DNA of 64,000 bases from the IMG/VR virus record IMGVR_UViG_2565956726_000008; one strand, 5' to 3'. Shown in pieces: positions 1-64,000 of the stretch (position 1 is its first letter; each line of letters starts with the position of its first letter). Origin of the DNA: a virus (lineage: Duplodnaviria > Heunggongvirae > Uroviricota > Caudoviricetes). The notes below the pieces were generated by a model that worked only from the letters and a program-made list of their open reading frames with translations, did not search any database and was not told the DNA's origin. Made by a program: the position numbers and the translations under genes.

Positions 1-231
1 TTATGTATTATCTTTGGCTGACGTTAAACCAATCTGATCAAAGAACTGCATTACGTCCTGATAGCGGTACATAACGCCACGCCCGGTACCAAGTACATCA
101 ACAGGGGCCGGGAACGGAGTTCCGTTCCGTTCCCACTTTTTACGCCATAAGTAAAACGTTCCCCTGCTAATTCCCCCCAGCATACGGCAGATGGCAGGGC
201 GACTAAGAAGAATTGTTGCCGTTTTATCCAT
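1..231 (-). CDS. AlpA-family excisionase / prophage transcriptional regulator
   Basis: 76 aa; pattern ILLSRPAI...SRGTFYLWRKK...FPAPVDVLG...RYQDVMQFF resembles AlpA/Xis winged-helix proteins; position consistent with an int-xis end. Confidence 0.6.
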   Translation of the reverse strand: MDKTATILLSRPAICRMLGGISRGTFYLWRKKWERNGTPFPAPVDVLGTGRGVMYRYQDVMQFFDQIGLTSAKDNT

Positions 232-886
232 TATTCACCCCCGTGTATTCAACGTGTCCTATACATCCGTCTATAATAGCTTGCGCCATATTGCGATAAT
301 CGCACGAAAATTCGTTGTCGCGGTTAAAATCAATTTCTTTTGCAGCATCTTCACCGATAACCTTAGTAGCAAGTGCAAACGCAATTTCAGCCAGTATTTT
401 TTCTTTCGGATCTACATACAACTTATGAGCGAAATGCTTCCATTCCCCGGCTTGTTCAAAATCAGGCGCATCCATTTCTACAAAAAGAGCAAGGCGATCA
501 CTTATATACTTGTATTTCAGAATAACATATTTCCGACCATCGACAGGATCTAGAAGCTCAAGCCATACTCCGCATGGAGGCTTTTCTCCTGCCATCCATT
601 CCGTAACTTCTGGCGTATCGCAATCATGCCGCTCATCTTCGATTAATTCGTCAATGATTTCACTTTCTTTGTTCATGCCATCATCATCTTTATTAGATAA
701 ATTGGCATATTTATCAAACTTCCAGCTTGCCGCCATAACAGAATAAGTGCCGCGATCAGCGCGAACACCAACTAAATAACATGATCCAAAATTATATTCT
801 TCCCTGCATGTCGATACTTCAAACGATGGGTAGCATTCAGGGTTAGTGCGATGGCTAATCACACCGATTGCTTTTGATTTACTCAT
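224..886 (-). CDS. hypothetical protein (220 aa)
   Basis: Long ORF, start overlaps downstream gene by 8 nt; no motif recognised. Confidence 0.5.
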   Translation of the reverse strand: MSKSKAIGVISHRTNPECYPSFEVSTCREEYNFGSCYLVGVRADRGTYSVMAASWKFDKYANLSNKDDDGMNKESEIIDELIEDERHDCDTPEVTEWMAGEKPPCGVWLELLDPVDGRKYVILKYKYISDRLALFVEMDAPDFEQAGEWKHFAHKLYVDPKEKILAEIAFALATKVIGEDAAKEIDFNRDNEFSCDYRNMAQAIIDGCIGHVEYTGVNNG

Positions 887-1076
887 TTGTTTATCCTCAA
901 TTATGCCACTGGTACATCGTCAACTTTAATAAAATAATGTGGATGATTTCTAATATCTCTCAGGTAGTAGCACTGACACTCTCGCCACTCATTAGCCGCG
1001 CGATTAAGATAAAACACATTACCATTTTCTACCTTGTAATAAATCCCGGTCGGTTTAGCTTTAAAATACTCAACCA

Positions 1077-1508
1077 TTATTGCCCCCAGCGTTTTATAAA
1101 TTCCTCGTTTAATTTCGTATCACCTGACCACTGAACGCCATGCTCAGCGCCGAACGAGTAGATCAGTTCGATTAATTCGCTAAATTCCGCTTTACTCATC
1201 CGGCTGGTTGATGTTCCCAGCACAACAAAGCCTGATTTGTCCAGGTTAGGGACAACGCCATATTTCTTAAGCCCGGCAGTGAATACCGCCTTCCAGTCTT
1301 CCGGCGACAGCCTCTTACCGTACCAATTAACCTGATCACTAATGTCGGTTAGCAACGCCCATAGAAGGCTATTTTGGCTTAGCGAGCGGGTTTTCTCCTG
1401 GATGGTGATTATCAGCGGGCTTTTGCTATCAGGCTGTATTTCCCTTATCTGCCTGATAGCATTTTCTTTCACGGCGTCGTTGACTATCTCAAATCTAATT
1501 TGCCTCAT
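1077..1508 (-). CDS. ninB: NinB-like recombination protein (Orf family)
   Basis: 143 aa; strong by-eye similarity to lambda NinB (IQEKTRSLSQN..LW.., VFTAGLKK..VVPNL..GFVVLG.STSRM...EF.ELIEL...FG.E.GV.WS). Confidence 0.75.
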   Translation of the reverse strand: MRQIRFEIVNDAVKENAIRQIREIQPDSKSPLIITIQEKTRSLSQNSLLWALLTDISDQVNWYGKRLSPEDWKAVFTAGLKKYGVVPNLDKSGFVVLGTSTSRMSKAEFSELIELIYSFGAEHGVQWSGDTKLNEEFIKRWGQ

Positions 1509-1702
1509 AATACACCGTTGCTATTTTTCCATTGCGCCCGCGCATACATGATCGCCCATAAAGAAATGAGCCTTGAACTAGCCATATGGTCGTTTTTTAG
1601 TTTTTTCATATCAACGACGACAGGACGATCAGGATCATCGTCGCGCATGTATTCCGCAATCGTGCTCAGGTCTTCAACTGTTAAATCTAATTCCTTATCC
1701 AT
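1505..1702 (-). CDS. hypothetical protein (65 aa)
   Basis: ORF translationally coupled to neighbours in leftward operon. Confidence 0.4.
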   Translation of the reverse strand: MDKELDLTVEDLSTIAEYMRDDDPDRPVVVDMKKLKNDHMASSRLISLWAIMYARAQWKNSNGVL

Positions 1703-1711
1703 AACGCCACC

Positions 1712-1918
1712 TCACACAATACGCATTGTGTTTCGTAATTCACCGCGCAGCGCCTGCAGTGCATCACGCATTGGTACAAAAACCCGGTTAAATTTTACGT
1801 GTTTATATTTCCGCATCAGTGGCGGTGTATACACCTTTGCGTCGTATACTTCCCACGGATAATAAACGCGCGTATCGTCAATAAACGTTTCAACTGAATA
1901 AAAGATTACCCGTCTCAT
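1712..1918 (-). CDS. hypothetical protein (68 aa)
   Basis: ORF in leftward operon, overlaps upstream stop. Confidence 0.4.
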   Translation of the reverse strand: MRRVIFYSVETFIDDTRVYYPWEVYDAKVYTPPLMRKYKHVKFNRVFVPMRDALQALRGELRNTMRIV

Positions 1919-2478
1919 AATTCCAACCCCGTTTCACCGTTAAGTTTTTCGATCTCAAATACTGGTTTATCCGGCAGCAGGCCGTTATTTTTCCGGTATT
2001 CATTCAGGCGGTTGTTAAATTCAAATACGATAGGACTCGAACAACCATAGAAGCGAGCTGATCTAAAAAAGTATTTCCCATCAAATTTATTAACTGTTAA
2101 TAAATTTTCACTGCCTAACATCTTTAAAACCCGACAAATTTTCCTCTGTTTTATTTCGAGTTTTAATTCTTTTTTAACATCCTCAGCAGAAAAATAATCG
2201 CTACTATTCAGAAATAAAGGCATGATTTTTTTTATTGCCATTTCGCGCACTGACTTCAAGCAATATGATAATCGCGGCCCTCCCATTTCCACAGGAATAA
2301 TAGCGCAGTCAGAAACCATATCACGCAAACTATTAACGATCTCGATTTCAGGACCTGGAATAGATTTAATAATTGTTGCTTCACCAGCAACAGTGGCATC
2401 CTGTAAAAATTTCGCTATTTGTGTTTTATAAATGGTTTTCATTGTTTCTAGCCTCGATTTAAGCGCGAAAACAGCCAC
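1915..2478 (-). CDS. hypothetical protein (187 aa)
   Basis: ORF immediately downstream of helicase gene; no motif recognised. Confidence 0.5.
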   Translation of the reverse strand: MAVFALKSRLETMKTIYKTQIAKFLQDATVAGEATIIKSIPGPEIEIVNSLRDMVSDCAIIPVEMGGPRLSYCLKSVREMAIKKIMPLFLNSSDYFSAEDVKKELKLEIKQRKICRVLKMLGSENLLTVNKFDGKYFFRSARFYGCSSPIVFEFNNRLNEYRKNNGLLPDKPVFEIEKLNGETGLEL

Positions 2479-2520
2479 CAGAAAGCGGTAAACTTTCCGG
2501 TAAGCCGTTTCTCAAGTTAA

Positions 2521-3942
2521 TTAAAAAGATGCGTTATTCTGGTTGTTTCGTGGTGAGAATCGGCTTGCAGACGGACGTTGTTGCATTGACTGGATGCAAG
2601 CTGACGCCGCGCGGGCCTGGTCGCATGGTAAGATGTTGCCGTTGTCGTCAAACCGCTGGTAAACAGTCCCCGTTTTCCCGTGACGGTTTTTCGAAACAAT
2701 GATCTCCATATATTCGCGGGCAACAGACTGTTCATCATAGTACCCGTCGCGGTAGACCATGATGATCCGGTCTGCGTCCTGTTCAAGATTACCGGAATCA
2801 CGCAGATCAGAATTGTTCGGGCGCTTGTTCGGTCGTTCCTCAACGCGGCGGGATAATTGCGCCAGTGCCAACACTGGTACGCGCAATTCTTTCGCCATCA
2901 TCTTCAACGACCATGACAATTGCCCTACAGCGAGATCGTGACGTTCGGCCTTAGCCAGCTTCATCAACCCGATGTAGTCAATCATTACCATACCGAGGTT
3001 GGGATGATCCTGTTTCATCCGTTCCGTTGTGGCGCGTATTTCCTCAACCGTTAATTGAGACGCGTCAACAATCCAAACGTCAAGATTAGCAAGTGCGCTC
3101 ATACCCTGACCAACATGCGCCCACCCCTCATCATCAAGTTTTACAGGATTACGCAGGCAGTCGGTTGATAAATTACCAGCGCCAGCTATAGCGCGTTCAG
3201 TCATCTGATCGAGTGACATTTCAAGCGTGAAGAACAAAACGCCAACCCGCTGATCTTTACTGCCAGGGTAAGGGTGCTCAGCAGCAGCGCGGGCAATCGC
3301 CAGCGCCAACGCAGATTTACCAGACCCAGGGCGTCCGGCGAGAAGTACCAAATCAGTAGCGTTAATACCGCCTAACATTTCGTCGAGCGGTTCTATCCCT
3401 GTTTTGATGTTGTCAGAATTGACACCGCATTCCATGCGCTTGCTTAAAACCTCTGTGTATTCCTGTACCGCATCGCGCAACAGAACAGGAATGATCTTGT
3501 CTTTCGTTACCTTTAATTTTGAATACCGGGAATCAAAATCTTTCATCGTCTCTTTGACGACTTCAAGCGTCCCCGTTTCCAGCTTGTAGCGCATATCGTC
3601 GATGAGTTCTAACATCTGCCGCCGCTGGTGCTCTTCACGTAGTAGCTGCGCATAGCCTTTCAGGTTTGCGGCAGAAGGACACGAACGCGCCGTTTGCATT
3701 AGCGGTACAAAGTTTTCATTGCCAATCTCATCGCCAACCAATAACGCGTCGATAAGATTCCTGTTTCTGGCTTGCGCCCGGATAACTTCAAACGCACGCT
3801 TGTAAAGCGGGATCGTGAACACTTCAGGATCCAGAGTGGCGAGAACATCTTGCGCGTTAGGAGTGAGGCCGCCTAACAGCAGCCCGCCGATAACTGACGC
3901 TTCACGTTCCTGCCGTAGTGAGTTTATTTGCTCGGTTACCAT
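2521..3942 (-). CDS. DnaB-type replicative DNA helicase
   Basis: 473 aa; Walker A GRPGSGKSALAL, Walker B VMIDYIGLM, typical DnaB C-terminal RecA-like core; N-terminal DnaB-N-like region. Confidence 0.85.
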   Translation of the reverse strand: MVTEQINSLRQEREASVIGGLLLGGLTPNAQDVLATLDPEVFTIPLYKRAFEVIRAQARNRNLIDALLVGDEIGNENFVPLMQTARSCPSAANLKGYAQLLREEHQRRQMLELIDDMRYKLETGTLEVVKETMKDFDSRYSKLKVTKDKIIPVLLRDAVQEYTEVLSKRMECGVNSDNIKTGIEPLDEMLGGINATDLVLLAGRPGSGKSALALAIARAAAEHPYPGSKDQRVGVLFFTLEMSLDQMTERAIAGAGNLSTDCLRNPVKLDDEGWAHVGQGMSALANLDVWIVDASQLTVEEIRATTERMKQDHPNLGMVMIDYIGLMKLAKAERHDLAVGQLSWSLKMMAKELRVPVLALAQLSRRVEERPNKRPNNSDLRDSGNLEQDADRIIMVYRDGYYDEQSVAREYMEIIVSKNRHGKTGTVYQRFDDNGNILPCDQARAASACIQSMQQRPSASRFSPRNNQNNASF

Positions 3943-3960
3943 TATGTTATTGCCTCCGGT

Positions 3961-5076
3961 TTACAAAATGGAATATTCAGGGTAATAAACAAAACGCCCG
4001 ATTTCCCCATGATCCGGGCTGTAAATAATCACCGCTGCCATCCGCCGCGACCGCCATCCGCCATTTGTTGAGTAAGCGTCTTTACCCGCTAACGTGCCGT
4101 GATACTCAACAACGCCTAACGATGATTCAATCAGCCGTTGATGATGCCAGTGCCCGCAATGAGCGTAAACCGCCGCAGACTTGCCAAAGTCTTCTCGCCA
4201 GTCAGAGACGCAGGCAGACAACAAATTTTCAGGTTTTTTGATAGTATGACCGTGATGATATGCAAGGAATGTTTTGCCGTACTGTGTGTGGTGGACGATG
4301 GCAGGTGACACATCAACAGTAACGCGCGGTTCGTCTTCGTAAAAAGCCGCCAGCGCCGCACGTAGCCAGATCATTCCTGACTGGTCGTGATTACCTGATA
4401 ACACCTGAATTTCTACATCCTTATGATTCAACATCTTACCCACAGCACGCCGTACCGACCGGATCGCTACATAGACAAGTTTTGCGTAGCGACTATCTTG
4501 ATCAAGAATGTGCCCGCTTGTTGGTGTAACCGGAACCATTCCATCAGAGTGAAGCAGATCGCCACCTAACAGCAATACAGCTTTTTCAGACATCGGCGCT
4601 GCGCCTACAGCGTAGTCAAAGAAGTCATTTAACACGCGCTCAGCGATCCCAGTGTCGTAGCTCTCTCCGCATTCAGCTTTATGAGCAAGCGCCCCGATAT
4701 GCAGATCAAATACCGGATAAAGGGCCAGGCTTTTTTGGAAATCAATTTCCGGCACTGGCACGGCCTCCGCGCGGGGTATTTCTTCCGTGAAGGCGTCACA
4801 AGCAGATTGCATTAGCCTTTCCATTTCATCGCGATCACGGGCTGTTTTAATCCAGCGCATAATCACATTGCCATCTTTATCAACGAGCAATGATTCACCG
4901 TCAACACCGAAGCCAGGAGCGCGGCGAGTGGATATTAAACCGCGCTTCGCCAACCTTGCGCCCAGTCGTTCGACATTGCGTTTTGACATGCCGTATTTTT
5001 CAGCGATCTGTTTATACGTTAAACCGTTGTTATATTCAGCGATTAGTTGTTCATCGCTGATCTTTCTTTGTGACAT
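3961..5076 (-). CDS. N-terminal HTH fused to calcineurin-like metallophosphoesterase
   Basis: 371 aa; N-terminal HTH (LTYKQIAEKYGMSKRNVERL); phosphoesterase motifs DLHIG, GGDLLHSDG, SGNHDQ, HHGH, GHWHH. Confidence 0.7.
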   Translation of the reverse strand: MSQRKISDEQLIAEYNNGLTYKQIAEKYGMSKRNVERLGARLAKRGLISTRRAPGFGVDGESLLVDKDGNVIMRWIKTARDRDEMERLMQSACDAFTEEIPRAEAVPVPEIDFQKSLALYPVFDLHIGALAHKAECGESYDTGIAERVLNDFFDYAVGAAPMSEKAVLLLGGDLLHSDGMVPVTPTSGHILDQDSRYAKLVYVAIRSVRRAVGKMLNHKDVEIQVLSGNHDQSGMIWLRAALAAFYEDEPRVTVDVSPAIVHHTQYGKTFLAYHHGHTIKKPENLLSACVSDWREDFGKSAAVYAHCGHWHHQRLIESSLGVVEYHGTLAGKDAYSTNGGWRSRRMAAVIIYSPDHGEIGRFVYYPEYSIL

Positions 5077-5109
5077 AGTGTTATTTCCTCAGGTTTACAT
5101 TTTGTATAT

Positions 5110-6051
5110 TCATTGGCAGCAAACAATCTCTTTGTATGCTTCTTCTACCATGTAGAATACTTCCGGACTGTAATAGAAAAACTCATTACTACCATTAAAT
5201 TTTACAGGAAAGTTAATTTTATAATCGCTAAAAACCTTATGTATCGTGCTTTCTAATTCTTGTACTTTACAGGTTGGCCCTTCTAACGTTTTCACGATAT
5301 GCAAATCAGGAATTCTAACGCCTGCTTTATGTGCGCTTTTTAATATCTGATTTCTTCGTTTATTCTCCTTAATGCTTACACCAATTTTCATCATCATTGG
5401 CACTTCTGGATCGTCAACCATGATGTAAAGCTTTCCGTGGTTGTGGGATAAAAAACCGTGTTTAGCGCATTTCGGGCAACCTTGCCCGCGTTTAAGGTTG
5501 TTGGGAGTGGCTGACCATTCATAGCTACAAACTTTGCAGCGACACAATACTTTTGTTTTGTCATTAACAATTTCACCAATAACTTCAATATCATGATTAA
5601 CAGTGGAAATAGCCGAAACTTGGTTTTCGTGTGATAACTTTCGATTTTCACAGCGCCTTATGTTATAGCATTTCGGGCAACCGTGCCCATGTTTAAGGTC
5701 ATCAGGAGTTGTCTTCCACCAGTGATTGCAAACATTGCATAGGCAGGCTACTTTTGTTTTGCTGTTAACAATTTTTTCTAACACTTCAACATCAGGATTA
5801 ATTTTAGCAATAGCCGAAACTTGGTCTTCGTGTGATAATGTTTGTTTTTGCGATATTTTTATTGCTTTACATTTTGGGCAACCGCTACCGCGCTTAAGGT
5901 TGTTTGGTATTGCCAACCACAAATGATCACAAACCTTGCAGCGGCATAATACTTTTTTGTCGTTACCTGTAATTTCTCCTAATACATCAACATCATGGTT
6001 AACTTTCGCAATAGCCTTAACATGTTCTTCATGCGTCATCTTGCGCGGCAT
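5110..6051 (-). CDS. Triple zinc-ribbon repeat protein with C-terminal T5orf172/GIY-YIG-like domain
   Basis: 313 aa; three ~67-aa repeats each with C-x-C-x2-C ... G-C-P-K-C; C-terminal GKLYIMVDD...KIGVS resembles T5orf172 motif. Confidence 0.6.
   Translation of the reverse strand: MPRKMTHEEHVKAIAKVNHDVDVLGEITGNDKKVLCRCKVCDHLWLAIPNNLKRGSGCPKCKAIKISQKQTLSHEDQVSAIAKINPDVEVLEKIVNSKTKVACLCNVCNHWWKTTPDDLKHGHGCPKCYNIRRCENRKLSHENQVSAISTVNHDIEVIGEIVNDKTKVLCRCKVCSYEWSATPNNLKRGQGCPKCAKHGFLSHNHGKLYIMVDDPEVPMMMKIGVSIKENKRRNQILKSAHKAGVRIPDLHIVKTLEGPTCKVQELESTIHKVFSDYKINFPVKFNGSNEFFYYSPEVFYMVEEAYKEIVCCQ
5440..6051. repeat. Intragenic tandem triplication, unit about 205 bp
   Basis: Three imperfect direct DNA repeats (each containing catttcgggcaacc...gtttaaggt...) encoding the three zinc-ribbon modules. 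Confidence 0.8.
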
Positions 6052-6201
6052 AATTATTTCCCCTTACCAAATCAAGCAAAACGCCTCAGACTCTCTGCAA
6101 CGCAAAAATCCCACCGCGACACCCGTTTGCACAGGTTGCAGTGTCTTATTGCGTCAGAGGCGCTATCAGGTGGCTAATTTTAGATTTACAGACTGGTAGG
6201 T

Positions 6202-6306
6202 GAGTTATGGATTAACTAGAAGGAACAAACCGCCGAACAAAACGACGTTTACAGCGATTGCCGCAGCGATGGCAAAAGCCACGGCGAAAACGTGTTTACT
6301 ATCCAT
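6202..6306 (-). CDS. small hydrophobic peptide (34 aa)
   Basis: ATG preceded by agagagg RBS; translation MDSKHVFAVAFAIAAAIAVNVVLFGGLFLLVNP is a single predicted transmembrane helix. Confidence 0.3.
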
Positions 6307-6439
6307 TTTAAAATCCTCTCTGTAACGCTCTCTAACGAGCTAATCGCAAAAAGGTAAGCAAGTGTAGCACCACATGCGATTTAGCTCGCTGGTGAGGTTG
6401 TTTTGTGGGTAATTTTGGATTTTTGCGGATCGTGGTTGG

Positions 6440-7486
6440 TCAAAGAGCGCCAGCGCGCGTATCACGTAGCGTTTTTGGTTTAAGCAGGAAATCAAGTGTC
6501 GCAGTGAAGCCATTGCCGAAGTAAAAATCTGAAGCCGTGTTTTTGAACGTTTCGAAGTAGGCGACAAAGCCGTTAATGCTTTTGTCTTTCAGGTAGTCAG
6601 TGAACGCATAGATCTTGCGTTCAAGATCCCGATCCAGTTCGGCAGGTGGTAACAGGCCGTCAAACGTGCTGTTAAATGCTTCCACCACGTCGGCAGCGTT
6701 TACAGTAGCTGATAGCTTGCGCCATTGCTCAGCGTCAGCCAGATACCCATCGAATTTAGTTACCCGGCAAATGTTGATAGGCTTAGGTGTTCCACCACGG
6801 CTGCGCCATTGCGTCAAAGCCCATTCGATTACTAATGTGATCTCATCCTCCGTGTATGCCTTACGTGTTTTTGTTTCTGTCAGTAGTTCGATAAATGGCT
6901 TAGCATCACGACACTTGCATCCAGCTTTGTCGTTGTAGAAGGCCAAGCAACGCAATGCCGCTTCGTTTACGCCATCCTGATTGACCGTTTTTTGTCCATT
7001 TTCGCTAATACACGAAGTGTATATATCTTTTTCTCTTTCTTCTTCTACTTCTAATTCATGACCCTTTCCTGACCCGGTCATGACCCTATCATGACCTTTT
7101 GGTGTTGGATTGATTAACTTCTCTAATTTTAATTGCTCCTTCGCTGTGTTTATAGCAGCCCTATAAGCGCTCTTAGAAGTCATTGATTGGTCCAGCCTTT
7201 TTAATAACTTTAGGCAAGTTATGTGGCCTTGAGAACATTCGAACAAACCAATTTCGATGAAGTATTTCATCATTTCTTCTATACGTTTTTCAGTAGATCC
7301 GACGTTTCGCGCAATGATTCTCGCGTCATGTCGTAGGTCAAAATTCAGATTGTGCTGATCTACGTCATAAGTTATTAGTTCGAGGCAATACCAATAAAGC
7401 CCGTACCCTTCCAGGCCATAATCTAACAAAACGTTTTGAAGTTTTTCATCGCGGTTCGCATCGCTGTCATGCTTAAACCACTTCAT
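6440..7486 (-). CDS. Replication initiation protein (O-like replisome organiser)
   Basis: 348 aa; N-terminal MKWFKHDSDANRDEKLQ...YGLEGYGLYWYCLELI resembles the N-terminal domain of phage replication initiators; sits between Cro-like gene and helicase. Confidence 0.6.
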   Translation of the reverse strand: MKWFKHDSDANRDEKLQNVLLDYGLEGYGLYWYCLELITYDVDQHNLNFDLRHDARIIARNVGSTEKRIEEMMKYFIEIGLFECSQGHITCLKLLKRLDQSMTSKSAYRAAINTAKEQLKLEKLINPTPKGHDRVMTGSGKGHELEVEEEREKDIYTSCISENGQKTVNQDGVNEAALRCLAFYNDKAGCKCRDAKPFIELLTETKTRKAYTEDEITLVIEWALTQWRSRGGTPKPINICRVTKFDGYLADAEQWRKLSATVNAADVVEAFNSTFDGLLPPAELDRDLERKIYAFTDYLKDKSINGFVAYFETFKNTASDFYFGNGFTATLDFLLKPKTLRDTRAGAL

Positions 7487-7489
7487 AGA

Positions 7490-7747
7490 TCATCCCTCCG
7501 GCAACATCACTACATAGACATCACTGAATGCATCAAGACGACAAACAAATCCTTTATCCATTAACGCGGCGAAGGCATCATGTACCGTATGAACAGGAAG
7601 TTCACACATTGCGGCTACTTCTTTGCGTGATGCATCATGTACCCGTCCTTTGTTATCTGCCTTTTCAGCCAGAGCCATTAAGACAAGTTTTTGAATCGGG
7701 CTATTAAGTTTTACGTTCCATGCTTTACTAATCATGTTCATACTCAT
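7490..7747 (-). CDS. HTH DNA-binding early regulator (Cro-position)
   Basis: 85 aa from ATG at 7747 with aggag RBS (longest ORF extends to 7825 with TTG); first gene of leftward operon, divergent from CI-type repressor. Confidence 0.5.
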   Translation of the reverse strand: MSMNMISKAWNVKLNSPIQKLVLMALAEKADNKGRVHDASRKEVAAMCELPVHTVHDAFAALMDKGFVCRLDAFSDVYVVMLPEG

Positions 7748-8052
7748 CGCATTTTCTCCTATGGTTAGAGTGAACGCGCGGGCGGGCATCCCATTAGCAT
7801 TAGATAGCAGTGACTGACCGCTCAACAGATCCCGCCGTTGCGTGATATTTGTTTTTCGCTTCGCAGCGACACCGGATTTTTAAAGAGCATAAGGTAAGTG
7901 CCTTTTTGTGCCTTCAGTTATCTTTTTCCTTGCGTCTTTGCAAGTATGGCCTTACCTTGTCTGCAAGTTTACAAAATGGAATTTTAAGATCAAGGCTTAA
8001 AATACACGTTTTGTGACTTGCATCAAACTTTTTGAGGTTATAGGGTAGCGAC
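7748..8052. promoter_or_regulatory. Immunity region: divergent promoter/operator interval between Cro-like and CI genes
   Basis: 305-bp intergenic; palindromic half-sites CTTGC-N6-GCAAG (7929-7944), CTTG-N3-GCAAG (7956-7967), AAGG-N6-CCTT (7891-7904). Confidence 0.5.
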
Positions 8053-8700
8053 ATGAAAACAAAATGGTATGACTTAGCAAAGCAGCTCATGCGGGCGCAG
8101 GGCATGAGTCAGGATTCACTCGCAGATCTCATGGGGATAACTAAAGGCGGCCTGTCACACTGGCTGAACGGTCGCCGCGAGCCAAATCTTGAAGATATTG
8201 CGCGGATTATGCGGGCGCTTGGTCGTCGGCAGTTCACTGTTACACATGATGGTATGGTCATTGATGATTCTGTTTCTAATACACTTCAGGCCGCACCGCC
8301 GCGTGATTTAGGTAGTTACCCGGTTATTGACTGGAAGGACACAGTAAACAATATGGATGACACAAGGCGATCAGCATTACCACACGTTACGACTAGCGTT
8401 ATTTGTTCAGATGATAGTTACTGGCTGGTTGCCAAAGGTGAATCAATGAACGCGCCGCAGGGGTTGAGCATCCCGGCGGGGACGATGATACTTGTTGACC
8501 CGCACGCGCCAGCTATTGACGGCAAACTGGTTATAGCCCAGCTTGAGGAAGGGCAGATACCGACGTTTAAACAGTTGATTATTGATGGAGGTCAAAGGCT
8601 TTTACGTTCGCTCAATCCGCTGTATCCGCCAATCCCTATGAATCCAGAATCAAAAATTATAGGCGTGGTGGTTGATGCGAAGATCGTAAACCTGCCATAA
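8053..8700 (+). CDS. CI-type repressor (XRE HTH + S24 LexA-like peptidase)
   Basis: 215 aa; N-terminal HTH (MSQDSLADLMGITKGGLSHWLNG), C-terminal S24 fold with AKGESM Ser motif and downstream Lys. Confidence 0.9.
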   Translation: MKTKWYDLAKQLMRAQGMSQDSLADLMGITKGGLSHWLNGRREPNLEDIARIMRALGRRQFTVTHDGMVIDDSVSNTLQAAPPRDLGSYPVIDWKDTVNNMDDTRRSALPHVTTSVICSDDSYWLVAKGESMNAPQGLSIPAGTMILVDPHAPAIDGKLVIAQLEEGQIPTFKQLIIDGGQRLLRSLNPLYPPIPMNPESKIIGVVVDAKIVNLP

Positions 8701-9106
8701 ACATTAGCCGCCGGATGGCGGCTTTTCTTTGCCTGGAAAACGCCAAAACGTAAACAGAAAACGTTATTTATTGTTTAAATATCAATAGCATATAAAATAT
8801 TTTAAAAAAGTATACAAAATGGATTGACTCGATGTTTTACGGGGCGTATATTGCGAGTCAAAGGAAGGTCGCAGGTAACAAAAGCAACTTCCTGGCACTT
8901 TAAAAATCAGGCTTAACACCTTGTCAACCGTGGAGTAACTCCCCGATGGGGGACCGAAAGCGGCACTGATAACAAGGCGCATGGGGTGTTTAAAGCGTTA
9001 CATCCCCCACGAAACCGCACGCAAGGCGACGAGTCAGCTTGCTTGGAGTGAGCAAGGTCACGCCGGGAACGGCGATGATTGCGGGATTAGTTGAAAGATG
9101 TTAAGC

Positions 9107-9144
9107 CGCTCATTAACAATCTGGTCAGCCGCTGGAAGTGCGGC
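9107..9144 (+). promoter_or_regulatory. nut-like site (boxA-like plus boxB-like hairpin)
   Basis: cgctcattaacaa resembles boxA consensus (GCTCTTTAACAA); 8 nt later gccgc-tggaagt-gcggc hairpin; lies upstream of an Arg-rich ORF. Confidence 0.4.
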
Positions 9145-9200
9145 AATTAACGAAGATGATTTTTTATTAAGTATCATCAAGGATATACGGAGATCAGATT

Positions 9201-9491
9201 ATGAGCGTTACAATCATGTATGGCAAATGTGACAGTAAACTGAATGCCAGGGAACGCAGAAAAATAAAAAGAGAAAACGAAAGAAAATCATCACCTGCAA
9301 TCAATAAAACAGACAATGTGGATAAAGCTATTCGATTTGCAAACGAGGAAAGATGCAAACCAAATAGCATTAAAGAACGTCGCAAAGGATCAGTAAAATG
9401 GTATACGGAAAATGAAAGCGGCAGCTACTACCACGCAACGCAACCACGCCATTTAGGGGAAAAACCCCTGGATAAAGTCCGCTACCATTAA
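9201..9491 (+). CDS. putative N-like antitermination protein
   Basis: 96 aa, basic; arginine-rich motif NARERRKIKRENERK near N-terminus; ggag RBS; follows nut-like site. Confidence 0.35.
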   Translation: MSVTIMYGKCDSKLNARERRKIKRENERKSSPAINKTDNVDKAIRFANEERCKPNSIKERRKGSVKWYTENESGSYYHATQPRHLGEKPLDKVRYH

Positions 9492-9520
9492 TACAAAATG
9501 TAAACATCCGGAGATGACAT

Positions 9521-9640
9521 TATGGTTATTCAGGCGCTTCAATTCAAACTGGCAGTAGCGGAAATGCTTCACGATGCCGAAATGTGGAGCGCCGCGAATA
9601 AAGCCTTATACATAGTGTTAACAGCACGGGAGATTAAATA
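9521..9640 (+). CDS. small hypothetical protein (39 aa)
   Basis: ATG with ggag RBS; stop abuts erf start codon. Confidence 0.25.
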
Positions 9641-10282
9641 GTGAAAACAGAGTTACATAAAAAGCTATGGACGATTCAGCAAACGCTGAACGCGCCGAAA
9701 AATCAGCGTAATAATTTTGGTGGATATAATTACAGGTCGGCGGAGGATATTTTAGAGGCGGTTAAACCACTGCTTCAAAATATCACGCTGACTGTTAGTG
9801 ATGAAATTGTCCTGATCGGCAATCGCTATTATGTGAAAGCAACGGCGGCGCTAAGCGACGGTGAAGACGTAATAGCGGTAACTGCTTATGCCAGGGAAGA
9901 AGAAAGCAAGAAGGGTATGGACGCCAGCCAGCTAACAGGAGCAACATCAAGTTACGCGCGGAAATATGCTTTGAACGGTTTATTCTGTATAGATGATGCT
10001 CGCGATCCTGATACTGATGCTTACGCGAAGCAGACAGGCCAGCAGCCGCGACAACAGAAAAACCCACCAAAACAACAACCGCAGCAGCAGAAATCGCCGC
10101 CAAATCCTGATGAAGTATTAGCACGTTTCTGTGATGCGGCAGCGAAAGCGCAGGACGAAAAAGCGCTTAAAGATATTTTTGCTAAATGCTGGAAGTTATT
10201 ACCTGAAAACTCAGAGCAACGACAGAAAGCGAGCGACGTATACCAGATCAGAAAATCAGAGCTTAACGGGGAGATGGGTTAA
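9641..10282 (+). CDS. erf: Erf-family single-strand annealing protein
   Basis: 213 aa; by-eye similarity to P22 Erf (LNAPKNQ...YRS.EDILE.VKPLL, VSDEIVLIG.RYYVKATA, GMDA.Q.TGATSSYARKY.LNGLF.IDDA.D.D). Confidence 0.85.
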   Translation: MKTELHKKLWTIQQTLNAPKNQRNNFGGYNYRSAEDILEAVKPLLQNITLTVSDEIVLIGNRYYVKATAALSDGEDVIAVTAYAREEESKKGMDASQLTGATSSYARKYALNGLFCIDDARDPDTDAYAKQTGQQPRQQKNPPKQQPQQQKSPPNPDEVLARFCDAAAKAQDEKALKDIFAKCWKLLPENSEQRQKASDVYQIRKSELNGEMG

Positions 10283-10686
10283 TGAGCTTAAATTCAATTA
10301 CGCTGGGCGGGAATATCGGAAATGACATGGAAGTCCGCTACACACAAAGCGGGAAAGCGATTGGTAGTTTTCCGTTAGCTGTAACGAATGGCTACGGCGA
10401 TAATAAGCGGACAATGTGGGTCACTTGCCTGGTATTTGGTGAGCGTGCGGAAAAATTAGCGCCACATATCCGCAAGGGTGGAAAAATAGTGGTAAACGGT
10501 CGCCTGGATGTTCGGCAATATGATCGGAACGATGGCACGAAGGGTACGGCGGTAGAAGTGGCGGTTAACGAATTCGAATTCATGAACGTTAACCAGCAAG
10601 GCCAGCAGCAGAAAGCGCCACCGCCACAGCAGAATAACAACGGGAATAATCCTCCGATGGACTTTGACGACGACATCCCGTTTTGA
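10282..10686 (+). CDS. ssb: single-stranded DNA-binding protein
   Basis: 134 aa; OB-fold SSB pattern (LGGNIGNDMEVRYTQSGKA...VTCLVFGERAEKL), Q/G/P-rich linker and acidic C-terminal DFDDDIPF tail. Confidence 0.85.
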   Translation: MSLNSITLGGNIGNDMEVRYTQSGKAIGSFPLAVTNGYGDNKRTMWVTCLVFGERAEKLAPHIRKGGKIVVNGRLDVRQYDRNDGTKGTAVEVAVNEFEFMNVNQQGQQQKAPPPQQNNNGNNPPMDFDDDIPF

Positions 10687-10701
10687 ATCAATAGGTTAGT
10701 A

Positions 10702-10980
10702 ATGGGCGATTATTTAAAAGCGCCGCCGCCACCACGAACAAAAGAGCAAGTATTAAAAGAAGCCCGCGATCAAATCGATCGGGGGCTTTTTTTATGCGGC
10801 ACGGCAGCGGAACGAATGACGAAAAGATTTAGTGACCTGTACGCGAAGCAAATCTGGTTTGACAACTGGCGAGCGAGTTCTTACCCGCTACAGAAAACTG
10901 ATGATATGCAGTGGCCTGAATATGTTGATCCACGAATGCGCAAATATCGCGGGCGTATGGGCCAGGTTATTAACGATTAA
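10702..10980 (+). CDS. hypothetical protein (92 aa)
   Basis: ORF in dense co-directional array; no motif recognised. Confidence 0.4.
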   Translation: MGDYLKAPPPPRTKEQVLKEARDQIDRGLFLCGTAAERMTKRFSDLYAKQIWFDNWRASSYPLQKTDDMQWPEYVDPRMRKYRGRMGQVIND

Positions 10981-10992
10981 TGAGGTATTACC

Positions 10993-11244
10993 ATGACAGC
11001 TACAACATTAAGCGAAAATAACGGGCGCGGTTTTCAGGGGACTGCGGAAACCTCAGACGATGGTGATGTATTTGTCGAATTCGGTGGCGGTAACTATGAA
11101 TTCGAAACGTCGGCGGGCTGGCACGATAAATGGCCTTTCCCGACGCGCAAGGAATTAAGCGATCGAAAAACATTTGGCGAAGATGCCGAACGCCTGGCGA
11201 ATAATAAATGGATGGATAAATTTATTGCGGAGGCTGAAAAATGA
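10993..11244 (+). CDS. hypothetical protein (83 aa)
   Basis: ORF in dense co-directional array. Confidence 0.4.
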   Translation: MTATTLSENNGRGFQGTAETSDDGDVFVEFGGGNYEFETSAGWHDKWPFPTRKELSDRKTFGEDAERLANNKWMDKFIAEAEK

Positions 11245-11354
11245 GTTTTGAAAAAATTGCAGCATTGGCTGCGGCGGTGGCGATCGCGGCGCTATATCTT
11301 AGCTTATCGCTTTATATTACGGTGGCGATCATCAAGCTGATTACAACTATGTGA
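11241..11354 (+). CDS. small membrane peptide (37 aa)
   Basis: ATGA overlap with upstream stop; hydrophobic translation MSFEKIAALAAAVAIAALYLSLSLYITVAIIKLITTM. Confidence 0.35.
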   Translation: MSFEKIAALAAAVAIAALYLSLSLYITVAIIKLITTM

Positions 11355-11361
11355 GGCAATC

Positions 11362-11484
11362 ATGAGAGTCAGTAAGGATATTGTGACGGTCGCGTTTTGC
11401 GTTATTTGTTTCCTGTTTGCGGTTGTGCTTTGTGGCGCACTTGCGGCGGTGATTAGCTTTATTGGTAAGGGGGTGATGTTATGA
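11362..11484 (+). CDS. small membrane peptide (40 aa)
   Basis: Hydrophobic translation MRVSKDIVTVAFCVICFLFAVVLCGALAAVISFIGKGVML; stop overlaps next start. Confidence 0.35.
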   Translation: MRVSKDIVTVAFCVICFLFAVVLCGALAAVISFIGKGVML

Positions 11485-11753
11485 CTCTGTGGGATGCAAA
11501 AGAAAGTGATCTCGTTGTCTTGCCAGCATATCGTAGTGATCTCGGGCTGGTCGTACTGAATAAAACATGTAGCGACATTCAACGCCCGATCCTGGTTAGA
11601 TACTTAGACGGCACGATGATCGAACCGCGTTTCTTCGACAAAGTTGAACTGAAGGCCCGCAATGTTCGCGTTAAGCCTTTCCGGGCTTATGTTGAAAATC
11701 ACTGGCGTAAATTGTTCGCCGGACTGAATGGGATGTTCGGCGTATGGCTATAA
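11481..11753 (+). CDS. hypothetical protein (90 aa)
   Basis: ORF in dense array. Confidence 0.4.
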   Translation: MTLWDAKESDLVVLPAYRSDLGLVVLNKTCSDIQRPILVRYLDGTMIEPRFFDKVELKARNVRVKPFRAYVENHWRKLFAGLNGMFGVWL

Positions 11754-11935
11754 AATTAGTGAAGGTTAAACACCTGAAAGGCGGCGAAAAACTCCGCGCG
11801 TGGTTCGGATATGAATTTATTGCTACTGACTTTTATTTCGGGCCTGGTGGTCAAGTAACAATATTTGATGAAGATTACGACGAGGTGGGGCAATGGCATC
11901 TTGAACAATATGTCGAGGTGTTAAATGAAAATTAA
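11744..11935 (+). CDS. hypothetical protein (63 aa)
   Basis: ORF in dense array. Confidence 0.35.
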   Translation: MAIKLVKVKHLKGGEKLRAWFGYEFIATDFYFGPGGQVTIFDEDYDEVGQWHLEQYVEVLNEN

Positions 11936-12257
11936 ATTCCATAAGGCATATGATAGCGAATCAAACAAGCTATCACTATTTATTGAGTTCGAACGCCGGA
12001 TCATTGTTGTGCCCTGGGCGCGGCGATTCAATGACGCTGGCGGTCGGCGGCAGTTCGCGGTCGATATGCTGTTACGCGGCTGCGGCCTTATGCGTCCGCT
12101 ATCTGATTTAAAACGAATGATGCCGGGATCATTCGGTCAGATTGATGAAATAGAAATAAGCCCGGAAGAACTGAAACGGGAGCGTGATTTATTCCTTTCA
12201 AGCGAAGGAAACCCGTTTAATTCAGAAACCGAAATGAAATGGCATCATCCACTATAA
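11925..12257 (+). CDS. hypothetical protein (110 aa)
   Basis: ORF in dense array. Confidence 0.4.
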   Translation: MKIKFHKAYDSESNKLSLFIEFERRIIVVPWARRFNDAGGRRQFAVDMLLRGCGLMRPLSDLKRMMPGSFGQIDEIEISPEELKRERDLFLSSEGNPFNSETEMKWHHPL

Positions 12258-12268
12258 GGATAAATATC

Positions 12269-12730
12269 ATGAACGACATCAAAACAGCTTATTCACTCGG
12301 CAGCGACGGTATGTTAATCACTCGCTACACTGACGACGCGAGCTTTCACGAAGTGTTAACTAAGGACTATCACGAAGTATTAAAAGATATGAACGCAGGC
12401 GCATATGACGGTGATTTAAATCTGGCGCTACAGGTTGTTGATATTGTGATGGATGCGTCAATCCGCGATTACGTGTCTTTAAGCAGGGAAGAAAAAACAT
12501 CGGTAGCGCGTTATGTATTCTCTCTTACTTTTGTGAAGCGCATGGAGGAAGAATTCGGACGCGTACCAGTGCCGGAAGAGGTTGAACCGCTCGCGTTCGG
12601 AAGTGCTGTTATTTTTCCGTTGAACAAGGATCAGCTTGGTGGTGTTTCACTGCATTCTATGCGCGGCCTGATGAAAAATATCTTTGAGGTTAAGATGTTG
12701 CAGAAATTCATTGAGGAAGGCCACAAATAG
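12269..12730 (+). CDS. hypothetical protein (153 aa)
   Basis: ATG at 12269 with aagga RBS (longer ORF from 12239). Confidence 0.45.
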   Translation: MNDIKTAYSLGSDGMLITRYTDDASFHEVLTKDYHEVLKDMNAGAYDGDLNLALQVVDIVMDASIRDYVSLSREEKTSVARYVFSLTFVKRMEEEFGRVPVPEEVEPLAFGSAVIFPLNKDQLGGVSLHSMRGLMKNIFEVKMLQKFIEEGHK

Positions 12731-12988
12731 GAAGAAGTAAAAGCGCTCATGCCATTGTTTTACGGTGAAATGGTTGGCAATGATATGCGTGCAAATGATT
12801 TCGGCGTACAGGCGGCTATCGCTGTGCTTAATGAGGCACGGGAAAACGCACAGCCAATGCCTGAACAGGGGAAACGTGTACTGCATTAACCGAGTAATTC
12901 CGATCACATAAATATACATTTTGTATTGTGAACGCATATCCGTTTTGTAAGCCGAAATCAAAAGGTTTACGGTGCGGAGGAAGCAAAA

Positions 12989-13207
12989 ATGGAACGCGAA
13001 TTGATGCTTTATTGCGTAGAAGGTGGCGTAGGTCACGATGCCTACGTCGCCGGGAAAGACTATCCAGCCGATGAAGTGCTTTCTAATATGCACTTCAGAG
13101 AAAATGAAAGCCAGGTGTCTGTGTGGAAACGGTGTATTGATGGTATTGAGGTTGTAAGTATCGAACGGTATTTAGGCACGTTTGATTACGGTGTTATTGA
13201 GGCTTAA
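12989..13207 (+). CDS. hypothetical protein (72 aa)
   Basis: ORF with ggagg RBS. Confidence 0.4.
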   Translation: MERELMLYCVEGGVGHDAYVAGKDYPADEVLSNMHFRENESQVSVWKRCIDGIEVVSIERYLGTFDYGVIEA

Positions 13208-13305
13208 TTATGGACGATACATTGTTTTATATGTGCTGTTTCTGGGGTTTTATTGTCTTATGCCTGTTTATCAGGTGGTTTATTGAATACCATATGAGGT
13301 AATGT

Positions 13306-13500
13306 GTGGAACAAGAAACTGATTATCGAATACCTGATGGCCTAAAATTAGTTGGCATTGGTTTCGGGTGTAGATTTGTATCTGACGCAAAAGGAGCGAT
13401 TTATTTAATACGTCTTATTGATGGCGTTCAACATATAAGGCGACTAGGAATTTACATCAAAGCATTCAGAAGGGGTTATTTAAAAACTCATGAAATTTAA
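13306..13500 (+). CDS. hypothetical protein (64 aa)
   Basis: ORF in dense array. Confidence 0.35.
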   Translation: MEQETDYRIPDGLKLVGIGFGCRFVSDAKGAIYLIRLIDGVQHIRRLGIYIKAFRRGYLKTHEI

Positions 13501-13693
13501 ACATTACATGGAATGGAAAATTCCAGAAGCAGCAACAAAGGCAGCGCCAGGAAATTATTCTGGCGTTTATTTTTATATGGATGGCAAATGGTATTTCGGC
13601 AGCAGGCCGGATCACTATTATCAGGAAATATGCAAGCCTCACGTATGGGATATTAAAGAGCGCGTGAAAGGCGGGGTAATTGAGGACGTTTAA
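13490..13693 (+). CDS. hypothetical protein (67 aa)
   Basis: ORF in dense array. Confidence 0.35.
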   Translation: MKFKHYMEWKIPEAATKAAPGNYSGVYFYMDGKWYFGSRPDHYYQEICKPHVWDIKERVKGGVIEDV

Positions 13694-13694
13694 A

Positions 13695-13931
13695 ATGCTT
13701 AAGAGCTTTTTTAACTGGTTGGGGGCGTGGCTTTTGGCTACGCTTTTTGTTTTCCTGGCGGCCCTGACTGTTATCAGTGTTATTATGCTGGGAGCTATGT
13801 TTATTACGTGGTCGCTTCCTGAATTTAACGACATTGGGAATATTCTTTTTGCAGCCCGCGCTTTATTGGCTGTTAGCGCATTCATTGGTTTTTGCTGGAC
13901 TGCCGCGCCGGATTGGACTGACACATGGTGA
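13695..13931 (+). CDS. small membrane protein (78 aa, two predicted TM helices)
   Basis: ATG at 13695 with gagg RBS; hydrophobic stretches WLGAWLLATLFVFLAALTVISVIMLGAMFI and LLAVSAFIGFCW. Confidence 0.4.
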   Translation: MLKSFFNWLGAWLLATLFVFLAALTVISVIMLGAMFITWSLPEFNDIGNILFAARALLAVSAFIGFCWTAAPDWTDTW

Positions 13932-13935
13932 TCCT

Positions 13936-14169
13936 ATGGCCTTATTCAATATGTCAGAGCCGCAATTTAACGCCGTAAAGACTGCCGCCCGCGCCGCGCT
14001 TTCGGCCTGCAAAGCGGAGGTAGAGAAGAACGGCTACAGCGATAAAGCCACGCGGCTGATATTAGATAAGCATTATCGCAAGGTCGCCCCGCTAATCAGT
14101 ATTGAGCGTTTTGTGTGGTTGGTGGGGTATCTGAATAACCGCTGGGGAACAGATCAGGATTATTTCTAA
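13936..14169 (+). CDS. hypothetical protein (77 aa)
   Basis: ATG at 13936 just after upstream stop. Confidence 0.4.
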   Translation: MALFNMSEPQFNAVKTAARAALSACKAEVEKNGYSDKATRLILDKHYRKVAPLISIERFVWLVGYLNNRWGTDQDYF

Positions 14170-14178
14170 GGGGGCGTA

Positions 14179-14718
14179 ATGAAAAATGATTACGGCGGCA
14201 GCCATACGCCGAAAGAAATAAAGGACTTATGGCAAACGCCAAAACCCGTTTTTAGAGGAATGGATCGAGAATTCGAGTTCGTCGCGGATGTGGCGGCAAA
14301 CAAGGCAAACGCATTAATACCGCGATATATAACCGAAGAAATGGACACGCTCCATTATCCGTGGGGAGCGGTGGCGATGCCTGGTGAGTATGTCTGGATG
14401 AATCCGCCATATTCTAATCCGGGGCCATTCGTTGATAAAGCGGCGCTTGAACACAGCCGAAATCATATCGGATGCGTAATGTTATTGCCCGCTGACATTT
14501 CTGTTAGCTGGTTTATGAACGGCGTGGAGACGGCAAACGAATGCCGATTAATCACGCGCGGGCGGCTGGCGTTTATCAATGCTGCAACAGGGAAACCAGT
14601 AAGCGGGAACAATAAGGGGAGCTTGTTCCTGATCTGGCATCCACGATGCAGACATGAATGTATTTTCACGCAGATAACACGTAAAGAGCTATATGCAAGA
14701 GGTGCAGAAAATGAATAA
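14179..14718 (+). CDS. phage Dam-type DNA N6-adenine methyltransferase
   Basis: 179 aa; WQTPKPVF ... FVADVAAN ... VWMNPPYSN (catalytic NPPY motif) typical of small phage Dam methyltransferases. Confidence 0.8.
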   Translation: MKNDYGGSHTPKEIKDLWQTPKPVFRGMDREFEFVADVAANKANALIPRYITEEMDTLHYPWGAVAMPGEYVWMNPPYSNPGPFVDKAALEHSRNHIGCVMLLPADISVSWFMNGVETANECRLITRGRLAFINAATGKPVSGNNKGSLFLIWHPRCRHECIFTQITRKELYARGAENE

Positions 14719-15031
14719 AGCGGCTGAATTGCTGAGACTTGCGGCTGAAACTATCGAGGCAAGAGGGGAGCAAAACGGATACGATCGAAAAGAAGAAAAA
14801 TCAGCGCCAAAAATAGCGGCTATTTTCAACGCTAAGATGAATGCGAATTTAACCCCACTTGATGTATGGGATCTAATGATTTGCCTCAAGGAAGCGCGTT
14901 TAGGGGCTATTCTCGCTAATGGAACTGATCCGCTCGACACTCTTATAGACCTTATTGCTTATAACGCGCTTAAGGCCGAACAGATATTAGCGTATCGGGA
15001 GGAAGAGCTAAATGAAGATGGTGGCAATTGA
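14711..15031 (+). CDS. hypothetical protein (106 aa)
   Basis: ATG at 14711 with gaggtg RBS, 8-nt overlap with methyltransferase gene. Confidence 0.4.
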   Translation: MNKAAELLRLAAETIEARGEQNGYDRKEEKSAPKIAAIFNAKMNANLTPLDVWDLMICLKEARLGAILANGTDPLDTLIDLIAYNALKAEQILAYREEELNEDGGN

Positions 15032-15515
15032 CAGGTTATTAGCCTGCGTTTATGTCGCCGTTTTCGTTATCATCAATCTTATTGTTAACCACTGTGGCCC
15101 GTGGGTAATTCCGATCACCACGGTAGCCGCCGTGTGTGTCAATATGATGATTCGTGATTTTCTGTTATATGACGGCGGCCTTAAATGGTCGGCTACAACA
15201 TGCGCCGCCGCTGGCGCAATCACGGTGCTGATAAATTACGACGCCGGAATGGTGGCGATCGCGTCATTCGTCGCGGTTGTTTCCGGTGCGCTTATTTCTG
15301 GCGGCGTTTACCGGGTTTTACCTGGTGATTTCGATTCTAAACGCTGGCCTGCAAATATAGCGTCCGCCATTGGCGATGCGTTAATTTTCCCAACGCTATC
15401 GTTTATGGCATTCATGCCGGAAATATCAGCTATGCAATTCATCTCAAAAATGGCGGCGGTAACGGTGATCACTATCATCATGCGCCGCTACTTTACGTTC
15501 GAGGGTAGGAAATGA
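15012..15515 (+). CDS. polytopic inner-membrane protein (about 5 TM helices), function unknown
   Basis: 167 aa, strongly hydrophobic; weak by-eye resemblance to YhhQ/DUF165-type transporters, not verifiable here. Confidence 0.5.
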   Translation: MKMVAIDRLLACVYVAVFVIINLIVNHCGPWVIPITTVAAVCVNMMIRDFLLYDGGLKWSATTCAAAGAITVLINYDAGMVAIASFVAVVSGALISGGVYRVLPGDFDSKRWPANIASAIGDALIFPTLSFMAFMPEISAMQFISKMAAVTVITIIMRRYFTFEGRK

Positions 15516-16276
15516 GTGGGCTTAGAAATTGGGTGGTGTGGTCGCTGTACGACGGCAGCGGATACGCCGTTAAAGATTGGGCCGACGCTGGTTATAAATG
15601 CTATTGCTTCAACTATGATGGCGCTAATCACGGCGATTATGAAGGCGTCAAAATCATTCATCCGAACATTGAGTATATCAACGTATGGATTGACAGCCAT
15701 TTCCTGGTAATGTTCTCCCCTGAATTGTCTGTTTATCCAGATCCTGACATTATCCTGGGCTTTCCTCCGTGCGACGATCTTGCGGTGTCCGGCGCTCGCT
15801 GGTTTGCTGATAAGCGGAAAAAAGAACCTTACTTCCAGCAGAAGGCGGCATACAACGCAAAACTGGTAGAAACGCTTGCTGATATGTACCACGTCCCGTG
15901 GATGGTGGAAAATCCGGTAGGTGCGCTGTCAACGTTATGGCGCAAACCTGATTTTATCTTCAACCCGTGCGCTTACGGTGGCTACCTGCCTGAAGACGAC
16001 AAACACCCTGCTTTCCCTGAATACATAGCTGCCCGCGACGCATACACGAAGAAAACTTGTATCTGGTGCGGGAATGGATTTAAGCAGCCGCTATTCCGGC
16101 CTGTACCTATGCCGGATGAATGGGAAGACAGCAAACAGCACGCGAAGTTAGGAGGAAAGTCGAAACGCACTAAGATGATCCGCTCACTAACGCCGCGCGG
16201 CTTTGCCCGTGCTGTATTCTTGGCTAACGACCGGGCCATCACTCGTACTACGCTTAACCGCATTTTACCGGACTAA
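15512..16276 (+). CDS. C5-cytosine methyltransferase-like protein (atypical motifs)
   Basis: 254 aa; candidate motif I SLYDGSGYA, motif IV GFPPCDD (Cys retained, Gln replaced), motif VI ENPVG; short for a C5-MTase. Confidence 0.45.
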   Translation: MSGLRNWVVWSLYDGSGYAVKDWADAGYKCYCFNYDGANHGDYEGVKIIHPNIEYINVWIDSHFLVMFSPELSVYPDPDIILGFPPCDDLAVSGARWFADKRKKEPYFQQKAAYNAKLVETLADMYHVPWMVENPVGALSTLWRKPDFIFNPCAYGGYLPEDDKHPAFPEYIAARDAYTKKTCIWCGNGFKQPLFRPVPMPDEWEDSKQHAKLGGKSKRTKMIRSLTPRGFARAVFLANDRAITRTTLNRILPD

Positions 16277-16278
16277 AG

Positions 16279-16357
16279 TTTACAAAATGGCATCATTGCG
16301 TGATGCGGATCACATAATGGCGCTTTTTGCCTTGTTTGGGGGTATCCATTTTGTATA
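16279..16357. repeat. Intergenic motif pair TTTACAAAATGG / CCATTTTGTATA flanking GTGA-N6-TCACA palindrome
   Basis: tttacaaaatggcat (16279-16293), cgtgatgcggatcaca (16299-16314), atccattttgtatac (16343-16357). Confidence 0.7.
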
Positions 16358-16435
16358 CTTCAAGCAAACAAAATGCTCTTTAAAAATCCGGCAGCGCTGA
16401 AATGCGTAGAAATCACCTGAAAAGGAGAGAGCATT

Positions 16436-16612
16436 ATGTCTTTTGATGATTACCAATGGCATGACGACTATGAACGAGAAAGCGTCATGCGTGCAATGTG
16501 CAATGTATGCAGCACGAAAAAAGGAGAATGTAACGAGTACAACGAATGTGTAGATCACTCGCTAAGGGCCGGACACGCCGAAAGGCTGAACGAAACAGAG
16601 AATCAAAAATAA
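16436..16612 (+). CDS. small Cys-rich protein (58 aa)
   Basis: ATG with aaaggagaga RBS; eight Cys (CNVC...ECNEYNEC). Confidence 0.35.
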   Translation: MSFDDYQWHDDYERESVMRAMCNVCSTKKGECNEYNECVDHSLRAGHAERLNETENQK

Positions 16613-16626
16613 TTGGGGTGGTTTTT

Positions 16627-17232
16627 ATGCAAAACCCTAAGAAACCAATAAGACGCCGTTGCAAATGCTGCGGCGTTTTTTTTGAGCCTAAATATCACAA
16701 TCAAACGTGGTGCAGCGACGAATGCCTGGAAGAACTGAAATTTGACCAGTTATGCCGCGACCGTGAGAAGGCTATGAAGGCTATGGAACGGAAGAAACGC
16801 CGTGATAGCCAGCGGGAAGAACGCAACCGGAAGCGGAAGCAGTTAAATCCGCGTAGCTATTGGTTAAAGCAGGCACAAGCGGTATTTAATGCCTATATCC
16901 GCGAACGTGACGCGCGGTTGCCGTGCATATCCTGCGGGACTTACTACGGTGAGCAATGCGGATACGATGCGGGGCATTACAGGACGGTCGCCGCCGCCGG
17001 ACACCTTCGCTTCAATGAAGATAACGTCCATAAACAATGTAGGCACTGCAATCAGACATTAGACGGAAACATACAAGCCTATCGCCCAGCACTGATTCGA
17101 AAAATTGGCCTCGCCAGGGTGGAAGCGCTGGAGAACAACAATGATACGCATAAATGGACGATCGCAGAATGTAAGGAGCTAATAAACATCTATCAGGCAA
17201 AATTGGACGCCTTAAGGAGAAAGGCAGCATGA
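16627..17232 (+). CDS. ninG: NinG/Rap-family recombination protein
   Basis: 201 aa from ATG 16627; close by-eye match to lambda NinG (W.SDEC, PRSYW.KQAQ.AVNA.IRERD, LPCISCGT, DAGHYRT.AAA..LRFNE.N.HKQC..CN). Confidence 0.85.
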   Translation: MQNPKKPIRRRCKCCGVFFEPKYHNQTWCSDECLEELKFDQLCRDREKAMKAMERKKRRDSQREERNRKRKQLNPRSYWLKQAQAVFNAYIRERDARLPCISCGTYYGEQCGYDAGHYRTVAAAGHLRFNEDNVHKQCRHCNQTLDGNIQAYRPALIRKIGLARVEALENNNDTHKWTIAECKELINIYQAKLDALRRKAA

Positions 17233-17657
17233 ACGAATATACATTTAGCCTACCTTACCCGCCATCGAATAACCGCTATTACCGACATTCGCGCGGTTTT
17301 CACTATATAAGCAAAGTGGGGAAGGAATATCGGGAACAAGTAAGAGACATCATCGAGCTATTAAATTTAAACATTAACCTACCTTGCCGACTGGCAATCG
17401 CCATCTATGCCGCGCCGCCGGATAACCGGATCAGAGATCTGGATAATATCCCTAAATGCCTTTTTGATAGCCTTACCTATGCCGGATTTTGGAAGGATGA
17501 CGGGCAAATTGACTCAATAAAAATTGTCCGCTGCCGGAAGGTAAAAGGCGGACGCTTGTTTATTAAGATCCGCGAACGCGGCGACCTACTACCGGATATT
17601 GACGAATACGCGACTAATATGTGGGGTGACAATGGAGACAATAAACATTGTTGTTAA
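17229..17657 (+). CDS. rusA: RusA-family Holliday junction resolvase
   Basis: 142 aa; PPSNNRYYRHSRG, DLDNIPKCLFDSLTYAGFWKDDGQI typical of RusA. Confidence 0.85.
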   Translation: MNEYTFSLPYPPSNNRYYRHSRGFHYISKVGKEYREQVRDIIELLNLNINLPCRLAIAIYAAPPDNRIRDLDNIPKCLFDSLTYAGFWKDDGQIDSIKIVRCRKVKGGRLFIKIRERGDLLPDIDEYATNMWGDNGDNKHCC

Positions 17658-17869
17658 ATGTACTCAATCAAGCGTCGATTTTTTTTACTGAAGGTAAAAA
17701 ATATTCAGGTTTTATAAAGCATGGGTGCTTTGCTTTCATTCTACAAGACGATCTTGTATCTGATTTCGACGACGCCGACGCATGGCGATTAGTCCAGTAT
17801 TTCCCGTCAAAAAATGAGTATTTTTTGCAGGGGAATTTTAAAACTCGGTTTAAGGTGGTAGAGAAATGA
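17648..17869 (+). CDS. hypothetical protein (73 aa, TTG start)
   Basis: ORF with ggagac upstream; only a non-ATG start is available. Confidence 0.3.
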   Translation: MLLNVLNQASIFFTEGKKYSGFIKHGCFAFILQDDLVSDFDDADAWRLVQYFPSKNEYFLQGNFKTRFKVVEK

Positions 17870-18048
17870 AAAACGAAATTAAAGATCTGCAAATAGATAT
17901 TCAGCGCGATGAGCATGATTTAGCTACAGTCCGACAAATTCAGGCTTTTCATATGCGCGAATTGCTTGCATTGAAAGAGCTTGAGAGGAAGTTAGTCCAG
18001 TCTATTTCTGATCGTAAACGCCTTATTGCTCGTTACGGGGGCAAATAA
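17866..18048 (+). CDS. hypothetical coiled-coil protein (60 aa)
   Basis: ORF coupled to neighbours. Confidence 0.4.
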   Translation: MKNEIKDLQIDIQRDEHDLATVRQIQAFHMRELLALKELERKLVQSISDRKRLIARYGGK

Positions 18049-18770
18049 TGAATCTGGAATCAATTCTTAAATTCCACTTCCCAAAATCACCGCGTTTGTT
18101 AGATGAAAGCCGGGGCACGTCCCCAGACTCGCTTAATACTACTGATGCACTAACCGCAGCAGGTATGGCGCAATCGCGCGTAGAGCTTGGTTATAGCGCT
18201 TTTTTAGGGAAGATGGAACTATCGCAAGCCGAAAAACACAGGGCCGTAGTTTTGCTTACAGAGCGTTTAAGAGCTATGGCAAAAGATTACGAATACGTCA
18301 TGGAGCTGGACGAGGACAAACGCAATGATCTTATTATTCTTGTTGCCGTTTTCGCGTTTCGGGATTACTGCCAGAGTGCCGCGACAGAAAAAACTTGTAT
18401 GGATTGCGGCGGATATAAATTTACGTTTGACGACTACGGAGAAAAACACCTTTGCAAAAAATGCAAGGGGCATGGAAAAGTTCGCAATCATTGTAAACGA
18501 TGCAAGGGGCGCGGCGAGATACCGGATAAAGCAGCCAGTGAAGCAGCGGAAATGCCAGTGTTCAAAACGTGCCAGCATTGCGGCGGGCGCGGGTACTCGC
18601 GTTTCCCTGTAGATCTTGTCCGGCGTGCGGTTAATCAGCTTGTATTTCCGGTAAGCCGATCAACATGGTGGAAAAAATACCGGGTTTTCTATGAAGACGC
18701 CATCGCTGAATTGTTCAAAGAAGAGGCGCGGGCTGATAACGAAATTAAACGAGTGACGCGAGGTGAATGA
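18048..18770 (+). CDS. Q-like late antiterminator candidate with DnaJ-type zinc finger
   Basis: 240 aa; four C-x2-C-x-G-x-G repeats (CMDCGGYKF, CKKCKGHGK, CKRCKGRGE, CQHCGGRGY); sits after ninG-rusA as Q does in lambdoid phages. Confidence 0.45.
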   Translation: MNLESILKFHFPKSPRLLDESRGTSPDSLNTTDALTAAGMAQSRVELGYSAFLGKMELSQAEKHRAVVLLTERLRAMAKDYEYVMELDEDKRNDLIILVAVFAFRDYCQSAATEKTCMDCGGYKFTFDDYGEKHLCKKCKGHGKVRNHCKRCKGRGEIPDKAASEAAEMPVFKTCQHCGGRGYSRFPVDLVRRAVNQLVFPVSRSTWWKKYRVFYEDAIAELFKEEARADNEIKRVTRGE

Positions 18771-19228
18771 TGGATAAACTGGAAATAAACGATCAGTTTG
18801 CTGTTATCTTGTTCGAGGATAAAACAGGCGGTGCATGGTGTAAGAAAGTCACTGGTGCTGAAGCGCGTTTAATATTGGGAATGGCAAGCGCATTAAACGA
18901 TGGCGAATTGCCCGCCGTACCTATTGAGCCTGTTCATATTTATGGGCGGGTAACGACAATGAAGCCTAAATTAAAAGAACATCTTTTTGCAAAACTTGTT
19001 AATGACCTGACGTTATCAGCGCGGTTGTGTGGTGATACACAACAATTACTGGCGTGGATAGCAAGGGATTTGAAAAAATATATTGAGCCTGGCGGGCCTG
19101 GTGACGAAATGACGGTTGATAAGGCCATCGAGCGCCGGACGGCTGAATGGTCAGTAAGTAATACCGGATTAACCGGATACATCGAAGGCTATAACGACTG
19201 TTTACAGGATCATAGCGATGGCAAATAA
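18767..19228 (+). CDS. hypothetical protein (153 aa)
   Basis: ORF overlapping upstream stop. Confidence 0.45.
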   Translation: MMDKLEINDQFAVILFEDKTGGAWCKKVTGAEARLILGMASALNDGELPAVPIEPVHIYGRVTTMKPKLKEHLFAKLVNDLTLSARLCGDTQQLLAWIARDLKKYIEPGGPGDEMTVDKAIERRTAEWSVSNTGLTGYIEGYNDCLQDHSDGK

Positions 19229-19517
19229 ACACTTACATTTGAATTTAAAAGGTGAATACTTCCACGCCATCCGGGCGGGAAAGAAGGTGGAAGAATACCG
19301 GCTTTACAATGAATACTGGCGTAAACGCCTGGAGGGGCGGGAGTACACAAGATTAATCATTAAATGGGGTTATCCATCGGATGATGAGAAAGACCGGATT
19401 ATCGTATTGCCTTACATGGGGTACGAAATCAAGTTGATTCAACATCCACTATTCGGCCCTGATCCGGTGAAGGTATTCGCAATAAAGTGTGATATTTACT
19501 GGCAATACAGATTTTAA
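19218..19517 (+). CDS. hypothetical protein, possibly ASCH/PUA-like (99 aa)
   Basis: ORF; weak by-eye resemblance only. Confidence 0.35.
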   Translation: MANKHLHLNLKGEYFHAIRAGKKVEEYRLYNEYWRKRLEGREYTRLIIKWGYPSDDEKDRIIVLPYMGYEIKLIQHPLFGPDPVKVFAIKCDIYWQYRF

Positions 19518-19530
19518 GGTTTGTTGAGCA

Positions 19531-19746
19531 ATGAAAAAAGCTGGCCTGTCAATTAGCCGCGTATTGTGCGGTGATGAAAACGAGATCCGCATAGAAATTA
19601 AATTTAGCACTGGTAAAGAGATAATTCTTTACACGACACCTGAAAACCTGACGCTGGCGCTTACTGGTAAATCTGAAACGCCGTGCGACGTCCGGTTGCG
19701 CAATATTGAGATCAAGGAAATAGGAAGGGTGAAAAATGAAAAGTAA
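19531..19746 (+). CDS. hypothetical protein (71 aa)
   Basis: ORF in dense array. Confidence 0.35.
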   Translation: MKKAGLSISRVLCGDENEIRIEIKFSTGKEIILYTTPENLTLALTGKSETPCDVRLRNIEIKEIGRVKNEK

Positions 19747-19951
19747 CCGTAAACGCCTGGTAAGGGCGTATGACAAAGCGTTAAAGGCTTTTGATGATCT
19801 GCGACACAATAAGCGCCAGCGCCGCAAATGGGCGCGTATGCTTGTTTATAAGTGGCATTATTTTTATGCTTTTATGGAAAGTGCGCCGCTATTAACACAA
19901 GAACAAGCCGACGAAGTAGCTAACGATAACGTTTATTATATGACGTGGTGA
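19736..19951 (+). CDS. hypothetical protein (71 aa)
   Basis: ORF in dense array. Confidence 0.35.
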   Translation: MKSNRKRLVRAYDKALKAFDDLRHNKRQRRKWARMLVYKWHYFYAFMESAPLLTQEQADEVANDNVYYMTW

Positions 19952-19955
19952 TAAT

Positions 19956-20321
19956 ATGCAAATAATCATTGATTACCTTTGCCACGCTGCAAATACGCTT
20001 TTCGGTTTTTATCAGCAACCATTCCTGAAAGAATGGGACGAAATGCTTAATGACATCCTCGACAAAGGGTTAATAATGGAATTCGGGGAGCTAACAATCA
20101 AATTTAATTACGAAGGCAAAGAATATGACATATGGGTAGGAAACAGATGGTATGCATACGGGCATATTTATTCAATTGGCGGTAAATACATTAAACGAAG
20201 TCAGGAATTTAGACCGCGCTTCCGCACAATGCGACGACTGCATGACCTGCATATGAAGATATTTGGAGATCAGGAGGCACGGGAATTATTCAAAATTTAC
20301 GGGGGTAAATCATGGAGCTAA
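19956..20321 (+). CDS. hypothetical protein (121 aa)
   Basis: ORF in dense array. Confidence 0.4.
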   Translation: MQIIIDYLCHAANTLFGFYQQPFLKEWDEMLNDILDKGLIMEFGELTIKFNYEGKEYDIWVGNRWYAYGHIYSIGGKYIKRSQEFRPRFRTMRRLHDLHMKIFGDQEARELFKIYGGKSWS

Positions 20322-20542
20322 AAATCTGGCAGGCTATCGACGTAGTTGATAATGAATTAACAATGTTTGCCACTGACGGAAAGCGCGTGGTTATCGCTAC
20401 ATGGACGCATAACCATGATGATATTGTTTTTCGTCGCAAGGCTGCGGAGTGGCTTTTCTCTGACAACGGCTACACGATGAATATCATGCAGCTTTCCAGA
20501 ATGAAGGATGAAAAGCTGGTTGATAGTTACACAACTGCATAG
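20312..20542 (+). CDS. hypothetical small protein (76 aa)
   Basis: ORF in dense array. Confidence 0.35.
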   Translation: MELKIWQAIDVVDNELTMFATDGKRVVIATWTHNHDDIVFRRKAAEWLFSDNGYTMNIMQLSRMKDEKLVDSYTTA

Positions 20543-20552
20543 TGGGGCAAAT

Positions 20553-20786
20553 ATGTGTATCTATGAACACAAGCGGGATAAAACCCGCTTTTTTGTTCGT
20601 GCTGGCGTGGCTTACCAGTATCACGACTGCGGATATATCGAGGCGCTTGCTTACGATCTGGACTTCGAACAAGAAAAAGAATGGTTCGATTTCAAAATTT
20701 ACCGGAAGCGTAAACCGACGCGCGACGAGCGACACGCTATCCGGGACTTTTTAATCAGCATAGACCGCTGGGAGACAGAGGAATGA
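20553..20786 (+). CDS. hypothetical protein (77 aa)
   Basis: ATG at 20553 after upstream stop. Confidence 0.35.
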   Translation: MCIYEHKRDKTRFFVRAGVAYQYHDCGYIEALAYDLDFEQEKEWFDFKIYRKRKPTRDERHAIRDFLISIDRWETEE

Positions 20787-21070
20787 GAGCGAAGAAAACA
20801 GCAGATCAGAAAGCGTTAGTTATCACTACAACTGATGTGTCGTTATTCACGAAGGGTGAAGAAATAGATCTTAAATTACTTTTCGGCATGTTTGAGCCAC
20901 ACGAAAAGCCGTGGTTCGTGCATGAAGACAAACAGGGAAATATGCGCGTAGTAGTGCCGGACAAAAACAGCGACATATTTTTTGCTATTCCAGACCCGTT
21001 ACATGACGGTGAATTGCTGGCGGTATTGTTGATCGCTGATGCTGTTACTTATAAAGGGAAAGAAATATGA
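20783..21070 (+). CDS. hypothetical protein (95 aa)
   Basis: ORF in dense array. Confidence 0.4.
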   Translation: MRAKKTADQKALVITTTDVSLFTKGEEIDLKLLFGMFEPHEKPWFVHEDKQGNMRVVVPDKNSDIFFAIPDPLHDGELLAVLLIADAVTYKGKEI

Positions 21071-21294
21071 AAGTTAAATTCTTGCACAATCACGGCTACC
21101 CATCATTAAAACGCGTGGTAGGGGAAACGGTAGACGTTGTTCATTCTGATGATGTGACCTGCGTCATTTTGGGTAAAGACCTTATCGCTCACGGTGCTGA
21201 TGATTACTACATTAACCCGGCGTGGTCATATACGTTTAGCCTGGGCGACTTCGTAGGCGATAAGGGGCGCGGCTTGCAAGTAGTCGAGGGTTAA
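21067..21294 (+). CDS. hypothetical small protein (75 aa)
   Basis: ORF in dense array. Confidence 0.35.
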   Translation: MKVKFLHNHGYPSLKRVVGETVDVVHSDDVTCVILGKDLIAHGADDYYINPAWSYTFSLGDFVGDKGRGLQVVEG

Positions 21295-21298
21295 TATC

Positions 21299-21514
21299 AT
21301 GGACGTTTACGAAGATTTATACCTTCAAACAAATACCAGCACTTTTTATTTTTTGAAAAACGGCGTCGTATATCGCAGCGATGACGGGGTAATAATGAAA
21401 GAGTGGCTATTTAAACGCAAAGACCTACTTGATGACCTGGTTTTTGCCGGGATATTCCGTAAACGTCCGGCTAACCTGGAAGAAGAAATGCTGATCGACG
21501 AGGTATTAAAATGA
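21299..21514 (+). CDS. hypothetical small protein (71 aa)
   Basis: ORF in dense array. Confidence 0.35.
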   Translation: MDVYEDLYLQTNTSTFYFLKNGVVYRSDDGVIMKEWLFKRKDLLDDLVFAGIFRKRPANLEEEMLIDEVLK

Positions 21515-21762
21515 AAATCAAGGTAAGTTATTTCAGGGCGAAAGATAAGGCCACTGGACGGATGATGGCTATTCTGGTTAACGAAGCGAATTATATGTTC
21601 TTCCTTCAACCGTGGTGCATTGCCGATCTTAATGACGATTATCGCCGCCACGCTGCGCGTAGTGCTGTAGGCATGAAAGGCTGGCAGCCGCGCGACATGG
21701 AAAACTATAGCGAGTGGAAATTGGTGGTAAAATACACGGTCGATTATAAAGGGGTTTTCTGA
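21511..21762 (+). CDS. hypothetical protein (83 aa)
   Basis: ORF in dense array. Confidence 0.4.
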   Translation: MKIKVSYFRAKDKATGRMMAILVNEANYMFFLQPWCIADLNDDYRRHAARSAVGMKGWQPRDMENYSEWKLVVKYTVDYKGVF

Positions 21763-21986
21763 TGTTTGTAAAATGTATAAAGTCTCGTTTCCCTAATCTT
21801 TTTGTGGTTGATGAGATTTACGACATAGAAACGCTAATAAGCAGAACTAACGATATTCAGTACATTTATGATGAAGATGGCGATCCGTGGTTTTTTTATA
21901 ACGATCTCAATGGTAGCGGATTCGTTGATGGCGTTGGCGGTAATGGTGTGCCAGTTGCGCTATTTATAAATGCAAATAAGGAATGA
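21762..21986 (+). CDS. small protein, paralog family (G-x-I-Y ... DD-x-G-x-W)
   Basis: 74 aa; EIYDIE...YIYDEDGDPWFFY shared pattern. Confidence 0.45.
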   Translation: MFVKCIKSRFPNLFVVDEIYDIETLISRTNDIQYIYDEDGDPWFFYNDLNGSGFVDGVGGNGVPVALFINANKE

Positions 21987-22198
21987 ATATCATGTATGTT
22001 AGATGCACTGAATCAAAATCATCATGCTTTGAGGTTGGCGGAATATATACCGTAGCTCACCTGACTGGTGATGAACTTAACACCCAATACATTAAAGACG
22101 ACCACGGAGACGCGTGGCGCTATTGGGATTGTTACGCACGGGGACACGTTACCAGTCATTTCGGTATGGAAGCGATCGTGCGTTTTGTTAAATGGTAA
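21983..22198 (+). CDS. small protein, paralog family
   Basis: 71 aa; GGIYTVAHL...YIKDDHGDAWRYW. Confidence 0.45.
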   Translation: MNIMYVRCTESKSSCFEVGGIYTVAHLTGDELNTQYIKDDHGDAWRYWDCYARGHVTSHFGMEAIVRFVKW

Positions 22199-22207
22199 GG
22201 GGTAAGC

Positions 22208-22465
22208 ATGAAGCATTTATATTTTGAGGTATTGCAGACGCGAGACCGCAATATTTTTGAAGAAGGGAAGATCTATTGCGGCGTTCAACTCCACGGCGCA
22301 CCGGGCGGTGATGGTGCAATGGCGATAACTGGCGATGATGATAAGGTTTATTTCGCTTATGTTAGCCATATCAATAACGCCGCTGGTCTGTATATTTATC
22401 GCATAGTGCATGATTTCCGTGAGATCGCGGAGTTTTGCGCCCGCGAAGGCAGTAAACCGGAATAA
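22208..22465 (+). CDS. small protein, paralog family
   Basis: 85 aa; GKIYCGVQL...ITGDDDKVYFAY. Confidence 0.45.
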   Translation: MKHLYFEVLQTRDRNIFEEGKIYCGVQLHGAPGGDGAMAITGDDDKVYFAYVSHINNAAGLYIYRIVHDFREIAEFCAREGSKPE

Positions 22466-22475
22466 GTGAGGGGTT

Positions 22476-22715
22476 ATGAACCGGAACCATAGATACCAGT
22501 GCACATACTCACTATGCAGCGCGTTTTTTAAGAATGGCAAGATCTACGAAGTCGGCGCGGCATTGGTTGATGCAAAGGATCAGGAATATATTCACGCCAT
22601 TACTGACGACCAGGGCCGGTTATGGCGCTTTTATAAAATGGGGTACGGTACGGCGCTTGTTTATGCGCGTAATAGTAGTGGTGCTTTTGCTGCATTTTCA
22701 TATGTCGGGGCGTAA
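22476..22715 (+). CDS. small protein, paralog family
   Basis: 79 aa; GKIYEVGAAL...ITDDQGRLWRFY. Confidence 0.45.
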   Translation: MNRNHRYQCTYSLCSAFFKNGKIYEVGAALVDAKDQEYIHAITDDQGRLWRFYKMGYGTALVYARNSSGAFAAFSYVGA

Positions 22716-22717
22716 AA

Positions 22718-22933
22718 ATGATTTTAACGTGTCACGGATCTGATCTTGATTGTTTCGAAGACGGTTGTCAGTACGAAGCGGAAAAGCCAGGCGGATTACC
22801 GAAAAAACCGTTTTTAGTCGTTACAGACACTTACGGTCACTTATGGTATGCAGCGCCCAGCAAGGCGCGTGGCTGGTGGCTGATTCAGAATGAAGATCGC
22901 GAGGTTGTAGTGGCCCTCAGGCAGGACGAATAA
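22718..22933 (+). CDS. small protein, paralog family (divergent)
   Basis: 71 aa; FLVVTDTYGHLWYA. Confidence 0.4.
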   Translation: MILTCHGSDLDCFEDGCQYEAEKPGGLPKKPFLVVTDTYGHLWYAAPSKARGWWLIQNEDREVVVALRQDE

Positions 22934-22956
22934 AAAGCGTGATCTACCCCGCAAAG

Positions 22957-22999
22957 TTTACAAAATGGCATTGTTTCAGCAGTGCCATTTTGTTATAAA
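22957..22999. repeat. Intergenic palindrome TTTACAAAATGGCA-N12-TGCCATTTTGTTATAAA
   Basis: Near-perfect inverted repeat in the 100-bp gap between small-ORF arrays. Confidence 0.7.
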
Positions 23000-23034
23000 G
23001 AAGCTGAAGAGAGAACGATGCGGAGGGTAGAAAA

Positions 23035-23313
23035 ATGAAACGCTGGATTAACAAAGAAGTCGAATCTCGCTTAAACGCATTTTGGGAGATGGTGGAGAAA
23101 GAAGACCCAGCACACGCTGCAAGCCCTTACCTGAACAACATCGAATATCACTACATTGCAGCAAACAACGCGGAGTTCGAAGAAGAAGGTGGAGCCGACA
23201 AGTTCGCACAAAGCAACGCATTCAACAACGCAAACGAAATGATGATGGCAGTCATCGAACAGGCAGAGGAAGACTACGAATGCAAATCACTTGAATTTGC
23301 ACGCATGGCATAA
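23035..23313 (+). CDS. hypothetical acidic protein (92 aa)
   Basis: ORF with ggag RBS downstream of palindrome. Confidence 0.4.
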   Translation: MKRWINKEVESRLNAFWEMVEKEDPAHAASPYLNNIEYHYIAANNAEFEEEGGADKFAQSNAFNNANEMMMAVIEQAEEDYECKSLEFARMA

Positions 23314-23322
23314 GGGGGAACC

Positions 23323-23463
23323 ATGAACGCTAACGCTAAATATCCGGCCTGGGTTTTCGAACTATACGCCCGCTACTTTGAAGTATTGGCACCAGGTGAA
23401 GAAGCATTAAGCATTGACGAATACGCGGAGTGCTTAGGATTTAGAGGAGGAGAAGAAGAATAA
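23323..23463 (+). CDS. small hypothetical protein (46 aa)
   Basis: ATG with aaggggga RBS. Confidence 0.3.
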   Translation: MNANAKYPAWVFELYARYFEVLAPGEEALSIDEYAECLGFRGGEEE

Positions 23464-23502
23464 ACACGGGGCAGAATGGCCCCATCAAACGGAGTAGAAA
23501 TT

Positions 23503-23757
23503 ATGGTTGTGATCAGACTATGGCGCGGAGTTAGTAGGCTTGATGGCACATACAGCCGTGTAATTGAGGTTGTTAACAATAGTAGGTTTTATGAACTGGA
23601 ATACAGCGAAAAAAGGGAGAATGAATATTTGAGCGAATCGACCCCTATGTGGTGCAAAGTGGCTGGCCTTTCTTCACTTATGCGTTGCGGGTTTTATACA
23701 GATTATAACACGCTAACAGATGCCGAACTGGTGGCAACTCTTTACGGAGGAGAATAA
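23503..23757 (+). CDS. hypothetical protein (84 aa)
   Basis: ATG at 23503 with ggag RBS. Confidence 0.4.
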   Translation: MVVIRLWRGVSRLDGTYSRVIEVVNNSRFYELEYSEKRENEYLSESTPMWCKVAGLSSLMRCGFYTDYNTLTDAELVATLYGGE

Positions 23758-23760
23758 ACA

Positions 23761-24084
23761 ATGACTAAATTTATCAGTGTTAAAGTTTTCCGTGGCACTA
23801 TTCCAGAAAGTGAAAAATACGGCGAATTTAGTGGAATGCCTGGCGCATGTTTCCGTGTAGCTACAGAAGACGATAACCGTGTTAAATGTTTCCACATATC
23901 AGAACCGCCTTTCGATCCAGAACATCTTAAACATCCAGGTAAAATTAAAACGCTTATTTTCGCTTTTCTGACGATTAATTCTTACCCTGATCTTGAGGTT
24001 GATTTAGTCGGCGCGGAACTGGTCGCAGAATACAAAATAACCCCGGCAGAAAGCGGAGATTCTGAAATTGAGCGCATCAAATAA
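23761..24084 (+). CDS. hypothetical protein (107 aa)
   Basis: ORF in dense array. Confidence 0.4.
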   Translation: MTKFISVKVFRGTIPESEKYGEFSGMPGACFRVATEDDNRVKCFHISEPPFDPEHLKHPGKIKTLIFAFLTINSYPDLEVDLVGAELVAEYKITPAESGDSEIERIK

Positions 24085-24319
24085 ACCTTACAAAATCCGG
24101 TGTAAAGTGGAATATCCTGGCTTTACGACTGGATGCGAATACCTGGGCCATATGGGGTATGGCCCGTTCGGCGAGTTAGGAATGAATACGATTGACGACG
24201 ACGGCGACAACAGGACGCTTGATCTTGATAGCGATGATTTCGAATACATCCCGCCAGTCACTTACCGCGTCGTCGATGATTTCCTGGCTGAACATGAAGA
24301 CGAGGATGATGATGATTGA
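24068..24319 (+). CDS. hypothetical acidic protein (83 aa)
   Basis: ORF; acidic C-terminus EDEDDDD. Confidence 0.4.
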   Translation: MSASNKPYKIRCKVEYPGFTTGCEYLGHMGYGPFGELGMNTIDDDGDNRTLDLDSDDFEYIPPVTYRVVDDFLAEHEDEDDDD

Positions 24320-24512
24320 ATGCCTTATCGCTGTGATTGTTTTGCTTTATATCGCTGGCGCGATCCTGATGTCATGTTTTATTAAGTTTAGCGGCGCTGA
24401 ACCTGGTGGCCTTGAGATTCCTTTTTGGCCTGTGACTGTGTTTATCGCTTTCTTCGATGCAACGCTAGTGCAGATTAAGCGAGCCATTAAGGAGCGTAAA
24501 AATGGGAAATAG
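24306..24512 (+). CDS. small membrane protein (about 68 aa, 2 TM)
   Basis: Hydrophobic translation IECLIAVIVLLYIAGAILMSCFI ... WPVTVFIAFF. Confidence 0.4.
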   Translation: MMMIECLIAVIVLLYIAGAILMSCFIKFSGAEPGGLEIPFWPVTVFIAFFDATLVQIKRAIKERKNGK

Positions 24513-24726
24513 CGACCATCAATATGACGGCGTTTATCAGTCATTGGTGTCACGCGCTTATTATCGCCTTGAAGGTGAACACGTAATGATGCGATCACGC
24601 CAGTTTGAACTGTGGCATGAAACGGTTTTACCTGTGACAGCGAAAGAAGTTATCACGATGTTTAATCACGGACATTGGAGCAAGATTGGCGATATTAAGT
24701 TCAGGATGTTTAAAGAGGGCGATTAA
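24502..24726 (+). CDS. small protein, paralog family (divergent)
   Basis: 74 aa. Confidence 0.35.
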   Translation: MGNSDHQYDGVYQSLVSRAYYRLEGEHVMMRSRQFELWHETVLPVTAKEVITMFNHGHWSKIGDIKFRMFKEGD

Positions 24727-24909
24727 ATGATTGAAGATGGTATATACGCCGTGAACCTCATTGATGAAATGTTTTACCGCGTGGAGGGTAATGATATTCG
24801 TATCAGTATCGATGGTGGCGAGTGGAAAGAGCCATTCATGGATATGACGCGGGAAATAATTGAAATCATGCTTTATAACGGCGACGTGGTGAAGGTTAGC
24901 GACCTGTGA
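24727..24909 (+). CDS. small protein, paralog family
   Basis: 60 aa; DGIYAVNLIDEMFYRVEGNDIRI. Confidence 0.4.
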   Translation: MIEDGIYAVNLIDEMFYRVEGNDIRISIDGGEWKEPFMDMTREIIEIMLYNGDVVKVSDL

Positions 24910-25082
24910 ACGAGATCGAAGACGGCATCTATTTGCATAAGGTATTTAACATCGTCTATTTACTTAAAGGTAATAAGGTGATGATAAGACCTGATGACGA
25001 TCCACATTGGGAATCAAGCGGCATGGATCGCGAACACATGCAAACATTGCTTGATAATGGCCTGATATACAGAAAGCAGTAA
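24906..25082 (+). CDS. small protein, paralog family (GTG start)
   Basis: 58 aa; EDGIYLHKVF ... PDDDPHWE. Confidence 0.35.
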   Translation: MNEIEDGIYLHKVFNIVYLLKGNKVMIRPDDDPHWESSGMDREHMQTLLDNGLIYRKQ

Positions 25083-25104
25083 AGCCGTATTTGTTGGGGG
25101 TAAT

Positions 25105-25332
25105 ATGGAAGAAAGGGTTTTGCTGTCATCAATATGGCATCGGTTCGGAAGTGAAAAAGGTTACTCACCTGCTTGCTGGCTGGATAGTAAAAGCGGAAAG
25201 GAGTATCAAAACGAGTGCGAATTTAGAAGGGAGTGGCGAGGCGGTAAGGAAGTGCAAGGATATTTTGCACCAAAACACGTTGCCGTCAAATACAAAGAAT
25301 GGCTTGTTCGTTTGCTTGGACCTTATCGTTAA
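25105..25332 (+). CDS. hypothetical protein (75 aa)
   Basis: ORF with RBS; last gene before lysis cassette. Confidence 0.4.
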   Translation: MEERVLLSSIWHRFGSEKGYSPACWLDSKSGKEYQNECEFRREWRGGKEVQGYFAPKHVAVKYKEWLVRLLGPYR

Positions 25333-25340
25333 CGCCGTAT

Positions 25341-25369
25341 TTGTAGAGCGCAAACAAACAGATTAAAAT
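25341..25369 (+). promoter_or_regulatory. candidate sigma70-type promoter upstream of lysis cassette
   Basis: TTGTAG-17 nt-TAAAAT; followed within about 30 nt by a terminator-like hairpin. Confidence 0.3.
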
Positions 25370-25397
25370 ATTTCCTAACAATGCGAAATTGTAATTA

Positions 25398-25419
25398 CCC
25401 GGCCCCGCGCCGGGTTTTT
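25398..25419 (+). terminator. hairpin plus T-run immediately upstream of holin gene
   Basis: cccggc-cccgc-gccggg followed by ttttt. Confidence 0.45.
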
Positions 25420-25439
25420 GCTTTGTTGGAGGAAAATCT

Positions 25440-25640
25440 ATGTTCGACAGAATACGGGAGGCGTGTGCGTATGTGACTGGGGCCGTAACTGCTTTTTTCG
25501 GCGCGATAACCATCAATGACATCGCTGTTTTCGTTGGTATCTTATCAACCGTAGGCACATTTGCCGTTAATTATTACTTCAAATCACAGGAGAACAAGCG
25601 GGCGCAAGAGGAACACGACGCGCGAATGGGGAACAAGTAA
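25440..25640 (+). CDS. holin, pinholin (S21)-like
   Basis: 66 aa; two hydrophobic segments then basic tail; NYYFK resembles S21 pinholin; directly precedes a SAR endolysin. Confidence 0.65.
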   Translation: MFDRIREACAYVTGAVTAFFGAITINDIAVFVGILSTVGTFAVNYYFKSQENKRAQEEHDARMGNK

Positions 25641-26132
25641 ATGATTAGCCAATCGCTAAAGAATAAGATTATTGCTGCGGCGGCTGGTGGGGCTATCGCT
25701 ATTGCGGCGGTGATGATAAAAGATCTTGAGGGTGTGGAGTACAAGCCATACAGAGATGTCATCGGTGTTTACACGATATGTTATGGACACGTCGGAAAAG
25801 ACATCATGCTGGGTAAGACTTACACGCAATCAGAATGCGATGCTTTGTTGAACAAAGATCTTCATAAAACCGCAAAAGCGATTGACCCCTACATTAAAGT
25901 CGAAATATCAGATTTTACCCGCGCTGCGCTTTATTCATTCGCCTATAACGTAGGCGCTACCAACTTCAAAACATCAACCTTATTGAAGCTACTCAATGAC
26001 GGCAAGAAATCAGAAGCGTGCGCACAGCTTAAACGCTGGATTTATGCTGGCGGTAAGCAGTGGCAAGGGTTAATAAACCGCCGTGATGTTGAATATGCCG
26101 TTTGCGAATGGGGTGAAACATGGAAAAGGTGA
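25641..26132 (+). CDS. SAR endolysin (GH24 lysozyme)
   Basis: 163 aa; N-terminal signal-anchor-release segment [17 protein letters not shown], catalytic E...D...T region [21 protein letters not shown]. Confidence 0.85.
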
Positions 26133-26590
26133 AGACGTTAATTATCGCCGCCATTGTTTGTATTGTTGTTGGGCTTGTTGCCGCGCTTAGTCATTGCCAG
26201 TCAGTGATAAACACAATGCAAAGCGAGCTAACGACCACGCAAGGCGCACTAAAAACAGCGAGTAACACTATTCAGCAGATGAAGGAGCGAAACGCCGAAC
26301 TGTCAAAACTTGATAAGAGGTATCACGATGAAATTAAAGCTATCAGATCTGACATTGCCGATCTGCGCACTGGTATTGATAGCGGCGCTATCCGGTTGCA
26401 CGTCAACGCCGAACCAGTGCGATTGCTCGACAATACCGGAACCGCCAGCCGCATTGATGGAGCCACCTGTAGACTCACTCCAGACGCTGAATCGGCTTAT
26501 CTATCCCTCAGAGAACAATTAAAAGAAAAAGACGCGAAGATCACCGGATTGCAGGACTACATCAATACGCAGTGCTTACGCAAAGAATAA
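26120..26590 (+). CDS. Rz-type i-spanin
   Basis: 156 aa; N-terminal TM helix, coiled-coil periplasmic domain; contains embedded out-of-frame lipoprotein ORF. Confidence 0.7.
26328..26522 (+). CDS. Rz1-type o-spanin (lipoprotein) embedded in Rz
   Basis: 64 aa in +1 frame; own RBS agaggt; lipobox LSGC; Pro-rich mature region. Confidence 0.6.
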   Translation: MKLKLSDLTLPICALVLIAALSGCTSTPNQCDCSTIPEPPAALMEPPVDSLQTLNRLIYPSENN

Positions 26591-26858
26591 CAGCGCGTGG
26601 ACGTGTCGCCGTTTCCGCCAGCCAGCCATAACCGGGACAATCCTTCCCGCGAGCGACGGCGGAAATTCAAAAACACGTAATACCGGATCAACAGTCCCAT
26701 TAACAGGTCGGGCGCTACCTGGGTAGAAGAAAGCGCCATTCACCAATTTTATAAAATTCTGGAAACGGTACTGATGAAGCGCCGTTCTCAGTGTTTTATG
26801 TCATTCCTGCCGCTGTATAAACAGGAAGTAAAAGCAAACCAGACAGGAGATTATTCTG

Positions 26859-36462: not shown

Positions 36463-36927
36463 ATGCCTATCAAGGGGGTTAAACGCGTCCGTGAGAGATT
36501 AAAGCAGGAACTAAAGGAAATCACCGATAAAAAGACGCACGAAGTTTTATGGCGCGTCGGTATGCTGGCTGGTGGCTTCGCGGCTAATATGACGCCAGTC
36601 GATACGGGCTTCTTAATTAACAGTCAGTTCCAGTACATAGGGAACACGGCGGACGGTATGCAATTACGCCTGGGATATACGGCCCGCTACGCTGAATGGG
36701 TGCACAATATGCCGGGTACATTAAAAGGCCAGCCGCGCGAAGATTTCGGCAAAACGAATAACCTTTCAGATTTCGGACCGAAACAGGTAATTAGTTTTGG
36801 TGGTGGTACTGGAAAGGGTAATTATTGGGATCCAAATGCGGAGCCTGGATTCTTGCGTAAGGCATTCGAAGATCCTAACCACGCCGATGATATTTATAAA
36901 GAAATTGTAGAAGGTTACAAAGTATGA
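36463..36927 (+). CDS. HK97 gp10-like head-tail joining protein
   Basis: 154 aa; MTPVDTGFLINS pattern typical of HK97 gp10 family. Confidence 0.55.
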   Translation: MPIKGVKRVRERLKQELKEITDKKTHEVLWRVGMLAGGFAANMTPVDTGFLINSQFQYIGNTADGMQLRLGYTARYAEWVHNMPGTLKGQPREDFGKTNNLSDFGPKQVISFGGGTGKGNYWDPNAEPGFLRKAFEDPNHADDIYKEIVEGYKV

Positions 36928-37310
36928 AACGCAGCGAAGTTTACGACGAAATAAGGGATTGGATTCAATCCCACGGATACGATGAAGGCTATATTTTGCA
37001 GGCCCGTTTCTGGAATGAGCGAAGTAATTCGAATAATGACAGATACATCGTGATCCAGCAAAACGGCGGCGCGGCTGGTGAGGAAGCAATAACCCGTGAT
37101 TATTTCCGCATCCTGGTTATTTCAGCGCGTAATGATGCAAATATCAGTGAGGTGGAAGACCTTGCCGATGCCATCCGTCAAAGTATGTTAACAGAATATA
37201 AAACTGATAAAATTACACACATGAAGCCAGTTGGCGCTATTCCTGCAATACAGACAAGAGAAGGGCGCTTTATTTTTACCGTAGCCTTTCAAACCATCAT
37301 ATCAAGATAA
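36924..37310 (+). CDS. tail completion protein candidate (128 aa)
   Basis: ORF in connector/tail cluster. Confidence 0.45.
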   Translation: MKRSEVYDEIRDWIQSHGYDEGYILQARFWNERSNSNNDRYIVIQQNGGAAGEEAITRDYFRILVISARNDANISEVEDLADAIRQSMLTEYKTDKITHMKPVGAIPAIQTREGRFIFTVAFQTIISR

Positions 37311-37323
37311 GAGGTAAATTAAC

Positions 37324-37800
37324 ATGTCTCAGACTTGCGAAAAAGGCACGTTTACAGGCCGTGACGTTGCTGTATTCTTCGCTATCGCTTGTCCAAATGC
37401 GAAGCCGGAAGTTGGAGCGTACAAAGCGTTAGGCATGATGCGTGGTAAAACACTTTCCGTTGAATGGGAAACCGCTGACGCCACCGCCGATAAATCAGCC
37501 GATTACACGAAAGAATCAATGGTTACTTACAAATCCGTTTCTTTCTCCGGCGACGGTGTGTCCCGCACTGAAGAAATCCATAATCAGAAAGCGCTGAAAC
37601 GCCACGTAATTACGCCAGGTGAAACCACCGGATCACAACCTTATGTATGGCTGAAGATCGTTTCTCCTGTAGACGTAACTGAAGGCCCATTCCTTTGCAC
37701 TTCCTTTAAAGAAGAAGATCCGCATGATGATGTTTCCACCTGGTCTATTGAGTGCGAAAGCGCTGGCAAGGTAACGGTAGGCGACGTTCCGCCAGCATAA
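37324..37800 (+). CDS. putative major tail protein
   Basis: 158 aa; strong RBS; followed by terminator hairpin; position ahead of chaperone and tape measure. Confidence 0.45.
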   Translation: MSQTCEKGTFTGRDVAVFFAIACPNAKPEVGAYKALGMMRGKTLSVEWETADATADKSADYTKESMVTYKSVSFSGDGVSRTEEIHNQKALKRHVITPGETTGSQPYVWLKIVSPVDVTEGPFLCTSFKEEDPHDDVSTWSIECESAGKVTVGDVPPA

Positions 37801-37817
37801 CAGCCAATATTAACAAT

Positions 37818-37842
37818 CGGGGCCATTTGGCCCCTTTTCTTT
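37818..37842 (+). terminator. Rho-independent terminator / attenuator
   Basis: ggggccatttggcccc + ttttctttt. Confidence 0.6.
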
Positions 37843-37846
37843 TAAG

Positions 37847-38533
37847 GTGAATACTATGATCCATGTTCGTACAGGACAATTTGCTGCCGTGGTGAACGGT
37901 AAGCGCTATGAGTTTAATCCTTGCTTTGCTGCGATGGCTAAAATCGGCAACGATAGTGAGCTTGTCGAATATTTCGCACTTATCCACGGCGGCAAATATC
38001 CATCACGATTGCCAGCAGATCCAGACCTCCGCAATCGCATTATGGCGCGGTGTTATGGTGAGATAGTACAAACGTCAATGCGCATCCTGAAATGTTGCTC
38101 AGACGACGAAATAGCCCCGTTATTGGGTGAATGTAGGTCAACTTCTTCCGGCAAGTTACGACTAAAACCCGGACTGATGCCGACCAGTGACGTTATCACG
38201 CTGGCACAACATTGCATGTACCACGGTTTAATCGGTGACGGGCCAGAAGAAGACGCCGGAGAGATCCGGGAAGGGGAATATAAGCCGACTTTTAACGTGC
38301 TGGAATTCGTTTATTCTGCCGTAGCTCACCTGGGATTATCTGAATCAGAAGCGTGGAATATGACAATGACCGGATATAGGGCCGCTGTACGCGCTAAAAC
38401 GCCGCCAGAAGCAAGAAACAAACAAAAACGCCCAAATGTATTGCTGGATAAAAAGGCTTATGACGATGGAATGAATGGTGCTATGGAGATACTAAAAAGA
38501 ATGAAAAATCGCGAGCAAGAAAAAACCCGGTAG
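37847..38533 (+). CDS. tail assembly chaperone candidate
   Basis: about 225 aa; position between major tail and tape measure genes; start GTG 37847 or ATG 37856. Confidence 0.4.
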   Translation: MNTMIHVRTGQFAAVVNGKRYEFNPCFAAMAKIGNDSELVEYFALIHGGKYPSRLPADPDLRNRIMARCYGEIVQTSMRILKCCSDDEIAPLLGECRSTSSGKLRLKPGLMPTSDVITLAQHCMYHGLIGDGPEEDAGEIREGEYKPTFNVLEFVYSAVAHLGLSESEAWNMTMTGYRAAVRAKTPPEARNKQKRPNVLLDKKAYDDGMNGAMEILKRMKNREQEKTR

Positions 38534-38548
38534 ATCCGGGCGTTTTTG
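38526..38548. terminator. bidirectional terminator hairpin
   Basis: aaaacccggtagatccgggcgtttttgtt between convergent genes. Confidence 0.7.
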
Positions 38549-38558
38549 TTAAGTTCGC

Positions 38559-38879
38559 TTATGCTATTTTTTCGTAAAGCACATTCATCTGGGTGCGAAT
38601 CACTGTTAATATATTGATTGCTGCGTTCTTATTAATGCGTTTATTCGCTACTATTTTTGTTTTCCCATCAATAACAACCAGATCTGCGTGCAATACATGG
38701 TTGAAGTTGACAATGTAATAATACTGTTTATCGCCAACATGTTGAACATATGCACCATTTAGATTTCCTTTATACCCACAATCACGCTCTGCGACACCGA
38801 AGTCAAATTCGCGGTTCATCTTGCGATTATATGCTACTTGTTTATGTTCCCATTTTCTCATCCATTCATCGCGTTTCAT
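38559..38879 (-). CDS. moron: hypothetical protein (106 aa)
   Basis: Minus-strand ORF inside plus-strand tail module. Confidence 0.5.
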   Translation of the reverse strand: MKRDEWMRKWEHKQVAYNRKMNREFDFGVAERDCGYKGNLNGAYVQHVGDKQYYYIVNFNHVLHADLVVIDGKTKIVANKRINKNAAINILTVIRTQMNVLYEKIA

Positions 38880-38888
38880 GTTTCACCC

Positions 38889-39548
38889 TTAATTCCAGTT
38901 GCAAGCGTTTTTCACTTTGTCGATGTGGTTATAAAGACCATCAATGTTAAACACTGCTTTCTCAATGTCGCCAGCTTCCGGCACTGCTTCAATGATAAAT
39001 TGTTTTTCGTTAACCAGTTTTTTAATCATTGGGATGGCTTTTTTGCCGTCCCATAATCCAAGAGCTTTATAATTAGTTGACCGCCACCACTCAGTAGCTA
39101 CAGCTTTGTGATCGCCGATCCGGTAGTTAATATAAGTAGTGTCCCCAGCGTCAGTTACATGGTTTGACCATGCTACGAACATTTTTGTTTTATTACCCTG
39201 GCAAGCGATTGTTAATACAGGTTTGTTTTCATCCCGTGCTTTCAGTGTAGGGAAAGCATCAAGACTTCCGCTGAAATGTTCTGCTTTCACGAAAAGGAAC
39301 ACGTTTTTTGTGTCCTGCATATCATCTTTTCTTTCGACCACAAGCCACTGTTTACCAGCTTTTTCTTTTGCTAACTGTGCCTCATATGCGGCTTGTTTTG
39401 CTTGTTGTTCTGCAAGCCATTTAGCATTTTTCTCTGCTAATGCTTGTTGTTCTTGAGTGGTCACTATAGGCGCTTTTTCATTATCCTCATTGCAACCAAC
39501 CAGACCCAATACCGCCGCAATCATTGCCACTTTTGCTAACCGTTTCAT
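38889..39548 (-). CDS. moron: lipoprotein (219 aa)
   Basis: Signal peptide MKRLAKVAMIAAVLGLVGC with lipobox LVGC; Ala/Gln/Lys-rich coiled segment. Confidence 0.65.
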   Translation of the reverse strand: MKRLAKVAMIAAVLGLVGCNEDNEKAPIVTTQEQQALAEKNAKWLAEQQAKQAAYEAQLAKEKAGKQWLVVERKDDMQDTKNVFLFVKAEHFSGSLDAFPTLKARDENKPVLTIACQGNKTKMFVAWSNHVTDAGDTTYINYRIGDHKAVATEWWRSTNYKALGLWDGKKAIPMIKKLVNEKQFIIEAVPEAGDIEKAVFNIDGLYNHIDKVKNACNWN

Positions 39549-39593
39549 AACCCACCACGCTAACTTGATTTACTGACCATTCCCTTTGGCTTC

Positions 39594-39655
39594 TTTATAC
39601 AAAATGGAGTCGTTGAAGTAAAGCCATTTTGTATAAAATAGATACACAGATCACA
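39594..39655. repeat. Intergenic palindrome TTTATACAAAATGG-N16-CCATTTTGTATAAAA plus ACACAGATCACA
   Basis: Lies 20-80 bp upstream of tape measure start. Confidence 0.7.
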
Positions 39656-39675
39656 TTTTTGCATGAGGTTAAATC

Positions 39676-42018
39676 ATGGATACCAGTGTAGGTACAATTT
39701 ATTACGAAGTTGATGCGAAAACTAGTCAACTTCTCGTTGCACAACGACAGGCAGACCAGGCCTTTGGGCGTATAGAGCGCGGCGCAAAACAGGCTGACCG
39801 CCAGGTAAACACCCTGAAAACATCCATCAAGGCACTGACCAGGGTTATCCATTTGCTAATTGCTGCGGAGGCCGTGCGTCAATTCATGGATATGGCGGAG
39901 CAAGCAAAAATGCTTCGCGTAAAAATCAAAATGCTTACGGGCGATGCGGAGTCCGCCGGACGGGTTTTTGATGGCCTGAAAGCAATATCAAAAGAAACAG
40001 GCCAAAGCATGAAGGATACCGGGGATCTGTGGCAAGGCTTAGCTATCTCACTGAAGAACACGTCCGCCACTGAAGGGCAATTGCTTAACCTGGTAGGTAC
40101 GATTCAGAAAATGGGGGCATTAGGCGGCGCGTCAGCGGAACAGATGTCTAACTCAATGCGTCAATTCCGTCAGTCTATCGACGGCGGTGTTCTTCGTGCC
40201 GAAGAATTTAACAGCCTGCTTGAAAATACGCCGACCATCGTACAAACAATGGCCCGCCATATGGGATTATCAATGGGCCAGTTCCGCGCCGAAATGCTGG
40301 ACGGCAAGATCACGGCTGAAAGGATGGTTAACGCAATACAGGCGGCTACGCAGGAAACAAACGATAAGTTTGCTCAGTTGCCGCGCACATCCGGCATGGC
40401 TATCAATGAGCTTAAAGTAGAAATTATGGGCCTTGTTGAGCAGTTGGATGATCTTTTTGGCGTGTCAGATGGCGTTGTTTCAGCTATCGACTTGATCACG
40501 AAAGGCGTTAAAGGGCTTGGCGATGGCGCTAAATTCGCTAAAACCTGCTTCGACACACTCAAAACGGCTGGTAGCGAATTTATCGACATGTTTGATGATG
40601 TGGCTGTTAAGGCTGGAGAGGTGGCAGAGAAGATCATCGCAATGGTGACGCCAATCAAGGCGCTAATGGATGGCTATAAATGGATGAAGGAGGTAGTAGG
40701 AGAGCAAACCGACGAATATAACAGCAACTACGAGAAGAAATACGGGAAGACCGTTGGCAAGGTCATGCAACTACAGGATGATCTGACCGCAGCAATCCAG
40801 GCTACAGAAGAAGCAAGGAAAAATGAACAGAATGCTGCCAATGACGGAGCGATTACCGGATTCGACAAGCCAGTAGACAAGCCGAAAAAACAGAAAAAAG
40901 AGAAGAAATCGGAAGCTGATCGGCTTGGTGACAAAGGTATAAGCGTTTCTGATCAGTACAACAAAGACGCCGCCGCCATGCGCAAAGCGTTGGAGAACGG
41001 CAAGGCCATTGATGCTGCATTTGCCCAGGGTAAAATCACGCTCCTTGAGTACCGCGCCGCGCAAAAAGGGATCGGCAAGGAACTGAAAGAAGAATTAGCA
41101 CAAATTCCGGTAGATGAATTGCGTGATAAATGGTCACAAATAGTAAGCCCGATGGATCAGCTAAAAGGCGAAGTTGACCCCATCCAGCAGGCGCAAAATG
41201 AATGGGCCATCCGTAAGCAAATGCTTATAGACCTGGGCGCTACTGAAGCGCAACAGAAACAGGAATTGTTAGCCTATGAGCAACAGATCCGCGATCTGAA
41301 ATGGGAACAATGGCAGGCGCAAAGCGACACAAACGGCCTTATCGGTGATTGTGTTAATGGCCTTAAAGGCGGAATGAGTAATGCGCTTGTTGGCCTGTTA
41401 AACGGCACTCAATCATTGAGTGATGTTTTTGCTAACTTAGGAAGCAATATACTCGGCAATATCGGTAACAGACTCTCAGACATAGCTGCAAACTGGATAG
41501 CAGATCAGATCATGATGGAGACACAAAGCAAGGCCACGCAAACAAGTACAACAGCAAGCGCGGTAGCAGCTCAGGGAAGCATTGCTGCGGCGGCGGCCCC
41601 AGCAGCGGCGGCAACTGCGGCGTCAACTGGCGGTAGCTGGGCGGCGGCTGGTTCGGCGGCGCTCACTGCGATCATGTCGCTGGCTACGTCAATTTTCGGC
41701 GGCGGTCGCTTTAATGGTGGTAGCGTCATTGGTGGTAATATGTACCGCGTAGGGGAACACAACAGGCCGGAGCTATTCCAGACATCTAACGGCAATCAAT
41801 ATATGATCCCTGGCGAGAACGGCAGAGTTATTCCGGGCCGTGATATTGGCGGCGGTGGCGGTATTAGTATGCCTGTCAGTATCAGCATTCAGACCACGAA
41901 CGGATTCAGCGACGAAGACAGCCGCAGACTTGAATTAACAATGGAACGTGTAGCCATGAAAATGATAACAAGGGAATCTCAAAGACCAGGCGGAATGTTG
42001 CAACCTCGCCGCAAATAA
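39676..42018 (+). CDS. tail tape measure protein
   Basis: 780 aa; long alpha-helical protein with Ala/Gly-rich C-terminal region; upstream of M/L/K/I/J-like genes. Confidence 0.75.
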   Translation: MDTSVGTIYYEVDAKTSQLLVAQRQADQAFGRIERGAKQADRQVNTLKTSIKALTRVIHLLIAAEAVRQFMDMAEQAKMLRVKIKMLTGDAESAGRVFDGLKAISKETGQSMKDTGDLWQGLAISLKNTSATEGQLLNLVGTIQKMGALGGASAEQMSNSMRQFRQSIDGGVLRAEEFNSLLENTPTIVQTMARHMGLSMGQFRAEMLDGKITAERMVNAIQAATQETNDKFAQLPRTSGMAINELKVEIMGLVEQLDDLFGVSDGVVSAIDLITKGVKGLGDGAKFAKTCFDTLKTAGSEFIDMFDDVAVKAGEVAEKIIAMVTPIKALMDGYKWMKEVVGEQTDEYNSNYEKKYGKTVGKVMQLQDDLTAAIQATEEARKNEQNAANDGAITGFDKPVDKPKKQKKEKKSEADRLGDKGISVSDQYNKDAAAMRKALENGKAIDAAFAQGKITLLEYRAAQKGIGKELKEELAQIPVDELRDKWSQIVSPMDQLKGEVDPIQQAQNEWAIRKQMLIDLGATEAQQKQELLAYEQQIRDLKWEQWQAQSDTNGLIGDCVNGLKGGMSNALVGLLNGTQSLSDVFANLGSNILGNIGNRLSDIAANWIADQIMMETQSKATQTSTTASAVAAQGSIAAAAAPAAAATAASTGGSWAAAGSAALTAIMSLATSIFGGGRFNGGSVIGGNMYRVGEHNRPELFQTSNGNQYMIPGENGRVIPGRDIGGGGGISMPVSISIQTTNGFSDEDSRRLELTMERVAMKMITRESQRPGGMLQPRRK

Positions 42019-42025
42019 ACTAAAT

Positions 42026-42051
42026 CCCGGTGCAATGCCGGGGTTATTTTT
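42026..42051. terminator. bidirectional Rho-independent terminator
   Basis: cccggtgcaatgccgggg + ttattttt; same stem-loop sequence as the terminator after the capsid gene. Confidence 0.8.
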
Positions 42052-42104
42052 CGTATTTATAAACGACCATTCCGCGCGATATATCCCCTTTCGAATATCT
42101 CGAC

Positions 42105-42359
42105 TCACTTATGAGTGCCTTTCACGCCACATAACTTGTTATAGGCATGGTGCTCAACAATTAACCAAACCTTCAAATCTTCGCTAAACAGCCTCCAATC
42201 AAGATTGATATCCATTTTGTATCCGTAACCGTCGCGTAACTTTTTGGGGTAAACTTCTTTTCTCAGAAAGGCTTTAAGTAATTCCTTACCTTTCTTGATG
42301 ATCCGGTCCTGTGCGTTTTTCTGTGCTTTCAGATTTCTGTCAATCGCTACCAGTTTCAT
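42105..42359 (-). CDS. moron: RelE/YafQ-like toxin candidate (84 aa)
   Basis: By-eye resemblance of C-terminal half (DINLDWRLF...GTHK) to YafQ (EPDWILIY...TGTH); second gene of a two-gene minus-strand cassette. Confidence 0.35.
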   Translation of the reverse strand: MKLVAIDRNLKAQKNAQDRIIKKGKELLKAFLRKEVYPKKLRDGYGYKMDINLDWRLFSEDLKVWLIVEHHAYNKLCGVKGTHK

Positions 42360-42377
42360 AACTCACCCCATCATCCT

Positions 42378-42533
42378 TAGTTAAGTGCCTTCAGGAAGAA
42401 GTCCCGGTATTCATCTTCTTTCGCATTCATCATGAATTGACCGTATTTGAATGCGTCGTCGAAACCCTTAACGATTGCTATTTCCACTTGTTCGAATGCG
42501 TTATTTAGCATTACTACTACATAGCGTTTCATT
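42378..42533 (-). CDS. moron: small protein (51 aa), antitoxin candidate
   Basis: ATG with aaggagg RBS; translation MKRYVVVMLNNAFEQVEIAIVKGFDDAFKYGQFMMNAKEDEYRDFFLKALN. Confidence 0.35.
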
Positions 42534-42601
42534 TTGGGCCTCCTTCGTTGGTACTACTTTCTTCTTGCTTTCTATATACATCTTGTTGCGTGCTATGTGA
42601 A

Positions 42602-42685
42602 GCCATTTTGTAAACTAGCTATAATCATTGTGACAATGATCTTATTTTTCGCGTAGAAGCGCGTAAAGATATATACAAAATGTAA
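42602..42685. repeat. Intergenic motif pair GCCATTTTGTAAA ... ATATACAAAATGTAA
   Basis: Copies of the recurrent motif upstream of the M-like gene. Confidence 0.6.
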
Positions 42686-42699
42686 CTTGTGGGGGTTTT

Positions 42700-43053
42700 A
42701 TGCCGGAAGTGTTCAGATGGACGCCGCAAAGAAGCTACAGCGTGACCAGGAAGCCAGACGTATCTGTTGTTAAGCTGGGCGATGGTTATGAGCAAAGACA
42801 GGTAAAAGGTATCAATCCATTGCTTGATAGCTACACCCTGGTGTTTAAAGGCAGTAGCGCCGGATGTGGTGATGGTGGAAACGTAGCAATCCAGGCGGAA
42901 GCATTCTTGAGGGCGCGCGGCGCGGTCGAGGCTTTTTACTGGTCGCCGTCAATGGATAACGTGCAAAGGCTTTTTGTCTGTCGGCAATGGAGCATGACTA
43001 AAGACGGGCCTTTGTACACGCTAAACGCAACGTTTGAGCAAGTTGTTGGCTAA
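42700..43053 (+). CDS. minor tail protein, lambda M-like
   Basis: 117 aa; by-eye match to lambda gpM family. Confidence 0.7.
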   Translation: MPEVFRWTPQRSYSVTRKPDVSVVKLGDGYEQRQVKGINPLLDSYTLVFKGSSAGCGDGGNVAIQAEAFLRARGAVEAFYWSPSMDNVQRLFVCRQWSMTKDGPLYTLNATFEQVVG

Positions 43054-43250
43054 TGGGGGTTGTTATGTACGGGACTTGTGTAGTTGACAAAACTTACGCT
43101 TTTACATTGTTTGACGACTATGAGATCAACGACCTTACTGTAAAAGCTGACAACGGCGATATATGGTATCTTCACGACGTTGGTGATGGGTACGTTGGGT
43201 GTAGATCCCGGGAAGGGAAGGAGGTTTTATTTTTGGTTGATGGCGTATAA
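43053..43250 (+). CDS. small protein, paralog family copy inside tail module
   Basis: 65 aa; ADNGDIWYLHDVGDG matches DD-x-G-x-W family motif. Confidence 0.4.
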   Translation: MGVVMYGTCVVDKTYAFTLFDDYEINDLTVKADNGDIWYLHDVGDGYVGCRSREGKEVLFLVDGV

Positions 43251-43256
43251 ACACGA

Positions 43257-43285
43257 CCCCGCGCGAAGCGGGGTTATTTTTATTC
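43257..43285 (+). terminator. Rho-independent terminator
   Basis: ccccgcgcgaagcgggg + ttatttttatt. Confidence 0.75.
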
Positions 43286-43406
43286 TATTTCCATTAATGC
43301 TATATTTTCTGCTATCGTTTTCCAGTCCAGATCTACAGCATGAACGCCAAATACTATCAACCCCATTATTATTAGCGCCAAAACTTCTATTTTTATAATC
43401 AGTCAC

Positions 43407-43655
43407 CTATAAGTTATCACGCAGATAATTAACGCCCTTATCAGTGACGAATGAATGGTTAACCTGGTTTTCATCCGTCATGATGATGAATAACTTTTCA
43501 TGTAGGTATTTCGCTTTCGGGTACAGCGTTAAACAGACCTGGTACAGTATCCCGCGCTCAATCAGCAAATCAATAAATTCGTGTTCATGATAACCGATGA
43601 GGCGGGCGGCCTGTTTCAACGTGTACACATAATCACCGTGATTGCGCCGCCCCAT
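43407..43655 (-). CDS. moron: hypothetical protein, possibly DNA-binding (82 aa)
   Basis: Minus-strand ORF; third gene of three-gene cassette. Confidence 0.45.
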   Translation of the reverse strand: MGRRNHGDYVYTLKQAARLIGYHEHEFIDLLIERGILYQVCLTLYPKAKYLHEKLFIIMTDENQVNHSFVTDKGVNYLRDNL

Positions 43656-43664
43656 GTTGCCGCC

Positions 43665-44012
43665 TTATTTATCGAATGCTGAAAGGTTATCGATACAGAA
43701 ATCTTTCGCCGCTTTTTCGTATTCGCGTTTTGCTTCTGGATCGTCAGCCGGGAAACCTTTTGCGTGTATTTCACCAGGGCAAGACTGGTCCATAGAATCT
43801 GCATAATAAGCAGTGAAGCTACCATTAATATCTTTCGGGTTCATATCTTCCACCTCATCAACTATCTGTACCGGATTAGCAGCATATTTCACTGGATGGC
43901 CTAAACTACATTCAAGAATCCTGCCTTCTTCCAGGGCTACTTCTTCGCTATCAAATAATCCGAAACACTCCTTGCTACCACTTAACCACACATCAAGACT
44001 GTATTTTTTCAT
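43665..44012 (-). CDS. moron: hypothetical acidic protein (115 aa)
   Basis: ATG at 44012 with gagg RBS; overlaps upstream gene by 20 nt. Confidence 0.45.
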   Translation of the reverse strand: MKKYSLDVWLSGSKECFGLFDSEEVALEEGRILECSLGHPVKYAANPVQIVDEVEDMNPKDINGSFTAYYADSMDQSCPGEIHAKGFPADDPEAKREYEKAAKDFCIDNLSAFDK

Positions 44013-44181
44013 TTTTGTTAGCCTCATATTTGACAGGTTCGATCTGGTATCCCAAAAGGCGGTCATCCTCAGCAAGTAAAAGCGCGTCAACCAATGCTTC
44101 ACCCTCGTCGTCATACAGGGCGATAACCTTTTCCCTACCGTCTGTCATGAATACCGTCAACTTCCATAGCTTTTCAGTCAT
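43993..44181 (-). CDS. moron: hypothetical small protein (62 aa)
   Basis: ATG at 44181 with strong ggagg RBS. Confidence 0.45.
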   Translation of the reverse strand: MTEKLWKLTVFMTDGREKVIALYDDEGEALVDALLLAEDDRLLGYQIEPVKYEANKNEKIQS

Positions 44182-44195
44182 AACGCACCTCCGCG

Positions 44196-44292
44196 CCATT
44201 TTGTTAACTATGCTTCCGTTTGAGTAAAATATACATATTGTAAAAACCGCGATCAATCCATTTTGGTATGATTTAGCGTGACGCAGATCACA
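44196..44292. repeat. Intergenic motif copies GCCATTTTGTTAAC, ATCCATTTTGG and CGTGACGCAGATCACA
   Basis: Upstream of L-like gene start. Confidence 0.6.
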
Positions 44293-44310
44293 GAATGACA
44301 AGGTGAGAAA

Positions 44311-45015
44311 ATGCGCAATATTCCGAGAGAAATGATTATTGATTCCGTCGATGCCGGAGTCGGCGCGGTAATTGACTTGTTTGAATTAGACCTCACGCCC
44401 CTGGGTGGCGAGGTTATCCGCTTCCATTCCGGCGTGAATGGCTATTACGGCCCGGTTATCTGGAAGGGGGTGGCTTACAACAGCTACCCTATCGAGGCCA
44501 CTGGCTTCGAAATGAAAAACGAGGGTGTCTATTCACGCCCGCAAATGGTTGTAGCCAACATTGGCGGCCTAATCACCGGGATGAATAACGATTTCAACGA
44601 CCTGCGAGGAATGAAAGTTACACGCCGCCAGGTGGAAGTAAAATACCTGGACGCCATCAACTTCCCCAACGGCAACCCGGATGCAGATCCGTCTATCGAG
44701 GCGGTGTCTTTTTACGTCGTTGAGGCGATGAGCGAAGAAACAGCCGACCAGGTGCAATATGAGCTGTCAACGCCAATTGATGCTGACAAGGCGGTTATCC
44801 CAGGGCGCACAATCCTTGCTGACGTTTGCCAATGGCAATATCGCGGCGACGGTTGCGGATACAGTGGCGGCCCTGTAGCTACTGATAAAGACGAATCGAC
44901 CAGCGATCCAAAGCTGGATAAATGCAGCCACCGCCTGAGCGGTTGCCGTTTACGTTTCCCGCGCCCGAATCCGTTACCAATTTCATGTTTCCCAGGATCG
45001 AGCAAGGTGGGTTGA
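44311..45015 (+). CDS. minor tail protein, lambda L-like
   Basis: 234 aa; by-eye match to lambda gpL including C-terminal Cys cluster CQWQYRGDGCGYSG ... CSHRLSGC. Confidence 0.75.
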   Translation: MRNIPREMIIDSVDAGVGAVIDLFELDLTPLGGEVIRFHSGVNGYYGPVIWKGVAYNSYPIEATGFEMKNEGVYSRPQMVVANIGGLITGMNNDFNDLRGMKVTRRQVEVKYLDAINFPNGNPDADPSIEAVSFYVVEAMSEETADQVQYELSTPIDADKAVIPGRTILADVCQWQYRGDGCGYSGGPVATDKDESTSDPKLDKCSHRLSGCRLRFPRPNPLPISCFPGSSKVG

Positions 45016-45017
45016 TT

Positions 45018-45749
45018 ATGGCACTTGAAGATAAAATGATTCGCTATGCAGCAGCCCACCCGCGCGAGGAAGTGTGCGGGCTGGTGATAGATAACGATTA
45101 TTTTTACCCGTGCGCTAACGTGTCTGAAACGCCGCACAACAGCTTTAAAATCTCGCCTGACGATTATATCAAAGCTGACGAATTGGGCGTTATAACAGCC
45201 GTTTTCCACTCTCACGTTGAAGATATTCCGGTATTGTCGGCACGGGATCGACAACAGCAGGTTATTTCCGGCCTGCCGTGGTTTTTATGTTCCGGTGGCA
45301 GGGTTAGAAAATTCCGCCCGGTAGCGCACCTGTTAGGCCGAAAATTTGAGCACGGGAAAACAGACTGCTACGCGCTTTTCCGCGACGCATATCACCTTTG
45401 TGGCGTGGATCTACCGGACTTCGAGCGCCTTGATGGCTGGTGGCTGCGTGGGGAAAACCTGTACATAAAAAACCTGCCATTGAACGGGTTTTTCATGGTT
45501 GATGCGCAAAGCATTCAGCCTGGTGACGTGATTATTCGCCAGCCGTTCAAGGGTGCTGACCCATGTCACGCGATGATTTACCTGGGCGATAACACTGTTT
45601 TGCATCATGACAATGCCGGACTGCTAAGCCGCCGCGAGCAAATGCGGCCCGCGTATGTTCGACAAACGCATTCAATATGGAGATCTGACAAATGCTCAAA
45701 TTTAGATTTACGGGCAATCTTCGAAGATATTACGGCAAAGTGTGTTTAA
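45018..45749 (+). CDS. tail assembly protein, lambda K-like (JAMM/MPN + NlpC/P60)
   Basis: about 243 aa from ATG 45018 with aaggtggg RBS; HSHVEDIP and Cys/His peptidase-like region. Confidence 0.7.
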   Translation: MALEDKMIRYAAAHPREEVCGLVIDNDYFYPCANVSETPHNSFKISPDDYIKADELGVITAVFHSHVEDIPVLSARDRQQQVISGLPWFLCSGGRVRKFRPVAHLLGRKFEHGKTDCYALFRDAYHLCGVDLPDFERLDGWWLRGENLYIKNLPLNGFFMVDAQSIQPGDVIIRQPFKGADPCHAMIYLGDNTVLHHDNAGLLSRREQMRPAYVRQTHSIWRSDKCSNLDLRAIFEDITAKCV

Positions 45750-46222
45750 ACGTTGATACGCCAGCACAAGGACTTAGCCTATTGACCGCGCAGAATCAGG
45801 AGTTCAAGAAGGCTTTTTTAAATACACCTTTGCGGTTACGGATTGCCGGGAAAGATTATAACGAAAAGACGGCCCCGGCAGCGGTTAATAGTAAATACCC
45901 TGACGGAACTACCGTCATTATTGCGCCAGTAGTTGAAGGCGGTATTGCTGGGATTGGTGTTGTAGGCTGGATCCTGATTGGTGTTTCGGTGGTTAGCGTT
46001 GCGTTCTCAATCTTTATGTCCCGCAACATGAAGATAAAAACATCGGCAGAAAGCGCACAAGATAACACCATAACGAACAACACCTACACCAGCATTGAAA
46101 ACAAGGTGGGCCAGGGTAGACCAGTGCCAATACTATTAGGTGAAATGAAAATAGGTTCAAACGTCGGATCGTTAGGCATAGACACAAGCAACAATAGAGA
46201 CGCCTTAGACGTTGTAAGTTAA
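45692..46222 (+). CDS. tail assembly protein, lambda I-like
   Basis: 176 aa; hydrophobic Gly/Ile-rich central segment and ILLGEMKIGSNVGS resembling lambda gpI. Confidence 0.65.
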   Translation: MLKFRFTGNLRRYYGKVCLNVDTPAQGLSLLTAQNQEFKKAFLNTPLRLRIAGKDYNEKTAPAAVNSKYPDGTTVIIAPVVEGGIAGIGVVGWILIGVSVVSVAFSIFMSRNMKIKTSAESAQDNTITNNTYTSIENKVGQGRPVPILLGEMKIGSNVGSLGIDTSNNRDALDVVS

Positions 46223-46235
46223 CAGGAGAAAAACC

Positions 46236-49200
46236 ATGAGTAGCGGCGGCGGCAAAGCCAAAACACCAACATTATTGAACGATAACCTGTATCACAAACA
46301 GTTTTATCGTGTTTTAGATATTCTCAGCGAAGGGCCGATATACGGTCCGGTAAACCAGAAAGCGCCATTGAATGACGTGATGCTTAATGACACTCCTGTT
46401 ACTGACGCAAACGGGAATACATCAATTCCGGGGATTAGTATAGCCTGGCGCAACGGCACGGCTGACCAATCGCCGATTAATGGTTTTAACGCCATTGAGT
46501 CAACCGTTATTGTCAACGCAAAGGTAACTCACGACACACCAATAATCAGGACTGTTTCAGATCCAAACGTTACCCGCGTCAGGTTGAATCTTGGTGTTGA
46601 TGCTCTCGTTCAGTCAGATGAAAAGGGCAATCAATATAATACATCCGTCATGTTGATGGTTGATGTTAAACCGTCATCATCTTCTACGTGGTCGCTGATT
46701 AAAGACATACACATTGGCCCTGGTAAACAAAGCGGTGAATACCTGGAAGCTCACATCATTAAAGCGCCGGATGAAAAACCGTTTGATATTCGCGTTCGTC
46801 GCATAACACCAGACAGCAACGGCGATCTATTGCGGAATGATACGCGGTGGAGTAGTTACAGCGAAATAATAGATGATAATCTGTCTTATCCTCATACCGC
46901 TGTAGCTGGCGCCGTAATTGACCATGATCAGTATACTGATACGCCTACCCGCACCTATCACCTTCGCGGCCTGATTGTTGATGTGCCTGACAACTACAAC
47001 CCTGAAACGCGCACATATTCAGGTTTATGGCTTGGTGGATTTAAAAAGGCGTATACCAATAACCCTGCATGGCTTTTCCGGTATCTGGTTAAAAACGAGC
47101 GCTTTGGACTTGCTCGACATGCTGGTTACATTGATGTTGATGATGGCGCTTTGTACGTGCTTTCTCAATACTGCGATCAGTTGGTTGATGATGGCTATGG
47201 TGGCCTTGAACCTCGCATGACGCTTAACGCTTACATTACGGAGCAAATGAGCGCCCGCGACCTACTGGATAACATCGCAGGTATGTTCCGTGGTATCGCG
47301 TTATGGGACGGACAACGTCTTACCGTGATGATTGATGCGCCACAAGATCCAATCGCCACCATCACAAATGCAAACGTCGTTGATGGCGCGTTTACTCGTT
47401 CAAGTATCGCACGCGCAGAATGCTACAACGCCGTGATCGTATCCTGGACTGACCCTGAAAACGGCTGGGAGCAATCAAAAGAATATGTCGCAGATGATAA
47501 ACTAATCGCCCGTGATGGTTATAACGAAACCACGTTGGAGGCGTTCGGTTGCACTTCACGCGGGCAAGCGCACCGCGCTGGTAAATGGCTGATCGAAACA
47601 GCGAAACGCGAGCCGTCAAAATTCACATTTAAAATGGCCCGTGACGCCATTCACTTTACGCCGGGGGATATAATCGAGATCCTCGATAATAATCGCGCAG
47701 GCGCTCGTTTAGGCGGTCGCATCGTGGCGAACAATGGCAGAGCGATCACGGTCGACAAGGTTGATTCTGAATATATCGCGGCTGGCGACACCATCAGCTT
47801 ACTTGATAGCGATGGTAAATTTAAAAAACACCAGATCATCGGAGTTAACGGGAACATTATCACCCTTGCAGCCGCCCCGGCGTGGATTCGTAACGGCACT
47901 GTTTTTGCTGTATCAACCAACGCAGCAAAACCCGTTTTATGTCGAATCACCAGTGTAGCAGAAACAGAAAATAACAGCGTATACACCATCGAGGCCGCAC
48001 AGCATGATCCACATAAGCAGGCCGTAGTCGATAATGGCGCAATCTTCGAGATCAATAACGACACGCTTAATCACTTCCGCGTGCCGAACATTGAAAATCT
48101 GAAGGTGTTAAACGTTGGATCTGAAACGGTTCAATGTCGCGCAACATGGGAAACACAGACGACAACGCGTCGCCTGACCTTTGAGATTCGCGTGTATAAC
48201 GCCGAAGGCGCTGTAGTTAAAAGCTACGAAACCACGAATTACAGTTATGATTTTTATGGCATTGATGCTGGCAACTACTCATTAGGCATTCGTGGCAGAA
48301 ATGACACGGGCATGAAGGGTGCGGAAAGCATTGTCGATCTGGTTATTGGCGCACCAGCGGCCCCAGTTGGCGTTAATTGGGTTCCCGGTGTATTCCAGGC
48401 TACAGTTTACCCGATCAGCAGAACAACGCTCACCACTGATACCAGTTACGAGTTTTATTACTCAGGTGAAACGCAGATCACTGATCCGGCATCAATAACC
48501 ACTAAAGCACAATATACCGGGCGTGGTCATCAGTGGACGTTTGGCGGCATGAATACAGGTCACACATATTACGTTTATGTGCGCGCGCGTAACGCTTTTG
48601 GTGTGTCTGACTTTGTGGAAGCGTCAGGTAAGCCAACAGAAAACTTTGATGAAATTACCGATTACGTCACCAAAGACGTAATGAATTCCAAACAATTTAA
48701 AGAAATGGTTGGTGACATTAAAGATCTAGGCGACCGCACTGATCTTATCGAAAGCGCTACGAATGACCTTAAAACTGCTACTGACAACCTCAAAACTGCA
48801 ACTGATAATCTGACCAACATAACTGACGATTTAAGGACTGAAACTGACAACCTAACCATAGAAACAGGATCAATAAAAGCTGATACTGATACGCTCAAAA
48901 AAGAAACGGAAGATCTTTATAAAAAAGTTAAGGAAAACGCCGATGATATTGGACAGCATGAGTCGAGAATCGACTCGCTGGAGGTGTCTAGCGAAAAAGT
49001 TGGCAGCGAACTGGCGCAAGCAAAAGCAAGTCTGCAAAACGCCTCACTTGCTCTTATTAATAACTCGCTTGCACAGACTAACACTCGCGTAACTCTTACC
49101 GCTCAGTACAAGAAAGGCAGGACAGAGACGAAAGCGGAAATTGACCGCATTGACAACGTTATCGCTGAAGAGAAAAAAGCGACAGCGGAATCACTGGAAA

Positions 49201-51098
49201 CCATCACGGCAGAAATGAATGTGATGGACACAAACCTTAAAGGTCAGATCTCTAATGTGCAACGCGCAGTAGCTGACGAGGCCAGCGCCCGCGCTGAAGC
49301 TATTAACGGTGTAAATGCCTCAATAAGCAATCTTGACAAGAAAACTGACGCCAGCGTAAACCGTCTTGATCAGGCAATTGCAGACGAAACAAGTGCGCGT
49401 ACTCAGGCTATCAGCGACGTGAACGCAAGTATCTCAACACTTGACAAGAAAACTGACGCCAGCGTTAAGCGCCTCGATAATGCAATATCAGATGAAACGC
49501 AGGCAAGAAGCGACGCAATAACAGTGGTTAAAGCTGATTTAACAACGCTTGAAAATAACACAAATGCCAGTGTTAGCCGTCTTGATCAAGCTATCGCTGA
49601 TGAATCAAGCGCACGTGCTCAGGCGATATCAGGTATCAGCGCGACGCTTGGCGGCGTTAAAAGTGAGGTTGATAAAAACAGCGACGAGATAGATCAGGCG
49701 AAAGCAAGTCTGCAAAACGCATCTCTGGCGCTTATTAATAACTCAATGGCGCAAAGCAAGATGAGCACTGTTATTGAGGCGAAATACAGGAAAGGACAAA
49801 CAAAAACAAAAGCGGAAATAGCAAGGGTAGACACAGCAATCGCAGATGAGGCGAGCGCACGCGCAGAAGCTATTAGCGGGGTTAATGCGTCAATTTCCAC
49901 GCTCGATAGCAAGGTGACAAGCAACGTAACCAGGATGGATAAAGCGATCGCAGATGAGAAGAATGCACGCACTGACGCAATCAGCAGCCTTAACTCATCG
50001 CTTACCAGTACGATTAATTCGAAAGTATCCGAAGTGTCAACTGCACTTTCTACGCATGAAACATCAAGCGCGGAAAAATTTGGCCAGATCTCGGCATCTT
50101 TCGACGATGTAAACTCAAGCATCACGGAATGGTCACAGGCTATGGCAACGGCAGACGAGGCATTGTCAACCAGAATCGACCAGTTGAAAGTAACTATTAA
50201 CGGAAACACAACGGCGATAGAAACGACATCAAAAGCACTGACTGACTTCAAAGGTAACGTTGATGCGTCATATTCAATTAAGATTGCCACTGATAAAAAC
50301 GGTATGAAATACGCTACAGGAATGTCGCTCGGCCTTACTGGTAGCGGGACTAACGTTCAATCGCAGTGTATTTTCCTCGTTGACCGTTTCGTGCTTATGA
50401 CTGCGGCAGGTGGCTCCTATCAGACCCCGTTCTATGTTACTAACGGTGCTTGCTACATCCGTGATGCGTGGATCAGAGACGCATCAATCACTACCGCGAA
50501 GATTGCGCAGCAAATTCAGTCAACCAACTATAAAGCTGGTTCGGCTGGCTGGATGCTAAATAAAAACGGCAATGCGGAGTTCAACAACGTCACTGTACGC
50601 GGTACGGTGTACGCAACATCTGGTAAATTCACTGGTGAGATTCAGGCCACAAGCGGGAAGTTTAAAGGTACAGTAGAGGCAAAGTCATTTGTCGGTGACG
50701 TTGCTAACATGGGGGTTGGTCCAGATCGAGTGCTTGGGCATAACGGAAGTTATAGCGCAACCATCACATATAAAGACAGCACGGATAATGCATTGACGAA
50801 ATCAGTTATGCTTATGGCGACTATTTCATTAATGTCTGGTGAATATAGATCCACTTATAACGTAACGTTTAGTTGCGGAGATAAAAACAAAACAATTTCA
50901 TATTACGTGCCTTATGGTGGATGCACATTAACAGTGCAATGCGCTTTTTCTGGTTTAAAAGCATCAGATATTATCGGGAAAATATATTGTCCTCAAACAT
51001 CATCATCTGAAGGATACGCATATTGTACCGCGTTGTATTCTCCAACAATGATAGTAGCAAGAGGCACCGGATCATTTAGAACATCAACGACAGCATAA
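46236..51098 (+). CDS. central tail fibre / host specificity protein, lambda J-like
   Basis: 1620 aa; N-terminal two-thirds collinear by eye with lambda gpJ; C-terminal part carries repeated coiled modules and a distinct distal domain. Confidence 0.85.
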   Translation: MSSGGGKAKTPTLLNDNLYHKQFYRVLDILSEGPIYGPVNQKAPLNDVMLNDTPVTDANGNTSIPGISIAWRNGTADQSPINGFNAIESTVIVNAKVTHDTPIIRTVSDPNVTRVRLNLGVDALVQSDEKGNQYNTSVMLMVDVKPSSSSTWSLIKDIHIGPGKQSGEYLEAHIIKAPDEKPFDIRVRRITPDSNGDLLRNDTRWSSYSEIIDDNLSYPHTAVAGAVIDHDQYTDTPTRTYHLRGLIVDVPDNYNPETRTYSGLWLGGFKKAYTNNPAWLFRYLVKNERFGLARHAGYIDVDDGALYVLSQYCDQLVDDGYGGLEPRMTLNAYITEQMSARDLLDNIAGMFRGIALWDGQRLTVMIDAPQDPIATITNANVVDGAFTRSSIARAECYNAVIVSWTDPENGWEQSKEYVADDKLIARDGYNETTLEAFGCTSRGQAHRAGKWLIETAKREPSKFTFKMARDAIHFTPGDIIEILDNNRAGARLGGRIVANNGRAITVDKVDSEYIAAGDTISLLDSDGKFKKHQIIGVNGNIITLAAAPAWIRNGTVFAVSTNAAKPVLCRITSVAETENNSVYTIEAAQHDPHKQAVVDNGAIFEINNDTLNHFRVPNIENLKVLNVGSETVQCRATWETQTTTRRLTFEIRVYNAEGAVVKSYETTNYSYDFYGIDAGNYSLGIRGRNDTGMKGAESIVDLVIGAPAAPVGVNWVPGVFQATVYPISRTTLTTDTSYEFYYSGETQITDPASITTKAQYTGRGHQWTFGGMNTGHTYYVYVRARNAFGVSDFVEASGKPTENFDEITDYVTKDVMNSKQFKEMVGDIKDLGDRTDLIESATNDLKTATDNLKTATDNLTNITDDLRTETDNLTIETGSIKADTDTLKKETEDLYKKVKENADDIGQHESRIDSLEVSSEKVGSELAQAKASLQNASLALINNSLAQTNTRVTLTAQYKKGRTETKAEIDRIDNVIAEEKKATAESLETITAEMNVMDTNLKGQISNVQRAVADEASARAEAINGVNASISNLDKKTDASVNRLDQAIADETSARTQAISDVNASISTLDKKTDASVKRLDNAISDETQARSDAITVVKADLTTLENNTNASVSRLDQAIADESSARAQAISGISATLGGVKSEVDKNSDEIDQAKASLQNASLALINNSMAQSKMSTVIEAKYRKGQTKTKAEIARVDTAIADEASARAEAISGVNASISTLDSKVTSNVTRMDKAIADEKNARTDAISSLNSSLTSTINSKVSEVSTALSTHETSSAEKFGQISASFDDVNSSITEWSQAMATADEALSTRIDQLKVTINGNTTAIETTSKALTDFKGNVDASYSIKIATDKNGMKYATGMSLGLTGSGTNVQSQCIFLVDRFVLMTAAGGSYQTPFYVTNGACYIRDAWIRDASITTAKIAQQIQSTNYKAGSAGWMLNKNGNAEFNNVTVRGTVYATSGKFTGEIQATSGKFKGTVEAKSFVGDVANMGVGPDRVLGHNGSYSATITYKDSTDNALTKSVMLMATISLMSGEYRSTYNVTFSCGDKNKTISYYVPYGGCTLTVQCAFSGLKASDIIGKIYCPQTSSSEGYAYCTALYSPTMIVARGTGSFRTSTTA

Positions 51099-51100
51099 AA

Positions 51101-51129
51101 AACGGGGCATAAGCCCCGTTTTTTTTTAT
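51101..51129. terminator. bidirectional Rho-independent terminator
   Basis: aacggggc-ataa-gccccgtt + ttttttttt between convergent genes. Confidence 0.85.
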
Positions 51130-51138
51130 GCATTGTTT

Positions 51139-51384
51139 TTATTTTTTACACCCATCATTTACACCAGAAAAATGGATAGGTAAATTACATTCACTGTCAA
51201 TAATTTTACCTTGTAGTTGTTTTTCTTTCCATGAGTCAGTATTGAAATAACTCGAACGTTGGTTATCAAGGCCAGTATCACCATATTGAGCAGTGCCAGC
51301 ATCACTCTTATCTGTCGAATTTACAGAAGCAAAAGCACCAAAAGACAGAGCTGATAAGATGCAAGCAACAATTAGTTTTTTCAT
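51139..51384 (-). CDS. moron: small secreted protein (81 aa)
   Basis: ATG at 51384 with aaggtga RBS; signal peptide MKKLIVACILSALSFGAFA; two Cys near C-terminus. Confidence 0.55.
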   Translation of the reverse strand: MKKLIVACILSALSFGAFASVNSTDKSDAGTAQYGDTGLDNQRSSYFNTDSWKEKQLQGKIIDSECNLPIHFSGVNDGCKK

Positions 51385-51518
51385 TGTATTCACCTTACTG
51401 TTTGTTTTACTGTCATTTGTTGTTCGTGATGATCCACCCATCCGATGAGCAAATCACCGCAGAAGCTATCATTTCGTATGTTGATATAGATCAAAAAATA
51501 CACTATGTATAAGCCCAA

Positions 51519-51543
51519 AGTGTAACACAGATCACAAAATGGT
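51519..51543. repeat. Intergenic motif TGTAACACAGATCACAAAATGG
   Basis: Combines GTAA-N6-TCACA palindrome and ACAAAATGG motif, 40 bp upstream of side tail fibre start. Confidence 0.6.
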
Positions 51544-51581
51544 AGAATTGTTTAGTTAATTAACAAAACGGAGTTATTGCG

Positions 51582-53378
51582 ATGATTTACACAACAGGCA
51601 CTATAGCTGTTAGCGGAAACACAGTTACCGGGGCAGGGACTGAATTCAACGCCGCATTATCTCTGATCAGAGTGGGTTGCACTCTTATTGCCATTAGCGA
51701 TCCGGTGCAGATTTTTTCAATCACAAAGGTAAAAAGCGCAACAAGTTTGTCGGTAACTCCTGCGGCAAGTCCGGCTATTCCGGCTGGAACTAAATTTAGC
51801 ATCCTGCTTTCAGATTCGATCTCTGTGGATGGTCTTGCTCAGGATGTTGCCGAAACACTGCGTTACTACCAGGGCAAAGAATCAGAAATAGCTGACGCTG
51901 TGGAGTTTTTCAGCGACAACAAAGATGTGATTTCAGCATCAAAATTAGCATTAGCATCAGCTACCACTGCAACCAATGCGGCAACAACAGCGACAAGCGC
52001 CGCCGATTCAGCCAAGACATACAGAGACGAAGCCCACGAATACGCCAATCAGACCGCACAGCCTTACGCGTATGTTTTGCAACCGCTGCCGGACGTATGG
52101 ATACCGTTTAACGATTCTCTCGATATGATCACGGGCTACGGCCCTGGTACTAAAAAAGTAACCATTAATGGGGAAGAAAAAACAATATCATCAGATAAAG
52201 TTGTTTCTTTCTCACGCGCAAGCACTGCTACTTACATTAACAAATCAGGTGTTTTAACTGTGGCTGGTATTAATGAGCCACGTTTTGAACGCGAAGGATT
52301 ACTGATTGAGGGGACGCGCACAAACCTGTTAATAAACAGTACAGACCCTTCGAAGTGGAATAAGTCAACTTCACTGGACGTTACAGAAACAGGCACAGAT
52401 AGTTTTGGGTTTAATTATGGCCGGTTTGTCGTACAGGATTCGATTGTTGGTACAAGTAAAGCGCATACCATTATCGGACTGTATTCGAGTGCCGGAGGGG
52501 TTGATACTTCAGGGGACGAAAAGCATGTAACTATATCCTGTCGGGTAAAAAGTGAAGTTGATAATATCGCCGTTCGTATTTTATTTGAACATTATGATGG
52601 GGAGGTAAGGACATCAATAGGAGCAGCAAACCTGAACCTTACCACCCGCATAATTAGCAAGACAGGTCAGACAAGCCGTGTTACAGCAAGGTCTGTTAAG
52701 GATGATGCAACTGGCTGGATATTTTTTGAGGCTACATTAAAAGCAGATACAACAGAAAATACGGTTGGTGGTTTCGTCCAGTATTCTCCGGATACAGGTC
52801 AGATGGTGGCATCAGGGGATTGTCTCGATGTAACCACTCCACAGATTGAGGCTGGTGCAGGCGCATCATCTTTTATTGTTACGGGGTCGGCACCAGCAAC
52901 GCGGGCAAGCGATATGGTGACAGTCCCAATCAAGAATAACCTTTATAATCTTCCTTTTACGGTTCTTTGTGAGGTACATAAGAACTGGTATAAAACGCCA
53001 AATGCAGCGCCGCGTGTTTTTGATACCGGCGGTCATCAAACCGGAGCGGCGATCGTAATGGGGTTTGGTTCATCAGGTGGGTACGACGGTTTTCCGTATT
53101 GTGATATAGGTGGTTCAAACCGACGAATAAATGAAAATGCCGGGCTGGAAAAAATACTTATTGGTATGCGGGTAAAGTCCGAACGGTCCACATGTGTAGT
53201 CAGTAACGGTAAGTTAAGCAGCGAAACAAAAACAACCTGGACTTATATTCAAAGCTCCGCAACTATTCGTATCGGTGGTCAGACAACGACAGGACAACGT
53301 CATTTATTTGGTCATGTTAGAAATTTTCGAGTATGGCATAAGGCATTAACTGATGCGCAATTAAGCGAAATTGTTTAA
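51582..53378 (+). CDS. side tail fibre protein
   Basis: 598 aa; Ala/Thr/Ser-rich fibre-like repeats; position after J. Confidence 0.65.
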   Translation: MIYTTGTIAVSGNTVTGAGTEFNAALSLIRVGCTLIAISDPVQIFSITKVKSATSLSVTPAASPAIPAGTKFSILLSDSISVDGLAQDVAETLRYYQGKESEIADAVEFFSDNKDVISASKLALASATTATNAATTATSAADSAKTYRDEAHEYANQTAQPYAYVLQPLPDVWIPFNDSLDMITGYGPGTKKVTINGEEKTISSDKVVSFSRASTATYINKSGVLTVAGINEPRFEREGLLIEGTRTNLLINSTDPSKWNKSTSLDVTETGTDSFGFNYGRFVVQDSIVGTSKAHTIIGLYSSAGGVDTSGDEKHVTISCRVKSEVDNIAVRILFEHYDGEVRTSIGAANLNLTTRIISKTGQTSRVTARSVKDDATGWIFFEATLKADTTENTVGGFVQYSPDTGQMVASGDCLDVTTPQIEAGAGASSFIVTGSAPATRASDMVTVPIKNNLYNLPFTVLCEVHKNWYKTPNAAPRVFDTGGHQTGAAIVMGFGSSGGYDGFPYCDIGGSNRRINENAGLEKILIGMRVKSERSTCVVSNGKLSSETKTTWTYIQSSATIRIGGQTTTGQRHLFGHVRNFRVWHKALTDAQLSEIV

Positions 53379-53388
53379 GGTGGTTAAC

Positions 53389-53655
53389 ATGAAAGACGTT
53401 AGCTTGCAATTTACTGACAAACAGCAATACAACGACATTGTGATTAATAGCGGCTGGCTGGATGCCAATTGGTCAACCGTGTTTATTGATGATATCGGTT
53501 TTGTCCTTGTATTCGACGATCCAGAAAGCGAGACACCTGTACTTATTGGGAAAAAAGGTTATTACGTCAACGTGCGTATAACTGGTGACGATGTTGATAT
53601 TTCTCAGCTTGAGCCTTTCATCGTTCCAGATCCAGGCGTCCGCGCATGGGCTTAA
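53389..53655 (+). CDS. hypothetical protein, possible fibre accessory/assembly factor (88 aa)
   Basis: ATG at 53389 with aaggtgg RBS; last phage ORF before host DNA. Confidence 0.4.
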   Translation: MKDVSLQFTDKQQYNDIVINSGWLDANWSTVFIDDIGFVLVFDDPESETPVLIGKKGYYVNVRITGDDVDISQLEPFIVPDPGVRAWA

Positions 53656-53696
53656 TGATGCGGCAGTGATAGCATGGTGATGTTGAAAGCATCGCC

Positions 53697-53730
53697 GAGA
53701 AACGAGGCTAACGCCTCGTTTCTTTTTGTG
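53697..53730 (+). terminator. Rho-independent terminator at end of late operon
   Basis: gagaaacgaggc-taa-cgcctcgtttc + tttttgtg. Confidence 0.7.
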
Positions 53731-54102
53731 TACCAAATAGTGACCAAATATCAAAAACTAAAATCAAAAACAACATAACATTATGTTTTATAAATGATTA
53801 TTCGTTACACTAATCATTCCAGACAGGACTGGTGAGTAAGTCCAGGGTATTGAAGTTGTGCGTAATCATTGAGATCCCGTTATTTTTATCAATTTTTGTT
53901 GCTATCCGATCGCAAAAAAGCCACGTCATATGATCAGATAATTCTGATAATGATAGACGCTATTTAACACTTCACACGGTTTGTATATGGAAAAGCATTT
54001 TGCTTTTTGTATTCAATTTAGACAGAATTTTATTAATCATTTCAGGGTAATGGGGTGATGAGATGTTGCGTAACAGGGCCAGAAGGCTAGACTACAAAAT
54101 AA

Positions 54103-55107
<1,005 letters not shown>

Positions 55108-55381
55108 CAAAAGCAATTTTTCCGGCTATCTGTATACAAAAACGCCGCAAAGTTTGAGCGAAGTCAATAAACTCTCTACCCATTCAGGGCAATATCTCTC
55201 TTGCAGGTGAATGCAACGTCAAGCGATGGGCGTTGCGCTCCATATTGTCTTACTTCCTTTTTTGAATTACTGCATAGCACAATTGATTCGTACGACGCCG
55301 ACTTTGATGAGTCGGCTTTTTTTTGCCTGTTATTTATCAGCGTCTACCCTTTAAGAGTCCACCCAATGACCGGAGGGAAAT

Positions 55382-55555
55382 ATGACGACACTTATTTATT
55401 TGCAAATTCCTGTCCCTGAACCGATTCCTGGCGATCCTGTTCCAGTGCCCGATCCGATCCCTCGCCCGCAACCCATGCCTGACCCACCACCCGATGAAGA
55501 ACCGATTAAATTGTCGCATCGTGAGCGTAGATCTGCGAGGATACGCGCCTGCTAA
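55382..55555 (+). CDS. small proline-rich protein (57 aa), uncertain
   Basis: ATG with ggagggaaat RBS; PVPEPIPGDPVPVPDPIPRPQPMPDPPPDEEP. Confidence 0.25.
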   Translation: MTTLIYLQIPVPEPIPGDPVPVPDPIPRPQPMPDPPPDEEPIKLSHRERRSARIRAC

Positions 55556-55584
55556 CTTTGCGTCGATGACCACGAGAATAGATT

Positions 55585-64000: not shown

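Follow-up and report, generated by a model that had tools for sequence, protein, structure and literature searches.

An opposite-strand cassette in the tail region of mEp021/mEpimmI-group prophages encodes a PF24732 protein of predicted RelE/ParE-type fold and a dispensable 51-aa companion

Organization of the locus and its signals

Two small minus-strand genes, encoding proteins of 51 and 84 amino acids, lie between the tape-measure gene and the gene for an M-like minor tail protein (Table 1). The window, by which we mean the whole 64,000-nucleotide stretch of DNA that was analysed, harbours an E. coli prophage of about 50 kb that belongs to the mEp021/mEpimmI group, a group of Nus-dependent non-lambdoid phages described in PMC11893012. 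The region is 99.9% identical to prophages of E. coli M1/5, FAH and MS 21-1, and 82-84% identical to phages mEp021, mEp554, mEp010 and others. Both ORFs occur at the coordinates given in an initial annotation, which proposed them as a candidate RelE/YafQ-type toxin-antitoxin moron. The 51-aa gene comes first, and the 84-aa gene follows 17 nt after its stop codon. Both are real protein-coding genes, as strong purifying selection makes clear, with dN/dS of 0.064 for the 84-aa gene (31 nucleotide alleles) and 0.059 for the 51-aa gene (25 alleles).

Table 1. Coordinates of the cassette, its signals and the flanking tail genes
Feature	Position	Strand	Source or remark
Tape-measure gene	39676-42018	+	
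Bidirectional intrinsic-terminator-like hairpin, tape-measure stop to 84-aa stop	42023..42055	.	Terminator scan
84-aa basic protein gene, predicted minimal RelE/ParE fold	42105..42359	-	Pfam PF24732 ParE_like; RefSeq WP_000779577.1
Shine-Dalgarno-like GGGGTGAG, 84-aa gene	42362..42369	-	Read from sequence
51-aa companion gene, candidate modulator/antitoxin, dispensable	42377..42532	-	ORF; phrog_29810; RefSeq WP_001329613.1
Shine-Dalgarno AAGGAGG, 51-aa gene	42539..42545	-	6 nt before ATG; from sequence
Putative sigma-70-type promoter of the cassette	42573..42601	-	Comparative conservation
Inverted pair of the phage-wide CATTTTGTA motif	42604-42612, 42674-42682	+, -	Spacer before M-like gene
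Small conserved hairpin CGCG-N6-CGCG	about 42647-42660		Between the two CATTTTGTA copies; alignment of related loci
M-like minor tail gene	42700-43053	+	Pfam Phage_min_tail

Ribosome-binding sites had been called strong for both genes, which is true of the 51-aa gene with its AAGGAGG, whereas that of the 84-aa gene is a weaker GGGGTGAG. Lineages that lack the 51-aa gene carry a homologous GGGGGATG at the same position relative to the start codon of the 84-aa gene. The bidirectional terminator likewise proposed between the cassette and the tape-measure gene is borne out by a hairpin with terminator scores on the plus strand (42023-42045) as well as the minus strand (42042-42026). Upstream of the 51-aa gene are promoter-like hexamers, a -35 element TTCACA at 42596-42601 and a -10 element TATATA at 42573-42578, separated by a 17-nt spacer. 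The arrangement TTCAC[AT]-N17-TATA[TC]A recurs in 36 of 37 related loci at an unchanging distance, while the spacer itself comes in 20 different versions. Conserved hexamers held at a fixed distance over varied spacers are the signature of a working promoter, and we infer that one drives the cassette. A scan with the generic sigma-70 consensus called no cassette promoter, because the -10 element ends in A.

The spacer ahead of the M-like gene contains several further elements. The initial annotation had also pointed to a recurrent motif pair here, and its recurrence holds up: CATTTTGTA is present 15 times in the window against 1.2 expected, a count reached by none of 100 shuffles. Such 9-mer sites span positions 3962-42682 (for example 7970, 8813, 16281/16347, 22959, 39598/39625 and 42604/42674). 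The copy at 42674-42682 is the last, and the following 21 kb, including the host genes past about 54 kb, contain none. Two copies flank a CI-type repressor gene (8053-8700), and further copies form inverted pairs in spacers adjoining minus-strand cassettes. Judged from sequence, CATTTTGTA may be an operator or another kind of binding site for a phage regulator; the mEpimmI paper (PMC11893012) defines no operator sequence. A perfect 13-nt palindrome, CATTGTGACAATG, lies at 42628-42640 ahead of the M-like gene, with a perfect TATAAT at 42620-42625 (+) just upstream of it. This palindrome is specific to the allele in the window, as UMNK88, MFDS1019527 and mEp021 all differ there, whereas the TATAAT and the CGCG-N6-CGCG hairpin are conserved. 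It is the only palindrome of the promoter region, which thus has no palindromic operator that is kept in relatives. An Rfam search of positions 41500-44500 returned a single sub-threshold chance match and hence no candidate for an RNA antitoxin.

The tail operon in the window is broken by opposite-strand cassettes three times, at 38559-39548 (-), 42105-42532 (-) and 43407-44301 (-). The first encodes a VasI/TagO-like lipoprotein of 219 aa together with a 106-aa protein, and the third a KilAC-domain protein of 82 aa, a 115/149-aa protein and a 62-aa protein. Between each cassette and the next tail gene (tape measure, M-like and L, respectively) is a spacer that contains a CCATTTTG-type motif. 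Terminator-like hairpins that score on both strands occur at the tail-operon junctions of two of the cassettes (42023-42045 and 43255-43275). Directly after the M-like gene, and on its strand, is a 65-aa ORF (43053-43250, +) that belongs to phrog_3249, of unknown function, and is also conserved in mEp021 and MagusPhagus. The possibility that the 51-aa protein is paralogous to small head genes in the neighbouring minus-strand cassette (62-aa, 115-aa and mEp021_74) was rejected on BLASTP E-values of 2.9-7.9.

Family membership and predicted fold

The 84-aa protein matches Pfam family PF24732, 'ParE-like toxin domain', with an E-value of 9e-12 and a score of 45.3 bits (gathering cut-off 24.4 bits) over profile positions 2-67 of 67. 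A further match is PHROG 1525, a group listed with unknown function, and an identical protein, WP_000779577.1, has already been named 'ParE family toxin-like protein' by RefSeq PGAP, for instance in E. coli M1/5. The protein is therefore a direct sequence member of PF24732, WP_000779577.1 and PHROG 1525, with no difference in sequence to set it apart. Pfam and RefSeq already have the fold assignment; the 84-aa protein adds a member to an uncharacterised family whose name is a fold label rather than a proof of function. PF24732 is the sole Pfam family that matches at an E-value of 1 or better, no NCBIfam model matches, and none of the PADLOC defence models matches either the 84-aa or the 51-aa protein at an E-value of 10 or better. 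Our literature search found no paper on PF24732, nor anything on gp67/gp68, ParE or a moron in the mEpimmI paper (PMC11893012).

A likeness of this protein to YafQ and RelE, claimed from the sequence by eye, is recovered at the level of fold and not at the level of the residues that had been singled out. A structure model built from 27 close relatives (at least 73% identity) was discarded, with a pLDDT of 55. A second model, built on a diverse alignment of 33 sequences, is confident, with a pLDDT of 86.7, a pTM of 0.74 and all five models at 81-87. Its secondary-structure elements run beta(3-7)-beta(10-13)-alpha(18-32)-beta(47-50)-beta(55-59)-beta(65-69)-alpha(70-77). In the comparison with RelE, ParE and YafQ that had been proposed as a check, this is a RelE/ParE-type fold with YoeB as the best match by Foldseek. 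The top hit, Staphylococcus aureus YoeB, has a probability of 0.97 and 24-26% identity over 78 columns, a modest match with an E-value of only 0.07 and a TM of about 0.5. Among predicted viral structures, the best matches are 'ParE-like toxin domain' proteins of fHe-Yen9-04 and RaK2, both virulent jumbo phages, with a TM of 0.7-0.8. The model thus predicts a RelE/ParE-type alpha/beta fold, with moderate structural significance, and among neighbours of that fold its RNase-type members are the nearer.

No such relationship emerges from sequence. The 84-aa protein is not a sequence member of the classical RelE, YoeB, YafQ or HigB families, and searches of PDB sequences with phmmer (single sequence) and with a profile in hmmsearch returned nothing relevant. 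The profile comparison that had been suggested alongside structure prediction likewise came back empty, in that hhalign against YoeB, RelE and YafQ sequences gave probabilities below 1% and no significant match. In the case of YafQ, of the DinJ-YafQ system, the probability is 0.6%, and the family does not conserve the YafQ-like residues D50, D54 and W55. More broadly, D50, N52, D54, W55 and the GVKGTHK tail, from which the likeness had been drawn, differ among distant members or are absent from them, and the model gives the tail a pLDDT below 50. Against YoeB, the ribosome-dependent mRNA interferase of YefM-YoeB, the match is one of fold without a match in sequence, and the model has one long helix with an N-terminal beta-hairpin in place of the two-helix hairpin of YoeB.

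Invariant across the 33 diverse members are instead K/R40, R56, H70, Y73 and N74. In the model, K/R40 precedes beta3, R56 sits in the central strand, and H70, Y73 and N74 begin the C-terminal helix. The active sites of RelE, YoeB and HigB lie in what would be the equivalent regions. From conservation and position relative to the secondary structure, we propose that these five residues form an active or binding site. Truncated versions of the 84-aa protein (40-61 aa), some of them visibly frameshifted (e.g. ...GYGYKRISILIGGCLAKI), occur in public assemblies and could be real inactivated alleles or assembly errors.

The 51-aa protein matches only a PHROG of unknown function (phrog_29810), with no Pfam, NCBIfam, PADLOC or PDB match, and no relative was found outside the mEp021/mEpimmI group. 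In particular, searches against Pfam and NCBIfam revealed no DNA-binding, known antitoxin, RHH or ParD domain.

Distribution in the phage group and in distant mobile elements

The 84-aa gene is present in all 35 E. coli genomes that have the adjacent tail gene, and in exactly those 35, as well as in 7 of 7 sequenced phage isolates of the group. It is a fixed gene of these phages, not a sporadic insertion. This bears on the description of the cassette as a moron. Like the morons of lambda-type phages, it sits on the opposite strand inside the tail operon with a promoter-like element, a terminator and variable downstream cargo, the distance between the tape-measure stop and the 84-aa stop ranging from 87 to 1477 nt in relatives. 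Unlike moron cargo, the 84-aa gene occurs in every member of the group examined. The sporadic distribution expected of a moron is not seen (35/35 prophages, 7/7 isolates). As to length variation around the cassette, one IMG/VR locus (L027, 2563366998_000011) has 51-aa and 84-aa genes identical to those in the window and about 710 nt extra between the 84-aa stop and the tape-measure stop. At another locus (L047), about 490 nt of additional DNA separates the cassette from the M-like gene.

The 51-aa gene is less constant. The two genes stand side by side in 34 of 35 E. coli genomes and in 37 of 39 IMG/VR loci, and the 51-aa gene is found in about 93% of loci. It is cleanly absent, with the 84-aa gene intact, from UMNK88 (L019) and from two distinct full-length phage contigs of 53 kb (L033) and 57 kb (L036). 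In these loci the cassette leader runs directly to the 84-aa gene, which has its own ribosome-binding site, and the encoded 84-aa proteins keep all of the invariant residues. A second copy of the 51-aa gene was not found in the UMNK88 genome. Between L033 and L036, the 84-aa gene differs by eight synonymous and two non-synonymous changes, so it stayed under selection without its supposed antidote. In MFDS1019527 (L018), a 1-nt deletion at codon 5, possibly a sequencing error, disrupts the 51-aa gene, again with an intact 84-aa gene. The 51-aa gene is dispensable.

Nor do the two proteins co-vary. Their pairwise identities correlate at only r = 0.30, and the exact 51-aa allele of the window pairs with seven different 84-aa alleles, down to 60% identity. 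To illustrate, MagusPhagus and the window share a 51-aa protein that is 100% identical and an 84-aa protein that is 67% identical. The 51-aa protein is the more conserved of the two. These losses and the absence of co-variation run against the suggestion, in the initial annotation, that the 51-aa protein is an antitoxin.

Beyond this phage group, PF24732 is sparse, with nine matches at an E-value of 1e-3 or better in an HMM search of 1.84 billion representative proteins; more members were recovered with a mixed profile. In virulent Sortsnevirus, the member overlaps an unrelated gene of 115-125 aa and lies just upstream of the holin and lysin genes. Other members are found in long same-strand arrays of small (early) phage genes, one of them beside a T7 gp0.4-like gene, and in early operons of prophages downstream of a CI-type repressor. 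In integrative conjugative elements (ICEs) of the ICEclc/PFGI type, the member directly follows and overlaps a DUF2857 gene. The gene corresponds to that of BisC, a subunit of the transfer-competence activator BisDC (PMC7423338), and DUF2857 is the domain that Pfam assigns to BisC of ICEclc.

The ICE loci fall in E. coli, Xenorhabdus, Proteus and Providencia (L007-L010, L060, L062, L063, L065 and L066). At L007-L010, the operon reads DnaB, a 549-aa protein, DUF2857, ParE_like (a 94-aa PF24732 member), a 431-aa protein and AcaB. The E. coli version of this ICE member is present on 131 contigs. At the other ICE loci (L060-L066), a member of 82-112 aa follows a protein of about 200-220 aa and of similar sequence.

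A conserved upstream partner across the distant members was looked for and rejected, as an alignment of the upstream neighbours from phages and prophages shows none. These neighbours have no likeness to each other or to the 51-aa protein, and no Pfam domains. Only in one Aeromonas sub-branch is an XRE-HTH gene directly upstream of the PF24732 member. The pattern of the family is that of a small effector within the early or regulatory operons of mobile elements, not of a two-gene addiction module.

A solitary effector or a toxin-antitoxin pair

The reading that we tentatively prefer, while giving it somewhat less than even odds, sees the 84-aa protein as a RelE/YoeB-like effector that works alone and is directed at RNA or the ribosome; its gene is fixed in these phages, and the companion 51-aa protein would be optional. 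The cassette would form a unit of the mEp021/mEpimmI tail region that is fixed, lies on the opposite strand and is transcribed on its own, with the 84-aa protein as its constant component. This protein would act through the five invariant residues proposed above as its active or binding site, with an activity of the mRNA-interferase type, probably RNase-like rather than gyrase-directed, that may be used in conflict between phage and host. Its toxicity would be low or conditional at natural levels of expression. If the cassette promoter fires in lysogens, the lineages that lack the 51-aa gene imply that the 84-aa protein is not lethal at those levels; if the promoter is silent in lysogens, the 84-aa protein could possibly be a strong toxin. 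The 51-aa protein would be a lineage-restricted, conserved and dispensable companion, at most a modulator. Several observations weigh against the solitary effector. The 51-aa gene is present immediately upstream in the great majority of loci and is under strong purifying selection, as would fit an antitoxin; the Aeromonas sub-branch with its upstream XRE-HTH gene resembles a toxin-antitoxin layout; and nothing at the level of sequence, profiles included, links the 84-aa protein to any solved or characterised toxin.

A classic toxin-antitoxin pair is probably not what the locus encodes. We consider it rather unlikely that the two genes form a genuine type II system in which the 51-aa protein binds and neutralises an 84-aa toxin of the RelE/ParE type and loss of the antitoxin is tolerated, the lineages without it surviving through a cassette promoter that is weak or repressed in lysogens, or through some other compensation. 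The predicted toxin fold of the 84-aa protein accords with such a system, as do the canonical order of a small gene followed closely by a toxin-fold gene in one transcription unit, the linkage of the two in nearly all E. coli genomes and IMG/VR loci, the purifying selection on both, and the pairing of a slightly acidic 51-aa protein with a strongly basic 84-aa protein (net charge about +10). Small antitoxins that have no DNA-binding domain do exist, PaaA2 being an example. What speaks against a pair is that constant co-inheritance, an antitoxin domain with an operator, and co-evolution are all missing. Three records without the 51-aa gene keep an intact 84-aa gene under selection, with no second copy to compensate in UMNK88, and MFDS1019527 carries a frameshifted copy. 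Contrary to the usual pattern, the putative antitoxin shows more conservation than the toxin, with which it does not co-vary. It has neither an antitoxin nor a DNA-binding domain, the one palindrome that could serve as operator, CATTGTGACAATG, is private to the window, and distant members of the family have no equivalent partner. Named systems also differ from the locus. There is no YefM/Phd-type antitoxin as in YefM-YoeB, where the position upstream is here taken by the dispensable 51-aa gene, and no RelB/DinJ (RHH) or HigA partner as in RelBE, DinJ-YafQ and HigB. PaaA2-ParE2 of an E. coli O157:H7 prophage has a third gene, PaaR2, for which no regulator-like counterpart is present; ParE2 ranks below the RNase-type toxins as a structural match for the 84-aa protein, and the 51-aa protein is without likeness to any solved chain and dispensable in nature. 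Less likely again is a re-use of the fold without toxicity, in which mobile elements use the 84-aa protein as a small basic regulator or nucleic-acid binder, for example to modulate phage or ICE gene expression. That the gene belongs to the fixed core of these phages and not to their sporadic cargo, and that it is tolerated in lysogens without a partner, would suit this idea, as would the charge of the protein and the ICE member inside a regulatory operon, next to and overlapping the BisC gene. Conversely, the cluster of invariant His, Tyr, Asn and Arg residues has the look of a catalytic site and not of a purely structural one, the presence of members in early regions of virulent phages fits a host-directed effector, and no DNA-binding motif was detected. 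The public name of the protein suggests a gyrase poison of the ParE type, with DNA gyrase rather than translation as its target, and this we regard as improbable. Only the separate family PF24732 matches, and there is no classical ParE_toxin membership and no ParD (RHH) partner.

A bolder extension of the solitary-effector reading, which we think doubtful as it stands, is that PF24732 proteins in general are antitoxin-free descendants of RelE/YoeB-type toxins that serve phages and ICEs as stand-alone effectors directed at the host; the 51-aa protein would then be an optional modulator of recent recruitment. Such effectors might, for example, shut off or reprogram translation during lytic growth or transfer.

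For the most part, the result repeats what automatic annotation had already assigned to an uncharacterised family. Natural variants that carry or lack the 51-aa gene nevertheless amount to a ready-made genetic experiment, which makes the toxin-antitoxin question directly testable. If PF24732 proteins are indeed antitoxin-free descendants, the family would represent a toxin fold domesticated as a core gene of mobile elements, or else a toxin-antitoxin pair caught in the middle of its formation. And should the 84-aa protein prove to be an active RelE/YoeB-like nuclease that phages carry with no antitoxin, a toxin-fold annotation beside a small upstream ORF would not be sufficient to indicate a toxin-antitoxin system, and the tools of phage takeover and conflict would gain a widespread small effector, whose family extends to coliphages, jumbo phages, T7-like early regions and ICE regulatory operons.
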